Assembly (NCBI GenBank): GCA_965208125.1
Contig: OZ242320.1
Coordinates: 128,001 to 192,000, forward strand
Length of the DNA: 64,000 nt
DNA from: Candidatus Latescibacterota bacterium
GTDB taxonomy: Bacteria; Latescibacterota; UBA2968
Reading direction: 5' to 3'
In this document: one piece after another, positions 1 through 64,000 of the stretch
Numbering within the stretch: position 1 is the stretch's first letter
Layout: every line of letters begins with the position of its first letter
The notes under the pieces: generated by a model
Database searches by the model: none
The model's input: the letters and a program-made list of their open reading frames with translations, nothing else
What the model was told of the DNA's origin: nothing
Translations under genes and position numbers: made by a program

Positions 1-1
1 A

Positions 2-226
2 CGGGTGTTTGAACTCGGCACGCGCGATTGTATTGGGCTTGTTGATCTGCCCATATGTGCCTGTGATCGCCTGCCCGTATTGACCTTGCCGGGAAAGCGG
101 ACCATTCGACCAAATCGGGCGGAAATCGCCCAAAATCCACGGGCACGCAGCGCAACACTTCGCGTGGCGCAACGCCTCGGTGTTTCCGCTCAGCCCTGGT
201 TATGCCATCAAGGATCTCTGTCGTGA
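2..226 (+). CDS. rsmH: 16S rRNA m4C methyltransferase RsmH/MraW, C-terminal end (5'-truncated by window)
   Basis: C-terminal signature 'CAC...IRPNRAEIAQNPRARSATLR'; immediately upstream of ftsL-ftsI. Confidence 0.88.
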   Translation, partial: RVFELGTRDCIGLVDLPICACDRLPVLTLPGKRTIRPNRAEIAQNPRARSATLRVAQRLGVSAQPWLCHQGSLS

Positions 227-516
227 CTTCAGAACCGCGCCCGCCCTGGGGGATTTATCGCTCTGGTTTTTTATCGGTCATTCTCCTCGTTGCGGGATTG
301 CTAATTTATATGTGGGGACATGTACAAACCCAGAGTCAGGGGCGTGAAATTGATCGCCTGCGTGCAGAGAAAAAAAACCTTTTGCACCAGCAAGAGCGCC
401 TCCTGGCACGCACAGCGAGTTTGAAGCAGAGCAATCGCATCCGCGATATTGCCGTTCGAGAATTGGGCATGGTGTTTCCAAGTGATCCACCGAAAAATTT
501 GTATTTGAGTCGATAA
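202..516 (+). CDS. ftsL: Cell division protein FtsL
   Basis: 104 aa, one TM helix, coiled coil, 'RIRDIAVRELGMVFP' motif; between rsmH and ftsI. Confidence 0.85.
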   Translation: MPSRISVVTSEPRPPWGIYRSGFLSVILLVAGLLIYMWGHVQTQSQGREIDRLRAEKKNLLHQQERLLARTASLKQSNRIRDIAVRELGMVFPSDPPKNLYLSR

Positions 517-2594
517 TGAATATTCGCTTAAGAATAATCGCGCTTTTCGGTATGGGATTCGCGCTACTTTTGGCGTTTCGGCTGGTTTCTCTACAAGTCT
601 GGTCAGTGGAGACATACGCAGATCAGGCGCGCAGTCAGCATGTCAAGAAGCGGGTTTTACTGGCAGAAAGAGGGCGCATTTTTGACCGACGCGGCCGGGT
701 GCTGGCGACAAGTCTCGAATCCCAATCGTTCTTTCTCAATCAAATATCCGATCGAGATAGCCTGCGTGCGCTCGCCGTTCGGTTTTCTCGACAATCTGGG
801 CACGATGAGGCAGCGCTTCTCGAAAAGGTAGATCGCTCGCGCTCCTTCGTGTGGCTGGCTCGTCAGGTCATCGATGCACCTACTGGATTGCCAGAAGGTA
901 TCGGGCGCATTGTCGAGATGCGACGCAATTATCCCATGGGGACTCTGGCGGGTCAGGTATTGGGATATACCGATACCGATGGTTTGGGAATTGAAGGCAT
1001 TGAACGCGCTTTTGATCCAATCTTGAGGGGCGAACCAGGTGAGTTATCCGCACGCGTTGACGCGAGAGGTCAAATGCTCAGCACACTCGGCGCAGTTCGG
1101 CAGATGCCAAAAAATGGCGATGATATCACCCTCACCATCGATGCCGATTATCAGGCCATTGCAGAAGAAGAGTTGCTAAAAGGCATGCAGAAATTCAATG
1201 CTAAAAGCGGCATTGCCATCGTGATGGAACCTCATACAGGCGAAATTTTAGCACTGGCAAACGCGCCCTTTTACGATCCAAATGATTTTTCAAAATCAGA
1301 ACTCTGGATACGGCGCAATCGGGCAGTGACCGATCAGTTCGAGCCGGGATCGACCTTTAAGGTTGTGGCATTTGCCGCCGCGTTCGAAGCCGGTTTGGTT
1401 GAGCCGGAAGATAAAATTTTCTGTGAAAATGGCAGAATGCGTATCGCTGGTGGCAAAATACTTCGAGACTCACATCCCAGTGGCTGGCTGACCGTGCGAG
1501 AGGTGATGGAAGAATCGAGCAATATTGGCACGGCTAAAATTGCTCGTAAAGTGAAAAAAGGTCCCTTATATCGCCAGATGCGCTTATTTGGCTTTGGCGC
1601 CAAAACAGGCGTGGATTTGCCGGGCGAAGTCGGCGGTCAACTTCGCCATCCAGATAAATGGTCGGCACGATCATTGGAAACCCTTTCCATTGGGCAAGAG
1701 ATCGCAGTGACCACCCTCCAGGTCGCCGCTGCTTATAGCGCGATTGCCAATGGGGGACGATTGATGACGCCGCGTATTTTCTTAAGAGCTTCTCGCAAAG
1801 ATTCCACAACCGTCGAAGGATCGCGCAGACCAATTCGGCGGGTAATATCGCCCGAAACAGCGCGCACTCTTACCAGTTTCCTCGAAGGCGTTGTCAGTCA
1901 CGGCACCGGTAAAAATGCACGCATAGACGGTTTCCGTGTTGCGGGAAAAACCGGAACAGCGCAACAAGTGAAAGAAGGACAACGCGGATACGATCCCAAT
2001 CGCTATATTCCATCTTTTGTGGGTTTTTTGCCCGTCGAACGCCCCGAACTGTTGTGCCTGGTGGCCATAGATAGTCCTGAAAAGGTGCACTGGGCAAGTC
2101 TGGTTGCCGCGCCTGTGTTTAAACGTATTGTACAGCGAATTTTGAGTCTAAGGCAAACCCCTCTGCGCCACAGCGCCCCCCTGCTCGATGAACAGCCGCC
2201 TCCGCCTCCACGTGCCGATATTCATCTGGTGGGCCTTTCGCGGAAAGCTGCAACTGATGCTCTGAATCGTCTGGGAATGACCTATCAAATTGCAGGCGAA
2301 GGAGATCGCGTTGTTGGACAGCATATTGACATCGAGGAAAATAATGTCTCGTTGTTTTTGGCTTCTGCGCCAATCACGCCTCCCGATCACCGCACAGAGG
2401 CCAAAGGTTCAGACTCGCTTTACATGCCCGATGTGCGCGGAGCACCCGTGCGGCAGGCTGTTGCCCAATTGACACAGTTGGGGTTTCAGATCAAAATTTC
2501 GGGTAGTGGACGGGTGATCGCACAATCGCCCGAACCGGGTGTGGCCGTAAAACCGGGAACAGTATGCACGGTCGAATGCAAACGAGAAAGTTGA
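516..2594 (+). CDS. ftsI: Class B penicillin-binding protein FtsI with C-terminal PASTA domains
   Basis: N-terminal TM, 'RGRIFDR', SxxK (STFK), SxN (SSN), KTGT; 'MPDVRG' PASTA repeat. Confidence 0.93.
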   Translation: MNIRLRIIALFGMGFALLLAFRLVSLQVWSVETYADQARSQHVKKRVLLAERGRIFDRRGRVLATSLESQSFFLNQISDRDSLRALAVRFSRQSGHDEAALLEKVDRSRSFVWLARQVIDAPTGLPEGIGRIVEMRRNYPMGTLAGQVLGYTDTDGLGIEGIERAFDPILRGEPGELSARVDARGQMLSTLGAVRQMPKNGDDITLTIDADYQAIAEEELLKGMQKFNAKSGIAIVMEPHTGEILALANAPFYDPNDFSKSELWIRRNRAVTDQFEPGSTFKVVAFAAAFEAGLVEPEDKIFCENGRMRIAGGKILRDSHPSGWLTVREVMEESSNIGTAKIARKVKKGPLYRQMRLFGFGAKTGVDLPGEVGGQLRHPDKWSARSLETLSIGQEIAVTTLQVAAAYSAIANGGRLMTPRIFLRASRKDSTTVEGSRRPIRRVISPETARTLTSFLEGVVSHGTGKNARIDGFRVAGKTGTAQQVKEGQRGYDPNRYIPSFVGFLPVERPELLCLVAIDSPEKVHWASLVAAPVFKRIVQRILSLRQTPLRHSAPLLDEQPPPPPRADIHLVGLSRKAATDALNRLGMTYQIAGEGDRVVGQHIDIEENNVSLFLASAPITPPDHRTEAKGSDSLYMPDVRGAPVRQAVAQLTQLGFQIKISGSGRVIAQSPEPGVAVKPGTVCTVECKRES

Positions 2595-2597
2595 GAT

Positions 2598-4052
2598 ATG
2601 CGTCTGCAAGAATTGCTATCCGGCGTGCCAGATATCGTGAGGACGCGCGGAAATAATCCCGATATTGGCGGTATTGCAACCCATTCAGGACACGTCAAAG
2701 AAGGCGATATATTTGTCGCGCTCAGTGGCGATGGCGACATTGCAGATCGACATCCATTTATTTTTCAGGCGATTCGGGCAGGTGCTCGAGCTGTTGTTGC
2801 CGAACGCGATGTTGGCGTGGAAAATACGGCTTTTGTTCAAACGGCCAACACGCACCGCGCACTTGCACACATTGCCCATCGCTTTTACAACAAGCCGAGT
2901 AAGCAGTTGAAAATGATCGGTGTTACGGGCACCAATGGCAAAACCTCGACTGTTTATCTCATTCGCGCGATGCTCGATGCGGCTGGTTTTGCACCGGGTT
3001 TGATTGGAACTATTGAGCACGACCTCGGCACAACACGCGAAGTATCGCACAATTCTACGCCGCAGGGCCACGACTTACACCGCATGTTTCGCGCTATGGT
3101 CGATGCGGGATGTCGGTCAGCCGCGATGGAAGTGACCTCACACGGTCTGGCACAAAACCGCGTGTTGGGCATTGATTACGAAGTTGCGGTATTTACCAAC
3201 CTGACACGCGATCATCTGGATTACCACAACACGCCTGACGCCTATTTGGCTGCCAAGGCACGGCTCTTTGACAATCTCAGATCGGATGCTTATGCAGTCG
3301 TCAATACAGACGACGCGGCATCGAAAATATTGATGCAAAAATGTTCGGCGCACTTTTTGGGCTATGGATGCTCGGAAGATGCGGCAGTGCGCATTTTAGA
3401 AGGTAGCACTTCACAGGACGGTACGCGACTTTGCTTGCAAACACCGCATGGACAGATGGACCTGGAACTGGCACTGCGGGGCGATTTTCAGTTGTATAAT
3501 GCCACAGCGGCAGTCACTGCTGGCCTCGCATTGGAGATCGAACCTGACATCATCGCAGATGCTTTGCGCGAAATTCGGATTCCAGGTCGTTTTGAAGGCA
3601 TTGATTGCGGACAAGATTTTGGGGTATTTGTCGATTATGCACACGCCCCAGATGGACTAAAAAATGTGCTTCAAACCGCACGCGCATTTGCTCGTGGGCA
3701 ATTGATTTGCGTATTTGGTTGCGGCGGAGACCGAGATAAGGGCAAGCGACCTGTGATGGGCGACCTGTCCGCAAAGTTGGCCGATCTATCTGTGGTGACA
3801 TCAGATAATCCACGCACCGAAGATCCCGATGCCATCATTGCCGATATTTTGCCCGGCCTGGGCGATGCCCCGCACATCGTTGAACCCAATCGCCAGCGGG
3901 CAATTGAAAAAGCCATTGCAAAAGCGAGGGCAGGCGACCTCGTGCTCATTGCGGGTAAGGGGCACGAAAATTATCAGGAAATCAATGGGATAAAAACCCC
4001 TTTTGACGATCGGGAAGTTGCACGGGAAATACTCAAGTGCAAAGTGGGGTAA
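2598..4052 (+). CDS. murE: UDP-MurNAc-Ala-Glu:meso-DAP ligase
   Basis: GVTGTNGKT, DHLDYH, DYAH, DNPR (DAP specificity), GKGHE. Confidence 0.95.
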   Translation: MRLQELLSGVPDIVRTRGNNPDIGGIATHSGHVKEGDIFVALSGDGDIADRHPFIFQAIRAGARAVVAERDVGVENTAFVQTANTHRALAHIAHRFYNKPSKQLKMIGVTGTNGKTSTVYLIRAMLDAAGFAPGLIGTIEHDLGTTREVSHNSTPQGHDLHRMFRAMVDAGCRSAAMEVTSHGLAQNRVLGIDYEVAVFTNLTRDHLDYHNTPDAYLAAKARLFDNLRSDAYAVVNTDDAASKILMQKCSAHFLGYGCSEDAAVRILEGSTSQDGTRLCLQTPHGQMDLELALRGDFQLYNATAAVTAGLALEIEPDIIADALREIRIPGRFEGIDCGQDFGVFVDYAHAPDGLKNVLQTARAFARGQLICVFGCGGDRDKGKRPVMGDLSAKLADLSVVTSDNPRTEDPDAIIADILPGLGDAPHIVEPNRQRAIEKAIAKARAGDLVLIAGKGHENYQEINGIKTPFDDREVAREILKCKVG

Positions 4053-5434
4053 TGGGTTATATGGAAGGATTAACACTATCAGATGTAATTGAATCGACCC
4101 GTGGTCACTGGATTGGACAGAATGATCCTTCCTCTATTGTGCCAACAGGGGTCAGTATTGATACAAGGACGCTCAAACCAGGCGAAATTTTCTTTGCATT
4201 GTCCGGCGAAAAGGTCGATGGTCACCAATTTTTGGACGCTGCATTTGCCAGAGGGGCCTGTGCTGCAGTAGTCACGAAGTCTGGTGCTCGGGAATCGCGG
4301 CAATCAGAACTGTTGATCGTCGTCGATGCTCCCGATTTGGCCCTGGGCGATCTGGCGCGGTCTTATCGCAGGCGTTTCGATATTCCCGTTATTGGTATTA
4401 CGGGTAGCAGCGGCAAAACCACGACTAAAGATATGGTCGCCGCTGTTTTGAGCACGCGGTATCGGGTTTTGGCGACAAAGGGAAATCTCAATAATAGACT
4501 GGGGGTACCGCTCACCTTATTCAACCTGTCGGCACATTGCGATGTCGCAGTTATTGAAATGGGCATTAGCGAACGCGGTGAGATGCGCTATCTGTGCGAA
4601 ATTGTGCAACCAACCATCGGCATGATAACCAATATCGGACCAGCACATCTCGAGTTTTTCGGCTCTGTGGAGGGTGTGGCAAAAGCCAAAGGGGAACTTC
4701 TGGAATATCTAGACGAGTCTTCTATGACTATCTTGAATCTCGATGACCTGTTTTTGTCCAAGGAGATAGCAAAAGTTAAGGGGAGACTCCTGGGCATTGG
4801 CATCGAACGGATATGTCAATTTCGTGGGGAGGGACTCAAACTAGATCAGAAGGGCTTTGGTCATTTCTCTCTACAGGGCCATTCTTTTCACCTATCAATT
4901 CCGGGCAAGCACAATGTGTATAACGCGCTGATGGCCGCAACGGCAGGTTGGGCACTCAATGTGCCTCTACAAGATGCGGCACAAGCACTTGAAAATTTCA
5001 CGCTGACCAAACTGAGAAGTCAGGTACTGGAATACAATGGGATTCGTATGATCAACGACACTTACAACGCCAATCCCGCATCAATGCGGGCAGCGCTTGA
5101 GACCTTATCGCAAATCGAGGTGGATGGTCGGAGGATCGCAGTAGTGGGTGATATGCGCGAATTAGGAGCAATTACCCACGACGCACACCGGGCATTGGGG
5201 CACGATGTGGGCAATCGGCAAATTGACGCACTCTTCGCTTTGGGCGACCTGGCAGAGGTGGTCGTTGAAGGGGCGCGCGAAGCAGGTATAGATCAGGCGT
5301 GGGCCTATGCAGATCAGGATGTGTTAACCGGAGCATTGCAGGCTTATTTGAGACCTGGAGACTTGATGCTCATCAAGGGATCACGCGGCATTGCAATGGA
5401 AAGAATAGTTACAGCACTGGGATTTGAAATGTAG
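4052..5434 (+). CDS. murF: UDP-MurNAc-tripeptide:D-Ala-D-Ala ligase
   Basis: GITGSSGKTTTK, NLNN, DTYNANP, KGSR; TAATG overlap with murE. Confidence 0.95.
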   Translation: MGYMEGLTLSDVIESTRGHWIGQNDPSSIVPTGVSIDTRTLKPGEIFFALSGEKVDGHQFLDAAFARGACAAVVTKSGARESRQSELLIVVDAPDLALGDLARSYRRRFDIPVIGITGSSGKTTTKDMVAAVLSTRYRVLATKGNLNNRLGVPLTLFNLSAHCDVAVIEMGISERGEMRYLCEIVQPTIGMITNIGPAHLEFFGSVEGVAKAKGELLEYLDESSMTILNLDDLFLSKEIAKVKGRLLGIGIERICQFRGEGLKLDQKGFGHFSLQGHSFHLSIPGKHNVYNALMAATAGWALNVPLQDAAQALENFTLTKLRSQVLEYNGIRMINDTYNANPASMRAALETLSQIEVDGRRIAVVGDMRELGAITHDAHRALGHDVGNRQIDALFALGDLAEVVVEGAREAGIDQAWAYADQDVLTGALQAYLRPGDLMLIKGSRGIAMERIVTALGFEM

Positions 5435-5440
5435 GACGAG

Positions 5441-5525
5441 TCAGCTATCGGCCATTAGCTCTCAGCCCACCCTTCCACCATCCCGGCTTAGATAGATAGG
5501 CTGACAGATCGCTGACTGCTGATGG
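5441..5525. repeat. Heptamer tandem/inverted repeat array (TCAGCNN ... GCTGANN)
   Basis: TCAGCTA TCGGCCA TTAGCTC TCAGC (5441-5466) and GCTGACA..GCTGACT GCTGATG (5500-5525). Confidence 0.75.
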
Positions 5526-5535
5526 TTTTTACATT

Positions 5536-6741
5536 ATGACACTGACAAATGAACAAAGAGATGATCGAACCTGGATTTTGCTGCTACTCATTGTGGTTAT
5601 GCTGGTGGGCTTTGGCACAGTAATAATGTATAGTGCCAGTTCTGGATTGGCGCAACTGCGATTTGACAACGGCAATTTTTTTCTCAACCGCTGGGCTATT
5701 CGCATGGCCATCAGTTTGGTTGTGATGGTTCTGCTGATTCACATAGACTATCGCGTCTGGCGCAAACAGGCGCGTTTGATGCTGGTGATAGCTTTTGGTT
5801 TTTTGCTCGTGGTGCTCATCCTCAAGCTACTTGGCATTGGCGGAGTGCGAGGTGCGTATCGCTGGATACCGTTGCCGGGGGGGCAATTTCAACCCGCTGA
5901 TATGATGCGCGTAGTTCTGGTACTTTACCTGGCCGATTCCCTGACACGCCGCCAGGATGTAATTGAAAATTTCAAATCGGGCTTTTTACCGCATGCCGTG
6001 GTAATCGGTACGGCAATGGTGATGATCTTGATACAACCCGATTTGGGGACGGCGGTGGCGATTGGGCTAACCTGTGCATTGATGCTCTTTCTGGGCGGTG
6101 TGCGATTGCGACACCTCATGGCGACAGGCGCAGGTCTTTTGCCCGTTCTGTATGTGATTGTTTTTGTTTTTGGGTATCGCCGCGAGCGCGTGATGACATT
6201 TATATTTCCCAGCGACGATGTGCAAAATACGGGCTATCACCTCGCGCAATCCCTTCTCGCCCTAGGCAGTGGTGGATTTTGGGGCACGGGCCTGGGACAG
6301 GGCCAGCAAAAATATTTCTTTTTGCCCGAGCCTCATACCGATTTTGTATTTAGCATTGTGGGCGAAGAGCTCGGTTTGTGGGGCACCATGCTCGTTTTAA
6401 TTTTGTTTTTCATTTTTGGGAGGTGCGGATTTCGCATTGCCCGCACAGCCCCCGACACCTTTGGTTTTTTGCTCGCTTCTGGCATTACCATTACGATTCT
6501 AACTTATGCTCTAATCAACATGGGTGTGGCTACCGGATTGCTGCCTATCACGGGACTTCCCCTTCCCTTTATCAGCTATGGTGGTTCATCCTTAATGTTT
6601 ACACTCTCCGCGACAGGTGTACTCATTGGCATTGGGCGGGCGAGTACTCGAAACAAAACCCGTCACTCACCTGCTGCATCGCAAACCATTCCCCGGCGCG
6701 CGATGTACAGACGACATCATCTCATCACTCCCCGACGTTGA
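5536..6741 (+). CDS. ftsW: SEDS peptidoglycan polymerase FtsW
   Basis: Polytopic membrane protein; GAYRW, QPDLGT, LPEPHTDF, PFISYGGSS. Confidence 0.95.
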   Translation: MTLTNEQRDDRTWILLLLIVVMLVGFGTVIMYSASSGLAQLRFDNGNFFLNRWAIRMAISLVVMVLLIHIDYRVWRKQARLMLVIAFGFLLVVLILKLLGIGGVRGAYRWIPLPGGQFQPADMMRVVLVLYLADSLTRRQDVIENFKSGFLPHAVVIGTAMVMILIQPDLGTAVAIGLTCALMLFLGGVRLRHLMATGAGLLPVLYVIVFVFGYRRERVMTFIFPSDDVQNTGYHLAQSLLALGSGGFWGTGLGQGQQKYFFLPEPHTDFVFSIVGEELGLWGTMLVLILFFIFGRCGFRIARTAPDTFGFLLASGITITILTYALINMGVATGLLPITGLPLPFISYGGSSLMFTLSATGVLIGIGRASTRNKTRHSPAASQTIPRRAMYRRHHLITPRR

Positions 6742-6752
6742 ACGATTTCAAA

Positions 6753-8114
6753 ATGGTCTCATTCGACGCTGGAACCCGGGTGCATTTTATCGGCATTGGC
6801 GGCATAAGCATGAGCGCGCTGGCCGAATTGCTCGCCGCACGAGGATGCCTCATTTCGGGTTCTGACCGGCAGGATTCTCCGCTCATTCGGCGTTTGGTCC
6901 AACTCGGCATTCCCGTGCGAATTGGACATGCACGCGATGCCATTTCTGGAGCCGACTGCGTCGTTTATACATCGGCGACGGATTCTGAGAATCCCGAAAG
7001 AAAAGCCGCGCGTGAAAAAGGCATTCCCCTGTTGCGCCGTGCAGAATTGCTCGGTCAACTTGTGAATCCACATCCCGCGATATGCGTGGCGGGTACGCAC
7101 GGCAAGACCACCACAACAGCAATGATCTCGACCATGCTCATCACCGCAAACCATGACCCAACAGCTCTTGTAGGTGGTGTGATTTCTGGCTGGGAAACCG
7201 CGTTGCACATTGGTAATGGCGCGCTTTGGGTGGTAGAAGCCGACGAATACGATCGCTCTTTTTTGACATTAAAACCCAAAATTGCCGTAGTGACGGCACT
7301 GGAAGCCGATCACCTCGACTGCTATGAAGATATGAACGACATTCGCGCGACTTTTGAACAATTTGTCAATACCCTGCCCGACGATGGCTGTGCTGTGTTG
7401 TGTGCCGACTCCCCCGAGATACGCAGGCTCAATCTCGATGGGCGATATAAAAAAATAACCTGTGGCTTGACAGGCGGCGATATTCGCGCAACGAATATTG
7501 AACAAGACGGTTTTGGGGTGGCCTTTGACGTATTTGAAAAAAATAGACGGTTGGGGCGCACACGTCTTAAAGTGCCGGGCAAACACAATGTGACCAATGC
7601 CCTATCAGCACTTGGGGTTGGCGTGTATGTCGGCCTCAATTGGGTAGAAATTTGCAGTGGTATGGAAGCATTTCGAGGTGTTCATCGCCGGTTTGAAATA
7701 CTCGGCAAAGCACAGGGTATCGCGGTGGTTGATGATTACGCCCATCACCCCACAGAAATTGCCGCCACACTTCAGGCTGCACGGGCGGGATGGTCTGGCC
7801 GTCTTGTGGTCGCTTTTCAACCACATTTGTACACCCGCACGCGAGATTTTGCGCCCGATTTTGCCCAGGTGTTACAACGGGCCGATCGCGTTTGGATCAC
7901 CGATATTTACCCCGCGCGAGAAGACCCCATTGCGGGTGTTGATGGAAAGTGGCTTGCCGATCAGATTCCCGGCGCAAATTACGCACCTGCGTTAAATGAT
8001 CTAAAATCGGCATTGTTAAACGACTTGCACGCTGACGACCTGCTACTGGTTATGGGTGCTGGAGATATTGAAACAATTGCCCGCGATATTTACCAAATCC
8101 TTAGAGAAATATAA
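6753..8114 (+). CDS. murC: UDP-MurNAc:L-Ala ligase
   Basis: HFIGIGGISMS, GTHGKTTT, EADE, DDYAHHPTE, FQPH. Confidence 0.95.
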   Translation: MVSFDAGTRVHFIGIGGISMSALAELLAARGCLISGSDRQDSPLIRRLVQLGIPVRIGHARDAISGADCVVYTSATDSENPERKAAREKGIPLLRRAELLGQLVNPHPAICVAGTHGKTTTTAMISTMLITANHDPTALVGGVISGWETALHIGNGALWVVEADEYDRSFLTLKPKIAVVTALEADHLDCYEDMNDIRATFEQFVNTLPDDGCAVLCADSPEIRRLNLDGRYKKITCGLTGGDIRATNIEQDGFGVAFDVFEKNRRLGRTRLKVPGKHNVTNALSALGVGVYVGLNWVEICSGMEAFRGVHRRFEILGKAQGIAVVDDYAHHPTEIAATLQAARAGWSGRLVVAFQPHLYTRTRDFAPDFAQVLQRADRVWITDIYPAREDPIAGVDGKWLADQIPGANYAPALNDLKSALLNDLHADDLLLVMGAGDIETIARDIYQILREI

Positions 8115-8118
8115 GGCA

Positions 8119-9036
8119 ATGTACGATGCACGACGCGATTTGCTCGCGAGAAAAATTCAACGCCAATGCCGGGGCAAGCTCAAACGCGATGAACCCCTTG
8201 CCAAACACACAACATTTGGGTTGGGCGGCGCAGCAGACCTCTTTTTTTCACCAGCCGATCTCGGTGATCTGGCCATTGCTGTACCCCTGATCAAAGACGC
8301 TGGGCTTCCAATTTTTCCACTGGGCGGAGGAACAAATACGCTCGTGCGCGACAGCGGATTCCGCGGGCTGGTCATTTCACTTACAACGGGCGCGCGACGC
8401 ATTGAGATTGGGGATGACGAAGGTGTCATACAGGCAGGTGCGAGCACTCAGGTGGTATCTCGGCAATGCCAGCGGGCAGGCAAAACAGGATTGGAATTTG
8501 GATGCGGAATTCCCGGCACCATCGGCGGCGCAATATGGGGCAATGCCGGTGCCTGGGGCGGCGAAATGATGGATTGTGTAAACTGGTTGCGCGGTATTGA
8601 TCTCAGAACGAGTCGAGAAATTTACCTCGAGCAATCCGACATTTCTTTTGGATATCGACACACTGACTTGCCCGATGATCTGCTCATTGTCGAAGCTGGA
8701 TTTCGATTTGCAGAAGGCGATCCCAAAACCATTGCCGCCGAGATGGATCGCATGTTAGCAGAGCGCAAGAGCACGCAACCGCTGTCAAACCGCAGTTCAG
8801 GGTGTATTTTTAAGAATCCACCAGGGCATTCTGCGGGAGCACTCATCGACAGTGCCGGATGCAAAGGAATGGCGATAGGAGCAGTGAAAGTCTCAGATGT
8901 ACACGCCAATTTTATGGTCAACCTCGGCGGGCATTCCACCGAAGATGTACTCGCGCTGATCGCACGGGTTCAAAAGCGCGTTTTTCAGGTTCACAAAATT
9001 GAATTGGAGACAGAAGTAGGAATATTAGGTGAATAA
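8119..9036 (+). CDS. murB: UDP-N-acetylenolpyruvoylglucosamine reductase
   Basis: HTTFGLGG, GGGTN, PGTIGGAIWGNAG, SSGCIFKNP, HANF. Confidence 0.95.
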   Translation: MYDARRDLLARKIQRQCRGKLKRDEPLAKHTTFGLGGAADLFFSPADLGDLAIAVPLIKDAGLPIFPLGGGTNTLVRDSGFRGLVISLTTGARRIEIGDDEGVIQAGASTQVVSRQCQRAGKTGLEFGCGIPGTIGGAIWGNAGAWGGEMMDCVNWLRGIDLRTSREIYLEQSDISFGYRHTDLPDDLLIVEAGFRFAEGDPKTIAAEMDRMLAERKSTQPLSNRSSGCIFKNPPGHSAGALIDSAGCKGMAIGAVKVSDVHANFMVNLGGHSTEDVLALIARVQKRVFQVHKIELETEVGILGE

Positions 9037-9059
9037 TGATCTTTTCCCAGGAGGATTTT

Positions 9060-9875
9060 ATGTCGGAATACAAACCAATCTACATATCTCACAGGTCTAA
9101 AAATATACCGGACGCGGTGAACATGACCCTGGAAACAATCCCTACAACGCAGAAGCACCCGCGAAAGCTTGCGCGCTGGGTAATTGTTATGACGCTGATG
9201 AGCCTGCTGGTTGTGGGCATCCAAAATGCCTATTCATCTCTGGCAGATTCAGATTTCTTTCTCATGACACATATCCGAGTCCACGGCAACTCCATGATGT
9301 CTGAAGCTGAGATCGTGACTCTTGCACAATTGCAGGTGGGCACAAATCTTTTTGCCTGTGATATAACTTCTGCAACGGAACGCGTGGCACAACACCCCGT
9401 GGTCAAAAAAGTGTTGCTACATAGAGAACCGCCGGAAACACTGGTCATTAGCATCGAGGAACGCCACCCTGTTGGGCTGTTGAACACGCCCAACGGTTTG
9501 ATGGGGCTGGATGAGTCCGGCAAAATTTTTCCCCTGCCACCTGCTGCGCAGGTGGATTTGCCCATTCTGACAGGTGTTGATTTACAAAGGGATAAGGATG
9601 GCGCCTGGGCAATTGCTCTGGCGGAATTTGTGACGGAATTGCAAATCCACACGCCGGCGTTTTGGCGCGAAATCTCAGAAATTTGCACAGACAATCCCCA
9701 TTCTGCTACGGTTTATCTGGTGGCCGATGATCTGGCCCTCAAAATGCGTTTTGAAAACCCCGAAAAGCAGATTGGGAATTTCCGGGCCTACACCCAGGCC
9801 TCATCTGGACTTGGCACAGACCTCGCGTATATTGACCTGCGCTATCGGGATCAAGTAATCGTGGGAAGGCGGTAG
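9060..9875 (+). CDS. ftsQ: Cell division protein FtsQ
   Basis: TM helix + POTRA-like region, C-terminal 'YIDLRY'; AGGAGG SD; upstream of ftsA. Confidence 0.88.
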   Translation: MSEYKPIYISHRSKNIPDAVNMTLETIPTTQKHPRKLARWVIVMTLMSLLVVGIQNAYSSLADSDFFLMTHIRVHGNSMMSEAEIVTLAQLQVGTNLFACDITSATERVAQHPVVKKVLLHREPPETLVISIEERHPVGLLNTPNGLMGLDESGKIFPLPPAAQVDLPILTGVDLQRDKDGAWAIALAEFVTELQIHTPAFWREISEICTDNPHSATVYLVADDLALKMRFENPEKQIGNFRAYTQASSGLGTDLAYIDLRYRDQVIVGRR

Positions 9876-9903
9876 TAGTTCATTAGTGAAAGGGACCCAC
9901 ACG

Positions 9904-11124
9904 ATGGATCGGATTGTTGGACTCGATATTGGCTCCACCAAGATCTGTGTTGTTGTAGCTGAAGTAGACGACGATGGCACGCTCAAAATCACGGGATTGG
10001 GCAATAGCCCCTCCCAGGGCCTCAAGCGAGGTGTGGTGATCAATGTGGAAAAGACCGTGCAATCTATCCGCACAGCTATAGAAGAAGCTCAGGAAATGTC
10101 GGGCACACGCATCGGTGCTGTTTATGCGGGCATTGCTGGCGATCATATTCGCAGCGTGAATACGCGGGCAGTTGTGGCCGTATCGGGACCGGACAATGAG
10201 ATTACGGCCAATGATGAAGAACGCGCGATTGAAGCGGCTAAAGCAGTATCTATTCCCATGGATAGGGAAATTGTTCACGTGCTACCGCAGTCTTTTGTAG
10301 TTGACGATCAGCCCGGTATTAAAGATCCCATTGGCATGTCGGGCGTGAGACTCGAAGTCGATGTACACATTGTAACCGGCGCTGTGACTTCAGCACAAAA
10401 TATCTGTAAAAGTATCCGACGCGCAGGTGTAGAAGTGGTGGATCTGGTACTTGAACCCATTGCTTCGAGTTACGCGGTATTGACACCTGACGAAGAGGAA
10501 ATGGGCGTAGCATTGGTCGATGTAGGGGGTGGCACGACCGACCTCGCGGTGTTCTACGACGGTGCTATTCGCCATACAGCCGTTGTGGGATTGGGGGGAA
10601 CAAATGTGACAAACGATATGGCTATTGGTTTGCGAACGCCCTGGAAACAAGCCGAAGCCATGAAACGAGAAAACGGCTGTGCATTACAGTCACTGGTCAG
10701 GCCCAACGATATGGTCGATGTGCTGGGTGTTGCCGGACGACCTTCAAGCAAGGTCTCTCGGACGAAAATGGCCGCGATTATTGAGGCGCGTATGGAAGAA
10801 ATTTTTGGACATATAAATCAGGAGATTCGCCGCACCGAGTATGCCGACCTGCTGGGGGCAGGCATCGTGCTCACAGGTGGAGGTTCAATGCTCCAGGGCT
10901 GTGTTGAACTGGCCAAAGAAATTTTTGACTTGCCCGTGACTATTGGCAAACCCCGAGGGATAACGGGGCGGGCCAATGCCGTGAGCGAACCGCTCTATGC
11001 CACCGCTGTTGGACTGGTGCAATTTGGTCTGTTTCACCAAAATGGCAATTTTATATCCGATGACGGCGTTTTTCACAATTCAATTTTTGGTCGTATGAAA
11101 AACTGGATTCGGGATTTTTTTTAA
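9904..11124 (+). CDS. ftsA: Cell division protein FtsA
   Basis: GLDIGSTK, DVGGGTTD, LTGGGS, C-terminal amphipathic 'MKNWIRDFF'. Confidence 0.96.
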   Translation: MDRIVGLDIGSTKICVVVAEVDDDGTLKITGLGNSPSQGLKRGVVINVEKTVQSIRTAIEEAQEMSGTRIGAVYAGIAGDHIRSVNTRAVVAVSGPDNEITANDEERAIEAAKAVSIPMDREIVHVLPQSFVVDDQPGIKDPIGMSGVRLEVDVHIVTGAVTSAQNICKSIRRAGVEVVDLVLEPIASSYAVLTPDEEEMGVALVDVGGGTTDLAVFYDGAIRHTAVVGLGGTNVTNDMAIGLRTPWKQAEAMKRENGCALQSLVRPNDMVDVLGVAGRPSSKVSRTKMAAIIEARMEEIFGHINQEIRRTEYADLLGAGIVLTGGGSMLQGCVELAKEIFDLPVTIGKPRGITGRANAVSEPLYATAVGLVQFGLFHQNGNFISDDGVFHNSIFGRMKNWIRDFF

Positions 11125-11203
11125 GGAGCTTCAATCTCCACTAAATTTGTGTCTAATCGTTAATAGTCAATCAATTTCTAATGTATTTAAACAGGGGGTT
11201 CTC

Positions 11204-12433
11204 ATGGTTACTTTTTCGATTGTTGACGCCGATAGCCAGGCCAAAATCCGAGTCGTAGGTGTCGGAGGGTCAGGTGGCAATGCAATCAATCGCATGATTG
11301 AGTCGGGGTTGCAGGGCGTTGAATTTATTGCCATAAATACCGACGAACAAGATCTCGAACTTTCACAGGCGCCTCATTGTATTCAAATTGGGCGCGATGT
11401 GACAAAAGGGTTGGGCGCGGGTGCCAATCCCGAAATTGGCGCAGAGGCCATTGAAGAAAATCGCGACGATGTCGCCGAAGCATTGGCTGGATCCGATATG
11501 GTTTTTGTAACTGCTGGTATGGGGGGCGGCACGGGCACGGGTGCAGCACCTACCGTCGCCGAAATTGCCCGCGACGCAGGTGCGCTCACTGTGGGCATTG
11601 TGAGCCTGCCTTTCAGAATGGAAGGCATGCCGCGCATGCGCAATGCTCAAGCGGGTATTGATTCCTTGAAAAGATCTTCGGATACGGTGATAATTATTCC
11701 CAATCAGCGGCTTTTAGAAATCAGTTCAGAAGATACAACACTGACAGAGGCGTTTCTCATTGCCGATGATATTTTGTTGCAGGCCACGCGGGGGATTTCC
11801 GATTTGATCACCATACCCGGCGAGGTGAATCTCGACTTTAATGACGTGCGTACGGTAATGCAAGCCGGTGGCGATGCGCTGATGGGTACAGCCGAGGCTT
11901 CGGGCGAAGACCGGGCGATTACAGCAGCTGAAAAAGCATTGAATAGCCCATTGCTCGACAATGTGTCTGTTGCAGGTGCTCAGGGAGTGCTGGTGAATAT
12001 TTCGGCCAGCAGTGAACTGAAGCTGTTTGAAATGGATAAAGCTGTGAATCTCATTACCGATGCCGTGGGCCACGAAGCCAATATTATATGGGGTACGGTA
12101 CTCGATGATAACCTCGGGGACGAAATGCGCGTCACAGTTATTGCCACGGGCTTTAATACTGGCTCTCCGCCGAAGCCAAATGCAAACATTTCTTACTCGA
12201 AATTCACACCTGAACCTCCTGTTAGCACAGATATCCCAGCCTTTATACGCAAAATTGAATCTGAGGATACTGAGCCCATAGCTACAGAGGAAGAAGTCGA
12301 GGAAAAATCCGAGAAAACATTAGAGAAAACATTAGAGGAAAAATCCGAGAAAAAATCCAAAATCGACACCATATCCCTAAACGATCTGCAATACCCCACA
12401 TTTCTTCGCAGACAAAGGCAACAAGAAGGGTGA
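11204..12433 (+). CDS. ftsZ: Cell division protein FtsZ
   Basis: GVGGSGGN, tubulin motif GGGTGTG, NLDFND, C-terminal 'YPTFLRR'. Confidence 0.97.
12299..12358 (+). repeat. Five in-frame 12-nt units in the FtsZ C-terminal linker
   Basis: GAGGAAAAATCC GAGAAAACATTA GAGAAAACATTA GAGGAAAAATCC GAGAAAAAATCC. Confidence 0.85.
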
Positions 12434-12435
12434 AA

Positions 12436-12487
12436 TAAGACGTGAGACGTAAGACGCAAGACGACGTAAGCCCCCCCTTGCGTCTTA
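12436..12487. repeat. Heptamer array (TAAGACG)n with a partial inverted arm
   Basis: TAAGACG TGAGACG TAAGACG CAAGACG ... CTTGCGTCTTA. Confidence 0.8.
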
Positions 12488-13371
12488 TCCTCCCCCAAAA
12501 ACAGGCATATATCTACGCAATTTCTGCCGTCTTTCTGTGGTCAACGGCGGCCACGGCATTTAAGCTGTCTCTACGCGTTTTAGATCCTATTCAACTTTTG
12601 TTCTACGCTGTACTTGCGTCGTCCATTGTTCTGGGCCTAATTATAGTGGTTCAGGGCAAATGGTCGGCAGTTTTTTTGTGTACACGACGGCAGTATTTGC
12701 AATCCCTTGGATTGGGGTTGCTCAATCCATGTGCCTACTATCTGGTGTTGCTGCGCGCTTATGACCTGCTGCCCGCGCAGGAAGCGCAACCTCTGAATTA
12801 TACCTGGGCAATAGCACTGGCACTGTTGTCCATTCCCCTTTTGAAACAGAAATTGACTTTGTGGGATGTGATTGGCGGGATGGTGAGTTATGCGGGAGTA
12901 TTTGTGATTTCTACTCGGGGCGATATAATGGGATTTCGTTTTTCCAATCCCCTGGGAGTGGGACTGGCCCTTTTCAGCAGCTTTTTGTGGGCGCTGTACT
13001 GGATTTTTAACAAACGGGATACGCGAGACCCGATTGTGGGAATGTTTTTGAATTTTGTTTTTGCATTGCCTTTTGTGCTAACAATCTGCATCGTATTTTC
13101 AGATATGCGGGTCAATATACAGGGGTTGTGTGGCGCTATTTATGTTGGATTATTTGAAATGGGCATCACATTTGTCCTGTGGTTATCTGCTATGAAGCTG
13201 ACTGATCACACCGCGCGAATCGGGAACTTAATTTTTTTATCCCCATTTTTATCTCTCGTCTTTATCCACTTTTTGGTGGGAGAAGAAATATTTCCCTCCA
13301 CTTATGTCGGGTTGACGTTGATCATCGCGGGCTTAGTTGTACAGCAAAGAAAAGCCCAGGGCATTACCTGA
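12442..13371 (+). CDS. DMT/EamA family transporter (start uncertain, overlaps repeat)
   Basis: About 10 TM helices in two EamA-like halves; 'LNYTWAI', 'LIFLSPFLS'. Confidence 0.85.
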   Translation: MRRKTQDDVSPPLRLILPQKQAYIYAISAVFLWSTAATAFKLSLRVLDPIQLLFYAVLASSIVLGLIIVVQGKWSAVFLCTRRQYLQSLGLGLLNPCAYYLVLLRAYDLLPAQEAQPLNYTWAIALALLSIPLLKQKLTLWDVIGGMVSYAGVFVISTRGDIMGFRFSNPLGVGLALFSSFLWALYWIFNKRDTRDPIVGMFLNFVFALPFVLTICIVFSDMRVNIQGLCGAIYVGLFEMGITFVLWLSAMKLTDHTARIGNLIFLSPFLSLVFIHFLVGEEIFPSTYVGLTLIIAGLVVQQRKAQGIT

Positions 13372-13392
13372 ACCACTTTACACACTACACAT

Positions 13393-13421
13393 TTGACATT
13401 AGTTTAATCCGATTCTATAAC
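13393..13421 (+). promoter_or_regulatory. sigma70-type promoter of the sulfatase
   Basis: TTGACA-17 nt-TATAAC. Confidence 0.7.
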
Positions 13422-13440
13422 GATTGCTCAAGGAGGGTTT

Positions 13441-14982
13441 ATGTCTGAACGTCCGAATATCCTGATTTTGCACAGTGACGAACACAGTTTTCGTTTTTTG
13501 TCGGCACGCAGCCGTGAGCGGGGTGGTGAACCCTGTCACACGCCCACATTGGACGGTTTGATCGCACAAGGCGTCAATTTTGACGCGGCCTATTGTCAGA
13601 TGCCTCTGTGTACACCAAGCCGTATATCAATGCTGACAGGGCGACACGCACATCGGTGTGGCGCCTGGACCAATGGGTCAATTTTAGATCCCGATTTGCC
13701 AACTTTTGGCAGTCATTTTCAAGCCAATGGGTATGAAACAGCGGTCGTAGGCAAAACGCATTTGGGCGGATCTTTGCAACACGCCGGATTTGGCGTGCGG
13801 CCCTACGGCGACTTCGGTGGTCCCTGTTCCCATCAGCCCGACCCATTGCACAAAACAGGAGATGGTTTGCGGACGCGCACAGTCGATGCGGGAATCAGCG
13901 AAGTACCCGAATCGCTCTTACAAGAAAATATGATCGCGCGCGAGTCGCTCGCGTGGCTGCGCGAACATCGCCATGCCAATCCCGATAAGCCGTGGCTGGT
14001 CTATACATCATTTAGCCGCCCGCACTTCCCACTAACCGCGCCGAAGCGATTTTTCGACCGTTATTATCCCGAAGGGGTAACGCCCCCCTGGGTGCGCCGT
14101 ACCGGCGATAGTGCCGACCATCCGATGACTGTGGGCGCAATCAAGGGATTTCGTACCGAAGAGATTGCCGAAGATGAAATGATGAAAGCGCGCGCAGCTT
14201 ATTTTGCAGCAGTCGATTTTTTGGACGAAATTTTGGGCGATTTTCTCGCCTTACTCGACCGCGATGGATTTTTGGATAACACAGTCATTGTATATACATC
14301 CGATCACGGAGAACTGGTGGGCGAACACGGAATATGGTGGAAAAATACCTGGCACGAAGCCGCCGCCCATGTACCTTTTATCTTTTCCCTTCCCGAACAC
14401 CGCAACGGTAGCTTGGACGCGCGAGAAATACGCACGCCCGTAAGCCTCGCCGATCTCTTTCCCACACTTTGTGGATTGGCGGATCTAAATTGTCCAGAAG
14501 GGGTAGATGGTGTGGATTTGACGGATGTATTAAAAAGAGAAACGAGTTCCGCGCTCAATAACCGCACAGGCGTGATTACCGAATCGCCAAATCCGCGTTG
14601 GGGCAAGGGCACAGAGTTTCGGATGATACGTTCCAGACAGTACAAGTATATCGCATTTCGAGATTGTGAAGACCTCGCCTTTGATATGGAAACCGATCCC
14701 GATGAACAACGCAATTTGTTGAAAGATGATCCCGACAATGCCGACTTAAACGCATTGCGAGAAGCGGTACTGGATGGATTTGACTTTGCCGAAGTAGAAG
14801 CCCTGCGCGAAAAACAAACCGCTGAATTGCGCGCCAAATATCCAGCGCGAGTAAAAATGCAAACCCCCAATCAAATTCTGCGAGGCGACGGCAAATTGGT
14901 CGAAGTCGATACGCCTCTATACGCCCCCAAAGTGATCAGCGATGATCTCGCACGAGACTTTGACGATTATCCCGGTCAGTAG
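13441..14982 (+). CDS. Sulfatase (choline-sulfatase-like, Cys-type), no signal peptide
   Basis: PNIL..SDEH, CTPSR formylglycine motif, GKTH, SDHG. Confidence 0.9.
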   Translation: MSERPNILILHSDEHSFRFLSARSRERGGEPCHTPTLDGLIAQGVNFDAAYCQMPLCTPSRISMLTGRHAHRCGAWTNGSILDPDLPTFGSHFQANGYETAVVGKTHLGGSLQHAGFGVRPYGDFGGPCSHQPDPLHKTGDGLRTRTVDAGISEVPESLLQENMIARESLAWLREHRHANPDKPWLVYTSFSRPHFPLTAPKRFFDRYYPEGVTPPWVRRTGDSADHPMTVGAIKGFRTEEIAEDEMMKARAAYFAAVDFLDEILGDFLALLDRDGFLDNTVIVYTSDHGELVGEHGIWWKNTWHEAAAHVPFIFSLPEHRNGSLDAREIRTPVSLADLFPTLCGLADLNCPEGVDGVDLTDVLKRETSSALNNRTGVITESPNPRWGKGTEFRMIRSRQYKYIAFRDCEDLAFDMETDPDEQRNLLKDDPDNADLNALREAVLDGFDFAEVEALREKQTAELRAKYPARVKMQTPNQILRGDGKLVEVDTPLYAPKVISDDLARDFDDYPGQ

Positions 14983-14995
14983 AGCAGATAGGATC

Positions 14996-15031
14996 AAAAA
15001 AACCAGACACTGCATTGTGTCTGGTTTTTTT
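14996..15031. terminator. Bidirectional intrinsic terminator
   Basis: A-tract ACCAGACAC-loop-GTGTCTGGT T-tract between convergent genes. Confidence 0.85.
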
Positions 15032-15037
15032 ATTTTT

Positions 15038-15928
15038 TTACTCCATAACAAGCTCAGATTGAGATTGCCAGAGCACGGTAACCTGCTCGGTAATTGCGCG
15101 AATGAGAGATTCCCCAGCGCGTGATTTGAGGTAGGCAAAATTGAGATCGCAAAAGAAAGATTCTGTTTGCCTTATGGCAATTCGGTCAGACTTTTCTGCA
15201 AGGCATCTTTCAATAACCGACAGGCCAATACCTCCCTTGATCAATTCCAATCGGGTAGCATCGTCGCTAATAGACATGACCTTATTACACGTAAGTCCGC
15301 GTTCGGCAAACATATTGTCTGCGATAGCTTGAAACGGACAGTAATAAGGATCGCATATCCAGGGCAGAGATGCCAGAGCCTCCCAGGTCACACTTTCAAT
15401 CTGATCAGCCCAATACGCGGGACCAGCAATAACGAGTTCGGTCGTCAATAAGCCGTACGTTTCAACTGCATCAGATATGGGATCGCCATAAATGTAGCCA
15501 ACATCTAAAGTGCGATCTTCCAGTGCTTCTGTAATGCGTTGGGTAACTGAAGAAATAAATTCAAATGTAATATGTGGATATTTTGCATTTGTATTTTTAA
15601 CAAGCGTTGAAATTTGAAGCCATTCGGGAGGCATATTAATTCCAAATCGCACACATCCTGAAGGCTGGTCGCAAAATGCCCGGGCGCTAAGTGTAAAATC
15701 CTCTACAGTACAAAGTGCATTTTCAGCTTTTTGTTTGAGAAATTTGCCAGCCCGGGTAAGGTGCATACCCCTCGGTGTGCGAATAAACAATTCGACATTG
15801 AGTTCTTCCTCAAGTGCTTTAATATGTGCACTGACCGAGGAAGGTGAGATGAACAATTTTTGTGCGGCACGGGTGAGGTTTTGCTCGCTGGCAACCGCGA
15901 TAAATGTGCGTAAATGATAAAGTTCCAT
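15038..15928 (-). CDS. LysR family transcriptional regulator
   Basis: N-terminal HTH 'LRTFIAVA..NLTRAAQKLFISPSSVSAHIKALEEEL..LFIRT'. Confidence 0.93.
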   Translation of the reverse strand: MELYHLRTFIAVASEQNLTRAAQKLFISPSSVSAHIKALEEELNVELFIRTPRGMHLTRAGKFLKQKAENALCTVEDFTLSARAFCDQPSGCVRFGINMPPEWLQISTLVKNTNAKYPHITFEFISSVTQRITEALEDRTLDVGYIYGDPISDAVETYGLLTTELVIAGPAYWADQIESVTWEALASLPWICDPYYCPFQAIADNMFAERGLTCNKVMSISDDATRLELIKGGIGLSVIERCLAEKSDRIAIRQTESFFCDLNFAYLKSRAGESLIRAITEQVTVLWQSQSELVME

Positions 15929-15933
15929 TTGTG

Positions 15934-15948
15934 TTCAGAATTTCTGAA
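15934..15948. promoter_or_regulatory. LysR recognition box (T-N11-A palindrome)
   Basis: TTCAGAA-T-TTCTGAA perfect inverted repeat between the divergent lysR and rhodanese genes. Confidence 0.7.
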
Positions 15949-16057
15949 TGAAGGATTTGGAAAGTGGAAATAGCCGAAAAAATGGATTTTAATTACAATA
16001 TACAAATAACACGATGTGCGCTTTTTAAATTTTTTTACACCTTTCCTGGAGGTTGCA

Positions 16058-16462
16058 ATGACAGCTTTTTCCCGCGTTTGTGAAACACCACCTGCTTCGC
16101 CTGATAAGATACAAGAATACTTCTCATATAAGTTGCGATGTGAGACCGACCCGTTTGATGTGAATGCAGATCTGGAAAATGGAATCGATAGTTTTGAGTT
16201 TATTGATGTTCGCGATAAAGAAGCCTATCTCAACGGTCACGCTGCTGGCGCTATCCACATCGATCACAATGATATGACCGAGACGCGAATGGCCGAGTTT
16301 CCTAAAGACCAATTGCTCGTGGTGTACTGCTGGGGACCGGGGTGTAACGGCGCGACAAAAGCCGCTGTAAAATTGAGTGCCCTGGGATTTTCCGTAAAAG
16401 AAATGATCGGTGGTATTACTTATTGGAAAGAGGAGGGATATCCAATCGTATCAGGTGTTTAA
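16058..16462 (+). CDS. Rhodanese-like domain protein
   Basis: IDVR..GHAAGA, active-site loop YCWGPGCNGA, GGITYW; GGAGG SD. Confidence 0.9.
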   Translation: MTAFSRVCETPPASPDKIQEYFSYKLRCETDPFDVNADLENGIDSFEFIDVRDKEAYLNGHAAGAIHIDHNDMTETRMAEFPKDQLLVVYCWGPGCNGATKAAVKLSALGFSVKEMIGGITYWKEEGYPIVSGV

Positions 16463-17152
16463 GACCTGAGCTTGTGTAAGCAAATGATCAAAGATGCGAT
16501 CGAAGACTGTATTGGGCATTTTTTCGGGATGAAATTGCACACCGATAATGCGACCATCTGGCGTTTCGATACCCTCTATGACTCGATCTTCACTGCGGGC
16601 ACTTATATTGAGTTCTCCGCCAATCGTCTCGAGTCCTTGCAGGTGAAAGCTATTGGTCGTACATTCGGTCTCGCCCAGAATAGACGAGAGATGGGAATTG
16701 GGATCGAGCGAGACCGCGTGATAAACGGGATCTTCGGTGCGCCCGGGTGAATGCGGATCGACATCGCATTGTATTTGAATATCGGCATAGATCGTGCCGC
16801 CAAATTGAGCATTGATAAATTGCATGCCATAGCAGATGCCCAAAACGGGCATCTGTTTTTTTTGCGCGTAATCAAAAGCGCGAATATCATTTTCATAGCG
16901 CGTGGGCACAACCTCGGGCAAGTCTTTGGGCAACTTGCCAACCAGACCTTGCGTAATACCGGGACCGCCAGTAATAATCAGGCCATTGAGCAGGGCAAAC
17001 AACGGTGCGAGAGTTTCCTGTTCCTCTGTCATAGGCAGAATAATAGGACAACCACCCGCGCGCTCCACGGCAATCACATACTCGTGATTTAGCGATTGCT
17101 GTTTACTCTTTGAAAGAAAGCTGGTCGTAATACCGATTATCGGACGTGACAT
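16451..17152 (-). CDS. Peptidase C26 / gamma-glutamyl-GABA hydrolase family glutamine amidotransferase
   Basis: RPIIGIT, GICYGMQ, NSFH, QFHPE triad. Confidence 0.9.
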   Translation of the reverse strand: MSRPIIGITTSFLSKSKQQSLNHEYVIAVERAGGCPIILPMTEEQETLAPLFALLNGLIITGGPGITQGLVGKLPKDLPEVVPTRYENDIRAFDYAQKKQMPVLGICYGMQFINAQFGGTIYADIQIQCDVDPHSPGRTEDPVYHAVSLDPNSHLSSILGETECTTNSFHLQGLETIGGELNISARSEDRVIEGIETPDGRIIGVQFHPEKMPNTVFDRIFDHLLTQAQVLNT

Positions 17153-17284
17153 TTTGAAAATTGAATAGAATTGGCAACGTTTTTTGCTTGATGAATACAC
17201 AAATATGTGACATCATGAAATGAAGAACAAGGTTAAAATATTGCAGAGCAAACAGATTATCAAAAACCTGAACAGGAGGCGGAA

Positions 17285-18025
17285 ATGAACGCTGGAGACA
17301 GAGCGGCTGTTGAAGACGCCTGGAAGAACGGCGTAGGCGTCTTGCACAACTTGCTCTCACAAGATGAACTGGATGCAATCCGCCGGGAGTTAGAACAAGC
17401 GTACCTGGATCTGGATATGGGACCGGGAGAGCCCGGCAGCCGGGACAGTCTGCGAAATGAATCGCTGTTAAATTATCCGGCCCTGAGCAGCTTATTTTCT
17501 CATCCTCGCATTCTGGGAATAGTCTCGGCAATTTTGGATGAGCCGCGGCCTTTTCTCTTGCAAATGAAAACCAACCGATACACGCCAGAACACAAAGGCG
17601 TGGGACGGCATTCAGACGGCAGCCCAACGGAACTCGCCACGCCCTTTCAGTGGCTGTCAACAATGATTTATCTGGACGATATCGACGTCAATTCCGGAGC
17701 GTTGACCCACGTGCCGGGCACGCATCTGTACCATTTTGCATCTGCGTGCGACCCGGGCCGCGTACTGCCCACAAAAGCAGATATTCAGGCGGGTCATTAC
17801 ATCCCAATCGAACTGAAAGCGGGCAGTGTCGTCTTTCGCGTACCAGAGGTCTGGCACGGCGTAGTGCCCATCCATCGGTTGCGGCGATATATCACCGGTT
17901 TGTACACCTCTCGCAAAAAGGGAAATACGCCGATCAAAGAGCGGATACAGGGGGTCCGGAAAAGCCGCAAGCAAATCCCGGAGACATCCATACCCAAACA
18001 CGTTAGAGAATACTGGCAGTATTGA
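17285..18025 (+). CDS. Phytanoyl-CoA dioxygenase (PhyH) family 2OG-Fe(II) oxygenase
   Basis: HSD...WHG facial triad, 'YLDD...GAL..VPGTH'. Confidence 0.85.
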   Translation: MNAGDRAAVEDAWKNGVGVLHNLLSQDELDAIRRELEQAYLDLDMGPGEPGSRDSLRNESLLNYPALSSLFSHPRILGIVSAILDEPRPFLLQMKTNRYTPEHKGVGRHSDGSPTELATPFQWLSTMIYLDDIDVNSGALTHVPGTHLYHFASACDPGRVLPTKADIQAGHYIPIELKAGSVVFRVPEVWHGVVPIHRLRRYITGLYTSRKKGNTPIKERIQGVRKSRKQIPETSIPKHVREYWQY

Positions 18026-18033
18026 TCAGTGGA

Positions 18034-19626
18034 TCAATCCAAAAAGCGATCCAGCACATTCTTTGTAATCGCCGAAATCGACTCATCCACCGGAAGAGAA
18101 CTGGGATAATTGATCGATCCCACCGAAAACACCTCTCCCCCGCTCTCGGTGCGGTGATATACGATCTCCGCGCCCCCTTCATCGGGGTTTAAGCCTTTGG
18201 CCAGCAGTTGTGCGTTTTTTGGCGAACTCTCTGTCATCTTATCCGTTTCGTGTCCAGATGCACCGCCCGGACACCGCATATGCAGACACTTCTCTCCAAA
18301 AATATCTCCCGTCTCCAGGCCAGTCCCTTCAAAGAAATCGTGCGATCCATCCATCACCCGATAAGGCGCGCCAGTCATAATACCCGTCTCCGAACAGGTT
18401 ACACCCAGCAGTTTCGCCTCTGACTCGTGAAACAAATGGAATCGACTCTCCAATCCCAACTTCTGTAGATGGCTAAACCCTCCGCCTTTATCTCCATTTC
18501 GCACCACCATCGTATATTCATCTGTAAACACCACCTCGCAATTCAGACCATTTCCTCCCAGATACATCAGCTTGCCGCCCCGCTCAAACACCCAGGACTT
18601 CAACTTGTAATACATATCCGCAGACCAATACTCCGGATGCGTGCTGATGATCAATACCCGGTAATCGTCCAAATTCAATACCCCGGAATGGAACTGCGTC
18701 TCCGCATAAAAATCGTACCCATATCCCTCCCGCTCCAGCCATCCCAGCAACCGCCACTCTGCCGGGGCCACATGGCAGTTGGACCGCCCCTCAATCGGAT
18801 CGGTAATCTGCTCCTCCTCTGCAATAAAATTGATCGGCTCAGGCCGGTCGAACGACAGCGATGCATATTCCTTTGAAGTAAAAAGCAAATGTCTGGGGTC
18901 CGTATATCTCTTGAGATCCATTCGCGCATTCACGGTGGGCCTGGGCGGAAATTTCTCCGCGAGGATATAATTGCTGCGCCCCCCAAAATTATTATACGCA
19001 TTCCAGTTTATATTTGACGCCAGCACTGCAACATCGGCACTCGGCTTTGCAGGTGCGACAATCCACGGAAACGGAAAAAACACACCTGATTCCGTCTTGG
19101 CGTGCAGATAATACAATCCCGACCGCTCGGGTGCCGTTATATATTGCTTGTGTGTCGGGCTGGTATAACCCTGTGCATTCCATTGAATGCCGGTCTGCGT
19201 ATAATCCCCATCCGGCGTAATTTGCATCGTCGCCCGGGGACCGTGTTCATCGTACCATCCAATTGGACGCACCAACTCTTTCTGCCACCCATACCGCCAC
19301 AGCGACAGCTTGTACGCCTCCACCGCGTGTACCCTGAACTCTGAAGGCTGTCCAGACTGTACCCACTTTGGCCACATATATCCCAGCAACCCATCGGTCA
19401 ACAGCCGGAACTGATAGGGAGCCTTAGTCGGTATCTCAAGCGGTACTGTTTTGAAGCCATAACCCGGCTTGTAAAGTGTCACCCTATACTTGCCGGAAGG
19501 CAAATCCGCATAAACCGCTCCAGTCGCCCGCGAACGCGCCTCAAATGACCCCGCCTCGCCTTCAAACTCCAGCAGCACCTCTGGCACTGCCACATATCGT
19601 TCATCGCTCACATATCCAATCAGCAT
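18034..19626 (-). CDS. N,N-dimethylformamidase beta-subunit family protein with N-terminal beta-sandwich
   Basis: 'WNAYNNFGG', 'HPEYWS', 'YLGGN', 'GHETD', 'GEVFSVGSI' resemble the DMFase large-subunit family. Confidence 0.75.
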   Translation of the reverse strand: MLIGYVSDERYVAVPEVLLEFEGEAGSFEARSRATGAVYADLPSGKYRVTLYKPGYGFKTVPLEIPTKAPYQFRLLTDGLLGYMWPKWVQSGQPSEFRVHAVEAYKLSLWRYGWQKELVRPIGWYDEHGPRATMQITPDGDYTQTGIQWNAQGYTSPTHKQYITAPERSGLYYLHAKTESGVFFPFPWIVAPAKPSADVAVLASNINWNAYNNFGGRSNYILAEKFPPRPTVNARMDLKRYTDPRHLLFTSKEYASLSFDRPEPINFIAEEEQITDPIEGRSNCHVAPAEWRLLGWLEREGYGYDFYAETQFHSGVLNLDDYRVLIISTHPEYWSADMYYKLKSWVFERGGKLMYLGGNGLNCEVVFTDEYTMVVRNGDKGGGFSHLQKLGLESRFHLFHESEAKLLGVTCSETGIMTGAPYRVMDGSHDFFEGTGLETGDIFGEKCLHMRCPGGASGHETDKMTESSPKNAQLLAKGLNPDEGGAEIVYHRTESGGEVFSVGSINYPSSLPVDESISAITKNVLDRFLD

Positions 19627-19638
19627 ATTGTTCCCTTT

Positions 19639-20658
19639 TTACGCCAGAATGGTCAGACTTCGATCTTCGAGCGGTAATTCCATCTTCTCTCCACCGCGAC
19701 GATGCGATTCTCGCAACGCAATGGCAATTTCCAGCGCTTCTCGTCCAAACTCTCCCGGACAAAGCGGCTCTGTGCCCTCATTTAGATTCTCGACAAGTCC
19801 TTCAATAGCGGCCTGTTGTGAACTGCGAGGTCTTTTGGGATTGGGAAATTGTCGTCGAATCGGTTCTCTGGTCTCGTGATGCCTGGTCCACATCTCAAAA
19901 TCTGCGTGTTCATTCCGGGCACTTATCCATCCATCGCTTCCCACAAAGTCAATATTCAACCATCCTCCGGTACTCAGAAATCCGCGGATGCCATTCTCGT
20001 ATCGAATCATCCCTGTTCCTGAAAGATCGCTGTCGCCGCGGGCCTCTTCATCACTATTCATATTCCCAAATACCCACCTGGCAGGTGCCCCGGCAAAAAG
20101 ACGAAACAGAGCCAGCGTATGGCTGTGACCGCGTGAGAGCCGCCAGCCATAATTGCAGACCATCGAAGAGAAATTCCCAATCATGCCGCTTCGGATTGAA
20201 TTTAGACATGCGTGGAACCACGGACTCCAATTTTTGTGACAGGCAATAGCGAGCATAACCCCATTCTTCCGACACACATCGATCATCGCGTCTGCTTCCG
20301 CCAGACTACGGCATATCGGTTTGGTTGCATAAATCGCCTTAACACCTGCCTCCGCCACCCCTGTGACGACCTCTGCGCGTTCCTCTGCCCGTGTCGTCAC
20401 ACTGACGATATCTGGCTTCTCTTTGGCGATCATCTTGCGGTAATCGGTATAAAGTGCCGTTACGCCCCATCGACTTTTGAAATCGTCCAGTTGCTCCACG
20501 TAAAGATCCGAAGCTGCAATCAGATCAATCCCCTTCGCTTCGATCATCGCGGGCGCGTGTGCCCAGGGATATCGAAACTGGGGCCTATTTACGTGCTCAT
20601 CATCAATAGTACTGCCGATCCGCCCACATCCAATAACAGCCCCCCGATAAGATCCCAT
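19639..20658 (-). CDS. Gfo/Idh/MocA family oxidoreductase
   Basis: IGCGRIG Rossmann motif, 'TKPI' (EKP variant), 'EIAIALRESH'. Confidence 0.88.
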   Translation of the reverse strand: MGSYRGAVIGCGRIGSTIDDEHVNRPQFRYPWAHAPAMIEAKGIDLIAASDLYVEQLDDFKSRWGVTALYTDYRKMIAKEKPDIVSVTTRAEERAEVVTGVAEAGVKAIYATKPICRSLAEADAMIDVCRKNGVMLAIACHKNWSPWFHACLNSIRSGMIGNFSSMVCNYGWRLSRGHSHTLALFRLFAGAPARWVFGNMNSDEEARGDSDLSGTGMIRYENGIRGFLSTGGWLNIDFVGSDGWISARNEHADFEMWTRHHETREPIRRQFPNPKRPRSSQQAAIEGLVENLNEGTEPLCPGEFGREALEIAIALRESHRRGGEKMELPLEDRSLTILA

Positions 20659-20678
20659 GTTGTGCTCCTTCCATCACG

Positions 20679-22751
20679 TCAATCCCCCACGCGCTCAAAA
20701 TAGAAAAACCGCCCATCGTACGTCCCTAAAAACAAGCCGTCTCCCCACACACAGGGAGGTGCTGTAATTGGTGACCCGAACGCCGCACGCCCCCGGCATT
20801 CGCCGGAAGCGGCATCCAAAGCGTACAAACACCCATCACACCCGCTGATTAGAAGACAGTCATCAAAATTGACTGGCGCAGCTAAAATGCTCCGCACGCC
20901 TCTGCGATAGGGAACCATATCCAGCAGATCGCCTCCCGTCTGAAACCCCCAAAGTAGCGCTCCGGAATTGAAATCAAAACAGAGGGCATCTCCCTCCGGT
21001 GTGGTGGCGTAGATCCGTCCATCCCGCACGAGCAGTCCGGTCGGATAACTGGACTGGAGGATCGGCTTGTCCCACACAACCTCCCCCGAAATTGTCCGTA
21101 ACGCGGTTAAATGCGACGAGTCTCCCCCACTTACCAGCAGGTTTTCGGACACAATCGGCGTTGGATATGGATACTCAACCCCTATCTGCTGTTCCCACAC
21201 CACATCCCCGCTTTGCCGGTCCAATGCCATCAGCCCCCGCCGCGGCACGAGCAGGAAAAGCAGGTCCTCATAAACCTGGGGACTTGCGTAACACGCCCAG
21301 TTATCGCTGTCTTCAACAGGTACATACCATTGTTGCTCTCCCGTCTTTAGATCAAAAGCCGCGTAACCGGCCTTCGCCCCTGCGTACAACGTCCCCTCTG
21401 CAATAACCGGAGACGTGTAAACCCAGCGGTCGGGATACCCGGGCAGATTCGCACGCCACAGCAGGCGGCCCGACGACGCCTCCAGCGCATGCACCCGCCC
21501 GGTAACTGACACAGCCGCGCAGATGCCATCATCTACAGCCACACTGTTCTTCACCGTCGCATCCGTGCGTGCATGCCACGCTAGATCCCCACTACTCACC
21601 TCAATACAACAGATCCCGTTACGTGCGGGATAACCCTCGTCCCGCAGGCTCAACAGCATCTGATCTCCCGCCTGCACGGGTGCTGCCCGGTGCAATCCCC
21701 CCGGAAGTTGTTGCTCCCAGCGCAGGCGCAGCCCCATCTCCTCAAACGCAATCTCCACCGGCGCATCCTCGGAAGGTAGCGAGACACCAGTGGGTTTGTG
21801 CGCGCAGAGTTCCACTTCCACCCCCTCTTCTCCGAACCGCGCGACGCGGTAGCCCCTCGGCGATGTATCGATCCCGCCAAAACAGAACGCCGGAGTTGCG
21901 GCCACAACCATTTCTTTGTAAGAGAACACCTTGCTGGAATGCCAGTGTCCGTGCAACACCAGGCGGACATTATACCGACTCAACGCCTCCAGAAATGAAA
22001 CCGGCGGAGGCGTGTGAACCACCACCACGACCTCCCGGTCCGCAGGCTGTAGTGCCAAATCCGCCCAGAACCACACCTCCTTTCGCTCCTGGTCTGCAAG
22101 CGAAAAAAACGACTGCTCATTGGGATAAAACGCAAAATGGCGTCCCCCCCAATCAAAGCTATAATACGAGGGACCGAGCACCGCTTCGAAATTCCGGGTA
22201 AACGTATTGTCCGCTGAGCCCCCCTCGTGGCGCTCCTCGTTTCCGTCGTGCCCGCCGAACAGCGGGAAAACCGGCGTTGAAACCGTCTCCTGTGCCTCTC
22301 GAAAACGGGACAACTCGGCAAGCTCCCCCCTATTCGTGAGATCTCCGCTCACCACAATCAGATCCGGATCGGCTTCCCGGACAAGTCGCTGTAGTGCCTC
22401 GGCGAGAACCTCTCCGGACGTCAGCATATCCCCTTCCGCCACAACGTGTGTATCGGTAATCTGCACAAGCGCAAACTGCCGCATAGCCCGCTCAGGTGCA
22501 GACTCAAGTCCAAAATCCACCCCATCTTGCGCGCCCATCCAGTTCTGTGTAGGTGAGTAGAACCCCGACGTCGCCCGAAAACCGTCGGGAACGGTCACAA
22601 ATACGAACCGGTGCGCCTCCAGTTCCACCACAAGCGCGTACCGGCCCTCCTCATCCGTCTGCACAATCTGCTCCCCATTGGAGACCAAAACACCGCCCAG
22701 ACCGCGTCCAGATAGTTCATCCATCACCCTGCCTCGAACTTCAATCGTCAT
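20679..22751 (-). CDS. Calcineurin-like metallophosphoesterase fused to a PQQ/BamB-type beta-propeller
   Basis: DTH, GDLT, GGHD, HTP, GHWH metal motifs, then repeated 'A.D..G...W' blades. Confidence 0.85.
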   Translation of the reverse strand: MTIEVRGRVMDELSGRGLGGVLVSNGEQIVQTDEEGRYALVVELEAHRFVFVTVPDGFRATSGFYSPTQNWMGAQDGVDFGLESAPERAMRQFALVQITDTHVVAEGDMLTSGEVLAEALQRLVREADPDLIVVSGDLTNRGELAELSRFREAQETVSTPVFPLFGGHDGNEERHEGGSADNTFTRNFEAVLGPSYYSFDWGGRHFAFYPNEQSFFSLADQERKEVWFWADLALQPADREVVVVVHTPPPVSFLEALSRYNVRLVLHGHWHSSKVFSYKEMVVAATPAFCFGGIDTSPRGYRVARFGEEGVEVELCAHKPTGVSLPSEDAPVEIAFEEMGLRLRWEQQLPGGLHRAAPVQAGDQMLLSLRDEGYPARNGICCIEVSSGDLAWHARTDATVKNSVAVDDGICAAVSVTGRVHALEASSGRLLWRANLPGYPDRWVYTSPVIAEGTLYAGAKAGYAAFDLKTGEQQWYVPVEDSDNWACYASPQVYEDLLFLLVPRRGLMALDRQSGDVVWEQQIGVEYPYPTPIVSENLLVSGGDSSHLTALRTISGEVVWDKPILQSSYPTGLLVRDGRIYATTPEGDALCFDFNSGALLWGFQTGGDLLDMVPYRRGVRSILAAPVNFDDCLLISGCDGCLYALDAASGECRGRAAFGSPITAPPCVWGDGLFLGTYDGRFFYFERVGD

Positions 22752-22890
22752 AGCGCACCTCTTTGTTGTCAGTTATAAGCAAAATACAATATTCACACCC
22801 TGAGGCAAAACAAACAATGATTGCCTGCCATATAAAGATTGTGCATAATAGAATCAGAATCCAATATGTAACCCCTACAAAGGAAGGAAA

Positions 22891-24480
22891 ATGAGTGAAA
22901 GACCTAATATTCTGTGGTTATCCTTAGAAGACACAAGCCCGAGGTTTGGGTGTTATGGCGATAAAGTGGCGCGCACGCCAAATCTCGACAAACTGGCATC
23001 CGAGGGATGCCGGTATCCCAATGCATTTTCAACGGCAGGCGTATGCGCGCCGAGTCGCTCGGCAATTATTACGGGCATGTATCAAACGGCAATAGGCTCG
23101 CAGCACATGCGCACGCGCCACACCAATGCACATGCGCCGCAAATGCCCACGCCCTATGACGCAGTGCCACCGCATTATGTGAAATGTTTTCCAGAATATT
23201 TGCGGATGGCCGGATATTACTGCACGAACAACACAAAAACCGACTATCAATTTACCCCGCCAATTACGGCATGGGATGAATTGAGCGCACAAGCCCACTG
23301 GCGCAACCGCCCCGATGGCGCGCCCTTTTTTGCGGTATTTAATCGCACCGTAACGCACGAAAGCGGCATGTGGCCCGAGAAACGCCCAGAAGTAGAAACC
23401 GATCCAGATTCGGTCACACTACCGCCTTATATCCCCAACACACCCAAAGCGCGGCTGGCATTGGCGCGGCATTACGACAACATCGCCGACAACGATGCGT
23501 GGGTTGGTGAAATGTTGCAACAATTGGAAGACGATGGACTGGCAGACAACACAGTTGTATTCATCTGGAGCGACCACGGCGAAGGTCTCCCCCGGGCCAA
23601 GCGCTGGCCCTATGATGCGGGCATTCGCATACCCTGCATCGTGCGTTGGCCGGGCGAATTGGAACCCGGCAGCGTCAATGATCGATTGGTCAGCATGATC
23701 GACCTTGGCCCGACCGTATTATCACTCGCCGGTGTACAAATCCCAGCCCATATCCAAGGCCAACCCTTTGTTGGACCACAGGAAAAAGACCGGGATTACA
23801 TATTTGCAACGCGGGATCGATACGATGAATCTTATGACATGATGCGCGCCGTGCGGGATACGCGATTCAAATACATTCGAAACTACATGACAGAAAACCC
23901 GTATTTATTGTGGATCCCCTATCGCAATCGCCACCCGGCATTGCAGGAAATGTGGCGGCTCCATCTCGCAGGTGAGTTAGAAGGCGTGCAAAATGTGATG
24001 TTTCAAAAACGCCCCGTAGAAGAATTATACGACACGGAAAACGATCCATTTGAAGTCAATAATCTCGCTGACGATTCCGCACACGCCGAAACATTGAACC
24101 GCTTGCGCGGGGCACTGGACGACTGGCGCGAAAAATACGATGTATGGGGCGATGTGCCCGAAGATCAGATGGTATTTCGCATGTGGCAGGGCACAGAGCA
24201 ACCGCAAACCGAATTGCCGGTTTTTGTGCCGATATGCGAAGAAAGCCCTGGGCGAGAAGCCGCGCCCGAAGGCGGAACCTTCAAGGGACCGATAATCGTA
24301 CAATTTTACTGTGGCACACAGGGCGCGTCAATGGCGTATCAACTCGCAGGCGATGAACACTGGCGATTGTACACCGATCCCATTCCTCTGCCAAAAGGCG
24401 AGACCACAATTCGCGCCAAAGCCATTCGAATAGGATACAAAGAGAGTGAGGAAGTGGAAGCGACTTTTGTAGTAACCTGA
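22891..24480 (+). CDS. Sulfatase with C-terminal chitobiase/Fn3-associated domain, no signal peptide
   Basis: PNIL, CAPSR, KTDY, SDHG; C-terminal 'WRLYTDPI...IRAKAIRIGYKES'. Confidence 0.9.
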   Translation: MSERPNILWLSLEDTSPRFGCYGDKVARTPNLDKLASEGCRYPNAFSTAGVCAPSRSAIITGMYQTAIGSQHMRTRHTNAHAPQMPTPYDAVPPHYVKCFPEYLRMAGYYCTNNTKTDYQFTPPITAWDELSAQAHWRNRPDGAPFFAVFNRTVTHESGMWPEKRPEVETDPDSVTLPPYIPNTPKARLALARHYDNIADNDAWVGEMLQQLEDDGLADNTVVFIWSDHGEGLPRAKRWPYDAGIRIPCIVRWPGELEPGSVNDRLVSMIDLGPTVLSLAGVQIPAHIQGQPFVGPQEKDRDYIFATRDRYDESYDMMRAVRDTRFKYIRNYMTENPYLLWIPYRNRHPALQEMWRLHLAGELEGVQNVMFQKRPVEELYDTENDPFEVNNLADDSAHAETLNRLRGALDDWREKYDVWGDVPEDQMVFRMWQGTEQPQTELPVFVPICEESPGREAAPEGGTFKGPIIVQFYCGTQGASMAYQLAGDEHWRLYTDPIPLPKGETTIRAKAIRIGYKESEEVEATFVVT

Positions 24481-24534
24481 CCGCGAAAGGAAGGGCTTAG
24501 TGGCAGAAGAAAAACATGATACAGGAGGTACATA

Positions 24535-25272
24535 GTGCGCAGGATGCAAATATTGACTAACAGCATTTCAGCACATGCTTTACTGCTCTTATTGGTCGGT
24601 GTGGCGGTGATCTCTACATCGCATGCACAAGACCTCATGGAGCGATTGCGAGAACGTATGGTAAGGACACAGATTGAAAACCGAGGAATTAAAGCCCCCG
24701 CTGTCCTGGAAGCGATGCGAAAAGTGGAACGCCACCGATTTGTACCCGAATCTTATGCTTCACGGGCATACGGTGATTATCCATTGCCCATCGGCGAGGG
24801 GCAGACCATTTCTCAACCATATATTGTCGCACTTATGACCGAAGTGCTGAATTTGAAGAAGTCGGATAAAGTGCTGGAAATCGGAACGGGATCGGGGTAT
24901 CAGGCGGCGATTCTGGGCGAGTTGTGTGACAGCATCTACACCATAGAGATTGTAGAAGTTCTGGGCAAGCGCGCAGCAAACTTGCTCAACACATTGGGAT
25001 ATGAGAACATCGAAGTGAAAGTTGGCGATGGGTACAAAGGATGGCCAGAACACGCGCCTTTTGATGCGATTATCGTGACGTGTTCACCAACGCAAATTCC
25101 CCAACCCCTTCAAGATCAACTCGCCGAAGGTGGGCGCATGGTCATCCCGGTTGGAAGACGCGATGCACAAGAACTCGTACTATTGACCAAGCAGGAAGGC
25201 AAATTGCAACAGCAACACATTATACCTGTCAGATTCGTGCCAATGGTGGATTCCACCGGAGCGACGTATTAG
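24535..25272 (+). CDS. pcm: Protein-L-isoaspartate O-methyltransferase
   Basis: QTISQP, LEIGTGSGY, APFDAI, VRFVPM; N-terminal hydrophobic leader. Confidence 0.92.
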   Translation: MRRMQILTNSISAHALLLLLVGVAVISTSHAQDLMERLRERMVRTQIENRGIKAPAVLEAMRKVERHRFVPESYASRAYGDYPLPIGEGQTISQPYIVALMTEVLNLKKSDKVLEIGTGSGYQAAILGELCDSIYTIEIVEVLGKRAANLLNTLGYENIEVKVGDGYKGWPEHAPFDAIIVTCSPTQIPQPLQDQLAEGGRMVIPVGRRDAQELVLLTKQEGKLQQQHIIPVRFVPMVDSTGATY

Positions 25273-25336
25273 ACGAATAGACGAATAGACGAACCCTGCC
25301 CCGCCACCAAATTGCTTTCGTTGATTCGTTGATTCG
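25270..25336. repeat. Octamer tandem/inverted repeat array
   Basis: (TAGACGAA)x3 starting at the pcm stop; TTCGTTGA TTCGTTGA TTCG inverted arm. Confidence 0.85.
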
Positions 25337-25342
25337 CGTTTT

Positions 25343-26188
25343 TTATCTGTCAATCCACTTATACGTAGCCTTTGAATTCTTCCAGAAGAACTTCTCCATC
25401 GCCTCCGGTCCCTTTTGCTCAATATAATGGGTGACAATATTGAGCACAGTCTCGTAGGGTGCTGCGCGTTCACACACGAGCCAATTGCTGCCATAGACCA
25501 GGCGGTCTTCACCAAAAGCATGCCATAACACATCGAGCGTAGGCACATAATAAGCCGGATCATCGGGGGCGGGTTGTTGGGCTGCGCGTTCAACCATACC
25601 AGATACCTTGCAATATACATTTGGGTATTTTGCTATGATTTGAATCCCCTGAACCCACTCGGGATCGGGTGCTTCACCCGTTACCTCAACATGCGCCACA
25701 TGGTCGATAACCATGCGCAGACTGGGGATTTGCTCGGCAATAACAGCATTGATGGGCAACTGTTTGCCATTGGTCATCAAATCGAGTTGCAAATCGCGGT
25801 CAGCCAATTTTTGGAGTTGTGGCATAAGAGCGTCTTGATCTTCCAAACTACCCCGCTGAAGCCCCAGACGAATCCCGCGATAGAGTGGATTGGCTGAAAA
25901 GCGGTCGAGATTCTTCTCAAAATCTTCCGTTTTGGGATCCAGGCTACCCACAAACCCGACAATACAGAGATTATCTACTGCGAGATCCAGAATCCACTGA
26001 TTGTCTTCAACCAGCTTGCTGGCCTCAACCACAACCGTCCCGGTCACACCCATCTTTTCAGTGCGTTCAACAAAGTGCTGCGGCAAAATGGGGCGATAGA
26101 GCAACTCATTATCTTCGGGCGGCCAGGGAACGCCGCCGGGTCGGGTCGTATCGTAAAAATGAACATGCGTATCAATGATCATGGACAT
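25343..26188 (-). CDS. Amidohydrolase_2 family protein (L-fuconolactonase-like)
   Basis: IIDTHVH, IDH, CKVSG, FGEDRLVYGSNW. Confidence 0.85.
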   Translation of the reverse strand: MSMIIDTHVHFYDTTRPGGVPWPPEDNELLYRPILPQHFVERTEKMGVTGTVVVEASKLVEDNQWILDLAVDNLCIVGFVGSLDPKTEDFEKNLDRFSANPLYRGIRLGLQRGSLEDQDALMPQLQKLADRDLQLDLMTNGKQLPINAVIAEQIPSLRMVIDHVAHVEVTGEAPDPEWVQGIQIIAKYPNVYCKVSGMVERAAQQPAPDDPAYYVPTLDVLWHAFGEDRLVYGSNWLVCERAAPYETVLNIVTHYIEQKGPEAMEKFFWKNSKATYKWIDR

Positions 26189-26205
26189 ATCCTTTCCGAT
26201 CAAGA

Positions 26206-27078
26206 TTATTTAATACCCGCCATTTTTCTCAGCACTTCGACAATAGCGGAATTATCCTGCTCTGCAAGGCCGAGCGCAACGCCCGTGCGCAAAAGTTGGG
26301 CGTGAAGCCCTGTTACGGGCAACGGCGTTTCCGTGCGTGCGCCGAGGTCGAGGATGAGTTCCACATCTTTTAAATGCTGGTCCAGTGCGGCCTGAGTGGT
26401 AAAATCTCCGGTGATCATCTTTTCGCCTTTAATATCCATCACACGAGAATACGCGCCACCCATCTTAAAAACATCGAGCAAAACATCGATATCTACCCCT
26501 GTTTTTTGTGCGAGAACAAGCCCCTCGGCCAATACGAGACGGTTGAGACCGAGCACGAGATTGACAATGAGTTTGGCTTCTGCACCCTTGCCCGCAGGAC
26601 CCATGTGAAAGGTCATAAGCGAAAAGGCTTCAAAAATATCCGTACACAGTTCAAAAACGGGTAAAGTGCCACCGACCATCACGAGAACATCTGCTTCGCG
26701 CACTTGCTTGCTGGATCCGAGAATAGTAGCATCGAGAAAGCGGATACTTCTGCTTTCAAGGCGTTTGGCAAGCGCAGTTGACATCTGCGGATCGGCTGTG
26801 GTCGTATCCACAATAATTGCGCCGGGAGATGCCGCAGACAAAATGCCCCTCGCACCTGTAACCACATCGTTGACAACATAAGAGTCGGGAAGCGAAAGAA
26901 CGATGCGACGCGCTTTATCGGCGACATCGGCAGGAGATTTGCAGGGCGTAAAACCGTCGCCTTCATGTGCTTTTATTCTTTCGGGATCAATATCATACCC
27001 TGCAATTTCTAAACCTTTGTCGCGAAAACGTTCCACAAGTGCGGACCCGACGAGTCCAAGTCCGATAAGACCGAGCAT
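26206..27078 (-). CDS. NAD(P)-dependent beta-hydroxyacid dehydrogenase family protein
   Basis: GLIGLGLVG, FLDATILGS, 'KLIVN', KD motif. Confidence 0.88.
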   Translation of the reverse strand: MLGLIGLGLVGSALVERFRDKGLEIAGYDIDPERIKAHEGDGFTPCKSPADVADKARRIVLSLPDSYVVNDVVTGARGILSAASPGAIIVDTTTADPQMSTALAKRLESRSIRFLDATILGSSKQVREADVLVMVGGTLPVFELCTDIFEAFSLMTFHMGPAGKGAEAKLIVNLVLGLNRLVLAEGLVLAQKTGVDIDVLLDVFKMGGAYSRVMDIKGEKMITGDFTTQAALDQHLKDVELILDLGARTETPLPVTGLHAQLLRTGVALGLAEQDNSAIVEVLRKMAGIK

Positions 27079-27288
27079 AGGACCTCCTGTAAAAAAATAA
27101 AATATAATGAGCCGTATCGCGTACGGCTTAAGAATAGGTCAAATCTTAAAACAGACAGAACCAGTTCTTCAAAAATACTGTACAATCGGATTCTTGCCAA
27201 ATGAGAAAATAGTGTTGAATCCCTGCGGGCATTGTTTATCTTAAGACCATAACAATATGCCCGAAAACACTCACAACAGGAGCTATAA

Positions 27289-28041
27289 ATGAGTCTGGAA
27301 CCCATTCAAACACCGGATATAGAACGCCCACCAAAAGCATTGATCGACGCGTTATCACATATTGGCAGCGCCACAGCCAGTGGAGAATTATTCAAGCTGG
27401 GCATTCGCAATGCCCAAATTTTAGGTCCCCTTCCCCGAACACCGGGCAAATCAATTTGTGGCCCGGCACTAACGCTACAATTTGTGCCCAAACGAGAAGA
27501 TCTGCATTCATCGGGAGAATACCAGGGGCCAGAAAGACAATTGCATCGTCATGTGCTATATCACACACAACCGGGCGATGTGGTCGTAGTCGATGCTCGA
27601 GGCGACATGAACAGTGGTGTTTTTGGTGAGATGATGCTAACCTATTTTTCCGGTCAGGGGGGACAGGGTGCGATTGTCGATGGCTGTATTCGCGATTTTC
27701 CCCACGCCAGGGAATTAAACCTCGGCTTATGGCTTAAAGGAACAACGCCCAATTTTCACGCGCAAACCAATATTTTCCCCCACGCCGTGAATGTCCCCAT
27801 AGCGTGTGGTGACACACTTGTAATGCCCGGCGATATTATTATTGCTGACGACGACGGCGCCGTGGTAGTGCCAATTAAACTCGCGCCTGAATTGGCAGAA
27901 AAAGCGACCGAACACGCCGAATGGGAAGTCTTCAGCCGAATGAAACTCGCCGAAGGCGGCGACCTGCGGAAATATTATCCACTCACAGATGAAGCGCGTG
28001 TTGAATATGAAGCGTGGCAAAAGGAACAGGGTGAGACGTAA
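27289..28041 (+). CDS. RraA / HMG-aldolase family protein
   Basis: GPALT, FGEMM, DGCIRD, PGDIIIADDDG. Confidence 0.88.
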   Translation: MSLEPIQTPDIERPPKALIDALSHIGSATASGELFKLGIRNAQILGPLPRTPGKSICGPALTLQFVPKREDLHSSGEYQGPERQLHRHVLYHTQPGDVVVVDARGDMNSGVFGEMMLTYFSGQGGQGAIVDGCIRDFPHARELNLGLWLKGTTPNFHAQTNIFPHAVNVPIACGDTLVMPGDIIIADDDGAVVVPIKLAPELAEKATEHAEWEVFSRMKLAEGGDLRKYYPLTDEARVEYEAWQKEQGET

Positions 28042-28075
28042 GACGAACGGTCAGACAGTGTGAGGCTTTACGTCT
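28032..28075. repeat. Short TAAGACG-type array bridging convergent stop codons
   Basis: TGAGACG TAAGACG ... TTACGTCT; same unit as 12436. Confidence 0.55.
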
Positions 28076-29006
28076 GCGCGTGTCTGGCCGCGCCTAAAAT
28101 CCCCGCGTCATCGCCCAGTTCAGCAGGGACAATCTGCACGTGTTCTTTTACCCCAACAGTACCGCGATCCCAAAAAGTTCGCATCGCCGATTCAAAAATC
28201 CAATCGCCCGCCTGCGCCAATCCACCCGTTAGCGCAACGCGATCCACATTTAATACATTCACCAGACTCACCAGCCCCACGCCGAGGAAAAATCCCGTCT
28301 CCTCAAACATCTGCATCGCAAAATCATCACCCGCCTCGGCCGCTTGAAAAATAACCTGTGTGGTCAAACCCTCTGCTTTCAGCGACGTCTCCGGCTTTTC
28401 CCCTTCAAGTCTTTCCAGCGTGCGGCGCACCATGGCCGTAGCCGATGCATACATCTCCAAACATCCAAAATTGCCACACGGACAGCGCGGCCCATTGTGA
28501 TCAACTGTAATATGCCCCACCTCGGCCGCATTGCCATTAAACCCGTGCATAACCTTCCCCTCGCTGATCCATCCACCGCCAACCCCTGTACCCAGGGTCA
28601 CGCATAAAAAGTGATCAACACCTCGACCAGCCCCCAGCCATTGCTCGCCATAAGCCGCCAAATTTGCATCATTATCCACCACCACGTCCAGACCGAGCAA
28701 TGCCTCCAGGCGATCCTTTAATCGCACACCGTGCATACACTGCAAATTCTCGGGCGATATAATCACACCTTCAAATGGATCTAATGGACCGGGCGCACCA
28801 ACTCCTACACCCTGTACTTCTGCCAGTGAAATCCCGCCATCCTGCGCAGCCGCACGCGCACATTCGGCAATGCCATTTATCACACCTTCGGCACCCAGGT
28901 GCAATCGCGTCGGTCCCCGCGCCCTACCTACAATCTCCCCAGACTTTGTCACAAGCCCCGCACGCGTATTGGTGCCCCCTAAATCTATGCCAATCGTCAA
29001 ACTCAT
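28068..29006 (-). CDS. ROK family sugar kinase (glucokinase-like)
   Basis: GIDLGGT, NDAN, LGTGVGG, EVGH, CPCGNFGCLE. Confidence 0.92.
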   Translation of the reverse strand: MSLTIGIDLGGTNTRAGLVTKSGEIVGRARGPTRLHLGAEGVINGIAECARAAAQDGGISLAEVQGVGVGAPGPLDPFEGVIISPENLQCMHGVRLKDRLEALLGLDVVVDNDANLAAYGEQWLGAGRGVDHFLCVTLGTGVGGGWISEGKVMHGFNGNAAEVGHITVDHNGPRCPCGNFGCLEMYASATAMVRRTLERLEGEKPETSLKAEGLTTQVIFQAAEAGDDFAMQMFEETGFFLGVGLVSLVNVLNVDRVALTGGLAQAGDWIFESAMRTFWDRGTVGVKEHVQIVPAELGDDAGILGAARHAQT

Positions 29007-29644
29007 TTTTCCGCTCGCGCCTGCGCCACGGCATCTACAAACGATCTTGCCGTTGCCGTCAAAGATGCCCAGTCTTTATTATCCACAGCCGCCTTATCGA
29101 CCATCGCACTGCCAGCCCCCACAGCCACCGCGCCATTTTTGATAAACTCGGGTGTTGTATTGGCATCCACCCCACCCGTGGGCATGAGCTTCACCTGTGG
29201 CAAAGGACCCAGAATATCCTTAAAATAAGATGGTCCCCCCATACCGGCGGGAAACACCTTGACCACATCGGCTCCTGCTTGCCACGCCGTCAAAATTTCT
29301 GTAGGCGTAAACCCGGCGGGCATCACGGCCTTGCCATACCGCTTGCTCATCTCGATCACCGCCGTATTCAAAATGGGACTCACCACATATTCTGCGCCGG
29401 ATAGAATTGCTGCCCGCGCCGTCTCTGGATCGAGCACAGACCCCACCCCAATAATCGTATCTTCCATCTTTACCGACGCTTCTTCAATCACCTTCAGTGC
29501 CCCCGGCACCGTCATCGTCACCTCAATCGCCACCACACCGCCTTCGCGCAACGCTTTTGACACATCCATCAACTGCGACGGATTATCTGCCCGCAACACG
29601 GCAACCACACCGCAGTCAATAATGCGATCTACAGTACTGGACAT
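29003..29644 (-). CDS. eda: KDPG/KHG aldolase
   Basis: VAVLR, IEVT, GVGSV, TPTE, VKVFPA, MPTGGV. Confidence 0.9.
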   Translation of the reverse strand: MSSTVDRIIDCGVVAVLRADNPSQLMDVSKALREGGVVAIEVTMTVPGALKVIEEASVKMEDTIIGVGSVLDPETARAAILSGAEYVVSPILNTAVIEMSKRYGKAVMPAGFTPTEILTAWQAGADVVKVFPAGMGGPSYFKDILGPLPQVKLMPTGGVDANTTPEFIKNGAVAVGAGSAMVDKAAVDNKDWASLTATARSFVDAVAQARAEK

Positions 29645-29666
29645 TTTTCCTCCCCGAAAAATTAAA

Positions 29667-29689
29667 CCTCTCTCCAAAATAGAGAGAGG
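29667..29689 (-). terminator. Possible weak terminator hairpin between kdgK and eda
   Basis: CCTCTCTC-7-GAGAGAGG followed by TTTAATTTT on the minus strand. Confidence 0.4.
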
Positions 29690-29720
29690 CGTTATGTTAT
29701 TAGCGCATTCATCTCAGACT

Positions 29721-30764
29721 CTATCGTCTAATCCGCGCGCTCTCACCCTTCATTGCACTCTCGGCTTCTGATCGCGTAGCCCAGTTCACATCCCCCGGGA
29801 ACGTATGTGCCAGCGCCGAATAAGCCCCTGCGAAATCCACGATATCCTGCGCGGGATTGCCCTCGAGCACCCCAGCAATAATACCCGCTGAAAAATTATC
29901 GCCACCCCCCACGCGATCCACCATCTCCAAATCTTCGTAAATACGCGACAAATAAAACTCACTGCCATCGTAAAGCAGTGTGCGCCAGTCATTTAGCAAC
30001 CCTGTCTTCGCAACGCGCAGGGTTGTACCCACAAGCGCCACATTGGGATATTGCGATATGGCCTTCCGCGCGACATCTTTATAGCTCTCCGGATCGAGCG
30101 CATCGTAATCGCCCGATGTGCCTTCGGCTTTAAGCCCCATCGTCTTTTCAAAATCCTCTTCATTGCCGATGAGCACCTGCACGTGCGGAATACACTTTGC
30201 AATCGTCTCCTGTGCCTGTTCTGCACTCCACAATTTAGATCTGAAATTGAGATCAAAACTCGTTGTCACATCTGCATCGCGGGCTGCTATCAGCGCTTCT
30301 ACTGTAGCCTCTGCCGCGCCTTCCGACAACGCGGGCGTAATCCCACTGACGTGAAACCACTTGCTCCCTTCAAAAATAGATGCCCAATCCACCATTCCGG
30401 GTTTGATATTCATAATCGCGGTATGGCCCCTATCATACGTCACAGCACTCGCACGCGGGCCCACACCTACTTCCATATGATAAAATCCATTGCGCTCAAG
30501 CCCTACACCATCAAAATCCGTCCACAAAATATTGGACATATCCACCCCGTGCTCGCGCCCCTTGTTGCGAATAATCCAACCCGTCCAATTATCGACCAAC
30601 CGGGATACCCACGCTGCCTTCAATCCCAAATGCGCGCACCCAACCGCGACATTGTATTCTCCTCCACCGATCTCGACATCGAGTTTACTCGCATTCTCCA
30701 ATCGGCGGTATTCTGGCGAAGACAGTCGAATCATCGCCTCGCCAAAAGTAACGACATCGTACAT
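29721..30764 (-). CDS. kdgK: 2-keto-3-deoxygluconate kinase (PfkB family)
   Basis: VVTFGEAMIRL, SGITPALS, DLNFRSKLW, DRVGGGD; upstream of eda. Confidence 0.85.
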   Translation of the reverse strand: MYDVVTFGEAMIRLSSPEYRRLENASKLDVEIGGGEYNVAVGCAHLGLKAAWVSRLVDNWTGWIIRNKGREHGVDMSNILWTDFDGVGLERNGFYHMEVGVGPRASAVTYDRGHTAIMNIKPGMVDWASIFEGSKWFHVSGITPALSEGAAEATVEALIAARDADVTTSFDLNFRSKLWSAEQAQETIAKCIPHVQVLIGNEEDFEKTMGLKAEGTSGDYDALDPESYKDVARKAISQYPNVALVGTTLRVAKTGLLNDWRTLLYDGSEFYLSRIYEDLEMVDRVGGGDNFSAGIIAGVLEGNPAQDIVDFAGAYSALAHTFPGDVNWATRSEAESAMKGESARIRR

Positions 30765-30784
30765 ATAGTCCTCCCAAAAAAAGC

Positions 30785-30914
30785 AAGTGAGAAGGTAGAA
30801 GGAAGAAGTGAGAAATCCCATCCCAACTGCCCAAAGGCTGGTGCATCTTCCTACTTCACAGTGAACTGGTCTGGGAAACGACCAGTTGTACATCGTTCCC
30901 TACTTCACACTTCT
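30785..30914. repeat. Heptamer (AAGNNAG)n / (CTTCNNA)n inverted array with nested hairpin
   Basis: AAGTGAG AAGGTAG AAGGAAG AAGTGAG; CTTCCTA CTTCACA and a near copy at 30896-30914; AACTGGTC/GACCAGTT at 30864-30887. Confidence 0.75.
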
Positions 30915-31593
30915 ATTCATCCGATCCGCCCAAAAAACCCGCCATCCACAACAGACGCAACAACTCCAAAATCGCCACCAGTGCTGATGCGACATACGTC
31001 AGCGCAGCAGCATTCAAAACCTTCCGCGAAGCGGGTATCTCCTCAGACGTCAAATATCCGCCATCGGCCAGAATCTGAATAGCCCGACTACTCGCATTAA
31101 ACTCAACCGGCAGAGTAACAATACTAAAAACCACAGCCGCCGAAAAGAACACAATACCTAAAAAAACGAGTTCAAAACTGGCAAAAATAAACCCGGCAAT
31201 TAGAAAAATCCACGCCGCCTTTGATCCCAAATTAGCCACCGGAACCAGACTCGTCCGAAGAGACAAGGGCACATAGCCCTGCGCGTGTTGAAACGCATGC
31301 CCGGCTTCGTGAGCAGCCACGCCAATCGCGGCTAAGGAGCGATTCCCGTACACACTTTCAGACAGGCGCAACATGCGATCTCTCGGATCGTAGTGATCTG
31401 TCAAATGCCCCTGCACAGGCTCTACGCCCACGGGCAAACCGCCGCGGCGCAAAATATCGCGCGCAACCTGATCCGCAGTCGCACCGCTTCGCGCAACAAA
31501 TTCATCGTATTTGCGAAACGTGCGCTTCACCTTGAATTGCGCCCACAGCGTAATAGCTATTCCCACAAACATCACCATCAAACCTTCCAGCAT
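30913..31593 (-). CDS. Membrane zinc metallopeptidase (YugP / Zn_peptidase_2 family)
   Basis: LTDHYDP, AAHEAGHA, TLPVEFNAS, AAALTYV. Confidence 0.9.
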   Translation of the reverse strand: MLEGLMVMFVGIAITLWAQFKVKRTFRKYDEFVARSGATADQVARDILRRGGLPVGVEPVQGHLTDHYDPRDRMLRLSESVYGNRSLAAIGVAAHEAGHAFQHAQGYVPLSLRTSLVPVANLGSKAAWIFLIAGFIFASFELVFLGIVFFSAAVVFSIVTLPVEFNASSRAIQILADGGYLTSEEIPASRKVLNAAALTYVASALVAILELLRLLWMAGFLGGSDE

Positions 31594-31610
31594 GACATTT
31601 CCTCCTGAAA

Positions 31611-31642
31611 CAGTTGTCAGTTATCAGTTATCGGTTGTCAGC
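31611..31642. repeat. Heptamer array (TCAGTTR)n overlapping the fmt stop
   Basis: CAGTTG TCAGTTA TCAGTTA TCGGTTG TCAGC. Confidence 0.8.
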
Positions 31643-32587
31643 CTTCGCGTCTCTACCAAATCTCTCCCGGACCTCAATGCGATATCCCCGCACAAAATCA
31701 GCACCGGACATGCGCTTTTTACCTGCCGGTTGCACCTCGTCCAGCGCGAGAACCCCTTCACCCGTCCCCACAATAAGTCCGCGCTTGCCATCTGCACCAA
31801 TCACAGTACCCGCTTCTCCCATCCCCGTCTCAACCGTTGCCCGGTGAATCTTCAGTAATTTGCCGCGCCAGAGTGTAAACGCCCCCGGAAAAGAATTGGT
31901 TCCCCGAATGAGATTGCGAATATCCCCTGCACCTTTTGACCAATCAATCTCGCCATCTTCTTTCTCTAATTTTGGAGCGCGACTCACCCCTTTATCCATC
32001 TGCGGTACGGGAATAACAGAACCATCGGCCATGCCATCAATAGCCCGAATGAGCAACTCAGCGCCCTTCACCTTCAACCGCTCATACAGTTCGCCCGCCG
32101 TCTCATCGTCCCCAATCGCCACCTTTTGTTGAATTAAAATATCGCCAGCATCCACGCGCGGCGACAGTTGAAAAATGGTCACACCCGTCTCAGTCTCACC
32201 ATTGATAATAGCCCATTGAATAGGCGCTGCCCCACGGTATTTGGGCAATCGGGAGGGATGGACATTCACAGAACCCAATTTGGGAATCGCCAGTAAAGAA
32301 CGCGGCAAAATTAGAAAAGCCACCACTGCAAATAAATCCGGTTCCAGAGCCTGCAACTGCGCGTGAAAATTCTCATCTCTGAGAGACTCGGGCTGCAAAA
32401 CCGGCACATCCAATCCCAGCGACGCAACCGCAGCCTTCACATCGGTTGGTTGCATCTGCTGACCCCGACCACGTGGCCTGTCTGGCCGCGTTACCACGCC
32501 CACAAGATCATGATCGCTTTGAGCCACGCCCACAAGCGACGGCACTGCAAAATCGGGCGTGCCCATAAACACCACCCTCATCGCCAA
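31628..32587 (-). CDS. fmt: Methionyl-tRNA formyltransferase
   Basis: FMGTPDFA, PDRPRGRG, NVHPSRLPKYRGAAPI, DAGD. Confidence 0.96.
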   Translation of the reverse strand: MAMRVVFMGTPDFAVPSLVGVAQSDHDLVGVVTRPDRPRGRGQQMQPTDVKAAVASLGLDVPVLQPESLRDENFHAQLQALEPDLFAVVAFLILPRSLLAIPKLGSVNVHPSRLPKYRGAAPIQWAIINGETETGVTIFQLSPRVDAGDILIQQKVAIGDDETAGELYERLKVKGAELLIRAIDGMADGSVIPVPQMDKGVSRAPKLEKEDGEIDWSKGAGDIRNLIRGTNSFPGAFTLWRGKLLKIHRATVETGMGEAGTVIGADGKRGLIVGTGEGVLALDEVQPAGKKRMSGADFVRGYRIEVRERFGRDAKADNR

Positions 32588-32601
32588 ATTTCACCTTTCT
32601 A

Positions 32602-35487
<2,886 letters not shown>

Positions 35488-35496
35488 TTTACAGAC

Positions 35497-36477
35497 TCAG
35501 TAAATCTGAACTGGATCGGGAATAAAACACAATACAAAAATAGCCAGCGACGCGTACCCAAGCCAACGCCGGGTGAGGTCCAGTTCAACATCGGGATTTG
35601 CAAGTGGCGGATGATGCCGTCCCACAAGCGCAGCCAACCCCAACCACACCAGCCAACCGATCCAGCGGGAATCATACCAGGCCCTAAACATAGATTGTGC
35701 ATCCCACCAGTGGTAAGGCGGTGCCAATAACCACATCAATGCCAATCCCACCATTGTCGCCCGAGAAATTAACCGGTGTTTCTCACCAAAAATTGCATAG
35801 ACAATATGCCCGCCATCAAATTGTCCCATCGGCAACAAATTCAACACCGTCACAAACAACCCCAACCAGCCCGCAAAAGCCACCGGATGCAGCATCACAT
35901 CATAACCCTCGGGCAGATCACCGATAACCCTCATACCCAACCACCCCGACAGCAGAGAATCACCCAGAGTAAGTGCACCTTCCGGTATATCTCGCACCTC
36001 AATTACTTCCGACATGTGCAGACCGGCACTCCACGCAATCACAGACATCACAAATCCGGCAATAGGTCCAGATGCACCAATATCGATAAGTGCCCGACGG
36101 TTCGGAATTTGAGATCGCAACTTGATCACTGCGCCCAGAGTGCCAATAAACGATGGAAAGGGAATAAAATAGGGCAATGAAGCGCGCACGCCCCAGCGGC
36201 GCGAAGTCACATAATGCCCCATCTCGTGTATGCCCAGGATGATCAGCAACGTAGCAGAAAACGGCAAGCCATAGACCAGATAACGCGGATCAATCAAAAT
36301 GCTCCAATCATCAATCGCGGGCATAGAGGTCAATTGCGGCGACATGAACATACCCGCCACCGTCGTCGTGTACGCAGTTGCCAAAAACAGCCCAACATGC
36401 AATCTCAAATTCTCCTGTATCCTGGGCACAGTCATCTGCGTGGAAAAATACCGATTACCATTCAAATCGTCTGACAC
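35497..36477 (-). CDS. Site-2 protease (M50 family)
   Basis: HEMGH, GPIAG, NLLP..FDGGH; multiple TM helices. Confidence 0.92.
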   Translation of the reverse strand: MSDDLNGNRYFSTQMTVPRIQENLRLHVGLFLATAYTTTVAGMFMSPQLTSMPAIDDWSILIDPRYLVYGLPFSATLLIILGIHEMGHYVTSRRWGVRASLPYFIPFPSFIGTLGAVIKLRSQIPNRRALIDIGASGPIAGFVMSVIAWSAGLHMSEVIEVRDIPEGALTLGDSLLSGWLGMRVIGDLPEGYDVMLHPVAFAGWLGLFVTVLNLLPMGQFDGGHIVYAIFGEKHRLISRATMVGLALMWLLAPPYHWWDAQSMFRAWYDSRWIGWLVWLGLAALVGRHHPPLANPDVELDLTRRWLGYASLAIFVLCFIPDPVQIY

Positions 36478-36502
36478 AAACGCTCCTTATCCTTTTCATC
36501 TC

Positions 36503-37387
36503 TCACCTTATCCCCACTGCAAAGCGATGCGAATCGCCCAACCCATGCGATGCGGGCACAAAAGCGTAATCTACCCGCCAGTTGCGGCGCTTAATACCCA
36601 TTCCAAAAGACAACAGGCGCGTATCGTGCCCGGTTTGAATTCCACCGCGCAAAAACAACTTGCCCATCACCCCGTATTCCAAACCGAAATTTGCACCTCT
36701 GTTGCCCGCTACTGGCAGGCGAAGATCAGCCGTTGCTATCCAGGTGCGCCAGAACCACGACGCCCCCATGCGAAATACCCGGGGCAAAGGGGTGCGCTCC
36801 TGGTCTAACTGCGCCATCCGTCCCAAATTTCGATACGACGCCCCCAGCATCAAGTTCTCAGACAGGCGATACAATACGCCCCCATCCGCGCTCATCCCCG
36901 ACGCGCTCTCTGGCCCAATATTTTCATGCAATGCCCGAACCGAAAACCCCACATAAAATCGCTGCCCTATCTTCTGCGCATAAGACAGACCCACATTGAG
37001 ATCATAAACGCTAAACGTGCCCGCAGGCGTCGCAGTTGGTTCTCGCCGCGCTTCCAATCCCCCAGCCCCATAAACGCCCAAACTCAGCGCAAGACCGCGT
37101 CTATCATTACCATAAGCCCAGCCGCCATACCCCTGCTTTATCCCCTGAAATGATCGGTGGTGCGCCAAAATAAAATGTTTGCCCTGCATAGCTGCCACAC
37201 CTGCCGGATTCCAAAACGCCGCAGTCTGCTCACCTACCACAGCGGTCTGCGCCTCACCCATCGCAGCAGCACGCGCACCAACCCCCTCGCGCAGCAACAC
37301 AAAACCGGCCTTGCGCGCCGAAGTACTGGCCTCAGCAGAAAACAGACAACATATCGCAACAAAAATACCGCAAACAATGCGCTTCAC
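36503..37387 (-). CDS. PorV/PorQ-family outer-membrane beta-barrel
   Basis: Signal peptide, 'GARAAAMGEA', 'FWNPAG', C-terminal 'DYAF....LGDSHRF'; GTG start with AGGAGG. Confidence 0.8.
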   Translation of the reverse strand: MKRIVCGIFVAICCLFSAEASTSARKAGFVLLREGVGARAAAMGEAQTAVVGEQTAAFWNPAGVAAMQGKHFILAHHRSFQGIKQGYGGWAYGNDRRGLALSLGVYGAGGLEARREPTATPAGTFSVYDLNVGLSYAQKIGQRFYVGFSVRALHENIGPESASGMSADGGVLYRLSENLMLGASYRNLGRMAQLDQERTPLPRVFRMGASWFWRTWIATADLRLPVAGNRGANFGLEYGVMGKLFLRGGIQTGHDTRLLSFGMGIKRRNWRVDYAFVPASHGLGDSHRFAVGIR

Positions 37388-37433
37388 AAAAACCTCCTGC
37401 ATACAAATGCTCCAAAACCCAATGCATTTTACA

Positions 37434-37462
37434 AGATTAAGCAAACGGACAAAATGTGTCAA
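37434..37462 (-). promoter_or_regulatory. sigma70-type promoter for the porV-like...fmt operon
   Basis: TTGACA-17 nt-TAATCT on the minus strand. Confidence 0.6.
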
Positions 37463-37499
37463 CCGCCCATTAGTAAAATGGACCATCCCAAGCGCGTAA

Positions 37500-37528
37500 T
37501 TGACAGGACCTTATTTCCTAATTACATT
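37500..37528 (+). promoter_or_regulatory. sigma70-type promoter for the FKBP PPIase
   Basis: TTGACA-17 nt-TACATT. Confidence 0.6.
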
Positions 37529-37564
37529 GTGCAGACCCTCATAGCAATTCTCATTGGAGTCATC

Positions 37565-37999
37565 ATGGCACAAGCAGAAATTGGCGACCGCGTCCTGATT
37601 TATTACAAGGGAGTCCTGGAAGACGGAACCATAGCTGAAGGCACACCAGAGAACGAACCATTTGAATTTACAGTGGGAGACGAATCTGTAAAAGACATAT
37701 TCACGCGCCTTGTACACGGCATTGAAGAAGGCGATTCTCGCACGGTGATCCTATCCCCAGAAGAAGCGTTTGGCCCCTATAATCCCGACTTTGTAATCGA
37801 AGTCGCGCGATCAAAATTTCCTCCCGATGCACTTCTCGAAAAGGGAATGCGTATGGAAGTACAGTCCGACCCCAATGGTACATCCGTCGAAGTATCTGTC
37901 AAAGAAATAACATCTCAAACCGTGACATTAGACGGCAACCATCCCTTTGCGGGTGAAGAAATTACTATGACGATTCAATTGTTAGAGATCATAGTATAG
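37565..37999 (+). CDS. FKBP-type peptidyl-prolyl isomerase (SlyD/FkpB-like, no His-rich tail)
   Basis: GDRV..YKG.LEDG, PEEAFG, LDGNHPFAG. Confidence 0.88.
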   Translation: MAQAEIGDRVLIYYKGVLEDGTIAEGTPENEPFEFTVGDESVKDIFTRLVHGIEEGDSRTVILSPEEAFGPYNPDFVIEVARSKFPPDALLEKGMRMEVQSDPNGTSVEVSVKEITSQTVTLDGNHPFAGEEITMTIQLLEIIV

Positions 38000-38077
38000 C
38001 TATATGAACACAAGGAGATAACCCGTACAAACTCCAATAAAAAAGAGAAGAAATCATCGCCGAAACAAAAAAATCCG

Positions 38078-38221
38078 ATGGCTCAACGTATTATCAAGGC
38101 AATGGAAAAACCGCCGTATGTCACGCATGAGGACATCGAATCACTTTTACAAGTGATCAAAGAAGCAAAGCAACCAACAGATTTTGAGTCTCCCTCTGAA
38201 CTATCTTCAAAAACCAGGTGA
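38078..38221 (+). CDS. Small hypothetical protein (47 aa), possibly a 5'-degraded remnant
   Basis: MAQRIIKAMEKPPYVTHEDIESLLQVIKEAKQPTDFESPSELSSKTR; an orphan AAGGAG SD at 38012 precedes an out-of-frame GTA. Confidence 0.4.
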   Translation: MAQRIIKAMEKPPYVTHEDIESLLQVIKEAKQPTDFESPSELSSKTR

Positions 38222-38258
38222 CTACTCCCAACGATAGAGCAGTTGGGCTTCTTGGTGG

Positions 38259-39383
38259 TCAAACCACCTGACGTTGTAGCCCCAACGTCAATATGTTTAT
38301 CGCGGCATTGTGGTCTCTGTCCGTCTTATAGCCACACGCCTTGCAATGATGCACACGATCTGAGAGTGTCTTTTTCTCTCTATGTCCGCATGCAGAGCAA
38401 TCTTGTGACGTATAGTCAGGCTTGACGGCTTTGAATCCAATACCAGCTTCTTCCGCTTTGTATTTGAGACAGTGCCGAAACAGGGACCACGCTACGTCTG
38501 ATATTGATTTAGCCAATCGTCTGTTCTTTTGCATCTCTTTAACGTCCAATTTCTCGACGGCTATGAATCCGTGACGATTGACCATTTTTCTTGATTCTTG
38601 GTGTGCAAAGTTATGTCGTTTATTACGGATACGCTCATGCACTCTACCAATGACCTTACGACGCTTTTCTCTTGTGGGATCGGTCTTGGAGCTTTTTTTT
38701 ACCGCGTCCCATTTACGCTGTGCTTTGGCAAGAGATTTCTCTTCTTTCCTAAAGAATCTCTGATTCTCTATTTTCTCGCCGTCACTGGTCACAGCAAAGG
38801 AATTGAGACCCACGTCAATGCCAATAGCAGAGCCAGCGTCTTTTTTTTCAGGTGTATCGCCAATATCGCAAGAGATAGATACAAACCATTTGCCTGTTGC
38901 TGTGCGTGTGATTGTGCAAGACTTAGGGATACCCTCAAGTGGCCTGTGCTGAACAATGCGAATGCAACCAATACTGCCCAATCGCAAGCCCTTGTCGTCT
39001 AATCGACATCCATTGGAAAACTGAGGATACGTGATAGAATCATAGCGATTCTCATTCTTGTATCTGGGAAAGCCCGCTTTCTCGCCTGTCTTTGACTTCT
39101 GTTTGAGACGCTGAAAGAATCCTTTGAATGCAAGATCAACCCGTACCGCGACCTGTTGCAACACCTGACTATACACTTGCTTGAAAGCAACGTGCTGCTG
39201 TTTCAGCATGGGCAATGCCGCCTGTTGCTCATAGCACGACAGACTTTCTTTATTCTTTTCCCATGCTTGTATTCTCGCACAGAGTAGTTGATTATAGAGA
39301 ATACGACATTCGTCAATATGCGCCAGCAAGATTTGTTCTTGCTTTTTGGTCGGACGCAATCTGTATTTGAACGACTTAACCAT
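38259..39383 (-). CDS. tnpB: RNA-guided endonuclease TnpB
   Basis: HTH 'FKYRLRPT', RuvC D (GIDVG), E (VEKL), D (DRDHNAA), CxxC..CxxC zinc finger. Confidence 0.95.
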   Translation of the reverse strand: MVKSFKYRLRPTKKQEQILLAHIDECRILYNQLLCARIQAWEKNKESLSCYEQQAALPMLKQQHVAFKQVYSQVLQQVAVRVDLAFKGFFQRLKQKSKTGEKAGFPRYKNENRYDSITYPQFSNGCRLDDKGLRLGSIGCIRIVQHRPLEGIPKSCTITRTATGKWFVSISCDIGDTPEKKDAGSAIGIDVGLNSFAVTSDGEKIENQRFFRKEEKSLAKAQRKWDAVKKSSKTDPTREKRRKVIGRVHERIRNKRHNFAHQESRKMVNRHGFIAVEKLDVKEMQKNRRLAKSISDVAWSLFRHCLKYKAEEAGIGFKAVKPDYTSQDCSACGHREKKTLSDRVHHCKACGYKTDRDHNAAINILTLGLQRQVV

Positions 39384-39389
39384 AATAAA

Positions 39390-39418
39390 AATATATAGTT
39401 ATGTGCTGTTTGTGTCAA
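39390..39418 (-). promoter_or_regulatory. tnpB promoter, probably leaderless
   Basis: TTGACA-17 nt-TATATT-6 nt-ATG, no SD. Confidence 0.65.
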
Positions 39419-39598
39419 GTGAAATATGGAATAAACCTTGTTGATGAAGTGCTGGCGCACTTGTACACCGCTCCACCGCCCACATTGCCTTGTGCAATGT
39501 GCCACCGTGCTAAAGCACCACACTATAAATTCGTAAGCCCTTCGCCATGCGACCCAACGCTAAAGCTGTTGGGCCTTACGGGCTATTAGGTAAAAAAC

Positions 39599-40114
39599 AT
39601 GTGGCATCAATTGGGAATCATCGCGCTTGGTATCGCGCTATTTGCATGTAGGCCCGATGTTCAATTGGTAAAAGATGGACACGAAGAATATTATGTGTAT
39701 TGGGATGACGGTCACAATCGGTATCTCAGACATGGGTTGTATCAGTCATTTTACGAAAGTGGTCGCCAGCGTTCGGCTGGCAAATACGAACGAGACATAA
39801 AAGTGGGCGTTTGGACACACTGGTATGAAAACGGACAAAAACAAGGTGAAATGGACTGGGTAGATGGCAAGCCCGAAGGCGTAGTGACAGAATGGTACAA
39901 AAACGGACAGCAAAAAAATACGGGAACTTGGGAAAATGGTGGGCGACATGGTCTCTCGACCTGGTGGTATGAAAACGGACAAAAGCAGAAGGAAGTGAAC
40001 TATATAGAGGGAGAACCCGACGGAATCTGGACATATTGGGACTCGACGGGTGTCATAACAAAAAAGCAGTATTGGGATCGCGGTGCATTTTTGCGGGTTG
40101 AGGAATCGCATTAA
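39599..40114 (+). CDS. MORN-variant repeat (YwqK-like) lipoprotein
   Basis: Lipobox LFAC; repeated 'G.W..WYENGQK' units. Confidence 0.8.
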   Translation: MWHQLGIIALGIALFACRPDVQLVKDGHEEYYVYWDDGHNRYLRHGLYQSFYESGRQRSAGKYERDIKVGVWTHWYENGQKQGEMDWVDGKPEGVVTEWYKNGQQKNTGTWENGGRHGLSTWWYENGQKQKEVNYIEGEPDGIWTYWDSTGVITKKQYWDRGAFLRVEESH

Positions 40115-40135
40115 CCCGCGCTGAAAGGATCAAAA

Positions 40136-42901
40136 ATGGCAGACAAAACCCTGTATTTATTAGACGGCATGGCACTGGTCTATCGTGGACATTTTGCAAT
40201 GATACGCAATCCGAGGATGACGTCGAAAGGGCTGAACACCTCGACGTTATTCGTTTTTGCCAATACACTATTAGATATTTTGGGCAACACAAAACCCTCA
40301 CATTTGGCCGTAGTCTTCGACACGCCAGAGCCGACATTTCGGGACGAGATATACAAAGAATACAAGGCACAACGAGAAAAAATGCCCGAAGACATAAGTG
40401 GCGCGCTGCCCTACATCGACCAAATGTGTGAAGCGTTCAACGTGCCCGTCATCCGCAAACCGGGCTATGAAGCCGACGACGTAATCGGCACACTGGCAAA
40501 AGAGGCTGAAAAGTCCGGGTTTACAACATATATGGTAACCCCCGATAAAGACTACGCACAACTCGTCTCAAACAAGACATTCATCAGCAAACCCGGACGC
40601 ACGGGCGATGGCGCTGAGATCCTGGGCGTTCCAGAGGTACTGGAACAATGGGAAATTGAGCGTGTGGATCAAGTCATCGACATGCTGGGGCTGATGGGCG
40701 ATTCGAGTGATAATGTGCCGGGCGTGCCGGGCATAGGGCCAAAAACCGCACAAAAATTGATCGCCCAGTACGACAGTGTGGAGGGATTACTCAATCACGT
40801 CGATGAATTGAAAGGCAAACAAAAAGAAAATGTGGAGACATATCGGGAACAGGCATTGTTATCAAAAGAATTGGTCACCATTCACCTCAATGTACCATTG
40901 GACTTTGGATTGGATGACCTCGCGGTAAAAAAACGAGACGAACAAAAATTGAAAACCCTGTTTGCAGAATTGGAATTCAGCACTCTGGGCAAACGGCTAT
41001 TTGGAAGTGATTTTAATATAGATCAGCAACAGATCTCACTCTTCGGCGATGAGACAGTACTGGCGGACGTACCAAAACACAAAACCATTGCGGATGTCGA
41101 ACACGAGTATCACCTGGTAGATACGCCGGCAAAGCGCACAGCATTAATCGAAAAATTGGCACAGCAAAAGACGTTTTGTTTTGATACAGAAACAACGGGG
41201 CTAAACCCGAAAACATGTGAATTGCTCGGTCTCGCGTTTTCATTTCAACTGCACACGGGATATTATGTGCCAATGCCAGAAGACCCGGATGAAAACAGGG
41301 CGGTATTGGAAGAATTCCGCAGAATTCTCGAAAATCCGGACATCGAGAAAATTGGACACAATCTCAAATTTGACCTCGCCGTATTATTGTGGCAAGGGAT
41401 CAGGGTTCAAGGACCTGTTTTTGATACCATGCTCGCCGCTTATGTAACTGCACCTGAAATGCGTCGCGGCATGGATTCTCTATCACTGTCATTATTGGGT
41501 TATGAACCCATTAAAATTGAGTCTTTAATCGGCGAAAAAGAAAAAGGCAAAGAACAAAAAACCCTGCGCGAAGTCCCCCTGGACAAAGTAGCAGAATACG
41601 CAGCCGAAGATGCGGACATCACCTTGCAACTCGCCGAAGTTCTACGTCCCAAAATCAAAGAAATGGGGCAAACGCGCGTATTCAAAGACATAGAATGCCC
41701 GCTGGTATCTGTACTGGCACAAATGGAATACGAAGGCATTCGCATGGAAGCATCTGTAATCGAGGCACTTTCGGAAGACCTACAGGATGAATTAGTCGCC
41801 ATCCGACAGCGCATTTACGACCTGGCCGGTGAAACATTTAATTTAAACTCACCCAAGCAATTGGGCGATATCCTATTTGAAAAATTAAAACTCGACCCCA
41901 ATGCGCGGCGCACAGCCAAGACAAAGCAATATCAGACAAGCGAATCAATTTTGCAGCGGTTGGCTTATAAACACGAAATAGTAGAACAAATTTTGGAATA
42001 TCGAACATATTCGAAACTGAAATCCACCTATCTGGATATGTTGCCGGGTGCGGTATTTAAGTGTACCGGGCACATCCACACGCACTACGAGCAAGCCGTC
42101 ACGGCCACCGGGCGGTTGCAATCGCACGGACCGAATCTGCAAAATATTCCCATTCGCACGGAAAAGGGACGCGAAATTCGCAAAGCCTTTGTGCCTCGCA
42201 ATGAAAATTACACGCTCTTGTCAGCAGACTATTCGCAAATTGAATTGCGCGTAGCGGCTGAACTCAGTCGCGATGATGAGATGCACCGAGCATTTCGAGA
42301 AGGCCTGGATATCCACGCGGCAACAGCAATGAAAATTTACGGATTGGATGAACGCGATGTAACCGACGACATGCGCCGGCAGGCAAAAACCGTAAACTTT
42401 GGCATTATTTATGGAATCTCGGCCTTTGGCCTGGCGCAACGCCTGAATATTCCGCGCTTTGAAGCCGGTAATTTAATCGAGCAATATTTTGAACAATTTC
42501 CCGGCGCAAAAAAGTACATGGATGACACCATTAATTTCGCGCGAGAACACGGGTATGTGGAAACCATGACGGGACGCAGGCGATATTTGCGGGACATCCA
42601 CTCGCGCAATGCCACCACGCGCAAAAGTGCCGAGCGCAACGCAATCAACTCGCGGATTCAGGGTTCAGCGGCCGACATGATTAAAATTGCGATGCGCCGC
42701 GTCCAGGATGCTTTATTTGAACGGGACTTAAAAACGCGCATGCTGCTACAAGTACACGACGAACTCGTCTTTGACATGCACAAAGACGAAGCCGATACCG
42801 TGATGCCCCTAATCGAAGACGCTATGAAAAATGCCCTGCCAATGTCCGTGCCAATCGTAGTGGAAATGGGCATGGGAAATACCTGGCTGGAAGCGCATTG
42901 A
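40136..42901 (+). CDS. polA: DNA polymerase I
   Basis: 5'-3' exo (EADD, DKD, GDSSDN), 3'-5' exo DTET, polymerase motifs DYSQIELR, KTVNFGIIYG, QVHDE. Confidence 0.98.
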   Translation: MADKTLYLLDGMALVYRGHFAMIRNPRMTSKGLNTSTLFVFANTLLDILGNTKPSHLAVVFDTPEPTFRDEIYKEYKAQREKMPEDISGALPYIDQMCEAFNVPVIRKPGYEADDVIGTLAKEAEKSGFTTYMVTPDKDYAQLVSNKTFISKPGRTGDGAEILGVPEVLEQWEIERVDQVIDMLGLMGDSSDNVPGVPGIGPKTAQKLIAQYDSVEGLLNHVDELKGKQKENVETYREQALLSKELVTIHLNVPLDFGLDDLAVKKRDEQKLKTLFAELEFSTLGKRLFGSDFNIDQQQISLFGDETVLADVPKHKTIADVEHEYHLVDTPAKRTALIEKLAQQKTFCFDTETTGLNPKTCELLGLAFSFQLHTGYYVPMPEDPDENRAVLEEFRRILENPDIEKIGHNLKFDLAVLLWQGIRVQGPVFDTMLAAYVTAPEMRRGMDSLSLSLLGYEPIKIESLIGEKEKGKEQKTLREVPLDKVAEYAAEDADITLQLAEVLRPKIKEMGQTRVFKDIECPLVSVLAQMEYEGIRMEASVIEALSEDLQDELVAIRQRIYDLAGETFNLNSPKQLGDILFEKLKLDPNARRTAKTKQYQTSESILQRLAYKHEIVEQILEYRTYSKLKSTYLDMLPGAVFKCTGHIHTHYEQAVTATGRLQSHGPNLQNIPIRTEKGREIRKAFVPRNENYTLLSADYSQIELRVAAELSRDDEMHRAFREGLDIHAATAMKIYGLDERDVTDDMRRQAKTVNFGIIYGISAFGLAQRLNIPRFEAGNLIEQYFEQFPGAKKYMDDTINFAREHGYVETMTGRRRYLRDIHSRNATTRKSAERNAINSRIQGSAADMIKIAMRRVQDALFERDLKTRMLLQVHDELVFDMHKDEADTVMPLIEDAMKNALPMSVPIVVEMGMGNTWLEAH

Positions 42902-42915
42902 AAGATGGAAAACAC

Positions 42916-43485
42916 ATGTTCAACTGGCTCAAAAAACTATTTGCCCCTCCTGTCGAACGCCTGCCGCAACTCGAAATGTTTCGCGATCACCTCAACAACC
43001 TGCCCGAAATTCAGCACATTACCGGCTATGCCACACGCACCTATCGTTCGGGTGACGAAGCCGCCTGGTGTCGCATCATGGAAGGCAATGTGGGCAGCAA
43101 CTGGACAACGGAGAAATGCCGAGCGCAATTGATCAACGATTCCCGCTTCCAGGCAGAGAACCTCTTTTTCATCACCCACAACGACGACCCCATAGCCAGC
43201 GCATGTGCCTGGAAAACACCCGGTCAATCGCCGGAAACGGGTGAAGTTCACATGGTCGCCGCGCACACAGACCACCGAGGCAAAGGACTCGGGCATTTGC
43301 TCAACGCCCTCGTCCTCCATCGCTTAAAAGACCTGGGCTATCAAAAAGCACATCTCAAAACCGATGACTGGCGCCTACCGGCCATCAAAACCTACCTCGA
43401 CGCGGGCTTTCAGCCCCTCAACACCCACGAAAGCCACCCCGAACGATGGGAAGCCATCTACGCCCAGCTCAAAATAAAAAGATAG
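42916..43485 (+). CDS. GNAT family N-acetyltransferase
   Basis: HRGKGLG acetyl-CoA loop; 'LKTDDWRLPAIKTYLDAGF'. Confidence 0.85.
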   Translation: MFNWLKKLFAPPVERLPQLEMFRDHLNNLPEIQHITGYATRTYRSGDEAAWCRIMEGNVGSNWTTEKCRAQLINDSRFQAENLFFITHNDDPIASACAWKTPGQSPETGEVHMVAAHTDHRGKGLGHLLNALVLHRLKDLGYQKAHLKTDDWRLPAIKTYLDAGFQPLNTHESHPERWEAIYAQLKIKR

Positions 43486-43552
43486 CAGTCAGCGATCAGC
43501 GGTCAGCAGTCAGCAAAACAAGCGATTAGCTGATGGCTGAAAGCTGATAGCT
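43484..43552. repeat. Heptamer inverted array filling the gap between convergent GNAT and trpS stops
   Basis: AGCAGTC AGCGATC AGCGGTC AGCAGTC AGC ... GCTGATG GCTGAAA GCTGATA GCT. Confidence 0.88.
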
Positions 43553-43553
43553 C

Positions 43554-44300
43554 TTACCCCATCAACGCATTATACCCCATCCCCATCACCTCCTTGACGT
43601 GCTCCAGCGTGCGCTGTCCTTCAATACGCGCTCTCGAACCACCCAAATTCAAAATATCGCGCACCAGATCGGGCTGTTCTTCAAAACCCTTGCGGCGTAC
43701 CCGAAACGACGTCATAATTTTACACTGACCATCCGTACCCTTCAAGCGCGTGCCATAAACGCCATCGGGAATGGGAAACACCTCGCCGTAAATCCGATTA
43801 AATCGCGCAGCCACTTCCTGCGCCAGTTCAATATGGGGTCTTTGATCTGGCCCCACCGGCACATATCGCGGACGAAAAAGCAAAATATCCGCCGCCTGAG
43901 ACACCGGATATCCCACAAACCCATAAGGCACCCGGTTCCCCAACCCCATCTTACCCATCTCCTCCTTAACTGTCGGATTCCGCAACAAACGCGGCAACGT
44001 CACCAAATTGGAAAAAATCATGGTTAACTCTGCCAGTTGCGGCACCTGTGATTGCAAAAAACAAACGCTTTTTTTGGGATCAAATCCCGCCGCCAGATAA
44101 TCCAGCACCATTTCTCTGACGTGATGCTCCAGATCCTCTGTCCGATCCCGATGCGTCGTCAGCGCCTGATAATCGGCAATCATAAAAAAACACTGAAACT
44201 CATCCTGCATCTCAAACCGATTCTTCAATGACCCGACATAATGTCCCAAATACATTTTACCCGTCGGACGATCACCTGTTAAAACAATTGTGCGACTCAT
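43554..44300 (-). CDS. trpS: Tryptophanyl-tRNA synthetase homolog with in-frame internal deletion (no KMSKS); possible pseudogene or non-catalytic paralog
   Basis: TGDRPTG, YLGH (HIGH variant), IADYQALT, YPVSQAADI, VPVGPDQ; GTDGQCK joins directly to the C-terminal 'FRVRR' helix; 248 aa. Confidence 0.85.
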   Translation of the reverse strand: MSRTIVLTGDRPTGKMYLGHYVGSLKNRFEMQDEFQCFFMIADYQALTTHRDRTEDLEHHVREMVLDYLAAGFDPKKSVCFLQSQVPQLAELTMIFSNLVTLPRLLRNPTVKEEMGKMGLGNRVPYGFVGYPVSQAADILLFRPRYVPVGPDQRPHIELAQEVAARFNRIYGEVFPIPDGVYGTRLKGTDGQCKIMTSFRVRRKGFEEQPDLVRDILNLGGSRARIEGQRTLEHVKEVMGMGYNALMG

Positions 44301-44487
44301 CTCTGTTCCTTTCTTGAGCGATTAAAATCCATAGTTTCCAAAAAAAACGCGCCACCTTCCGGTAGCGCGCGGTGCAAATAAATAAAAATTGCCAGATATC
44401 CGGTGGTGGACATACATCTCCCATCGCGCCTGTCCACCACCAGCGTCCGCCAATATTAAACAGCTCTGTCATCGCACTCAAAAACAT
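44272..44487 (-). CDS. Trp leader peptide 2 (…MTELFNIGGRWWW…), reading through the terminator
   Basis: TGG x3 at 44434-44442, paired 11/11 with 44402-44412. Confidence 0.7.
   Translation of the reverse strand: MFLSAMTELFNIGGRWWWTGAMGDVCPPPDIWQFLFICTARYRKVARFFWKLWILIAQERNRDESHNCFNR
44340..44369 (-). terminator. Attenuator terminator 2 (proximal to trpS)
   Basis: CGCGCTACC-GGAA-GGTGGCGCG followed by T8. Confidence 0.85.
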
Positions 44488-44501
44488 CGCATAATATCCA
44501 T

Positions 44502-44533
44502 AAAAAAAACCGCCGTCAAAAGCCGACGGCGGT
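44502..44533 (-). terminator. Attenuator terminator 1
   Basis: ACCGCCGTC-7-GACGGCGGT followed by a T tract. Confidence 0.88.
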
Positions 44534-44564
44534 CAATTCAGAATTTTCAAATAAATACAATCCG

Positions 44565-44675
44565 TCAGCAAACCCACACAACGGCACGCCACCAGCCACG
44601 GACGGTTTCAGACACACGGGGAGCCAGCACCCTATCGGGCGTCGCATCAGTCAAAATGTGATCGTGCATAGTCAT
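44565..44675 (-). CDS. Trp leader peptide 1 (36 aa)
   Basis: MTMHDHILTDATPDRVLAPRVSETVRGWWRAVVWVC*, GGGAG SD; GCTGACGG at the stop can pair with CCGTCGGC of the terminator. Confidence 0.8.
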   Translation of the reverse strand: MTMHDHILTDATPDRVLAPRVSETVRGWWRAVVWVC

Positions 44676-44700
44676 AACAAACTCCCGTGAAATATCGCCG

Positions 44701-44748
44701 AAAAAATAACGACTTCAACAACTCGTGTCAAGCCGTTTGATTTTCTTT
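44701..44748. repeat. 48-bp direct repeat, copy 1
   Basis: 42/48 identical to 48202-48249. Confidence 0.9.
44703..44731 (-). promoter_or_regulatory. sigma70-type promoter of the leader/trpS unit
   Basis: TTGACA-17 nt-TATTTT. Confidence 0.6.
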
Positions 44749-46219
44749 AGCTCACGAACCGGAACGAATAGAGCTTCACTGACCGCATCACGACGCGAAG
44801 CCGCAGCGGTCCTCGATCCGTGGGGATCCGACGGCCGGCCCCCTGCCACGACACGCCTGTCTTGATTGCATTGGCGACAATCGTCTCGCACGTCTTCAGC
44901 GTGTAGCCTTCCAGGGGACGCCCCTCCTCGTCCTGCAGCTCGACCAGCAGCCAGCCGCTCCCGCCACAATCTACATTCAGCTCGAGCGCCTGACCGTCGA
45001 ATGCCAGCGGCGGAGTCACAAACTCTCCGCCAGAAAGAGACGCATCCGCCGAGACAAAACCGTCCCGCCTCAGGATCGCCCGGAACAGCCCGGTATTCCA
45101 ACCGTCGCGCACCTCATCATTGTGCCGACTTCCCCGGCCCGAATAATAGATCCACATCTCGGTCTCGGTAAGCACGGGCCAGACATTGGCCATCACCATA
45201 CCACCCGATGGCCCTCCATCCAGCCCCCGGCGGATGAACGGCTCCCGGTCTCCCTGATGCGACCATATGATCCCGTCACGGCTCGTGAGGAGCCGGACGT
45301 CCATCGTGGCTGGAAAATCGGACGCTTCCCAGTGGTAGTAAGCAGCGGGCATCATGAAATACGCATCATCTGCCTCGGGATGCTTGTAAACTGCGTTCGT
45401 GTAGTAATCGACCTGCGGCCTGTCCATCGACCGGGGAGGCAGAGGAGCTTCCAGGTCCAGCGCATCCCCTTCCAGGACGACCAGCGTGGGCTGTGACCAG
45501 GTCTTAAAGTCGGGCGACGTGATCCGACCAACGGATCGGTACCGCTTTCCGAGCTTCATTTCCGCCGCCTCGTCCCGTCGCTGGGTCTCGTGCACCCGCG
45601 TATAGCCTACGTAGAGGTCCAGGCTGTCATCCCAGAAGAAAACATTCTGAGTATCGCACATCTGGTCGGGCGGATTCGGCTGGCCCTCATCATACGTCCA
45701 ATGGATCCCGTCGGGTGAATGCATGGCCCAAAGCCCTGGCAGAACACCGGCCTCAATCTCATCATCCCTGGGATAGTACTTCGACCAGAGCCGGTAGCGC
45801 GAATCAGCGGGCGCGCGTTCGTCTATATAGACCGTCGCGCCCTGCATACTCTGACGCTCATCCAGCGGGGCGACGATGTTGTTGGCGGTGCTACCCTGGA
45901 ACGTGACGAGGTGCATCTCCGGCTTCTGCCAGGAGACCCCGTCTTCGGACTCCGCATAGCAGAGACGAACCGCCCCTTCCTGCGGACCTCCCGATTTCAT
46001 CTGTGCGCCGTACCAGAGCCGGAAGTGCCGCTCCCCTTCCCGGATCACCGTGTTGTACGCCCCAATCCCGAGCTTCTCCCACGGCTTGTCCGCCCGGAGC
46101 ACTGGCTCGGGGGACTGCAAAGGCGGATTCATACGGAGATTGACACCAGAGACTCGATCAAAGAAGCGCGCGTCAATGAAAAGCTGTTTCCGGCTCCCAA
46201 CCTGGACTGCAGCGGCCAT
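44747..46219 (-). CDS. Hypothetical glycosidase-like beta-propeller protein (GH32/43-clan-like)
   Basis: 'QLFID', Asp-box-like 'ESEDGVSW', 'SPDGIHW', 'SRDGIIW'; 'LRRDGFVS', 'LYSFRF'. Confidence 0.65.
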   Translation of the reverse strand: MAAAVQVGSRKQLFIDARFFDRVSGVNLRMNPPLQSPEPVLRADKPWEKLGIGAYNTVIREGERHFRLWYGAQMKSGGPQEGAVRLCYAESEDGVSWQKPEMHLVTFQGSTANNIVAPLDERQSMQGATVYIDERAPADSRYRLWSKYYPRDDEIEAGVLPGLWAMHSPDGIHWTYDEGQPNPPDQMCDTQNVFFWDDSLDLYVGYTRVHETQRRDEAAEMKLGKRYRSVGRITSPDFKTWSQPTLVVLEGDALDLEAPLPPRSMDRPQVDYYTNAVYKHPEADDAYFMMPAAYYHWEASDFPATMDVRLLTSRDGIIWSHQGDREPFIRRGLDGGPSGGMVMANVWPVLTETEMWIYYSGRGSRHNDEVRDGWNTGLFRAILRRDGFVSADASLSGGEFVTPPLAFDGQALELNVDCGGSGWLLVELQDEEGRPLEGYTLKTCETIVANAIKTGVSWQGAGRRIPTDRGPLRLRVVMRSVKLYSFRFVS

Positions 46220-46283
46220 GAGATACCCCTTCCTGTTGTCGATGCCAACTACAAAAAGTTTACCTGATCCATCCTGTACATCC

Positions 46284-47231
46284 CTACACACACGCAAGAG
46301 CGGCCAACAGGGCTTTGATATACCCGACTGAGTAGGCGAGCGCGTGGGTATTGCCAGCAGGCCCATCCCCTTCAAGCGTCGGATAGTGATCGGGATTCAG
46401 ACAGCCGTCGTAACCCACCCGCTTCAACTCGCGCAAGATCTTGAACATGTTCATATCCCCATCGTCGAGCAGGACCTCTTCGAACGCACCGGCGGTTGCA
46501 AAGCTCGCACGCACGTTTCGAAAGTGAACCTCGAAGAGACGTCCCTTTCGCCCGTAGTTGTGAATCTCGTCCAGGACGAGTGGAAGTCCTCCGGCCTCCG
46601 CGCGTGTCCCACAACAGTAGAGGTAACCGACACACGGGTTCGGAAAGGCATCGATCACCCGGTGGAATCCCAGCCCGCCGAAGAGCGCATCCTGCGTCGG
46701 CGGGTCGGAGGGATGCATCATCAGTCTGACGCCTGTGGCTTCCGCGACGGGCACGAGCCGTTCGTAAGCCGCACAGACGCGCCCCCACCGCTGCTCTCGC
46801 ACTGCTATGGCCGGTGGCTCATCCCCCTCTGCGAGTGACAGACTGTCCCCTCGAGCCAGGTAACCACCGCGGTGCGATGCCCGATAGTGTCCAATCATCC
46901 AGGGATCCGTGGAATAGTCGAAGTGCACCCGTCCAAGAGGATAGCCTGCTTCGCCAAGGACCCGGACGGACTCACACGCGATGTCGAGTTCCTCCTCAGC
47001 ACCATCCTCTTCGTCCATGAACCGCTTCGATAGACCGGGCAAACTGATGCGATTCACCTGCAGACCCCAAGAATGAACCCGTTTCTTCATTTTTAGTGCC
47101 TCGTCCAGATCGAAGACGCCACGGTCATCGGTCGGCAATGGCAGGGCATCGACGCAATCGACGCCCAACTGGGTCAGCTGGCGCAACGTCGCATCGGACG
47201 GGTCTTGACACCAGGCAGCTACTTTGATCAT
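46284..47231 (-). CDS. Mannonate dehydratase (UxuA)-family protein
   Basis: HPSDPP, HFRNV, DDGDMNM, PDH, AYSVGYIKAL. Confidence 0.85.
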   Translation of the reverse strand: MIKVAAWCQDPSDATLRQLTQLGVDCVDALPLPTDDRGVFDLDEALKMKKRVHSWGLQVNRISLPGLSKRFMDEEDGAEEELDIACESVRVLGEAGYPLGRVHFDYSTDPWMIGHYRASHRGGYLARGDSLSLAEGDEPPAIAVREQRWGRVCAAYERLVPVAEATGVRLMMHPSDPPTQDALFGGLGFHRVIDAFPNPCVGYLYCCGTRAEAGGLPLVLDEIHNYGRKGRLFEVHFRNVRASFATAGAFEEVLLDDGDMNMFKILRELKRVGYDGCLNPDHYPTLEGDGPAGNTHALAYSVGYIKALLAALACV

Positions 47232-47296
47232 GGGGAACCTCCAGGAAAAGAAGATGAACCAGGAACAGCGAGGAAAAAACGAATGTGGATGAAGCG

Positions 47297-48142
47297 CTAC
47301 CCTCCTTCTGGATGGCGGCCGCCGAGCAATTGAAGCAGGCGATCGCTGGCAGACACCCGCGCATCTTCGGGAATGGGCACCCGGTTCATCCACCCGAACC
47401 GCCGGAACGCCCAGTCAACCGCGTACTGCGACTGCATCAGGTACCGCGTGCGATCGGACCTGTTCGGCGCCCCCCGGTGCCAGCACTGCGGATCCTGCAC
47501 ATAGATGTCTCCTGCCTTGCAGAAAACGGATACGGGACCTTGCCCCTCGAACTCTGGATTCTCCTGGCTGTTCGGATCCTTGCCCGAAAGGTGACTTCCG
47601 GGGACGTACTGTGTGGGCCCATGTTCGATCCGCTCGATATCGCTCAGCGCCATTTGCACGGTAATCCAGAGCACTGGCGGCCGAATCCAGGGATCGTGAC
47701 GGGGCACGCCCTCCGGGACGGGGAAGTGGACCGCACCATCCACGTGCCACCTTTCAATCGCCACGCCGGACTGGTTTCGCAGTACGTTTTGTCCACAGAA
47801 CCGGCAATTGGGTCCGACAATCGCCTCGGCAAGGCTCAGGATCGGTTCCCGAAGAAGCATCTCCCTGAAGATCCCGTCCAGCGCGATCGTGTTCCGCAGG
47901 ATAAACGGTTGATCCCCCTCGCCGTGCATTTGCACGTAGCGGCGGTCATGCAAGCCGAGGTCTTCCTCTTCCGCAAGCAGAGGATCGTCGAGAAGCGCAT
48001 CCGTTCGGTCTCGCAGCGCCTGCATTTCACCTGCTTCGAGCACGCCGGGGATATGCACAAAACCGTCCCTGTGGAAACGGTTGATGATCTCCCGGGTGGT
48101 CTCTTCTCCGAAAGGCTCGCCGGATTGGATCGGACTCGACAA
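47297..48142 (-). CDS. Phytanoyl-CoA dioxygenase (PhyH) family protein
   Basis: FHRDGF, WHVD, GPTQYVPGSH, WHRGAPNRS.RTR. Confidence 0.88.
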   Translation of the reverse strand: MSSPIQSGEPFGEETTREIINRFHRDGFVHIPGVLEAGEMQALRDRTDALLDDPLLAEEEDLGLHDRRYVQMHGEGDQPFILRNTIALDGIFREMLLREPILSLAEAIVGPNCRFCGQNVLRNQSGVAIERWHVDGAVHFPVPEGVPRHDPWIRPPVLWITVQMALSDIERIEHGPTQYVPGSHLSGKDPNSQENPEFEGQGPVSVFCKAGDIYVQDPQCWHRGAPNRSDRTRYLMQSQYAVDWAFRRFGWMNRVPIPEDARVSASDRLLQLLGGRHPEGG

Positions 48143-48201
48143 TGGAATCCTCCTTAAGATGGTCCAGAAGGACGTTAGAACACCCCTCTAATGTATCATC
48201 A

Positions 48202-48249
48202 AAAAAATAGCGACTCCAAAAACTCACGTCAAGCCGTTTGATCTTCTTT
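48202..48249. repeat. 48-bp direct repeat, copy 2 (includes the DUF393 stop and TTGACG-17-TATTTT)
   Basis: 42/48 identical to 44701-44748. Confidence 0.9.
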
Positions 48250-48651
48250 TTTCTCTACTACGCGCTCCCCATAAGACAACTCGCACGTCCCCGTATCGCA
48301 CGCCACGCGACCCGAAAGGTGTCGATATCGCGCAATCAGCGCGTATCCCGCCCGAAAAACGAGATGCAAAACCGGCACGCGGTACAACCAGGCAAACAGA
48401 TGGAAAGGCGGCAGCCTGCGATAGATTTGATACACGGCATCCGCACCTACAAAAATATCCTCTTTGCCCACCACCAGGCGCATACCCGTATTAAAATCCG
48501 ACGACGCCAGCTTTGGAAAATGGTCTTCAATCCCCTGCGTCTGCCTGGGCAAATAATCAAACTGACTGCGTTTGTCTTTCTTTTTCATACGGCGAACGCT
48601 CCAGATACAAAAACGACATTCGCCATCATATACAACAATCGGTTTTTCCAT
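48229..48651 (-). CDS. DCC1/DUF393 thiol-disulfide oxidoreductase-like protein
   Basis: YDGECRFC (DxxCxxC), GADAV, 'Y.LIARYR', C-terminal CxxxxC. Confidence 0.85.
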   Translation of the reverse strand: MEKPIVVYDGECRFCIWSVRRMKKKDKRSQFDYLPRQTQGIEDHFPKLASSDFNTGMRLVVGKEDIFVGADAVYQIYRRLPPFHLFAWLYRVPVLHLVFRAGYALIARYRHLSGRVACDTGTCELSYGERVVEKKEDQTA

Positions 48652-48670
48652 CACGCCTCCGCGAAAAAAC

Positions 48671-49861
48671 CTAACTCCTCGGATAAAACACATCCACCAG
48701 AGTCTCCACATCATCCCAAGCGCAATTGAATCGCTCTTCAAAACTGCGATGGATATTGCGCTCAACCTCTGTCTCGTCGGGCAGCGGGAACACAATCGTC
48801 TCTCGATCGGCCTCTATTGACGCATTCACCGCCAGACTCATCTCCTGATCCAACCGACCCATCGCAGCACCGTAATCCGGCTCGCGATCTTCTCGAACGG
48901 CATTGGCGATACTCAACAACTCATCCGTCACGGCCACTTGCCCTTCACTCAGCGCATAGTTTGCAAATGGATTCTCCCACGCAATCGCACCGCCGGACAA
49001 CTCATAGCGAATCTCGCGCAACACATTTACCCCATTTACCCTTTCCGTCACGCGCACGGGTTCATAAGCCACGCCCTGTGCCCCTGTCTCCAATTCATCT
49101 TTTGGCACAACATACACATTGCCATCCACAATGCTACCCGCTGTCCCGTCAATCTCATCCATACCAGCTTGCTTGCGCCCGAGTGAACGCGCGTGAATCA
49201 CATTGGAATACACCATAAGTGCAGCCACATCATTGTCGAATTCTAAAAAACTCAAACTCCATCTTTCCAACTCGTGATGCCGTTTCATGCGATCTATATG
49301 TGGAATCACGGGCGTTGTATGGCTCAACCCAATCACCTGCCTGGGATTGCCACCGGCCAACACGCGCAACAAACTCATCCCGTGATACCCGCCCTCGTGA
49401 CATATCCGATAGATCCGTCCAATCTCTCCGATAACATCCGATACGAGCACCTGCTTCTTCAATCGCTCAATCGGCGCGCGATAATAATTCTCGGCCACCT
49501 CCAGATAAACGCCCGCATCTCGCGCCGCTCGAATCATCAAATCCGCTGCCGGTCGAGTCATAGCAATAGGCGTCTCCACAACCTGATGCACACCAGCTTG
49601 CGCCAAAAAACAGCAAATCGCATGGTGCGCCACGCCTGGCACCACCACATCGGCAACATCGATATCTTCATTATCGACCAGGTCGCGCACACTCGTATAA
49701 GCCCTTACCCCGTGTTCTGCTGCCAAACCCTGGGCTGTTTCCTCATCCTTATCGCAAATGGCGACAAAGTCAAAAACATCTGCCAACTGCACAATCACAG
49801 GCAAATGCGCCCCTGCACCGCGCCGCCCGGCGCCCACAAGTGCAATTTTGAGACGAGCCAT
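48671..49861 (-). CDS. Gfo/Idh/MocA family oxidoreductase
   Basis: VGAGRRG, ETPIA, VAENY. Confidence 0.88.
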   Translation of the reverse strand: MARLKIALVGAGRRGAGAHLPVIVQLADVFDFVAICDKDEETAQGLAAEHGVRAYTSVRDLVDNEDIDVADVVVPGVAHHAICCFLAQAGVHQVVETPIAMTRPAADLMIRAARDAGVYLEVAENYYRAPIERLKKQVLVSDVIGEIGRIYRICHEGGYHGMSLLRVLAGGNPRQVIGLSHTTPVIPHIDRMKRHHELERWSLSFLEFDNDVAALMVYSNVIHARSLGRKQAGMDEIDGTAGSIVDGNVYVVPKDELETGAQGVAYEPVRVTERVNGVNVLREIRYELSGGAIAWENPFANYALSEGQVAVTDELLSIANAVREDREPDYGAAMGRLDQEMSLAVNASIEADRETIVFPLPDETEVERNIHRSFEERFNCAWDDVETLVDVFYPRS

Positions 49862-49991
49862 AACATCCCTCCAATAAAGTTTGTTTTCGCCATTCTGCCA
49901 ATGATCTCACATCAATCTGCTTGCGGAATTTTTATCTTAACCTATCTTGGCGATAAATCAAACAATAATCAACACAAAAGAGGAGTAACCC

Positions 49992-50408
49992 ATGTCGCAA
50001 AATAAAACCATAGGAGGTGGGGGCTTTCACCACGTTGCAATTCGCGCCCACGACTTTGAAGCATCCGTACAATTTTATACCGAAGCTCTGGGATTTCAAA
50101 AAAAAATCGCCTGGGGCGAAAGCAAAAGACGCGCCATCATGCTCGACACTGGAGATGGAAATTACCTCGAAATTTTCGCCAATGGAACAGATGAACCCAA
50201 ACCGGAAGGGTCCATCATCCACTTTGCACTGCGCACCAGCGATTGCGACGCCGCTATCGAACGCGCTAGAGCGGCCGGCGCCCAAATTACCGTAGAACCC
50301 AAAGACGTCGAAATCCCCAGCGAACCCCACAAAACCCCTGTACGCATCGCCTTTTGCAAAGGCCCCGATGACGAAATCATCGAATTTTTTCAAAACGAAT
50401 TGACGTGA
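49992..50408 (+). CDS. VOC/glyoxalase family protein
   Basis: HHVAI, FY..LGF, HFAL, GPDDEIIE. Confidence 0.9.
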   Translation: MSQNKTIGGGGFHHVAIRAHDFEASVQFYTEALGFQKKIAWGESKRRAIMLDTGDGNYLEIFANGTDEPKPEGSIIHFALRTSDCDAAIERARAAGAQITVEPKDVEIPSEPHKTPVRIAFCKGPDDEIIEFFQNELT

Positions 50409-50441
50409 TCAACTTACATCTGCCGGGGAAAAGGAAAAATC

Positions 50442-50864
50442 ATGAACAAAATTATACCTGTTTTGTGTCTGATATTCGCAATCATCGCATGCGGTGACGA
50501 CAACCCCGCCGATTCGGGACAACCTGTCGTCAATCAAACATTTGATCTGTCGAGTGGATCAATTGAAGACTTTCGCTTTACCGTTGACACCGACATACAG
50601 CTAAACGTCATCCTCCAGGGAGAATTTAGCGTTGAGAACGGCACGGTTCAGATGGCCGTTATGAGCGAATTCCAGTATCAAAACTGGTTAGAAGGGGGAA
50701 CGCCCCTCGTACTTTACAGCCCGGGCGAAACATCTGGAGAAACCTTTCGCTTATCCATTGATGAGAGTGACACCTACTACATTGTTTTTCGCAACGCAGG
50801 TGCAAATACCGTAACGATCAAAGCCGAAATTTTTCTGCTCAGTACCGCCGAGCAAGACATTTAG
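50442..50864 (+). CDS. Hypothetical lipoprotein (beta-sandwich)
   Basis: Lipobox IIAC-GDDNP; beta-rich 'TYYIVFRN'. Confidence 0.7.
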
Positions 50865-50938
50865 ACTACCCGGAAAAATTCCTGCCCGTGCTTATCAGAT
50901 ATGCGTCACTGAAACGCATTTCTATCCCAATTTTCCGA

Positions 50939-50967
50939 TTGACGAAACAAGAAGAACCAGTTATAAT
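50939..50967 (+). promoter_or_regulatory. Near-consensus sigma70 promoter of the frd operon
   Basis: TTGACG-17 nt-TATAAT. Confidence 0.8.
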
Positions 50968-51007
50968 TATTCCTCTTCATTATCAATCACAGTTAAACGA
51001 GGTATTT

Positions 51008-52714
51008 ATGAACATCCCCAGGCATGACGTGCTCTTAGTAGGTGGAGGGGGTGCGGGCCTGCGTGCTGCAATCGCCGCATCTGAAACATATCAAGACGCA
51101 GATATTGGCGTAGTCTCCAAAGTCTATCCCATGCGAAGTCATACCGTCTCTGCCGAAGGCGGCACGGCAGCGGTCATGCGAGAAGACGACAACCTGGACC
51201 TGCATGCTTATGACACCATCAAGGGCAGCGACTTTCTCTGCGATCAGGATGTCGTAGAAGCCTTTGTCAAAGAAGCCGTTGATGAAGTCATCCAATTAGA
51301 ACATTGGGGGTGTCCCTGGAGCCGAGACGAAGACGGTCGCGTAAGCGTCCGCGCATTTGGTGGCATGAGTGTTAAACGCACGCTCTATGCGGCCGACAAA
51401 ACCGGTTTCCACATGTTGCACGCCCTCTTTCAAACATCTCTCAAATACGACGCCATTACCCGATACGACGAATGGTTCGTCACCTCTTTACTCGTCGAAG
51501 ATGGCAGGGTATGCGGCGTCACCGCTCTCAACATCCGATCCGGCAACATTCACGCCATTGGCGCAAAATCCGTCATTATATGCACGGGTGGCGCGGGCAA
51601 AATTTTTCCATTTACCACCAATGCCGCCATCAAAAACGGCGATGGAATGGCTCTTGCCTATCGCATTGGCTGTCCACTAAAAGACCTCGAATTTGTACAA
51701 TATCATCCCACGGGCTTGCCCGGCACCGGCATCTTAATGACCGAAGCTTCTCGGGGCGAAGGCGGTCACCTCGTCAACAGCCAAGGCGAACGCTACCTCA
51801 GCGAATACGTCCCCGGCAAAATGGAACTCGGTCCGCGCGACATCTTATCTCGCTCCTTTATTCACGAACAGCGCAAGGGCAACGTCTTTGAAGGTCCTGA
51901 TGGCAGCTACGTTCACCTCGACCTTCGGCACCTGGGTGAAAAAATCATTGACGAAAGACTGCCCTTCGTACGCGAACTTACCCGCAATTACGTCGGCATT
52001 GATCCGGTTCACGAACCCATTCCCGTGCGCCCAGTTGTCCACTACTGCATGGGCGGCGTACATACCGACATTGATGGTGCAACACCCATCCCCGGTCTTT
52101 ATGCTGCAGGTGAGGCGGCTTGTGTTAGCCTCAATGGAGCCAATCGCCTGGGATCCAACTCACTGAGCGAATGCCTCGTCTTCGGCGCGCGCGCAGGCCT
52201 GGTAGCCGCGCAACACGCCGCCGATACCGACTTTGCAGATTCGACCTCAATGGCCAAAATGGCGCAAGACGAGCAAAAACGCATTGAAACCCAATTCTTT
52301 GGCAATAACGGCAAAGAGCGCGTGGCCAATATCCGCGATGATCTCCGCAAAACTATGGAAGAAGGCGCGGGCATTTTCCGAACCGAAGACGCGCTCAAAG
52401 CCACGTGTGACACCATTCGCACCCTCAAAGAACGCTATAAAAATATCGGCATAGACGACCACTCGCGCGTCTTCAATACCGATCTCATCAACGCCCTCGA
52501 ACTGGGTTACATGCTCGACGTCGCCGAAGGACTCGCACACTCGGCCCTCTTGCGGCGCGAATCTCGAGGCTCTCACGCGCGATCAGACTATGAAGAGCGC
52601 GACGACGAAAACTTCCTCAAACACTCTCTGGCCTATCAAACCGATGGCGACCCCCGCATCGAGTACCTGCCCGTAACACTCACGCGCTGGGAACCCGAAG
52701 AACGAACCTATTAA
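51008..52714 (+). CDS. frdA: Fumarate reductase/succinate dehydrogenase flavoprotein
   Basis: [16 protein letters not shown] (covalent FAD His), [21 protein letters not shown]. Confidence 0.9.
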
Positions 52715-52724
52715 AGGAAAATTT

Positions 52725-53477
52725 ATGAGCGATCTCAGAACCATAAAAATCACGGTATTGCGCTATCGTCCCGAAGAAGAGGATGCGCCAACCGAACAGA
52801 CTTACGAAGTTGAATTTCGCGACGACTGGGTCGTTCTCGACGCGCTCAACCACATCAAAGACCACATCGACGGCACGCTCTCATTCCGCTGGTCTTGTCG
52901 CATGGGTGTGTGCGGTAGTTGCGGCATGATGGTCAACGGCGAACCCAAACTCACCTGTGCCGCGATGTTGCGCGACTATTATCCCAACGAAGTGCGCGTG
53001 GAACCCCTGGTCAACTTCCCCATAGTGCGCGATCTCGTTACCGACATGACCGACTTTATGGACAAACTCAAAGCGGTCAAACCCTGGATCATTCGAGAAG
53101 AAGAAAAACCCGTATCCGAAGGAGAATACCTCCAGACGCCGGATCAGCTCAAAGATTACAAGCAATTCAGCCAGTGCATCAACTGCATGCTCTGTTATGC
53201 GGCCTGTCCGGTCTATGGCCTCGAACACGACTTCGTCGGTCCGGCCGCAATTGCCCTGGGCCATCGCTACAACCTCGATTCCCGAGATGAAGGCAATCAA
53301 CAGCGTCAACACGTCATTGCCAGCAAAGAAGGCATCTGGGAATGCACGTATGTCGGTGAATGCTCCGTCGTTTGTCCCAAACACGTCGATCCCGCAGAAG
53401 CCATTCAACAGACCAAAGTGGCAACCACAACCAACCGCTTGAAATCGCTTGTCATGCCCTGGGGAAATAAAACATGA
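52725..53477 (+). CDS. frdB: Fumarate reductase iron-sulfur subunit
   Basis: [32 protein letters not shown]. Confidence 0.9.
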
Positions 53478-53908
53478 TGCTCGATTCCGAAACGACCCAA
53501 ACCTATACGCGCCCCATATCCAAAGCCTGGTGGCTACGCGACCGCGGACATTTTAATCGCAGATATTTCATGTTCTTGCTCCGCGAACTCACAAGCGTAT
53601 TCGTCGCCCTGTACGTCGTGCTCTTTATCTACGAAATTTTTCTATTAACAAAAGGGCCAGACGCACACGCAGCCTTCCGCGAATCTCTGAGTTCAGGTCC
53701 CTGGATCGCATTTCACATCATCGCCCTGATCTTCGCTCTGTACCACAGTTGGACCTGGCTGGGACTAACGACCAAAATGCAGGCGGCGGGACGTGGCCTC
53801 GTAAAAATTGGCACAAAGACCCTGCCACCCATCTTTATTGCACTGGGGTCTTACGGCGCCTGGATAGTTGCAACAATCGTCATCGCCTACCTGTTCATAA
53901 CTCTTTAG
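53474..53908 (+). CDS. frdC: Fumarate reductase membrane anchor C
   Basis: 'Y.RP....WW', 'LRELTS', 'YHSWTW'; 3 TM helices. Confidence 0.8.
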
Positions 53909-53923
53909 ACCGAGGATATCCCT

Positions 53924-54286
53924 GTGAATTACAAAGAACACAAAAGCGAACCCTTCTGGTGGGGCATGTTCTCGCAAGGCGGTGTTATTGCCGCACTCCT
54001 CATACCCATCCACATTTTCCTGGGCGGCATCGCCGTACATTTGGGACTTATAGACGCCGAACTCATGTCACATGAACGCTTGACCGAACTGCTCCAAAAT
54101 CCGTTAGTCAAAGTCTATCTCTGTGTCCTGCTCATCTTCCCACTCTACCACGCGGCTCACCGAATCCGCTTCACCCTCGCTGAAATTGGATTGCACAGCC
54201 TCGCCAAAATCCTGCCCTTTCTCTGTTATGGCGGCGCATTGGCAGGCACAGCGGTAGTACTCTACATCTTGTGGGTATTGCTCTAA
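53924..54286 (+). CDS. frdD: Fumarate reductase membrane anchor D
   Basis: 'SEPFWWGMFSQGG', 'HAAHRI', 'CYG'; 3 TM helices. Confidence 0.85.
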   Translation: MNYKEHKSEPFWWGMFSQGGVIAALLIPIHIFLGGIAVHLGLIDAELMSHERLTELLQNPLVKVYLCVLLIFPLYHAAHRIRFTLAEIGLHSLAKILPFLCYGGALAGTAVVLYILWVLL

Positions 54287-54311
54287 GCCATCTCAACCAT
54301 AAAAAAATAAA

Positions 54312-54347
54312 AAGCTCGGATGATGCTGAAGAAGTTCATCCGAGCTT
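54312..54347. terminator. Hairpin terminator between convergent frdD and the SGNH gene
   Basis: AAGCTCGGATGA-12-TCATCCGAGCTT flanked by A/T tracts. Confidence 0.8.
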
Positions 54348-54373
54348 GTGTTTTTGCGGCAAAAAACCAATTT

Positions 54374-55447
54374 CTATTTTGTCTTCTTTATCCTTCTAAC
54401 CTTCCTGACCTTTCTAATGATCCCACCTTGCTCATCACAATCTAATAGAGACTCCAATCGCCCCGCAACGCGCTCTCCCATCTCGATCATCCCGTGATCC
54501 CCTGGATGAATCAGATCCACCGTCAACCCACCGATATTGCTCAACATTTCTGTTCCCTCAATCAAATGTGCATTTTCATGGGGACAACCATCCACCGCAT
54601 CTCGCAATGCTTGCCTGAAAGCCGCCGTCCTTTCGCGCTCTTCGGCATCGCCACAAAATTCTCTAAAATGCGGATAAATCGTAATACACCCCACGGGCCG
54701 GTCGGGATTTACACCTGCAACTGCATTTACCATATACGTCACGCGCTCGGAAAATTCCGACAGAGAAAATCCCGCACCCATCATATTGACCGACAAAGCC
54801 AGCGTCGCCACATCCCAATCGTCGCGCGCGGCAATATAATCTGCCAATTCGCGCTCGCAATAAGCCGATCCCCCCACGCCCAAATTGATCAAATCCGCTC
54901 CCAAACGCCACGCCACCTGACTCACATAGGTCAAATGCATAGCCGTAGCCGACGCCCCGTGTGTAATCGACGTGCCATAACTCAAATACCGCCGCTTTGG
55001 CAATTCATCAACCTTGGGAGGGCGAAGTCCTTCGCCCTCAATACTGTGATAGTGCAAACTGGTATTTCTCAGGACTAACCGCCACACATTGTGCGAAAAA
55101 GGCAAATCCCGCACCGCCTCAGATTCAATCGTCTTCAATCTCGCGGGATAAGTCAATTCCAGCGTCCTTGGCTCTTTCCCAATTTGAAAACGCTCTTTCT
55201 CTTGAAAAGGGCCAAAAAACGGAATCACTTCAGCCGATCCGCCCGGGCTGGACAGCGTCACATTGACCTTATTGCCCGCGCTCACAAAGCGGATCTCCGA
55301 CCCCGCCGGACTCAGCATGCGTTCCTGGGCACCCGCATTCAAACACAACCGCACATCTTCGGGCACGCGCTGCACCCGAAGGCCATCTCTCCCCTCAACT
55401 TCTCGCAATTCAGCTACATTGTGAAATTCGACATTGTCGTGAATCAT
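54374..55447 (-). CDS. SGNH/GDSL hydrolase family esterase
   Basis: YGTSITHG, NLGVGG, SVN, DLIHP. Confidence 0.88.
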   Translation of the reverse strand: MIHDNVEFHNVAELREVEGRDGLRVQRVPEDVRLCLNAGAQERMLSPAGSEIRFVSAGNKVNVTLSSPGGSAEVIPFFGPFQEKERFQIGKEPRTLELTYPARLKTIESEAVRDLPFSHNVWRLVLRNTSLHYHSIEGEGLRPPKVDELPKRRYLSYGTSITHGASATAMHLTYVSQVAWRLGADLINLGVGGSAYCERELADYIAARDDWDVATLALSVNMMGAGFSLSEFSERVTYMVNAVAGVNPDRPVGCITIYPHFREFCGDAEERERTAAFRQALRDAVDGCPHENAHLIEGTEMLSNIGGLTVDLIHPGDHGMIEMGERVAGRLESLLDCDEQGGIIRKVRKVRRIKKTK

Positions 55448-55461
55448 AAAAAACCTCCTGT

Positions 55462-56985
55462 TTACGCAGCCTGAGGAACCAGAACAGCTCCATCGGCTGT
55501 TGTAGCCCGGAAAGCAAACGCCCAGCCGCCGTGATTGGAGCCCCGGTCGTTACTGAGCTTGAGCACGATGGAATTGGCACCTGCCCGAAGCGTCACCGGA
55601 ATGTTCTGGGCTCGAAAGGCGTAGTGGTGACCCAAATCGAAAACCTCATCATTTACGCGCAGAATCAAAGCGTCATCCCAGGCCACACGCAGATTTGCCG
55701 TCATATCTGCAGGTGCATGTAAGACGCAGCGGGCAAGCGCTGCGCCCACATTGGTATTGCCCACACCCGGACCCCAAGGCCGAAACACATGGTTAAAATC
55801 GACAAAGCCGTGGTGAGCGGCGCGTCTGACCCAACGCGCTACGTCCCGTCCCCGTTGTCGTGAGCCAGCGGTTAACCAGGCCGACTCTTCACCGTGCAAA
55901 CCATCAAACGTCGCTTCTATCTGAAAGGCCGTCTCCGGGGGCAAGGTCGTTTCCATCGCTTGACCATTGTGATTGGCGAAAGGGCCGCATAGCCACCATT
56001 CGCCGCTGGCTGGCAGCGGCAGATCATGGGTCCCGCGCGGCAGCTCGACACCTGGCAACAGTTGCGACCAATCGGGCACGGCGAAGAACGGTCGCACGGC
56101 GTCCTGCTGGTACCAATAGACGGTAGAGCAGATATCGTTCGCCATACAGCCGAAGCGCATGTGAATCGATTGCTGGAAGGGGAGTGAGTCCTTTTCGAAG
56201 AAGCGGTAGCCCACCAACCGTTGCGCTGGCCGCGCCTGTCCCACATCCTCATGCACATAGTAAGGCATTGCGGCGTAGTGATGGGTTTCGGGTGGATGCA
56301 AGGCTCCCCCGTAGCCAGCCCCAAAGGTATCCTCACCCCCAATACCGCGCAAAAAGGCCGGGTGTTCGCCCTCTCCATCGATGTAGATATTTTCAGCCCC
56401 GCCGTGGCTCCAGCGATCGACATCATCGAGCAAACGCACGCCGTACACAAAGCCCAACAACTCTCCCGGCCCGTCGGCATCCAGCATCAGGAAATCTTCA
56501 CCGTAGCGCTGGGTCGGCATCTCTCGCCGCCAGCGGGCGCAGAAACGTCGCCTCTCATTCAGCGTCTGATTGGGGTAGCGGTGCCAATCCACCTGCAGGT
56601 AGGCGCGGTTCTCTTCAGGTCCGGCTTCAAACTCAACCCGTGCGGATCGGGCGAAGGGCATCTGGAAGTAGCAGTTATAGCCAATCCAGGCCTTGACCGA
56701 TAGGAAGTGGGTGTCTATCGGATACCAGCCCTGACCATGCATAACGCCAAAAAAGTCACCGACAGGCGCCTCAACATAGGGGATTGGCTCATCATCAAAA
56801 TAGATGCGAATAAGCACTTTGCGGCTGGTCATGGGTATGCGCTCTGGCCGCGACAGTACGACCCAAAGGTGCTGAATACAGCCTGGCCCATCGAGTTCGG
56901 CATAGACGGCTTTTTGGTTGGCCGGCAAAGGTCCGTTCATACTGACGCGATCGGGGATACCAACTTCAGGGAGTTGTAAATCCAT
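55462..56985 (-). CDS. DUF2961 (GH172-like) protein with C-terminal beta-sandwich
   Basis: 'LDGPGCIQHLW', 'PVGDFFG', 'NCYFQMPF', 'GGEDTFG', 'STVYWYQ'. Confidence 0.8.
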   Translation of the reverse strand: MDLQLPEVGIPDRVSMNGPLPANQKAVYAELDGPGCIQHLWVVLSRPERIPMTSRKVLIRIYFDDEPIPYVEAPVGDFFGVMHGQGWYPIDTHFLSVKAWIGYNCYFQMPFARSARVEFEAGPEENRAYLQVDWHRYPNQTLNERRRFCARWRREMPTQRYGEDFLMLDADGPGELLGFVYGVRLLDDVDRWSHGGAENIYIDGEGEHPAFLRGIGGEDTFGAGYGGALHPPETHHYAAMPYYVHEDVGQARPAQRLVGYRFFEKDSLPFQQSIHMRFGCMANDICSTVYWYQQDAVRPFFAVPDWSQLLPGVELPRGTHDLPLPASGEWWLCGPFANHNGQAMETTLPPETAFQIEATFDGLHGEESAWLTAGSRQRGRDVARWVRRAAHHGFVDFNHVFRPWGPGVGNTNVGAALARCVLHAPADMTANLRVAWDDALILRVNDEVFDLGHHYAFRAQNIPVTLRAGANSIVLKLSNDRGSNHGGWAFAFRATTADGAVLVPQAA

Positions 56986-57023
56986 AGCAGGCTCCATACT
57001 TGTTTATGCCCTTGCACTTTGCG

Positions 57024-58985
57024 TTAATACACCCATGCCTCACCCGAAGATAGATCTCGTCCAAGCGTCCATGTTTTCTCAAAAGCCTCAACAGTCAATT
57101 CAACGCGGTCATCCCCAGCGCGAAATACATCGGACAATTCTGCTGCAACGCCGGGAACATCTGTTCCGCGATAGGGCACAACCACAGTCAAAAACGCCGT
57201 GGGTGCCTGCTCATTCAGCGCAAAACGAAATGCTTTGCGCGGCAGGCGAGAACCATAAGTCCAGGCAAACCATCCCTCTTCTTCTGCCATAGATGCCCTG
57301 CAATTTGTCGCCGCCTGAACCAGCACATTAGCATCGTCAAATCGCGTAAAAGCGCGTCTTTCCCCCTCGTCAAACACCACATCGCCCGGCGCAAATTGGA
57401 AATGCAAATCAAGTTGCCCAGGAACATTGCCAATCGCCTCGTCCAAAAACGCGAAAAACTGTCGCTTGACAAACCACACCGAACGGCGGTGCACCAACCC
57501 GGGATACGCCCCATTCTCCACCACCAGAACATCGCTATCAGCCCCTTCTGACACCCACAACAAATGCCGCCCATCATCGGACGTATCACCGCCATCCAAC
57601 GTCAGAGTCTGATGCACTGTCGTCTGCCGGTGCCACGCGCGGCCTTCTGCATCGTGACCATAAGTGTAAAAACCCGTATCGTTCATCAACCAGCGCCCAT
57701 AAGCGTACAATTCAAACGTACCATTATCCGGTTGATCGTGGCTCGAAATAGCGGGCGGAGAACAATGCAGCGCCATGTGAATCTGATCGGGTCCCCAATC
57801 ATCGCGCATCACATACAAACCAGCCTCTTGAAATGCACGGCTCTTTTGCTCGGGCAAAAATTCGCGATCCAGAGTCGCACGCGCAACGTATTTGGGATCA
57901 CCTATCAATTCTGTAGCCTCGACAAGTGCATCGTACAGTCCCCACTTTGAGCGATCATCCGTCTCTTTTAACGCACGCGACCCATCCCCAAACATCGGCG
58001 CACCCAAATCGGGCGACGCAATCCAAAAAATATAGTCGTGCATCAACCGCACGCGCTCGCGAAACGCCTCTGAAATCTCAATATCGAAGGTATCCATGCG
58101 TCCAAAAATCTCCACAGCATCCCGCAACACCCCCGTATGATACCCAAAAGACCACTCTCGCTGAACGCCATCTGTTGTTGTCTGCGCCAAAAAATTCTCT
58201 TCAACCCGTTCCAGTGCCAATTCCATCCATTCACGCGATTCCGCAAACTCGCAGAACGTATAGGCAATATTGATAAATCCCCGTTGTTCAAACACCGCCT
58301 TATTGTGAATCAGCCCCATCGGAATCAGCTTTGTCTTAACCTGATGATCGTACAAACTTGCCAGCAACAGACCGAGAAACTCGGGCGTAAATGCCTCGGC
58401 ATGAATCAAACTGCGAAATGCCGAACAGATATTCGTCGCCCGAATACCCGTCTGAATATCCAGCCAGACAAACCCCTTCCAGTACGTATAAACGGAATGG
58501 GTTTTGGTGTGATTTTCCAGCGGATGTTTTGAAATCCAATCGGTCGTCATCTCCACAAATGTCTGGGCGTATTTCTCATCGCGCGTTGCAGCATAAGCCC
58601 GTGCGAGCGGTGCAGCCCAATAAAAACGGTACACGGCCGCAACCCATTCAATATCGCCGCGGGGATCCCATTCCCAGTCAAAATCATCGCTATAACGCGC
58701 CTCTTCATAAGGTCCCCACTGAATAATGCGCTGACAAATTTTGTCGGCAGTTGTAAAATCCCCTTCCCCAGACGCCTCACCCAGTGGATATTTCTCCCGA
58801 TAATAATCGCGCAATGCTGTAAGTGCGCCACTGCGACCCCCAGCATCCGCAGCCCGCTTTGCCGCCTCTAAACCCGTCAGATCTAATTTTTCCAAAATTC
58901 GTCCAGGATCAAACGACTCCAAAGGCATCTCGTGATCAATTTGATCCGCCCCTTTGGGGTACTCCACTACTGAACTCATAGCCAT
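57024..58985 (-). CDS. Heparinase II/III-family polysaccharide lyase
   Basis: Alpha-toroid region with 'HN', 'DG.Q.E.S.GYH', 'P.FGD', 'SHDQPD', 'DTG.Y.Y', 'HRR'. Confidence 0.85.
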   Translation of the reverse strand: MAMSSVVEYPKGADQIDHEMPLESFDPGRILEKLDLTGLEAAKRAADAGGRSGALTALRDYYREKYPLGEASGEGDFTTADKICQRIIQWGPYEEARYSDDFDWEWDPRGDIEWVAAVYRFYWAAPLARAYAATRDEKYAQTFVEMTTDWISKHPLENHTKTHSVYTYWKGFVWLDIQTGIRATNICSAFRSLIHAEAFTPEFLGLLLASLYDHQVKTKLIPMGLIHNKAVFEQRGFINIAYTFCEFAESREWMELALERVEENFLAQTTTDGVQREWSFGYHTGVLRDAVEIFGRMDTFDIEISEAFRERVRLMHDYIFWIASPDLGAPMFGDGSRALKETDDRSKWGLYDALVEATELIGDPKYVARATLDREFLPEQKSRAFQEAGLYVMRDDWGPDQIHMALHCSPPAISSHDQPDNGTFELYAYGRWLMNDTGFYTYGHDAEGRAWHRQTTVHQTLTLDGGDTSDDGRHLLWVSEGADSDVLVVENGAYPGLVHRRSVWFVKRQFFAFLDEAIGNVPGQLDLHFQFAPGDVVFDEGERRAFTRFDDANVLVQAATNCRASMAEEEGWFAWTYGSRLPRKAFRFALNEQAPTAFLTVVVPYRGTDVPGVAAELSDVFRAGDDRVELTVEAFEKTWTLGRDLSSGEAWVY

Positions 58986-59011
58986 GCCCTCCAATTATTG
59001 AACTCGCCATC

Positions 59012-61144
59012 TTATTTTTCGCTTCTAAACATCAACTTTATCACCACACTCTGAAGAGGTTCCAATCTCATCGACACACCTTCATCCGTCAACGCGATGC
59101 GACCAGAATCCGATTCATCAAAAAATTGGTATGTATCGTACGCGGGAACCCGGTCTATACGCAATAGCAAAACATCTGGCAAGAGATGAATTGGACAGAC
59201 AACTTCCCTGGCAAAACGCGCATCCAGATTGTGCGCCACGAGCAATCCCGAATGCCGGGTATAGCGCGTATAGGCAAAAACTCGGTCTTCAGAATCAATA
59301 TTGCGATGAAAATAAACATGCCCGGTTTGCAACTCAGACCGCTGGCTCACAAACTTGTGCAAAGCCTCATAAGCGGCAACAAGCTGTGAATGTGGTTCTC
59401 GCTCTACCCACTCGGGATGCAACACTGTGGATGCTTCAAAATCAGTACGCGCCTCCTCACCCCATTCTGAACCCCACTCTAAAGCATACGCCAAATTCAC
59501 ATAATGCGCCGTACCCGCCGTCGCATTGATCAGCGAACACTGGATATTGCGCAGCAGTGCCAACGGCCGGGATTGATAGCGATCTCGCCAGATTTTCGTT
59601 GCACGCAGGCTATCGTGATTCTCAAAATAAGCCATCGCCACAGTGCGAGGGGCAAATGTGCCAGACGTGCGCTCTAAAAAATCGGCATACTGATTTCCGT
59701 ATTCCGCATCCCGATGAAAATCCACCAGCAATGCGTAAATCATATCCACCGGAATATCCACTGCCTCACTTAACTCGCACAGAGTTTCGCCCAAAACGAG
59801 CGCATCGGGTTTAACCGCATTGATGCGGTTTTTAATCTGCTTCAAAAATGGCCGATCCACAGTCTGGCTCGCGTCAATACGCACCCCATCCAGATCACAG
59901 GTACGCATCCAAAAAGGCGCGATTCCCGACAGATAATTTTGCAAGGGCCTGTTAAAAGGCAAGTCGAGCAGCGCCACATCCGAATAAACCAGCCATGCAA
60001 TCTGATGAACTTTGGGGTGCCCATGCTCATCCATCACATACCAGTCGGGATATTGTTCAATCAACGGACAATCGCGGCTGGTCTGCATCAACACCAGATC
60101 GAAAATCACCTGCTTGCCCAGCGCGTGTGCCCGCCGCGCTATCGCGCGCAATTCCGCACGCCCAATCAACTGCATCAGCGTATCGCGCCCGACCCAATCA
60201 ATCAGTTCTTTGAATGTGCGAAAATTGTTAAAATCATCGACCTTACGCAACCTCGACAACTGCCGCTCGTGCAATAACGTCTGCAAATCCAAATCGACAA
60301 TCAGCCCATCCGACACCAGCGAAAGAAAATCCACCTCTTCTGGCAGCGTGACCAGAGCTGGATCGATCCGATAAAAATCCCGCACGGCATAAACACTGCC
60401 CAACGCGCCTTTTCGCACATCCTGTCCCGTGTGCAAATCTCCAAAACCAGGTTCAAAAAAAGGGAGCAAATACACCACATCTGTCTGCATCTCCTCAATC
60501 CGCGACGTCACATCGCAAAATGTTCCACTCACAAATTGACCATCTGCATCCAGACGCGCGCCAACTTTTCGAACACAGACTTCGGTAATTGAAAAACAAC
60601 GGCGTACCTGTTCGGGACTAATTGTGATTACCCCATCTCGATTCAGCGCAATATCATTAACCGAAATCCACGCCTTTGAAGCATCAGATACCGCCTTATC
60701 ATCAGCCGAAAACTCGACCGTATAGTGAAAAACACCCGTCTGATCGATCTGAATCACATCCGATTCAAATACCAGATTATTCCCCGAAAGAACGGGCTGA
60801 CCTCCCCCATCTACAATCATACGCATAGAAACATAAAAACCTGCCCCCGTGCGAAACTCACCCCGCTCATCTACAAAGCCGCGATCATTCACATCGGTCC
60901 ACAAACGCGCTTCCACATCGCCTGTGTGGCAGGTAGCCAAATCGATATCCGCAACAAATAGCTCAGTTCGAACACGCGCTTCTACTGCACTATCAGGCAC
61001 CAAAAATGCCCGAGCCATCACTGAATCATATCGAATACCATCCAGCTCAATAGTCAGATTACCGGCCCAGACATCCGCATTGTCATACGCCTGCACAGCA
61101 TATCGCTCGTGCAATTTGTATTTAAACTCCAAACGCTTATCCAC
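59012..61144 (-). CDS. GH13 alpha-amylase-superfamily protein, atypical
   Basis: GSVYAVRD, DGVRID (nucleophile), GE (acid/base), ENHD; GTG start with GGAGG. Confidence 0.8.
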   Translation of the reverse strand: MDKRLEFKYKLHERYAVQAYDNADVWAGNLTIELDGIRYDSVMARAFLVPDSAVEARVRTELFVADIDLATCHTGDVEARLWTDVNDRGFVDERGEFRTGAGFYVSMRMIVDGGGQPVLSGNNLVFESDVIQIDQTGVFHYTVEFSADDKAVSDASKAWISVNDIALNRDGVITISPEQVRRCFSITEVCVRKVGARLDADGQFVSGTFCDVTSRIEEMQTDVVYLLPFFEPGFGDLHTGQDVRKGALGSVYAVRDFYRIDPALVTLPEEVDFLSLVSDGLIVDLDLQTLLHERQLSRLRKVDDFNNFRTFKELIDWVGRDTLMQLIGRAELRAIARRAHALGKQVIFDLVLMQTSRDCPLIEQYPDWYVMDEHGHPKVHQIAWLVYSDVALLDLPFNRPLQNYLSGIAPFWMRTCDLDGVRIDASQTVDRPFLKQIKNRINAVKPDALVLGETLCELSEAVDIPVDMIYALLVDFHRDAEYGNQYADFLERTSGTFAPRTVAMAYFENHDSLRATKIWRDRYQSRPLALLRNIQCSLINATAGTAHYVNLAYALEWGSEWGEEARTDFEASTVLHPEWVEREPHSQLVAAYEALHKFVSQRSELQTGHVYFHRNIDSEDRVFAYTRYTRHSGLLVAHNLDARFAREVVCPIHLLPDVLLLRIDRVPAYDTYQFFDESDSGRIALTDEGVSMRLEPLQSVVIKLMFRSEK

Positions 61145-61223
61145 ATGGCCTCCGTGTAAAACAACTGCGTTCTCGCATCCCGGACAATATACGAAAGTCA
61201 GAGAGGTAAATCTCAATAAACTG

Positions 61224-61314
61224 AGGGCTGGGGACTGGGGATTAGGGCTGACTGCTGATAGCTGATAGCTTGGCGGCAGGGCTGGGGGGTTCTCACTTCT
61301 CACTTCTCTCTTCT
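61224..61314. repeat. Composite of three heptamer array types
   Basis: GGGACTG/GGGATTA, GCTGACT GCTGATA GCTGATA, TTCTCAC TTCTCAC TTCTCTC. Confidence 0.8.
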
Positions 61315-61418
61315 TTTGTAATACGCATTTAACAGATAAGAAACGGTAAAGAAATATACGCCTAATATATTCAACCGTCAGTTTACGCCACCCCAACTAC
61401 CTCAGGGAGGAATTCAGT

Positions 61419-61757
61419 ATGAAACTCATCACAGCAGTCATCCAGCCCCACAAGCTGGACGATGTGCGCGCAGCACTCGGCGACATCGGCATCCAGGGCA
61501 TGACCGTCACTGAAGCACGCGGTTTTGGACGCCAAAAAGGGCACCGAGAAGTCTATCGCGGTGCCGAATACGTCGTCGATTTTCTGCCCAAAGTCAAGCT
61601 GGAGATCGCCATCAATGAAGACGTAGTTGACCGCGCCATTGATGCGATAGAGAATGCTGCCAAAACGGGCAACGTAGGTGATGGAAAGATATTCGTTGCG
61701 GATTTGGGACAAGCTGTTCGCATTCGAACAGGCGAAACCGGGCCCGATGCGCTGTAA
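61419..61757 (+). CDS. glnK: P-II nitrogen regulatory protein
   Basis: GFGRQKG, YRGAEY T-loop, GDGKIF; directly upstream of amtB. Confidence 0.95.
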   Translation: MKLITAVIQPHKLDDVRAALGDIGIQGMTVTEARGFGRQKGHREVYRGAEYVVDFLPKVKLEIAINEDVVDRAIDAIENAAKTGNVGDGKIFVADLGQAVRIRTGETGPDAL

Positions 61758-61782
61758 CACAATCATATATCAGGAGAATACA

Positions 61783-63111
61783 ATGATTAAACGCCATAAC
61801 ATCTTTACCCTGCTCATCGGCCTGGCATTGTTGCTGGTCTTACCCAACATCGCGCTTGCCGACGGACACGAACCCAACTCAGGCGACACAGCCTGGATGC
61901 TTACCTCAACCGCCCTGGTGCTATTTATGACCATTCCCGGCCTCGCCCTTTTTTACGGCGGCCTCGTACGCACCAAAAATGTCTTGTCTGTTCTCATGCA
62001 GTGTTTCGCCCTCACCGCCATCATGACCCTGGTCTGGGTCATCATCGGCTATAGTCTCGCCTTTAACACCGATGGCATGGAAGCCGGCGTGACCAACATA
62101 AATTCCTTTGTCGGTGGTTTAGGCACCATGTTCTTATCCGGTGTGACCGCCAGCAGCCTGTCTGGCACCATTCCCGAAACAGTTTTCATCACCTTCCAGA
62201 TGACCTTTGCCATTATCACCCCGGCCCTCATCGTCGGTGCTTTTGCCGAACGCATGAAATTCTCGGCCATGATTGTGTTCTCGATCCTCTGGTCCATCGT
62301 CGTTTACGCACCAATATGCCACATGGCCTGGAGTGGTGACGGTTCTTTCTTTGGCGATATGGGCGTGCTCGACTTTGCAGGCGGCACGGTTGTACACATC
62401 AACGCGGGTATCGCAGCACTTGTCGCGTGTATTGTCATCGGCAAACGTCAGGGCTATCCCGATACACTTATGGCTCCTCACAGCCTTACAATCACCGTTA
62501 TAGGCGCATCCATGCTGTGGGTCGGCTGGTTCGGCTTTAATGCCGGAAGTGCCGTCGCTGCCGATGGAGCCGCAGGCATGGCCATGCTCGTCACACAGGT
62601 CGCCACCGCATCGGCAACACTGGGCTGGATAGCCGCCGAATGGATCAAACTCGGCAAACCCAGTATTCTGGGTGCAGTCACAGGTGCTGTTGCTGGTCTC
62701 GTCGCCATCACCCCTGCTTCGGGTAGCGTAGGACCGATGGGCGCGATAGTCGTTGGCCTGGCCTCTGGCGTCCTCTGCTTCTGGGCCGCCACCAGCCTCA
62801 AACGCGCATTGGGTTATGACGACTCCCTCGATGCTTTCGGTGTTCACGGCATAGGCGGTATTGTAGGTGCGCTCCTTACGGGTATCTTTGCCGCTGAAGG
62901 TCTCGGTGGCCAGGGACTCAGTGCCGATTCTATCGGCGGACAATTCGTCGTACAGCTCATCGGCGTCGTCTTCACCATTGTCTATTGCGGTGTCTTATCC
63001 TTCATCTTGCTCAAAATCGTCGATGCTATTATTGGCCTGCGCGTCTCACAAGACGAAGAAACCGAAGGACTCGATATCTCACTCCACGACGAACGAGGCT
63101 ACAATTATTAA
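61783..63111 (+). CDS. amtB: Ammonium transporter
   Basis: Signal peptide, PGLALFYGG, FQMTFA, DFAGGTVVH, GWFGFN, DDSLDAFGVH. Confidence 0.97.
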   Translation: MIKRHNIFTLLIGLALLLVLPNIALADGHEPNSGDTAWMLTSTALVLFMTIPGLALFYGGLVRTKNVLSVLMQCFALTAIMTLVWVIIGYSLAFNTDGMEAGVTNINSFVGGLGTMFLSGVTASSLSGTIPETVFITFQMTFAIITPALIVGAFAERMKFSAMIVFSILWSIVVYAPICHMAWSGDGSFFGDMGVLDFAGGTVVHINAGIAALVACIVIGKRQGYPDTLMAPHSLTITVIGASMLWVGWFGFNAGSAVAADGAAGMAMLVTQVATASATLGWIAAEWIKLGKPSILGAVTGAVAGLVAITPASGSVGPMGAIVVGLASGVLCFWAATSLKRALGYDDSLDAFGVHGIGGIVGALLTGIFAAEGLGGQGLSADSIGGQFVVQLIGVVFTIVYCGVLSFILLKIVDAIIGLRVSQDEETEGLDISLHDERGYNY

Positions 63112-63127
63112 AACTGTCAGCCAAACC

Positions 63128-63160
63128 AAAAGAGCGGGCACTATGTGTCCGCTCTTTTTT
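63128..63160 (+). terminator. Intrinsic terminator after amtB
   Basis: AAAAGAGCGGGCAC-loop-GTGTCCGCTC-T tract. Confidence 0.85.
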
Positions 63161-63205
63161 GTTTATAAACCCAGACAAAAAAGATTTTAAGGACAATCTT
63201 TGTTC

Positions 63206-63233
63206 TTGACAACAATTGCTAATGCCATATTCT
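63206..63233 (+). promoter_or_regulatory. sigma70-type promoter
   Basis: TTGACA-16 nt-TATTCT. Confidence 0.5.
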
Positions 63234-63280
63234 ATAGGCGCAATTTCTACAGGCACAATATCGTCTAATAGGAGAAAAAA

Positions 63281-64000
63281 ATGTATAAGGGTTTAATACT
63301 TGTCGCACTCATTGGACTCTTTTTCGCAGGTCAAGTCTCTGCTACTTCTCATACAGATCCTGACTTTAACGACGATGGAATCGTCAATGAATTGGACTTA
63401 AGGCTCCTTATTTCCAATTGGGGAACGCGAGCAGGTGGACCAAATTGGGATGCGAAGATCGATCTGAATAGTGATGGAATCGTCGATGAATTGGACTTAA
63501 GGCTCCTTATTTCCAATTGGGGCAAGACATTTCCAGTGCCACTGAGCGAGCGCGAGGTATTGGTGGCACTATACAATGCGACGGATGGTGCCAATTGGAC
63601 AAATAACACCAATTGGCTCACGAACAACGACATTTCCACCTGGCATGGCGTCAGCGTTTCTAACGGTTCGGTTACAGGCCTGGTGCTTGCAGGTAATCAG
63701 TTAAGCGGTATGATCCCCACAGAATTGGGTAGCTTGACCAACCTTGAGGAACTGAATCTTAGCTTCAATCCGTTGAGTGGCGAAATTCCAGCAGCACTGG
63801 GCAACCTGTCCAACCTTAAGCAGTTGTGGCTTGTAGGTCATCCTTTAGGTAATCCTGTTAATCAGTTAAGCGGTGCGCTTCCATCAGAATTGGGCAATCT
63901 GGCCAATCTTGAAGTCCTGATTCTTAACAATAATCAGTTAAGCGGTGCGCTTCCTCAGAGCCTGACCAGACTGACAAAGCTAATGAATTTTTCCTTTGGG
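63281..64000 (+). CDS. Secreted dockerin/EF-hand + plant-type leucine-rich-repeat protein (3'-truncated by window; absent from the ORF track)
   Basis: Own translation: signal MYKGLILVALIGLFFAGQVSA, DFNDDGIVNELD / DLNSDGIVDELD, LRR N-cap 'ALYNATDGANW..NW..WHGV', repeats 'NQLSGMIPTELGSLTNL'. Confidence 0.9.
   Translation, partial: MYKGLILVALIGLFFAGQVSATSHTDPDFNDDGIVNELDLRLLISNWGTRAGGPNWDAKIDLNSDGIVDELDLRLLISNWGKTFPVPLSEREVLVALYNATDGANWTNNTNWLTNNDISTWHGVSVSNGSVTGLVLAGNQLSGMIPTELGSLTNLEELNLSFNPLSGEIPAALGNLSNLKQLWLVGHPLGNPVNQLSGALPSELGNLANLEVLILNNNQLSGALPQSLTRLTKLMNFSFG
63374..63522 (+). repeat. 50-bp direct repeat (49/50 identical) encoding the two dockerin halves
   Basis: 63374-63423 vs 63473-63522, 99-nt offset. 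Confidence 0.9.

Follow-up and report, generated by a model that had tools for sequence, protein, structure and literature searches.

A shortened tryptophanyl-tRNA synthetase paralog of sponge-associated Latescibacterota is probably a selected protein that does not charge tRNA

A 248-amino-acid (aa) open reading frame (ORF) of a Latescibacterota bacterium, derived from tryptophanyl-tRNA synthetase (TrpRS), probably encodes a pseudoenzyme, that is, a protein that is maintained by selection and does not aminoacylate tRNA; we put the probability of this reading at about 0.6. The ORF occupies positions 43554..44300 of the minus strand in the window, by which we mean the whole stretch of 64,000 nucleotides analysed here (assembly GCA_965208125.1, contig OZ242320.1, positions 128,001 to 192,000). 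Since the ORF is kept by selection despite the loss of the ATP loop and the anticodon-binding domain, its product probably has a job other than tRNA charging. Comparison of the sequences shows that the deletion allele is shared and exchanged among species of genus g1, and that independent reductions of the paralog have taken place many times in the order, every one of them behind a leader with Trp codons and a terminator. The first-pass annotation of this DNA had described an ORF in which RLKGTDGQCK is directly joined to IMTSFRVRR, a HIGH motif that reads YLGH, and the retained motifs YPVSQAADI and VPVGPDQ. We found all of these in the sequence. The features of the coding region are as follows.

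43554..44300, minus strand: coding sequence of the del84 allele of an auxiliary paralog, for a 248-aa TrpRS with Rossmann core and C-terminal helices (profiles, structure alignment, predicted model)
44306..44312, minus strand: AAAGGAA, ribosome-binding-site-like, 5 nt upstream of the ATG (conserved in the alignment)
44241..44252, minus strand: YLGH in the place of HIGH, changed at the first His, codons 17-20 (singleton H17Y, private to this genome)
43884..43910, minus strand: YPVSQAADI, Trp-pocket helix with the indole-N-contacting Asp, codons 131-139 (sequence; D138 invariant)
43842..43862, minus strand: VPVGPDQ (GxDQ motif), codons 147-153, present in this ORF but gone from older reduced forms
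43716..43718, minus strand: codon 195 (ATT), junction of the 252-nt deletion (codon alignment; contigs of runs X1, X2 and X15)
43587..43688, minus strand: C-terminal helix with the paralog-specific block LGGSxARIEGQRTLE, codons 205-238, in frame past the junction (pLDDT 93-98)

The ORF is the 332-aa auxiliary TrpRS of sister species, with which it shares 95-97% identity, minus exactly 84 codons (252 nt); an in-frame loss of about 80-90 residues had been estimated before. The deletion removed the KMGKS loop, the anticodon-binding domain and a four-Cys motif of the Fe-S type. The window reads AAAATTATG at 43721-43713. A codon alignment with 12 full-length relatives places the junction at codon 195, with an ambiguity of 1 nt, where AAG AT/G GGG ... 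GAT TT/T ATG (the slashes mark the cuts) became AAG or AAA followed by ATT ATG. In the alignment with TrpRS II of D. radiodurans (2a4m/1yi8), residues 3-199 correspond to chain positions 2-200 and residues 195-240 to positions 282-327, and about 82 residues are skipped in frame. The Pfam family PF00579 matches residues 3-195 (E 1.4e-42). The NCBIfam model TIGR00233 gives 190.1 bits against a cut-off of 176.75, with only model positions 2-187 of 328 covered. As the ORF lies above the trpS cut-off, automatic annotation would call it a tryptophan--tRNA ligase; this is a practical warning, for the gene would pass for a working enzyme.

Adenylation by TrpRS depends on the KMSKS motif, and it is through the domain absent here that the enzyme binds the anticodon. 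The KMSKS-type loop is absent from the product, the KMGKS of the full-length alleles being cut to K-I by the deletion. The helical tRNA anticodon-binding domain is absent as well, and the Foldseek alignments span their targets with an 84-codon gap. Because both parts are missing, the product, judged by the TrpRS mechanism, would not aminoacylate tRNA. The first-pass annotation considered both ATP motifs damaged. This holds for the window genome, where the test for the HIGH signature (HxGH) failed with YLGH; it does not hold as a trait of the class, since H17Y is private and HLGH is still present in 6 of the 8 complete deletion alleles, as it is in 12/12 aligned full-length relatives. An altered HIGH motif was found in the window, in G029, G024 and P0017, and in older reduced forms.

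Judging by the motifs, the 248-aa ORF retains both the putative Trp-pocket Asp and GxDQ. D138 is invariant across 107 aligned sequences, and in bacterial TrpRS the Asp of this helix contacts the indole N (PMC2954223, in excerpt). K194, the first Lys before the junction, is also retained. The fold of the protein is predicted to be intact: the AF2 model has a mean pLDDT of 88.2 and a pTM of 0.86, and its query-normalised Foldseek TM scores to TrpRS structures are 0.83-0.87. The LGGSxARIEGQRTLE block is nearly invariant across the reduced forms, with one or two changes in L070, P0139 and P0237, and is unlike the corresponding sequence of the housekeeping TrpRS, which in this motif comparison was that of G050 (locus L065). 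Such a conserved C-terminal block looks like a functional surface.

It turned out that the same junction is present, without stops, in 9 of the 21 species genomes of genus g1, many of these being single-contig genomes. The 11 reduced copies of the genus contain zero frameshifts or stops. Contigs from sponge metagenome runs of different studies bridge the junction, in X1 over 133 nt with 0 differences, in X2 over 1309 nt, and in X15 over 388 nt with 0 gaps, the X15 contigs being from an RNA library in which DNA carry-over is possible. An assembly artefact had been named in advance as the objection that would remove the finding. The genomes are indeed assembled from metagenomes, run X1 also has a contig that leaves the window sequence at 43717, and run X17 has the full-length allele. 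However, an assembly or binning error, with the missing 252 nt present in the organism, is contradicted by the identical junction in nine species genomes and in three independent runs, and by variation linked to the junction, as AAA at codon 194 was found in 4 of the 8 deletion alleles and in deletion alleles only. The probability of such an error is, in our opinion, negligible. The carriers of del84 are many related sponge-associated bacteria; runs with small word shares were left out when the habitat was named. No copy of the paralog turned up in G004, G007 and G008, nor in 13 genomes of family f2 searched with the P0007 query at E<=1e-15.

Among pairs of del84 alleles, dN/dS was 0.106 (dS 0.19, 28 pairs), and among pairs of full-length alleles it was 0.100. 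In the part behind the junction, dN/dS among deletion alleles was 0.23. The ratio of nonsynonymous to synonymous private mutations was 17 to 29 in del84 and 10 to 18 in the full alleles, and the binomial test of private mutations against the neutral p(N)=0.77 gave 7.5e-9. By these sequence measures, purifying selection on the deletion allele is as strong as on the intact alleles. Relatives with the same deletion and a dN/dS below 1, for which the first-pass annotation proposed to search, were thus found. Its suggestion of a plainly decaying second TrpRS is contradicted by these values, as is that of a strain-private deletion with neutral divergence. The del84 carriers are scattered on the gene tree and on the rpoB tree, which indicates that the allele recombines among species. 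Monophyly of the deletion alleles was rejected (AU test, p 6.6e-5), and the junction is the only fixed difference between the two allele classes. As recombination with intact alleles is frequent, it could bring constraint into an allele that is itself dead.

In-frame reductions of the auxiliary paralog recur in two families of one order of Latescibacterota. In the sister species G030 and G024, 87 codons were lost in frame by two further deletions that exclude each other (dN/dS 0.19). The three independent deletions of genus g1 are all in frame, and the last ~53 codons are kept in each. Further junctions were found in P0029, P0032, P0033 and P0121; in P0029 and P0033 KMGKS is kept and the domain alone is missing. 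The forms of P0042, P0139, P0237, P0227 and P0144 (43-66% identity) are without HIGH, KMSKS and the domain, and in older reduced forms HIGH, GxDQ and KMSKS were lost together. Such erosion of motifs fits a loss of catalysis. GxDQ is gone in G010 and g10, and the pocket Asp is gone in L065. The copies of genus g10 are open at dS 0.3-1.1 with a dN/dS of 0.28-0.47 and contain invariant islands, and the reduced forms of family f2 lie directly downstream of the housekeeping trpS, in tandem. The reduced form of G009 has 3 in-frame TAG stops. Of the two possibilities offered in the first-pass annotation, the non-catalytic paralog fits these data: the gene is still under selection, erosion of the ATP motifs is confined to reduced forms, and most of these retain the Asp that binds the indole. 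The sharing and recombination of the allele, the coexistence of intact alleles and the recurrence of the reduction across the order had not been foreseen.

The same data have to be weighed against slow decay, in which a dispensable second TrpRS was killed and its remnant is young in each lineage and is patched by recombination with co-resident intact alleles. KMSKS and the anticodon domain are indeed gone, and the rejected monophyly and the near absence of fixed differences are what patching would leave. Because of the stops in G009 and the absence of the paralog from several relatives, slow decay retains some weight. The series of dN/dS, which rises from 0.1 (del84) through 0.19 (delB/C) to 0.28-0.47 (g10), could also mean slow decay. 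Nonsynonymous singletons fell in the stretch of HIGH and GTDGxxK in 5/17 cases in del84 and 0/10 in full alleles (Fisher p 0.12, with the motif window picked post hoc). A p of 0.0007 for clustering in the ATP motifs depends on a window chosen in this way and is not reliable. On the other hand, the carriers have diverged to a dS of 0.19 at a dN/dS of 0.106 with singletons constrained like those of intact alleles, and 11 reduced copies of the genus are free of frameshifts and stops. Three independent deletions were all in frame and spared the C-terminal end, reduced forms without stops persist down to 43% identity at a dS of about 1, and these forms have kept the leader and terminator upstream. 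We consider slow decay unlikely.

A second group of explanations leaves the protein without a new role or with an old one. Selection may act only against harm, so that a useless product must fold and be non-toxic, or translation itself may matter. Constraint is spread over the fold core with no single surface, and the catalytic loops are the first to decay, as avoidance of harm would have it. However, selection of this kind tends to be weak where expression is conditional, complete loss would be easier, and the nearly invariant C-terminal block differs from the housekeeping enzyme. There is also no co-oriented downstream gene, the GNAT gene being convergent. We find this explanation quite improbable. 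Even less probable is a minimal core that is still able to activate Trp or to pass it on to an acceptor that is not an anticodon-recognised tRNA. Such an enzyme would resemble other truncated synthetase paralogs or engineered TrpRS core fragments. The Trp pocket, GxDQ and K194 are kept, and P0029 and P0033 are only without the domain. Among other synthetases there are truncated paralogs that have acquired new chemistry (PMC9437257, in excerpt). Against this stand the missing KMSKS loop and the joint loss of HIGH, GxDQ and KMSKS in older reduced forms. In addition, HIGH carries mutations in this allele and in further reduced ones, a sign that selection on the ATP site is relaxed.

Regulation by Trp, with induction only on starvation, had been proposed earlier. 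Two short ORFs with Trp codons (WW..W and WWW) were found upstream, each followed by a terminator-like hairpin and a U-run; the response to Trp may have either sign, on in starvation as in classical attenuation or on in sufficiency through translation-coupled read-through.

44703..44731, minus strand: promoter-like TTGACA-17-TATTTT upstream of leader 1 (consensus matches only)
44565..44675, minus strand: leader-1 ORF of 36 aa (WW plus one more W), stop codon inside GCUGACGG (ORF reading)
44500..44534, minus strand: terminator 1, 12-bp hairpin and U-run (folding/pattern)
44491-44519, minus strand: second promoter-like site, overlapping terminator 1 (consensus matches only)
44272..44487, minus strand: leader-2 ORF, 71 aa here (...GGRWWWTG...CPPPD...), running through terminator 2 and overlapping the start of the coding sequence
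44400..44442, minus strand: hairpin with the three Trp codons (44434-44442) in its 5' arm and UGUCCACCACCGG (44400-44412) as its 3' arm
44339..44370, minus strand: terminator 2, G+C-rich hairpin of 10 bp closed by GGAA and followed by a U-run (also in f1, f2)

The hairpin at 44400..44442 has a z of -4.75, 0/200 shuffles fold as well, and it is conserved. A WW(W) leader with a terminator was detected by pattern at 28 of 30 loci, the other 2 being variant spellings. The sequences of the terminator stems differ among f1, g8, g9 and g10 (also f2), and the hairpin itself is kept. As far as the layout can be read from sequence, leader 1 is classical. Leader 2 is non-classical because its ORF enters the terminator; this ORF ends beyond the U-run in 25/27 loci and inside the hairpin in 2/27. 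For leader 1 we noticed by eye a candidate antiterminator of 8 bp, GCUGACGG with CCGUCGGC (the 5' arm of terminator 1), and none was seen for leader 2. When region 1 was taken out, or a 28-nt ribosome footprint was masked, MFE folding kept both terminators and did not favour an antiterminator. Thus, the classical mechanism is unsupported by MFE for either leader. The search of Rfam gave weak sub-threshold matches only, to Trp_leader (20 bits at a gathering score of 41) and to terminator-driven sRNAs. The leader-2 element is unique within its own genome, so no regulon can be inferred from it.

The search for an intact trpS, also proposed in the first-pass annotation, found a full-length gene elsewhere in the genome (G000:C1:4400941-4401930, 313.5 bits). 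This housekeeping TrpRS does not have the four cysteines. The complex model of the 248-aa protein with the housekeeping TrpRS, in the canonical dimer interface, gave an ipSAE of 0.84, with 0.03 for the best control; the mark used is reached by 58/80 solved complexes and by 2/110 mismatched pairs. Contacts agree between runs to at least 82%, and the pLDDT of the partner is at least 79. This pass may only reflect likeness to solved TrpRS dimers. Two TrpRS-like chains would be expected to pass, so we gave the result no weight as regards binding inside cells. In the old reduced forms, interface residues 82-96 are conserved and residues 97-130 are not, the interface being taken from the complex model. 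The idea that the conserved islands are the dimer interface was unsupported, as the identity to full-length forms is 0.32-0.61 at the interface and 0.43-0.60 elsewhere. No conserved co-oriented neighbour was found in family f1. A partnership like that of TrpRS II with nitric-oxide synthase was rejected: the own genome (96% complete) has no PF02898 match, and the control genomes responded.

The events at this locus can be pictured as follows. An auxiliary gene for TrpRS, separate from the housekeeping trpS and encoding an anticodon domain of the four-Cys Fe-S type, lost 252 nt in frame. The C-terminal helix was spared together with the Rossmann core, the Trp pocket and part of the dimer surface. 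The core and the C-terminal helix would then carry a role independent of aminoacylation. Most likely, the protein would bind Trp and form either homodimers or inactive mixed dimers with the housekeeping TrpRS, and would in this way sense or modulate tRNA-Trp charging. This heterodimer or sensor mechanism is tentative. In TrpRS the anticodon is read by one subunit and charging takes place in the other, so a mixed dimer would be dead. Extended further, the proposal would be a previously undescribed family of pseudoenzymes in this order of Latescibacterota, which arises repeatedly when a second TrpRS under attenuator control loses its ATP loop and Fe-S anticodon domain by excision. The Trp-codon leader would switch on a dominant-negative partner of the housekeeping TrpRS, giving a feedback switch on tRNA-Trp charging and growth. 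Intact and deleted alleles would coexist in co-resident sponge symbionts, with both kept by selection and the deletion moved by recombination. This full picture is speculative, and we regard it as doubtful.

The parent and the reduced allele are one deletion apart, coexist among sister species and are both under purifying selection, so that the transition is nearly caught. The older relatives would show its outcome, with all ATP motifs lost and the core and the C-terminal helix kept. Such a natural series can be used to ask which parts of a class I synthetase core remain useful once catalysis is gone, and by what route pseudoenzymes evolve. Several families of aminoacyl-tRNA synthetases (aaRS) are already known to have given rise to proteins with new roles.

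The best sequence match among solved structures is D. radiodurans TrpRS II (2a4m, 1yi8; E 1.4e-63, TMq 0.87), a second, stress-linked TrpRS beside the housekeeping one (PMC9437257, in excerpt). It is full length, active and works with nitric-oxide synthase, whereas the window allele is without KMSKS and the anticodon domain. The top Foldseek match is T. maritima TrpRS with a [4Fe-4S] cluster (PDB 2g36). The Cys motif of that enzyme is C-x22-C-x6-C-x2-C in the excerpted text of PMC2954223, and the full-length alleles have C-x20-C-x6-C-x2-C in the equivalent place of the anticodon domain (C237 in P0007). The motif C-x(20-24)-C-x6-C-x2-C of [4Fe-4S] TrpRS is absent in the window allele, all four cysteines lying within the deleted segment. 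In organisms with two TrpRS genes, the same excerpts place the Cys motif in only one (PMC2954223); the own genome matches this pattern with its cysteine-free housekeeping copy. An attenuator has been predicted upstream of S. avermitilis trpS2 (PMC1262725, in excerpt), and an inducible indolmycin-resistant TrpRS1 of Streptomyces is cited in sections of reviews. Streptomyces trpS2/trpRS1 is likewise a second trpS behind a Trp-codon leader attenuator. However, the auxiliary TrpRS of Streptomyces are intact synthetases, whereas the window product appears unable to charge tRNA and its leader 2 is non-classical.

In Anabaena, the duplicated ThrRS T1/T2 provide an example of paralogous dimeric synthetases that form mixed oligomers under stress (PMC4787780, in excerpt). 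Both partners are active there, whereas the mixed TrpRS dimers proposed here are a model prediction only. Our text searches of the literature found no truncated TrpRS paralog in bacteria, and the table of a 2022 review, as excerpted, has no TrpRS-like protein among truncated aaRS paralogs (PMC9437257). The excerpts of this review describe as paralogs without the anticodon domain GluQ-RS/YadB, PoxA/EpmA, HisZ, which is a non-catalytic regulatory subunit, and the cyclodipeptide synthases, which resemble the TyrRS/TrpRS core and are without the tRNA-binding domain (PMC9437257). HisZ and the others share with our ORF that a synthetase derivative of the catalytic core only is kept for another role, but no member of this group is derived from TrpRS. 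These known families are old and fixed, whereas del84 is 95-97% identical to a parent that looks like a working enzyme and is still segregating among species.

The shortened tryptophanyl-tRNA synthetase (TrpRS) gene of the window has the following surroundings.

42898-43485, plus strand: GNAT acetyltransferase gene (PF00583, E 3.2e-13), convergent with the TrpRS-like gene
43453-43556: small dispersed repeat between the convergent stop codons of these two genes
43554-44300, minus strand: TrpRS-like ORF, 248 aa, class I W/Y synthetase family
44747-46375, minus strand: upstream 542-aa ORF with no Pfam match at E<=0.001, stopping just before the promoter-like site of leader 1

In three relatives (G036, G010 and G009) the reduced paralog likewise has a convergent neighbour, an ORF whose N-terminal motif (LPQLEML...) resembles that of the GNAT protein. 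In a Pfam profile search, residues 3-195 of the TrpRS-like protein match PF00579 (E 1.4e-42). The protein passes the NCBIfam trpS cut-off (190.1 vs 176.75 bits), covering only model positions 2-187 of 328. Among solved structures it matches D. radiodurans TrpRS II best, aligning with it in two parts: residues 3-199 correspond to chain residues 2-200, and residues 195-240 to chain residues 282-327. This bears out the in-frame jump from the N-terminal catalytic core to the C-terminal helix described in the first-pass annotation. The genome is a single contig of 5.75 Mb, and the intact trpS which that annotation proposed to look for is present as an ordinary 355-aa copy with HLGH and KMSKS (C1:4400941-4401930), about 44% identical to the paralog. 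A protein search returned forms of 248 aa at 94-97% identity and one of 332 aa at 95% (P0007).

The genus is represented by 21 species genomes: 10 carry a full 330-332-aa gene, 9 (the window's included) the same short form, and 2 other short forms; no internal stops were found in the paralog in these genomes. Codon alignment with the full alleles shows that the deletion allele, del84, lacks exactly 84 codons, AAG ATG GGG ... GAT TTT ATG having become AAG/AAA ATT ATG. The junction is ambiguous by 1 nt and has no notable repeat. The lost segment contains KMGKS, the entire helical anticodon-binding domain and a C-x20-C-x6-C-x2-C motif; in T. maritima TrpRS, a [4Fe-4S] cluster is bound by a motif of the same kind (PMC2954223). 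The housekeeping trpS lacks these four cysteines. Because the lost segment carries this motif, the parent of the short allele appears to be a second TrpRS of the Fe-S type. The YLGH spelling is private to the window's genome; HLGH is found in 6 of 8 complete deletion alleles and in all 12 aligned full-length ones.

As a check for an artefact, contigs from public sequencing runs were placed on window positions 43300-44800. In run X1, a 133-nt contig crosses the junction and is identical to the window. A 1309-nt contig of the sponge metagenome X2 covers 43556-44747 with no gap at the junction, and a 388-nt contig of the sponge metatranscriptome library X15 covers 43582-43969 with 20 differences and no gap. 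The latter is a relative's deletion form in an RNA library, and its source may be DNA carry-over. With the identical junction in 9 species genomes, these junction-spanning contigs make an assembly artefact very unlikely. The contigs of the RNA library X17 end at 43717, and we assigned them to the full-length allele because their loose end encodes, on the coding strand, the tail of the deleted segment; X1 also has one contig departing at the junction. Thus, deletion and full-length alleles are both present in nature. Most runs holding the stretch are sponge metagenomes. At the repeat (43453-43556), depth in X1 exceeds 1000, and contigs of X1, X2 and X17 lack 71-73 nt at 43485-43555/43557. The genome has 17 further partial copies, and the element looks like a REP- or MITE-like insertion.

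In the gene tree the deletion alleles form no clade: at least 7 state changes are required, and their monophyly is rejected by the AU test (p 6.6e-5). We compared this with a tree of the 6.7-kb rpoB region, a single marker region serving only as a proxy for the species tree, and the genomes are metagenome-assembled. There the deletion carriers are dispersed among non-carriers with good support: for example, G027 (full) is nested in a carrier group (support 98-100), and G013 (deleted) adjoins G011 and G023 (both full; support 94). The only fixed difference between the allele classes is the junction, and the AAA spelling of the adjacent codon 194 is confined to 4 deletion alleles, which belong to different rpoB clades. 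The simplest reading is one deletion event, after which the allele either spread between co-resident species through homologous recombination or persisted as a long-lived polymorphism. Recurrence of an identical deletion is unlikely, since junction microhomology is just 1 nt. Outside the window, and in addition to rpoB itself, an rpoB-like ORF (G000:C1:5480704-5481705) has equivalents in all 21 genus genomes. These ORFs are about 1033-1130 aa as stop-to-stop open frames and match the rpoB model only at about 450-535, 610-645 and 1009-1145 or further; thus, we treat them as rpoB-like paralogs.

Selection was assessed by the Nei-Gojobori method on the codons common to all sequences.

dN/dS of del84 and full alleles
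del84 x del84: 0.106 (dS 0.19, 28 pairs)
full x full: 0.100 (dS 0.16, 28 pairs)
del84 x full: 0.102
part before the junction: 0.060 (del84), 0.072 (full)
53 codons after the junction: 0.23 (del84), 0.16 (full); frame still read
deleted segment, in alleles retaining it: 0.17

The same deletion under dN/dS<1 in relatives, which the first-pass annotation had named as a check, was thus found in 9 of 21 species genomes at 0.106. Among 16 alleles in all, the deletion alleles have 29 synonymous and 17 nonsynonymous private mutations, the full ones 18 and 10, respectively. The deletion-allele counts depart from the neutral nonsynonymous share of 0.77 with p 7.5e-9 (1.6e-6 with transition bias). Nonsynonymous private changes in HIGH or the pre-junction GTDGxxK stretch number 5 of 17 in deletion alleles vs 0 of 10 in full ones. 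The excess hints that selection on the ATP site is relaxed, but it is not significant (Fisher p 0.12) and the motif window was picked post hoc.

Two candidate leaders precede the gene.

44731-44703, minus strand: promoter-like site upstream of leader 1
44675-44565, minus strand: leader 1, 36-aa ORF with WW and a third W
44534-44508 plus U-run, minus strand: terminator 1 (12 bp), after leader 1
44491-44519, minus strand: second promoter-like site, TTGACG-17-TATTAT, overlapping the 3' arm and U-run of terminator 1
44442-44434, minus strand: WWW of leader 2, within the 5' arm of a strong hairpin (z -4.75)
44370-44347 plus U-run, minus strand: terminator 2, after leader 2

The stop codon of leader 1 lies inside GCUGACGG, a stretch able to form 8 bp with the 5' arm of terminator 1; read by eye, this resembles a classical attenuator layout. 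Should the second promoter-like site be active, transcription of leader 2 would not depend on leader 1. By pattern, 28 of 30 loci have a leader-2-type element ahead of the full or reduced paralog, and variant spellings occur in the remaining 2. The terminator stems are unlike one another in family f1 and genera g8, g9 and g10. Retention of the element with differing stems makes a link of paralog control to Trp-tRNA well supported. In MFE folding of the leader regions, an antiterminator was never preferred. In 25 of 27 loci the leader-2 ORF extends past the U-run, and in the other 2 it stops within the hairpin, a layout that would also fit translation-coupled read-through, for which pyrBI is the paradigm. 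The leader-2 peptide has a conserved CPPPD/RPPPD stretch (LPPG in G038, PTPG in G037), because region 2 of leader 2 (44400-44412) complements the Trp codons. At loci L005 and L006 the leader ORF shares the frame of the main CDS and no stop separates the two, which accounts for P0001, a gene call of 301 aa. A second trpS under attenuator control has a precedent in Streptomyces (PMC1262725).

Reduction of the paralog has occurred repeatedly. The sister species G030 and G024, whose nearest further relative G021 is full length, have two different 87-codon in-frame deletions, each retaining a piece absent from the other (dN/dS 0.19). Among metagenome proteins, P0029 and P0033 retain KMGKS and have lost the domain alone, and P0032 and P0121 have yet other junctions; these four come from a protein database, where only in-frame survivors can appear. 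In family f2 of the same order, a six-frame search of whole genomes located reduced copies that immediately follow the housekeeping trpS: 234 aa in G036, stop-to-stop open frames of 258 and 254 codons in G037 and G038 (G038 protein 237 aa), and 269-308 aa in G042, G044, G047, G050 and G051. With the P0007 query at E<=1e-15, no copy of the paralog was found in 13 f2 genomes, G004, G007 or G008. In f1, G010 has a reduced form of 259 aa; the G009 copy, of the same type, has three TAG stops and is a true pseudogene. The copies of genus g10 retain none of HIGH, GxDQ and KMSKS and have a scrambled middle, yet they remain open at dS 0.3-1.1 with dN/dS 0.28-0.47, the adjacent housekeeping trpS having 0.05-0.09. 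Four islands are near-invariant: residues 36-49, 72-96, part of 131-153, and the C-terminal LGGSxARIEGQRTLE block. In a search of 1.84 billion cluster representatives, the reduced forms P0042, P0139, P0237, P0227 and P0144 fell into separate 50% clusters, down to 43% identity. Queried phylum-wide, P0237 gave matches at E<=1e-45 only in f1 and f2 (13 of 168 genomes).

The AlphaFold2 model of the 248-aa protein (107 aligned sequences) has a mean pLDDT of 88.2 and a pTM of 0.86. Low confidence is limited to the surroundings of the junction (residues 181-200); the C-terminal helices are modelled with confidence. The query-normalised TM against TrpRS structures is 0.83-0.87. Modelled as a complex, the protein and the housekeeping TrpRS meet at the canonical dimer surface with an ipSAE of 0.84 (best control 0.03). 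Of 80 solved complexes, 58 attained that mark, as did 2 of 110 mismatched pairs; the runs have at least 82% of contacts in common, and partner pLDDT is at least 79. Because TrpRS dimers are already solved, this score expresses likeness, not binding. In old reduced forms the interface residues of the model are no better conserved than the rest, which argues against dimerisation alone being what selection keeps.

The allele is thus real, shared, recombining and constrained, and reduction is recurrent and long-lasting, with the Trp-linked control region retained. The main rival explanation is slow decay buffered by recombination; the three TAG stops in G009, the lineages lacking the paralog and the rising dN/dS series speak for it. 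TrpRS is an obligate dimer in which the anticodon is read by the other subunit (PMC2954223). By the established TrpRS mechanism, a short protein lacking KMSKS and the anticodon domain would be unable to charge tRNA, and this, together with the constraint, argues that the core and C-terminal helix carry an aminoacylation-independent role. We favour, as a conjecture, a ligand-binding, dimer-forming pseudoenzyme that may sense Trp or modulate the housekeeping TrpRS.

A literature search for truncated TrpRS paralogs returned only eukaryotic mini-TrpRS and unrelated cases. A review of duplicated synthetases gives TrpRS II, a partner of NOS, and the indolmycin-resistant TrpRS1 as TrpRS duplicates, and its table includes no truncated TrpRS-like protein (PMC9437257). 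A search of the window's genome detected no NOS. We rate the paralog as belonging with truncated synthetase paralogs and pseudoenzymes, as a new variant, unusual in that its reduction is caught at a polymorphic stage.
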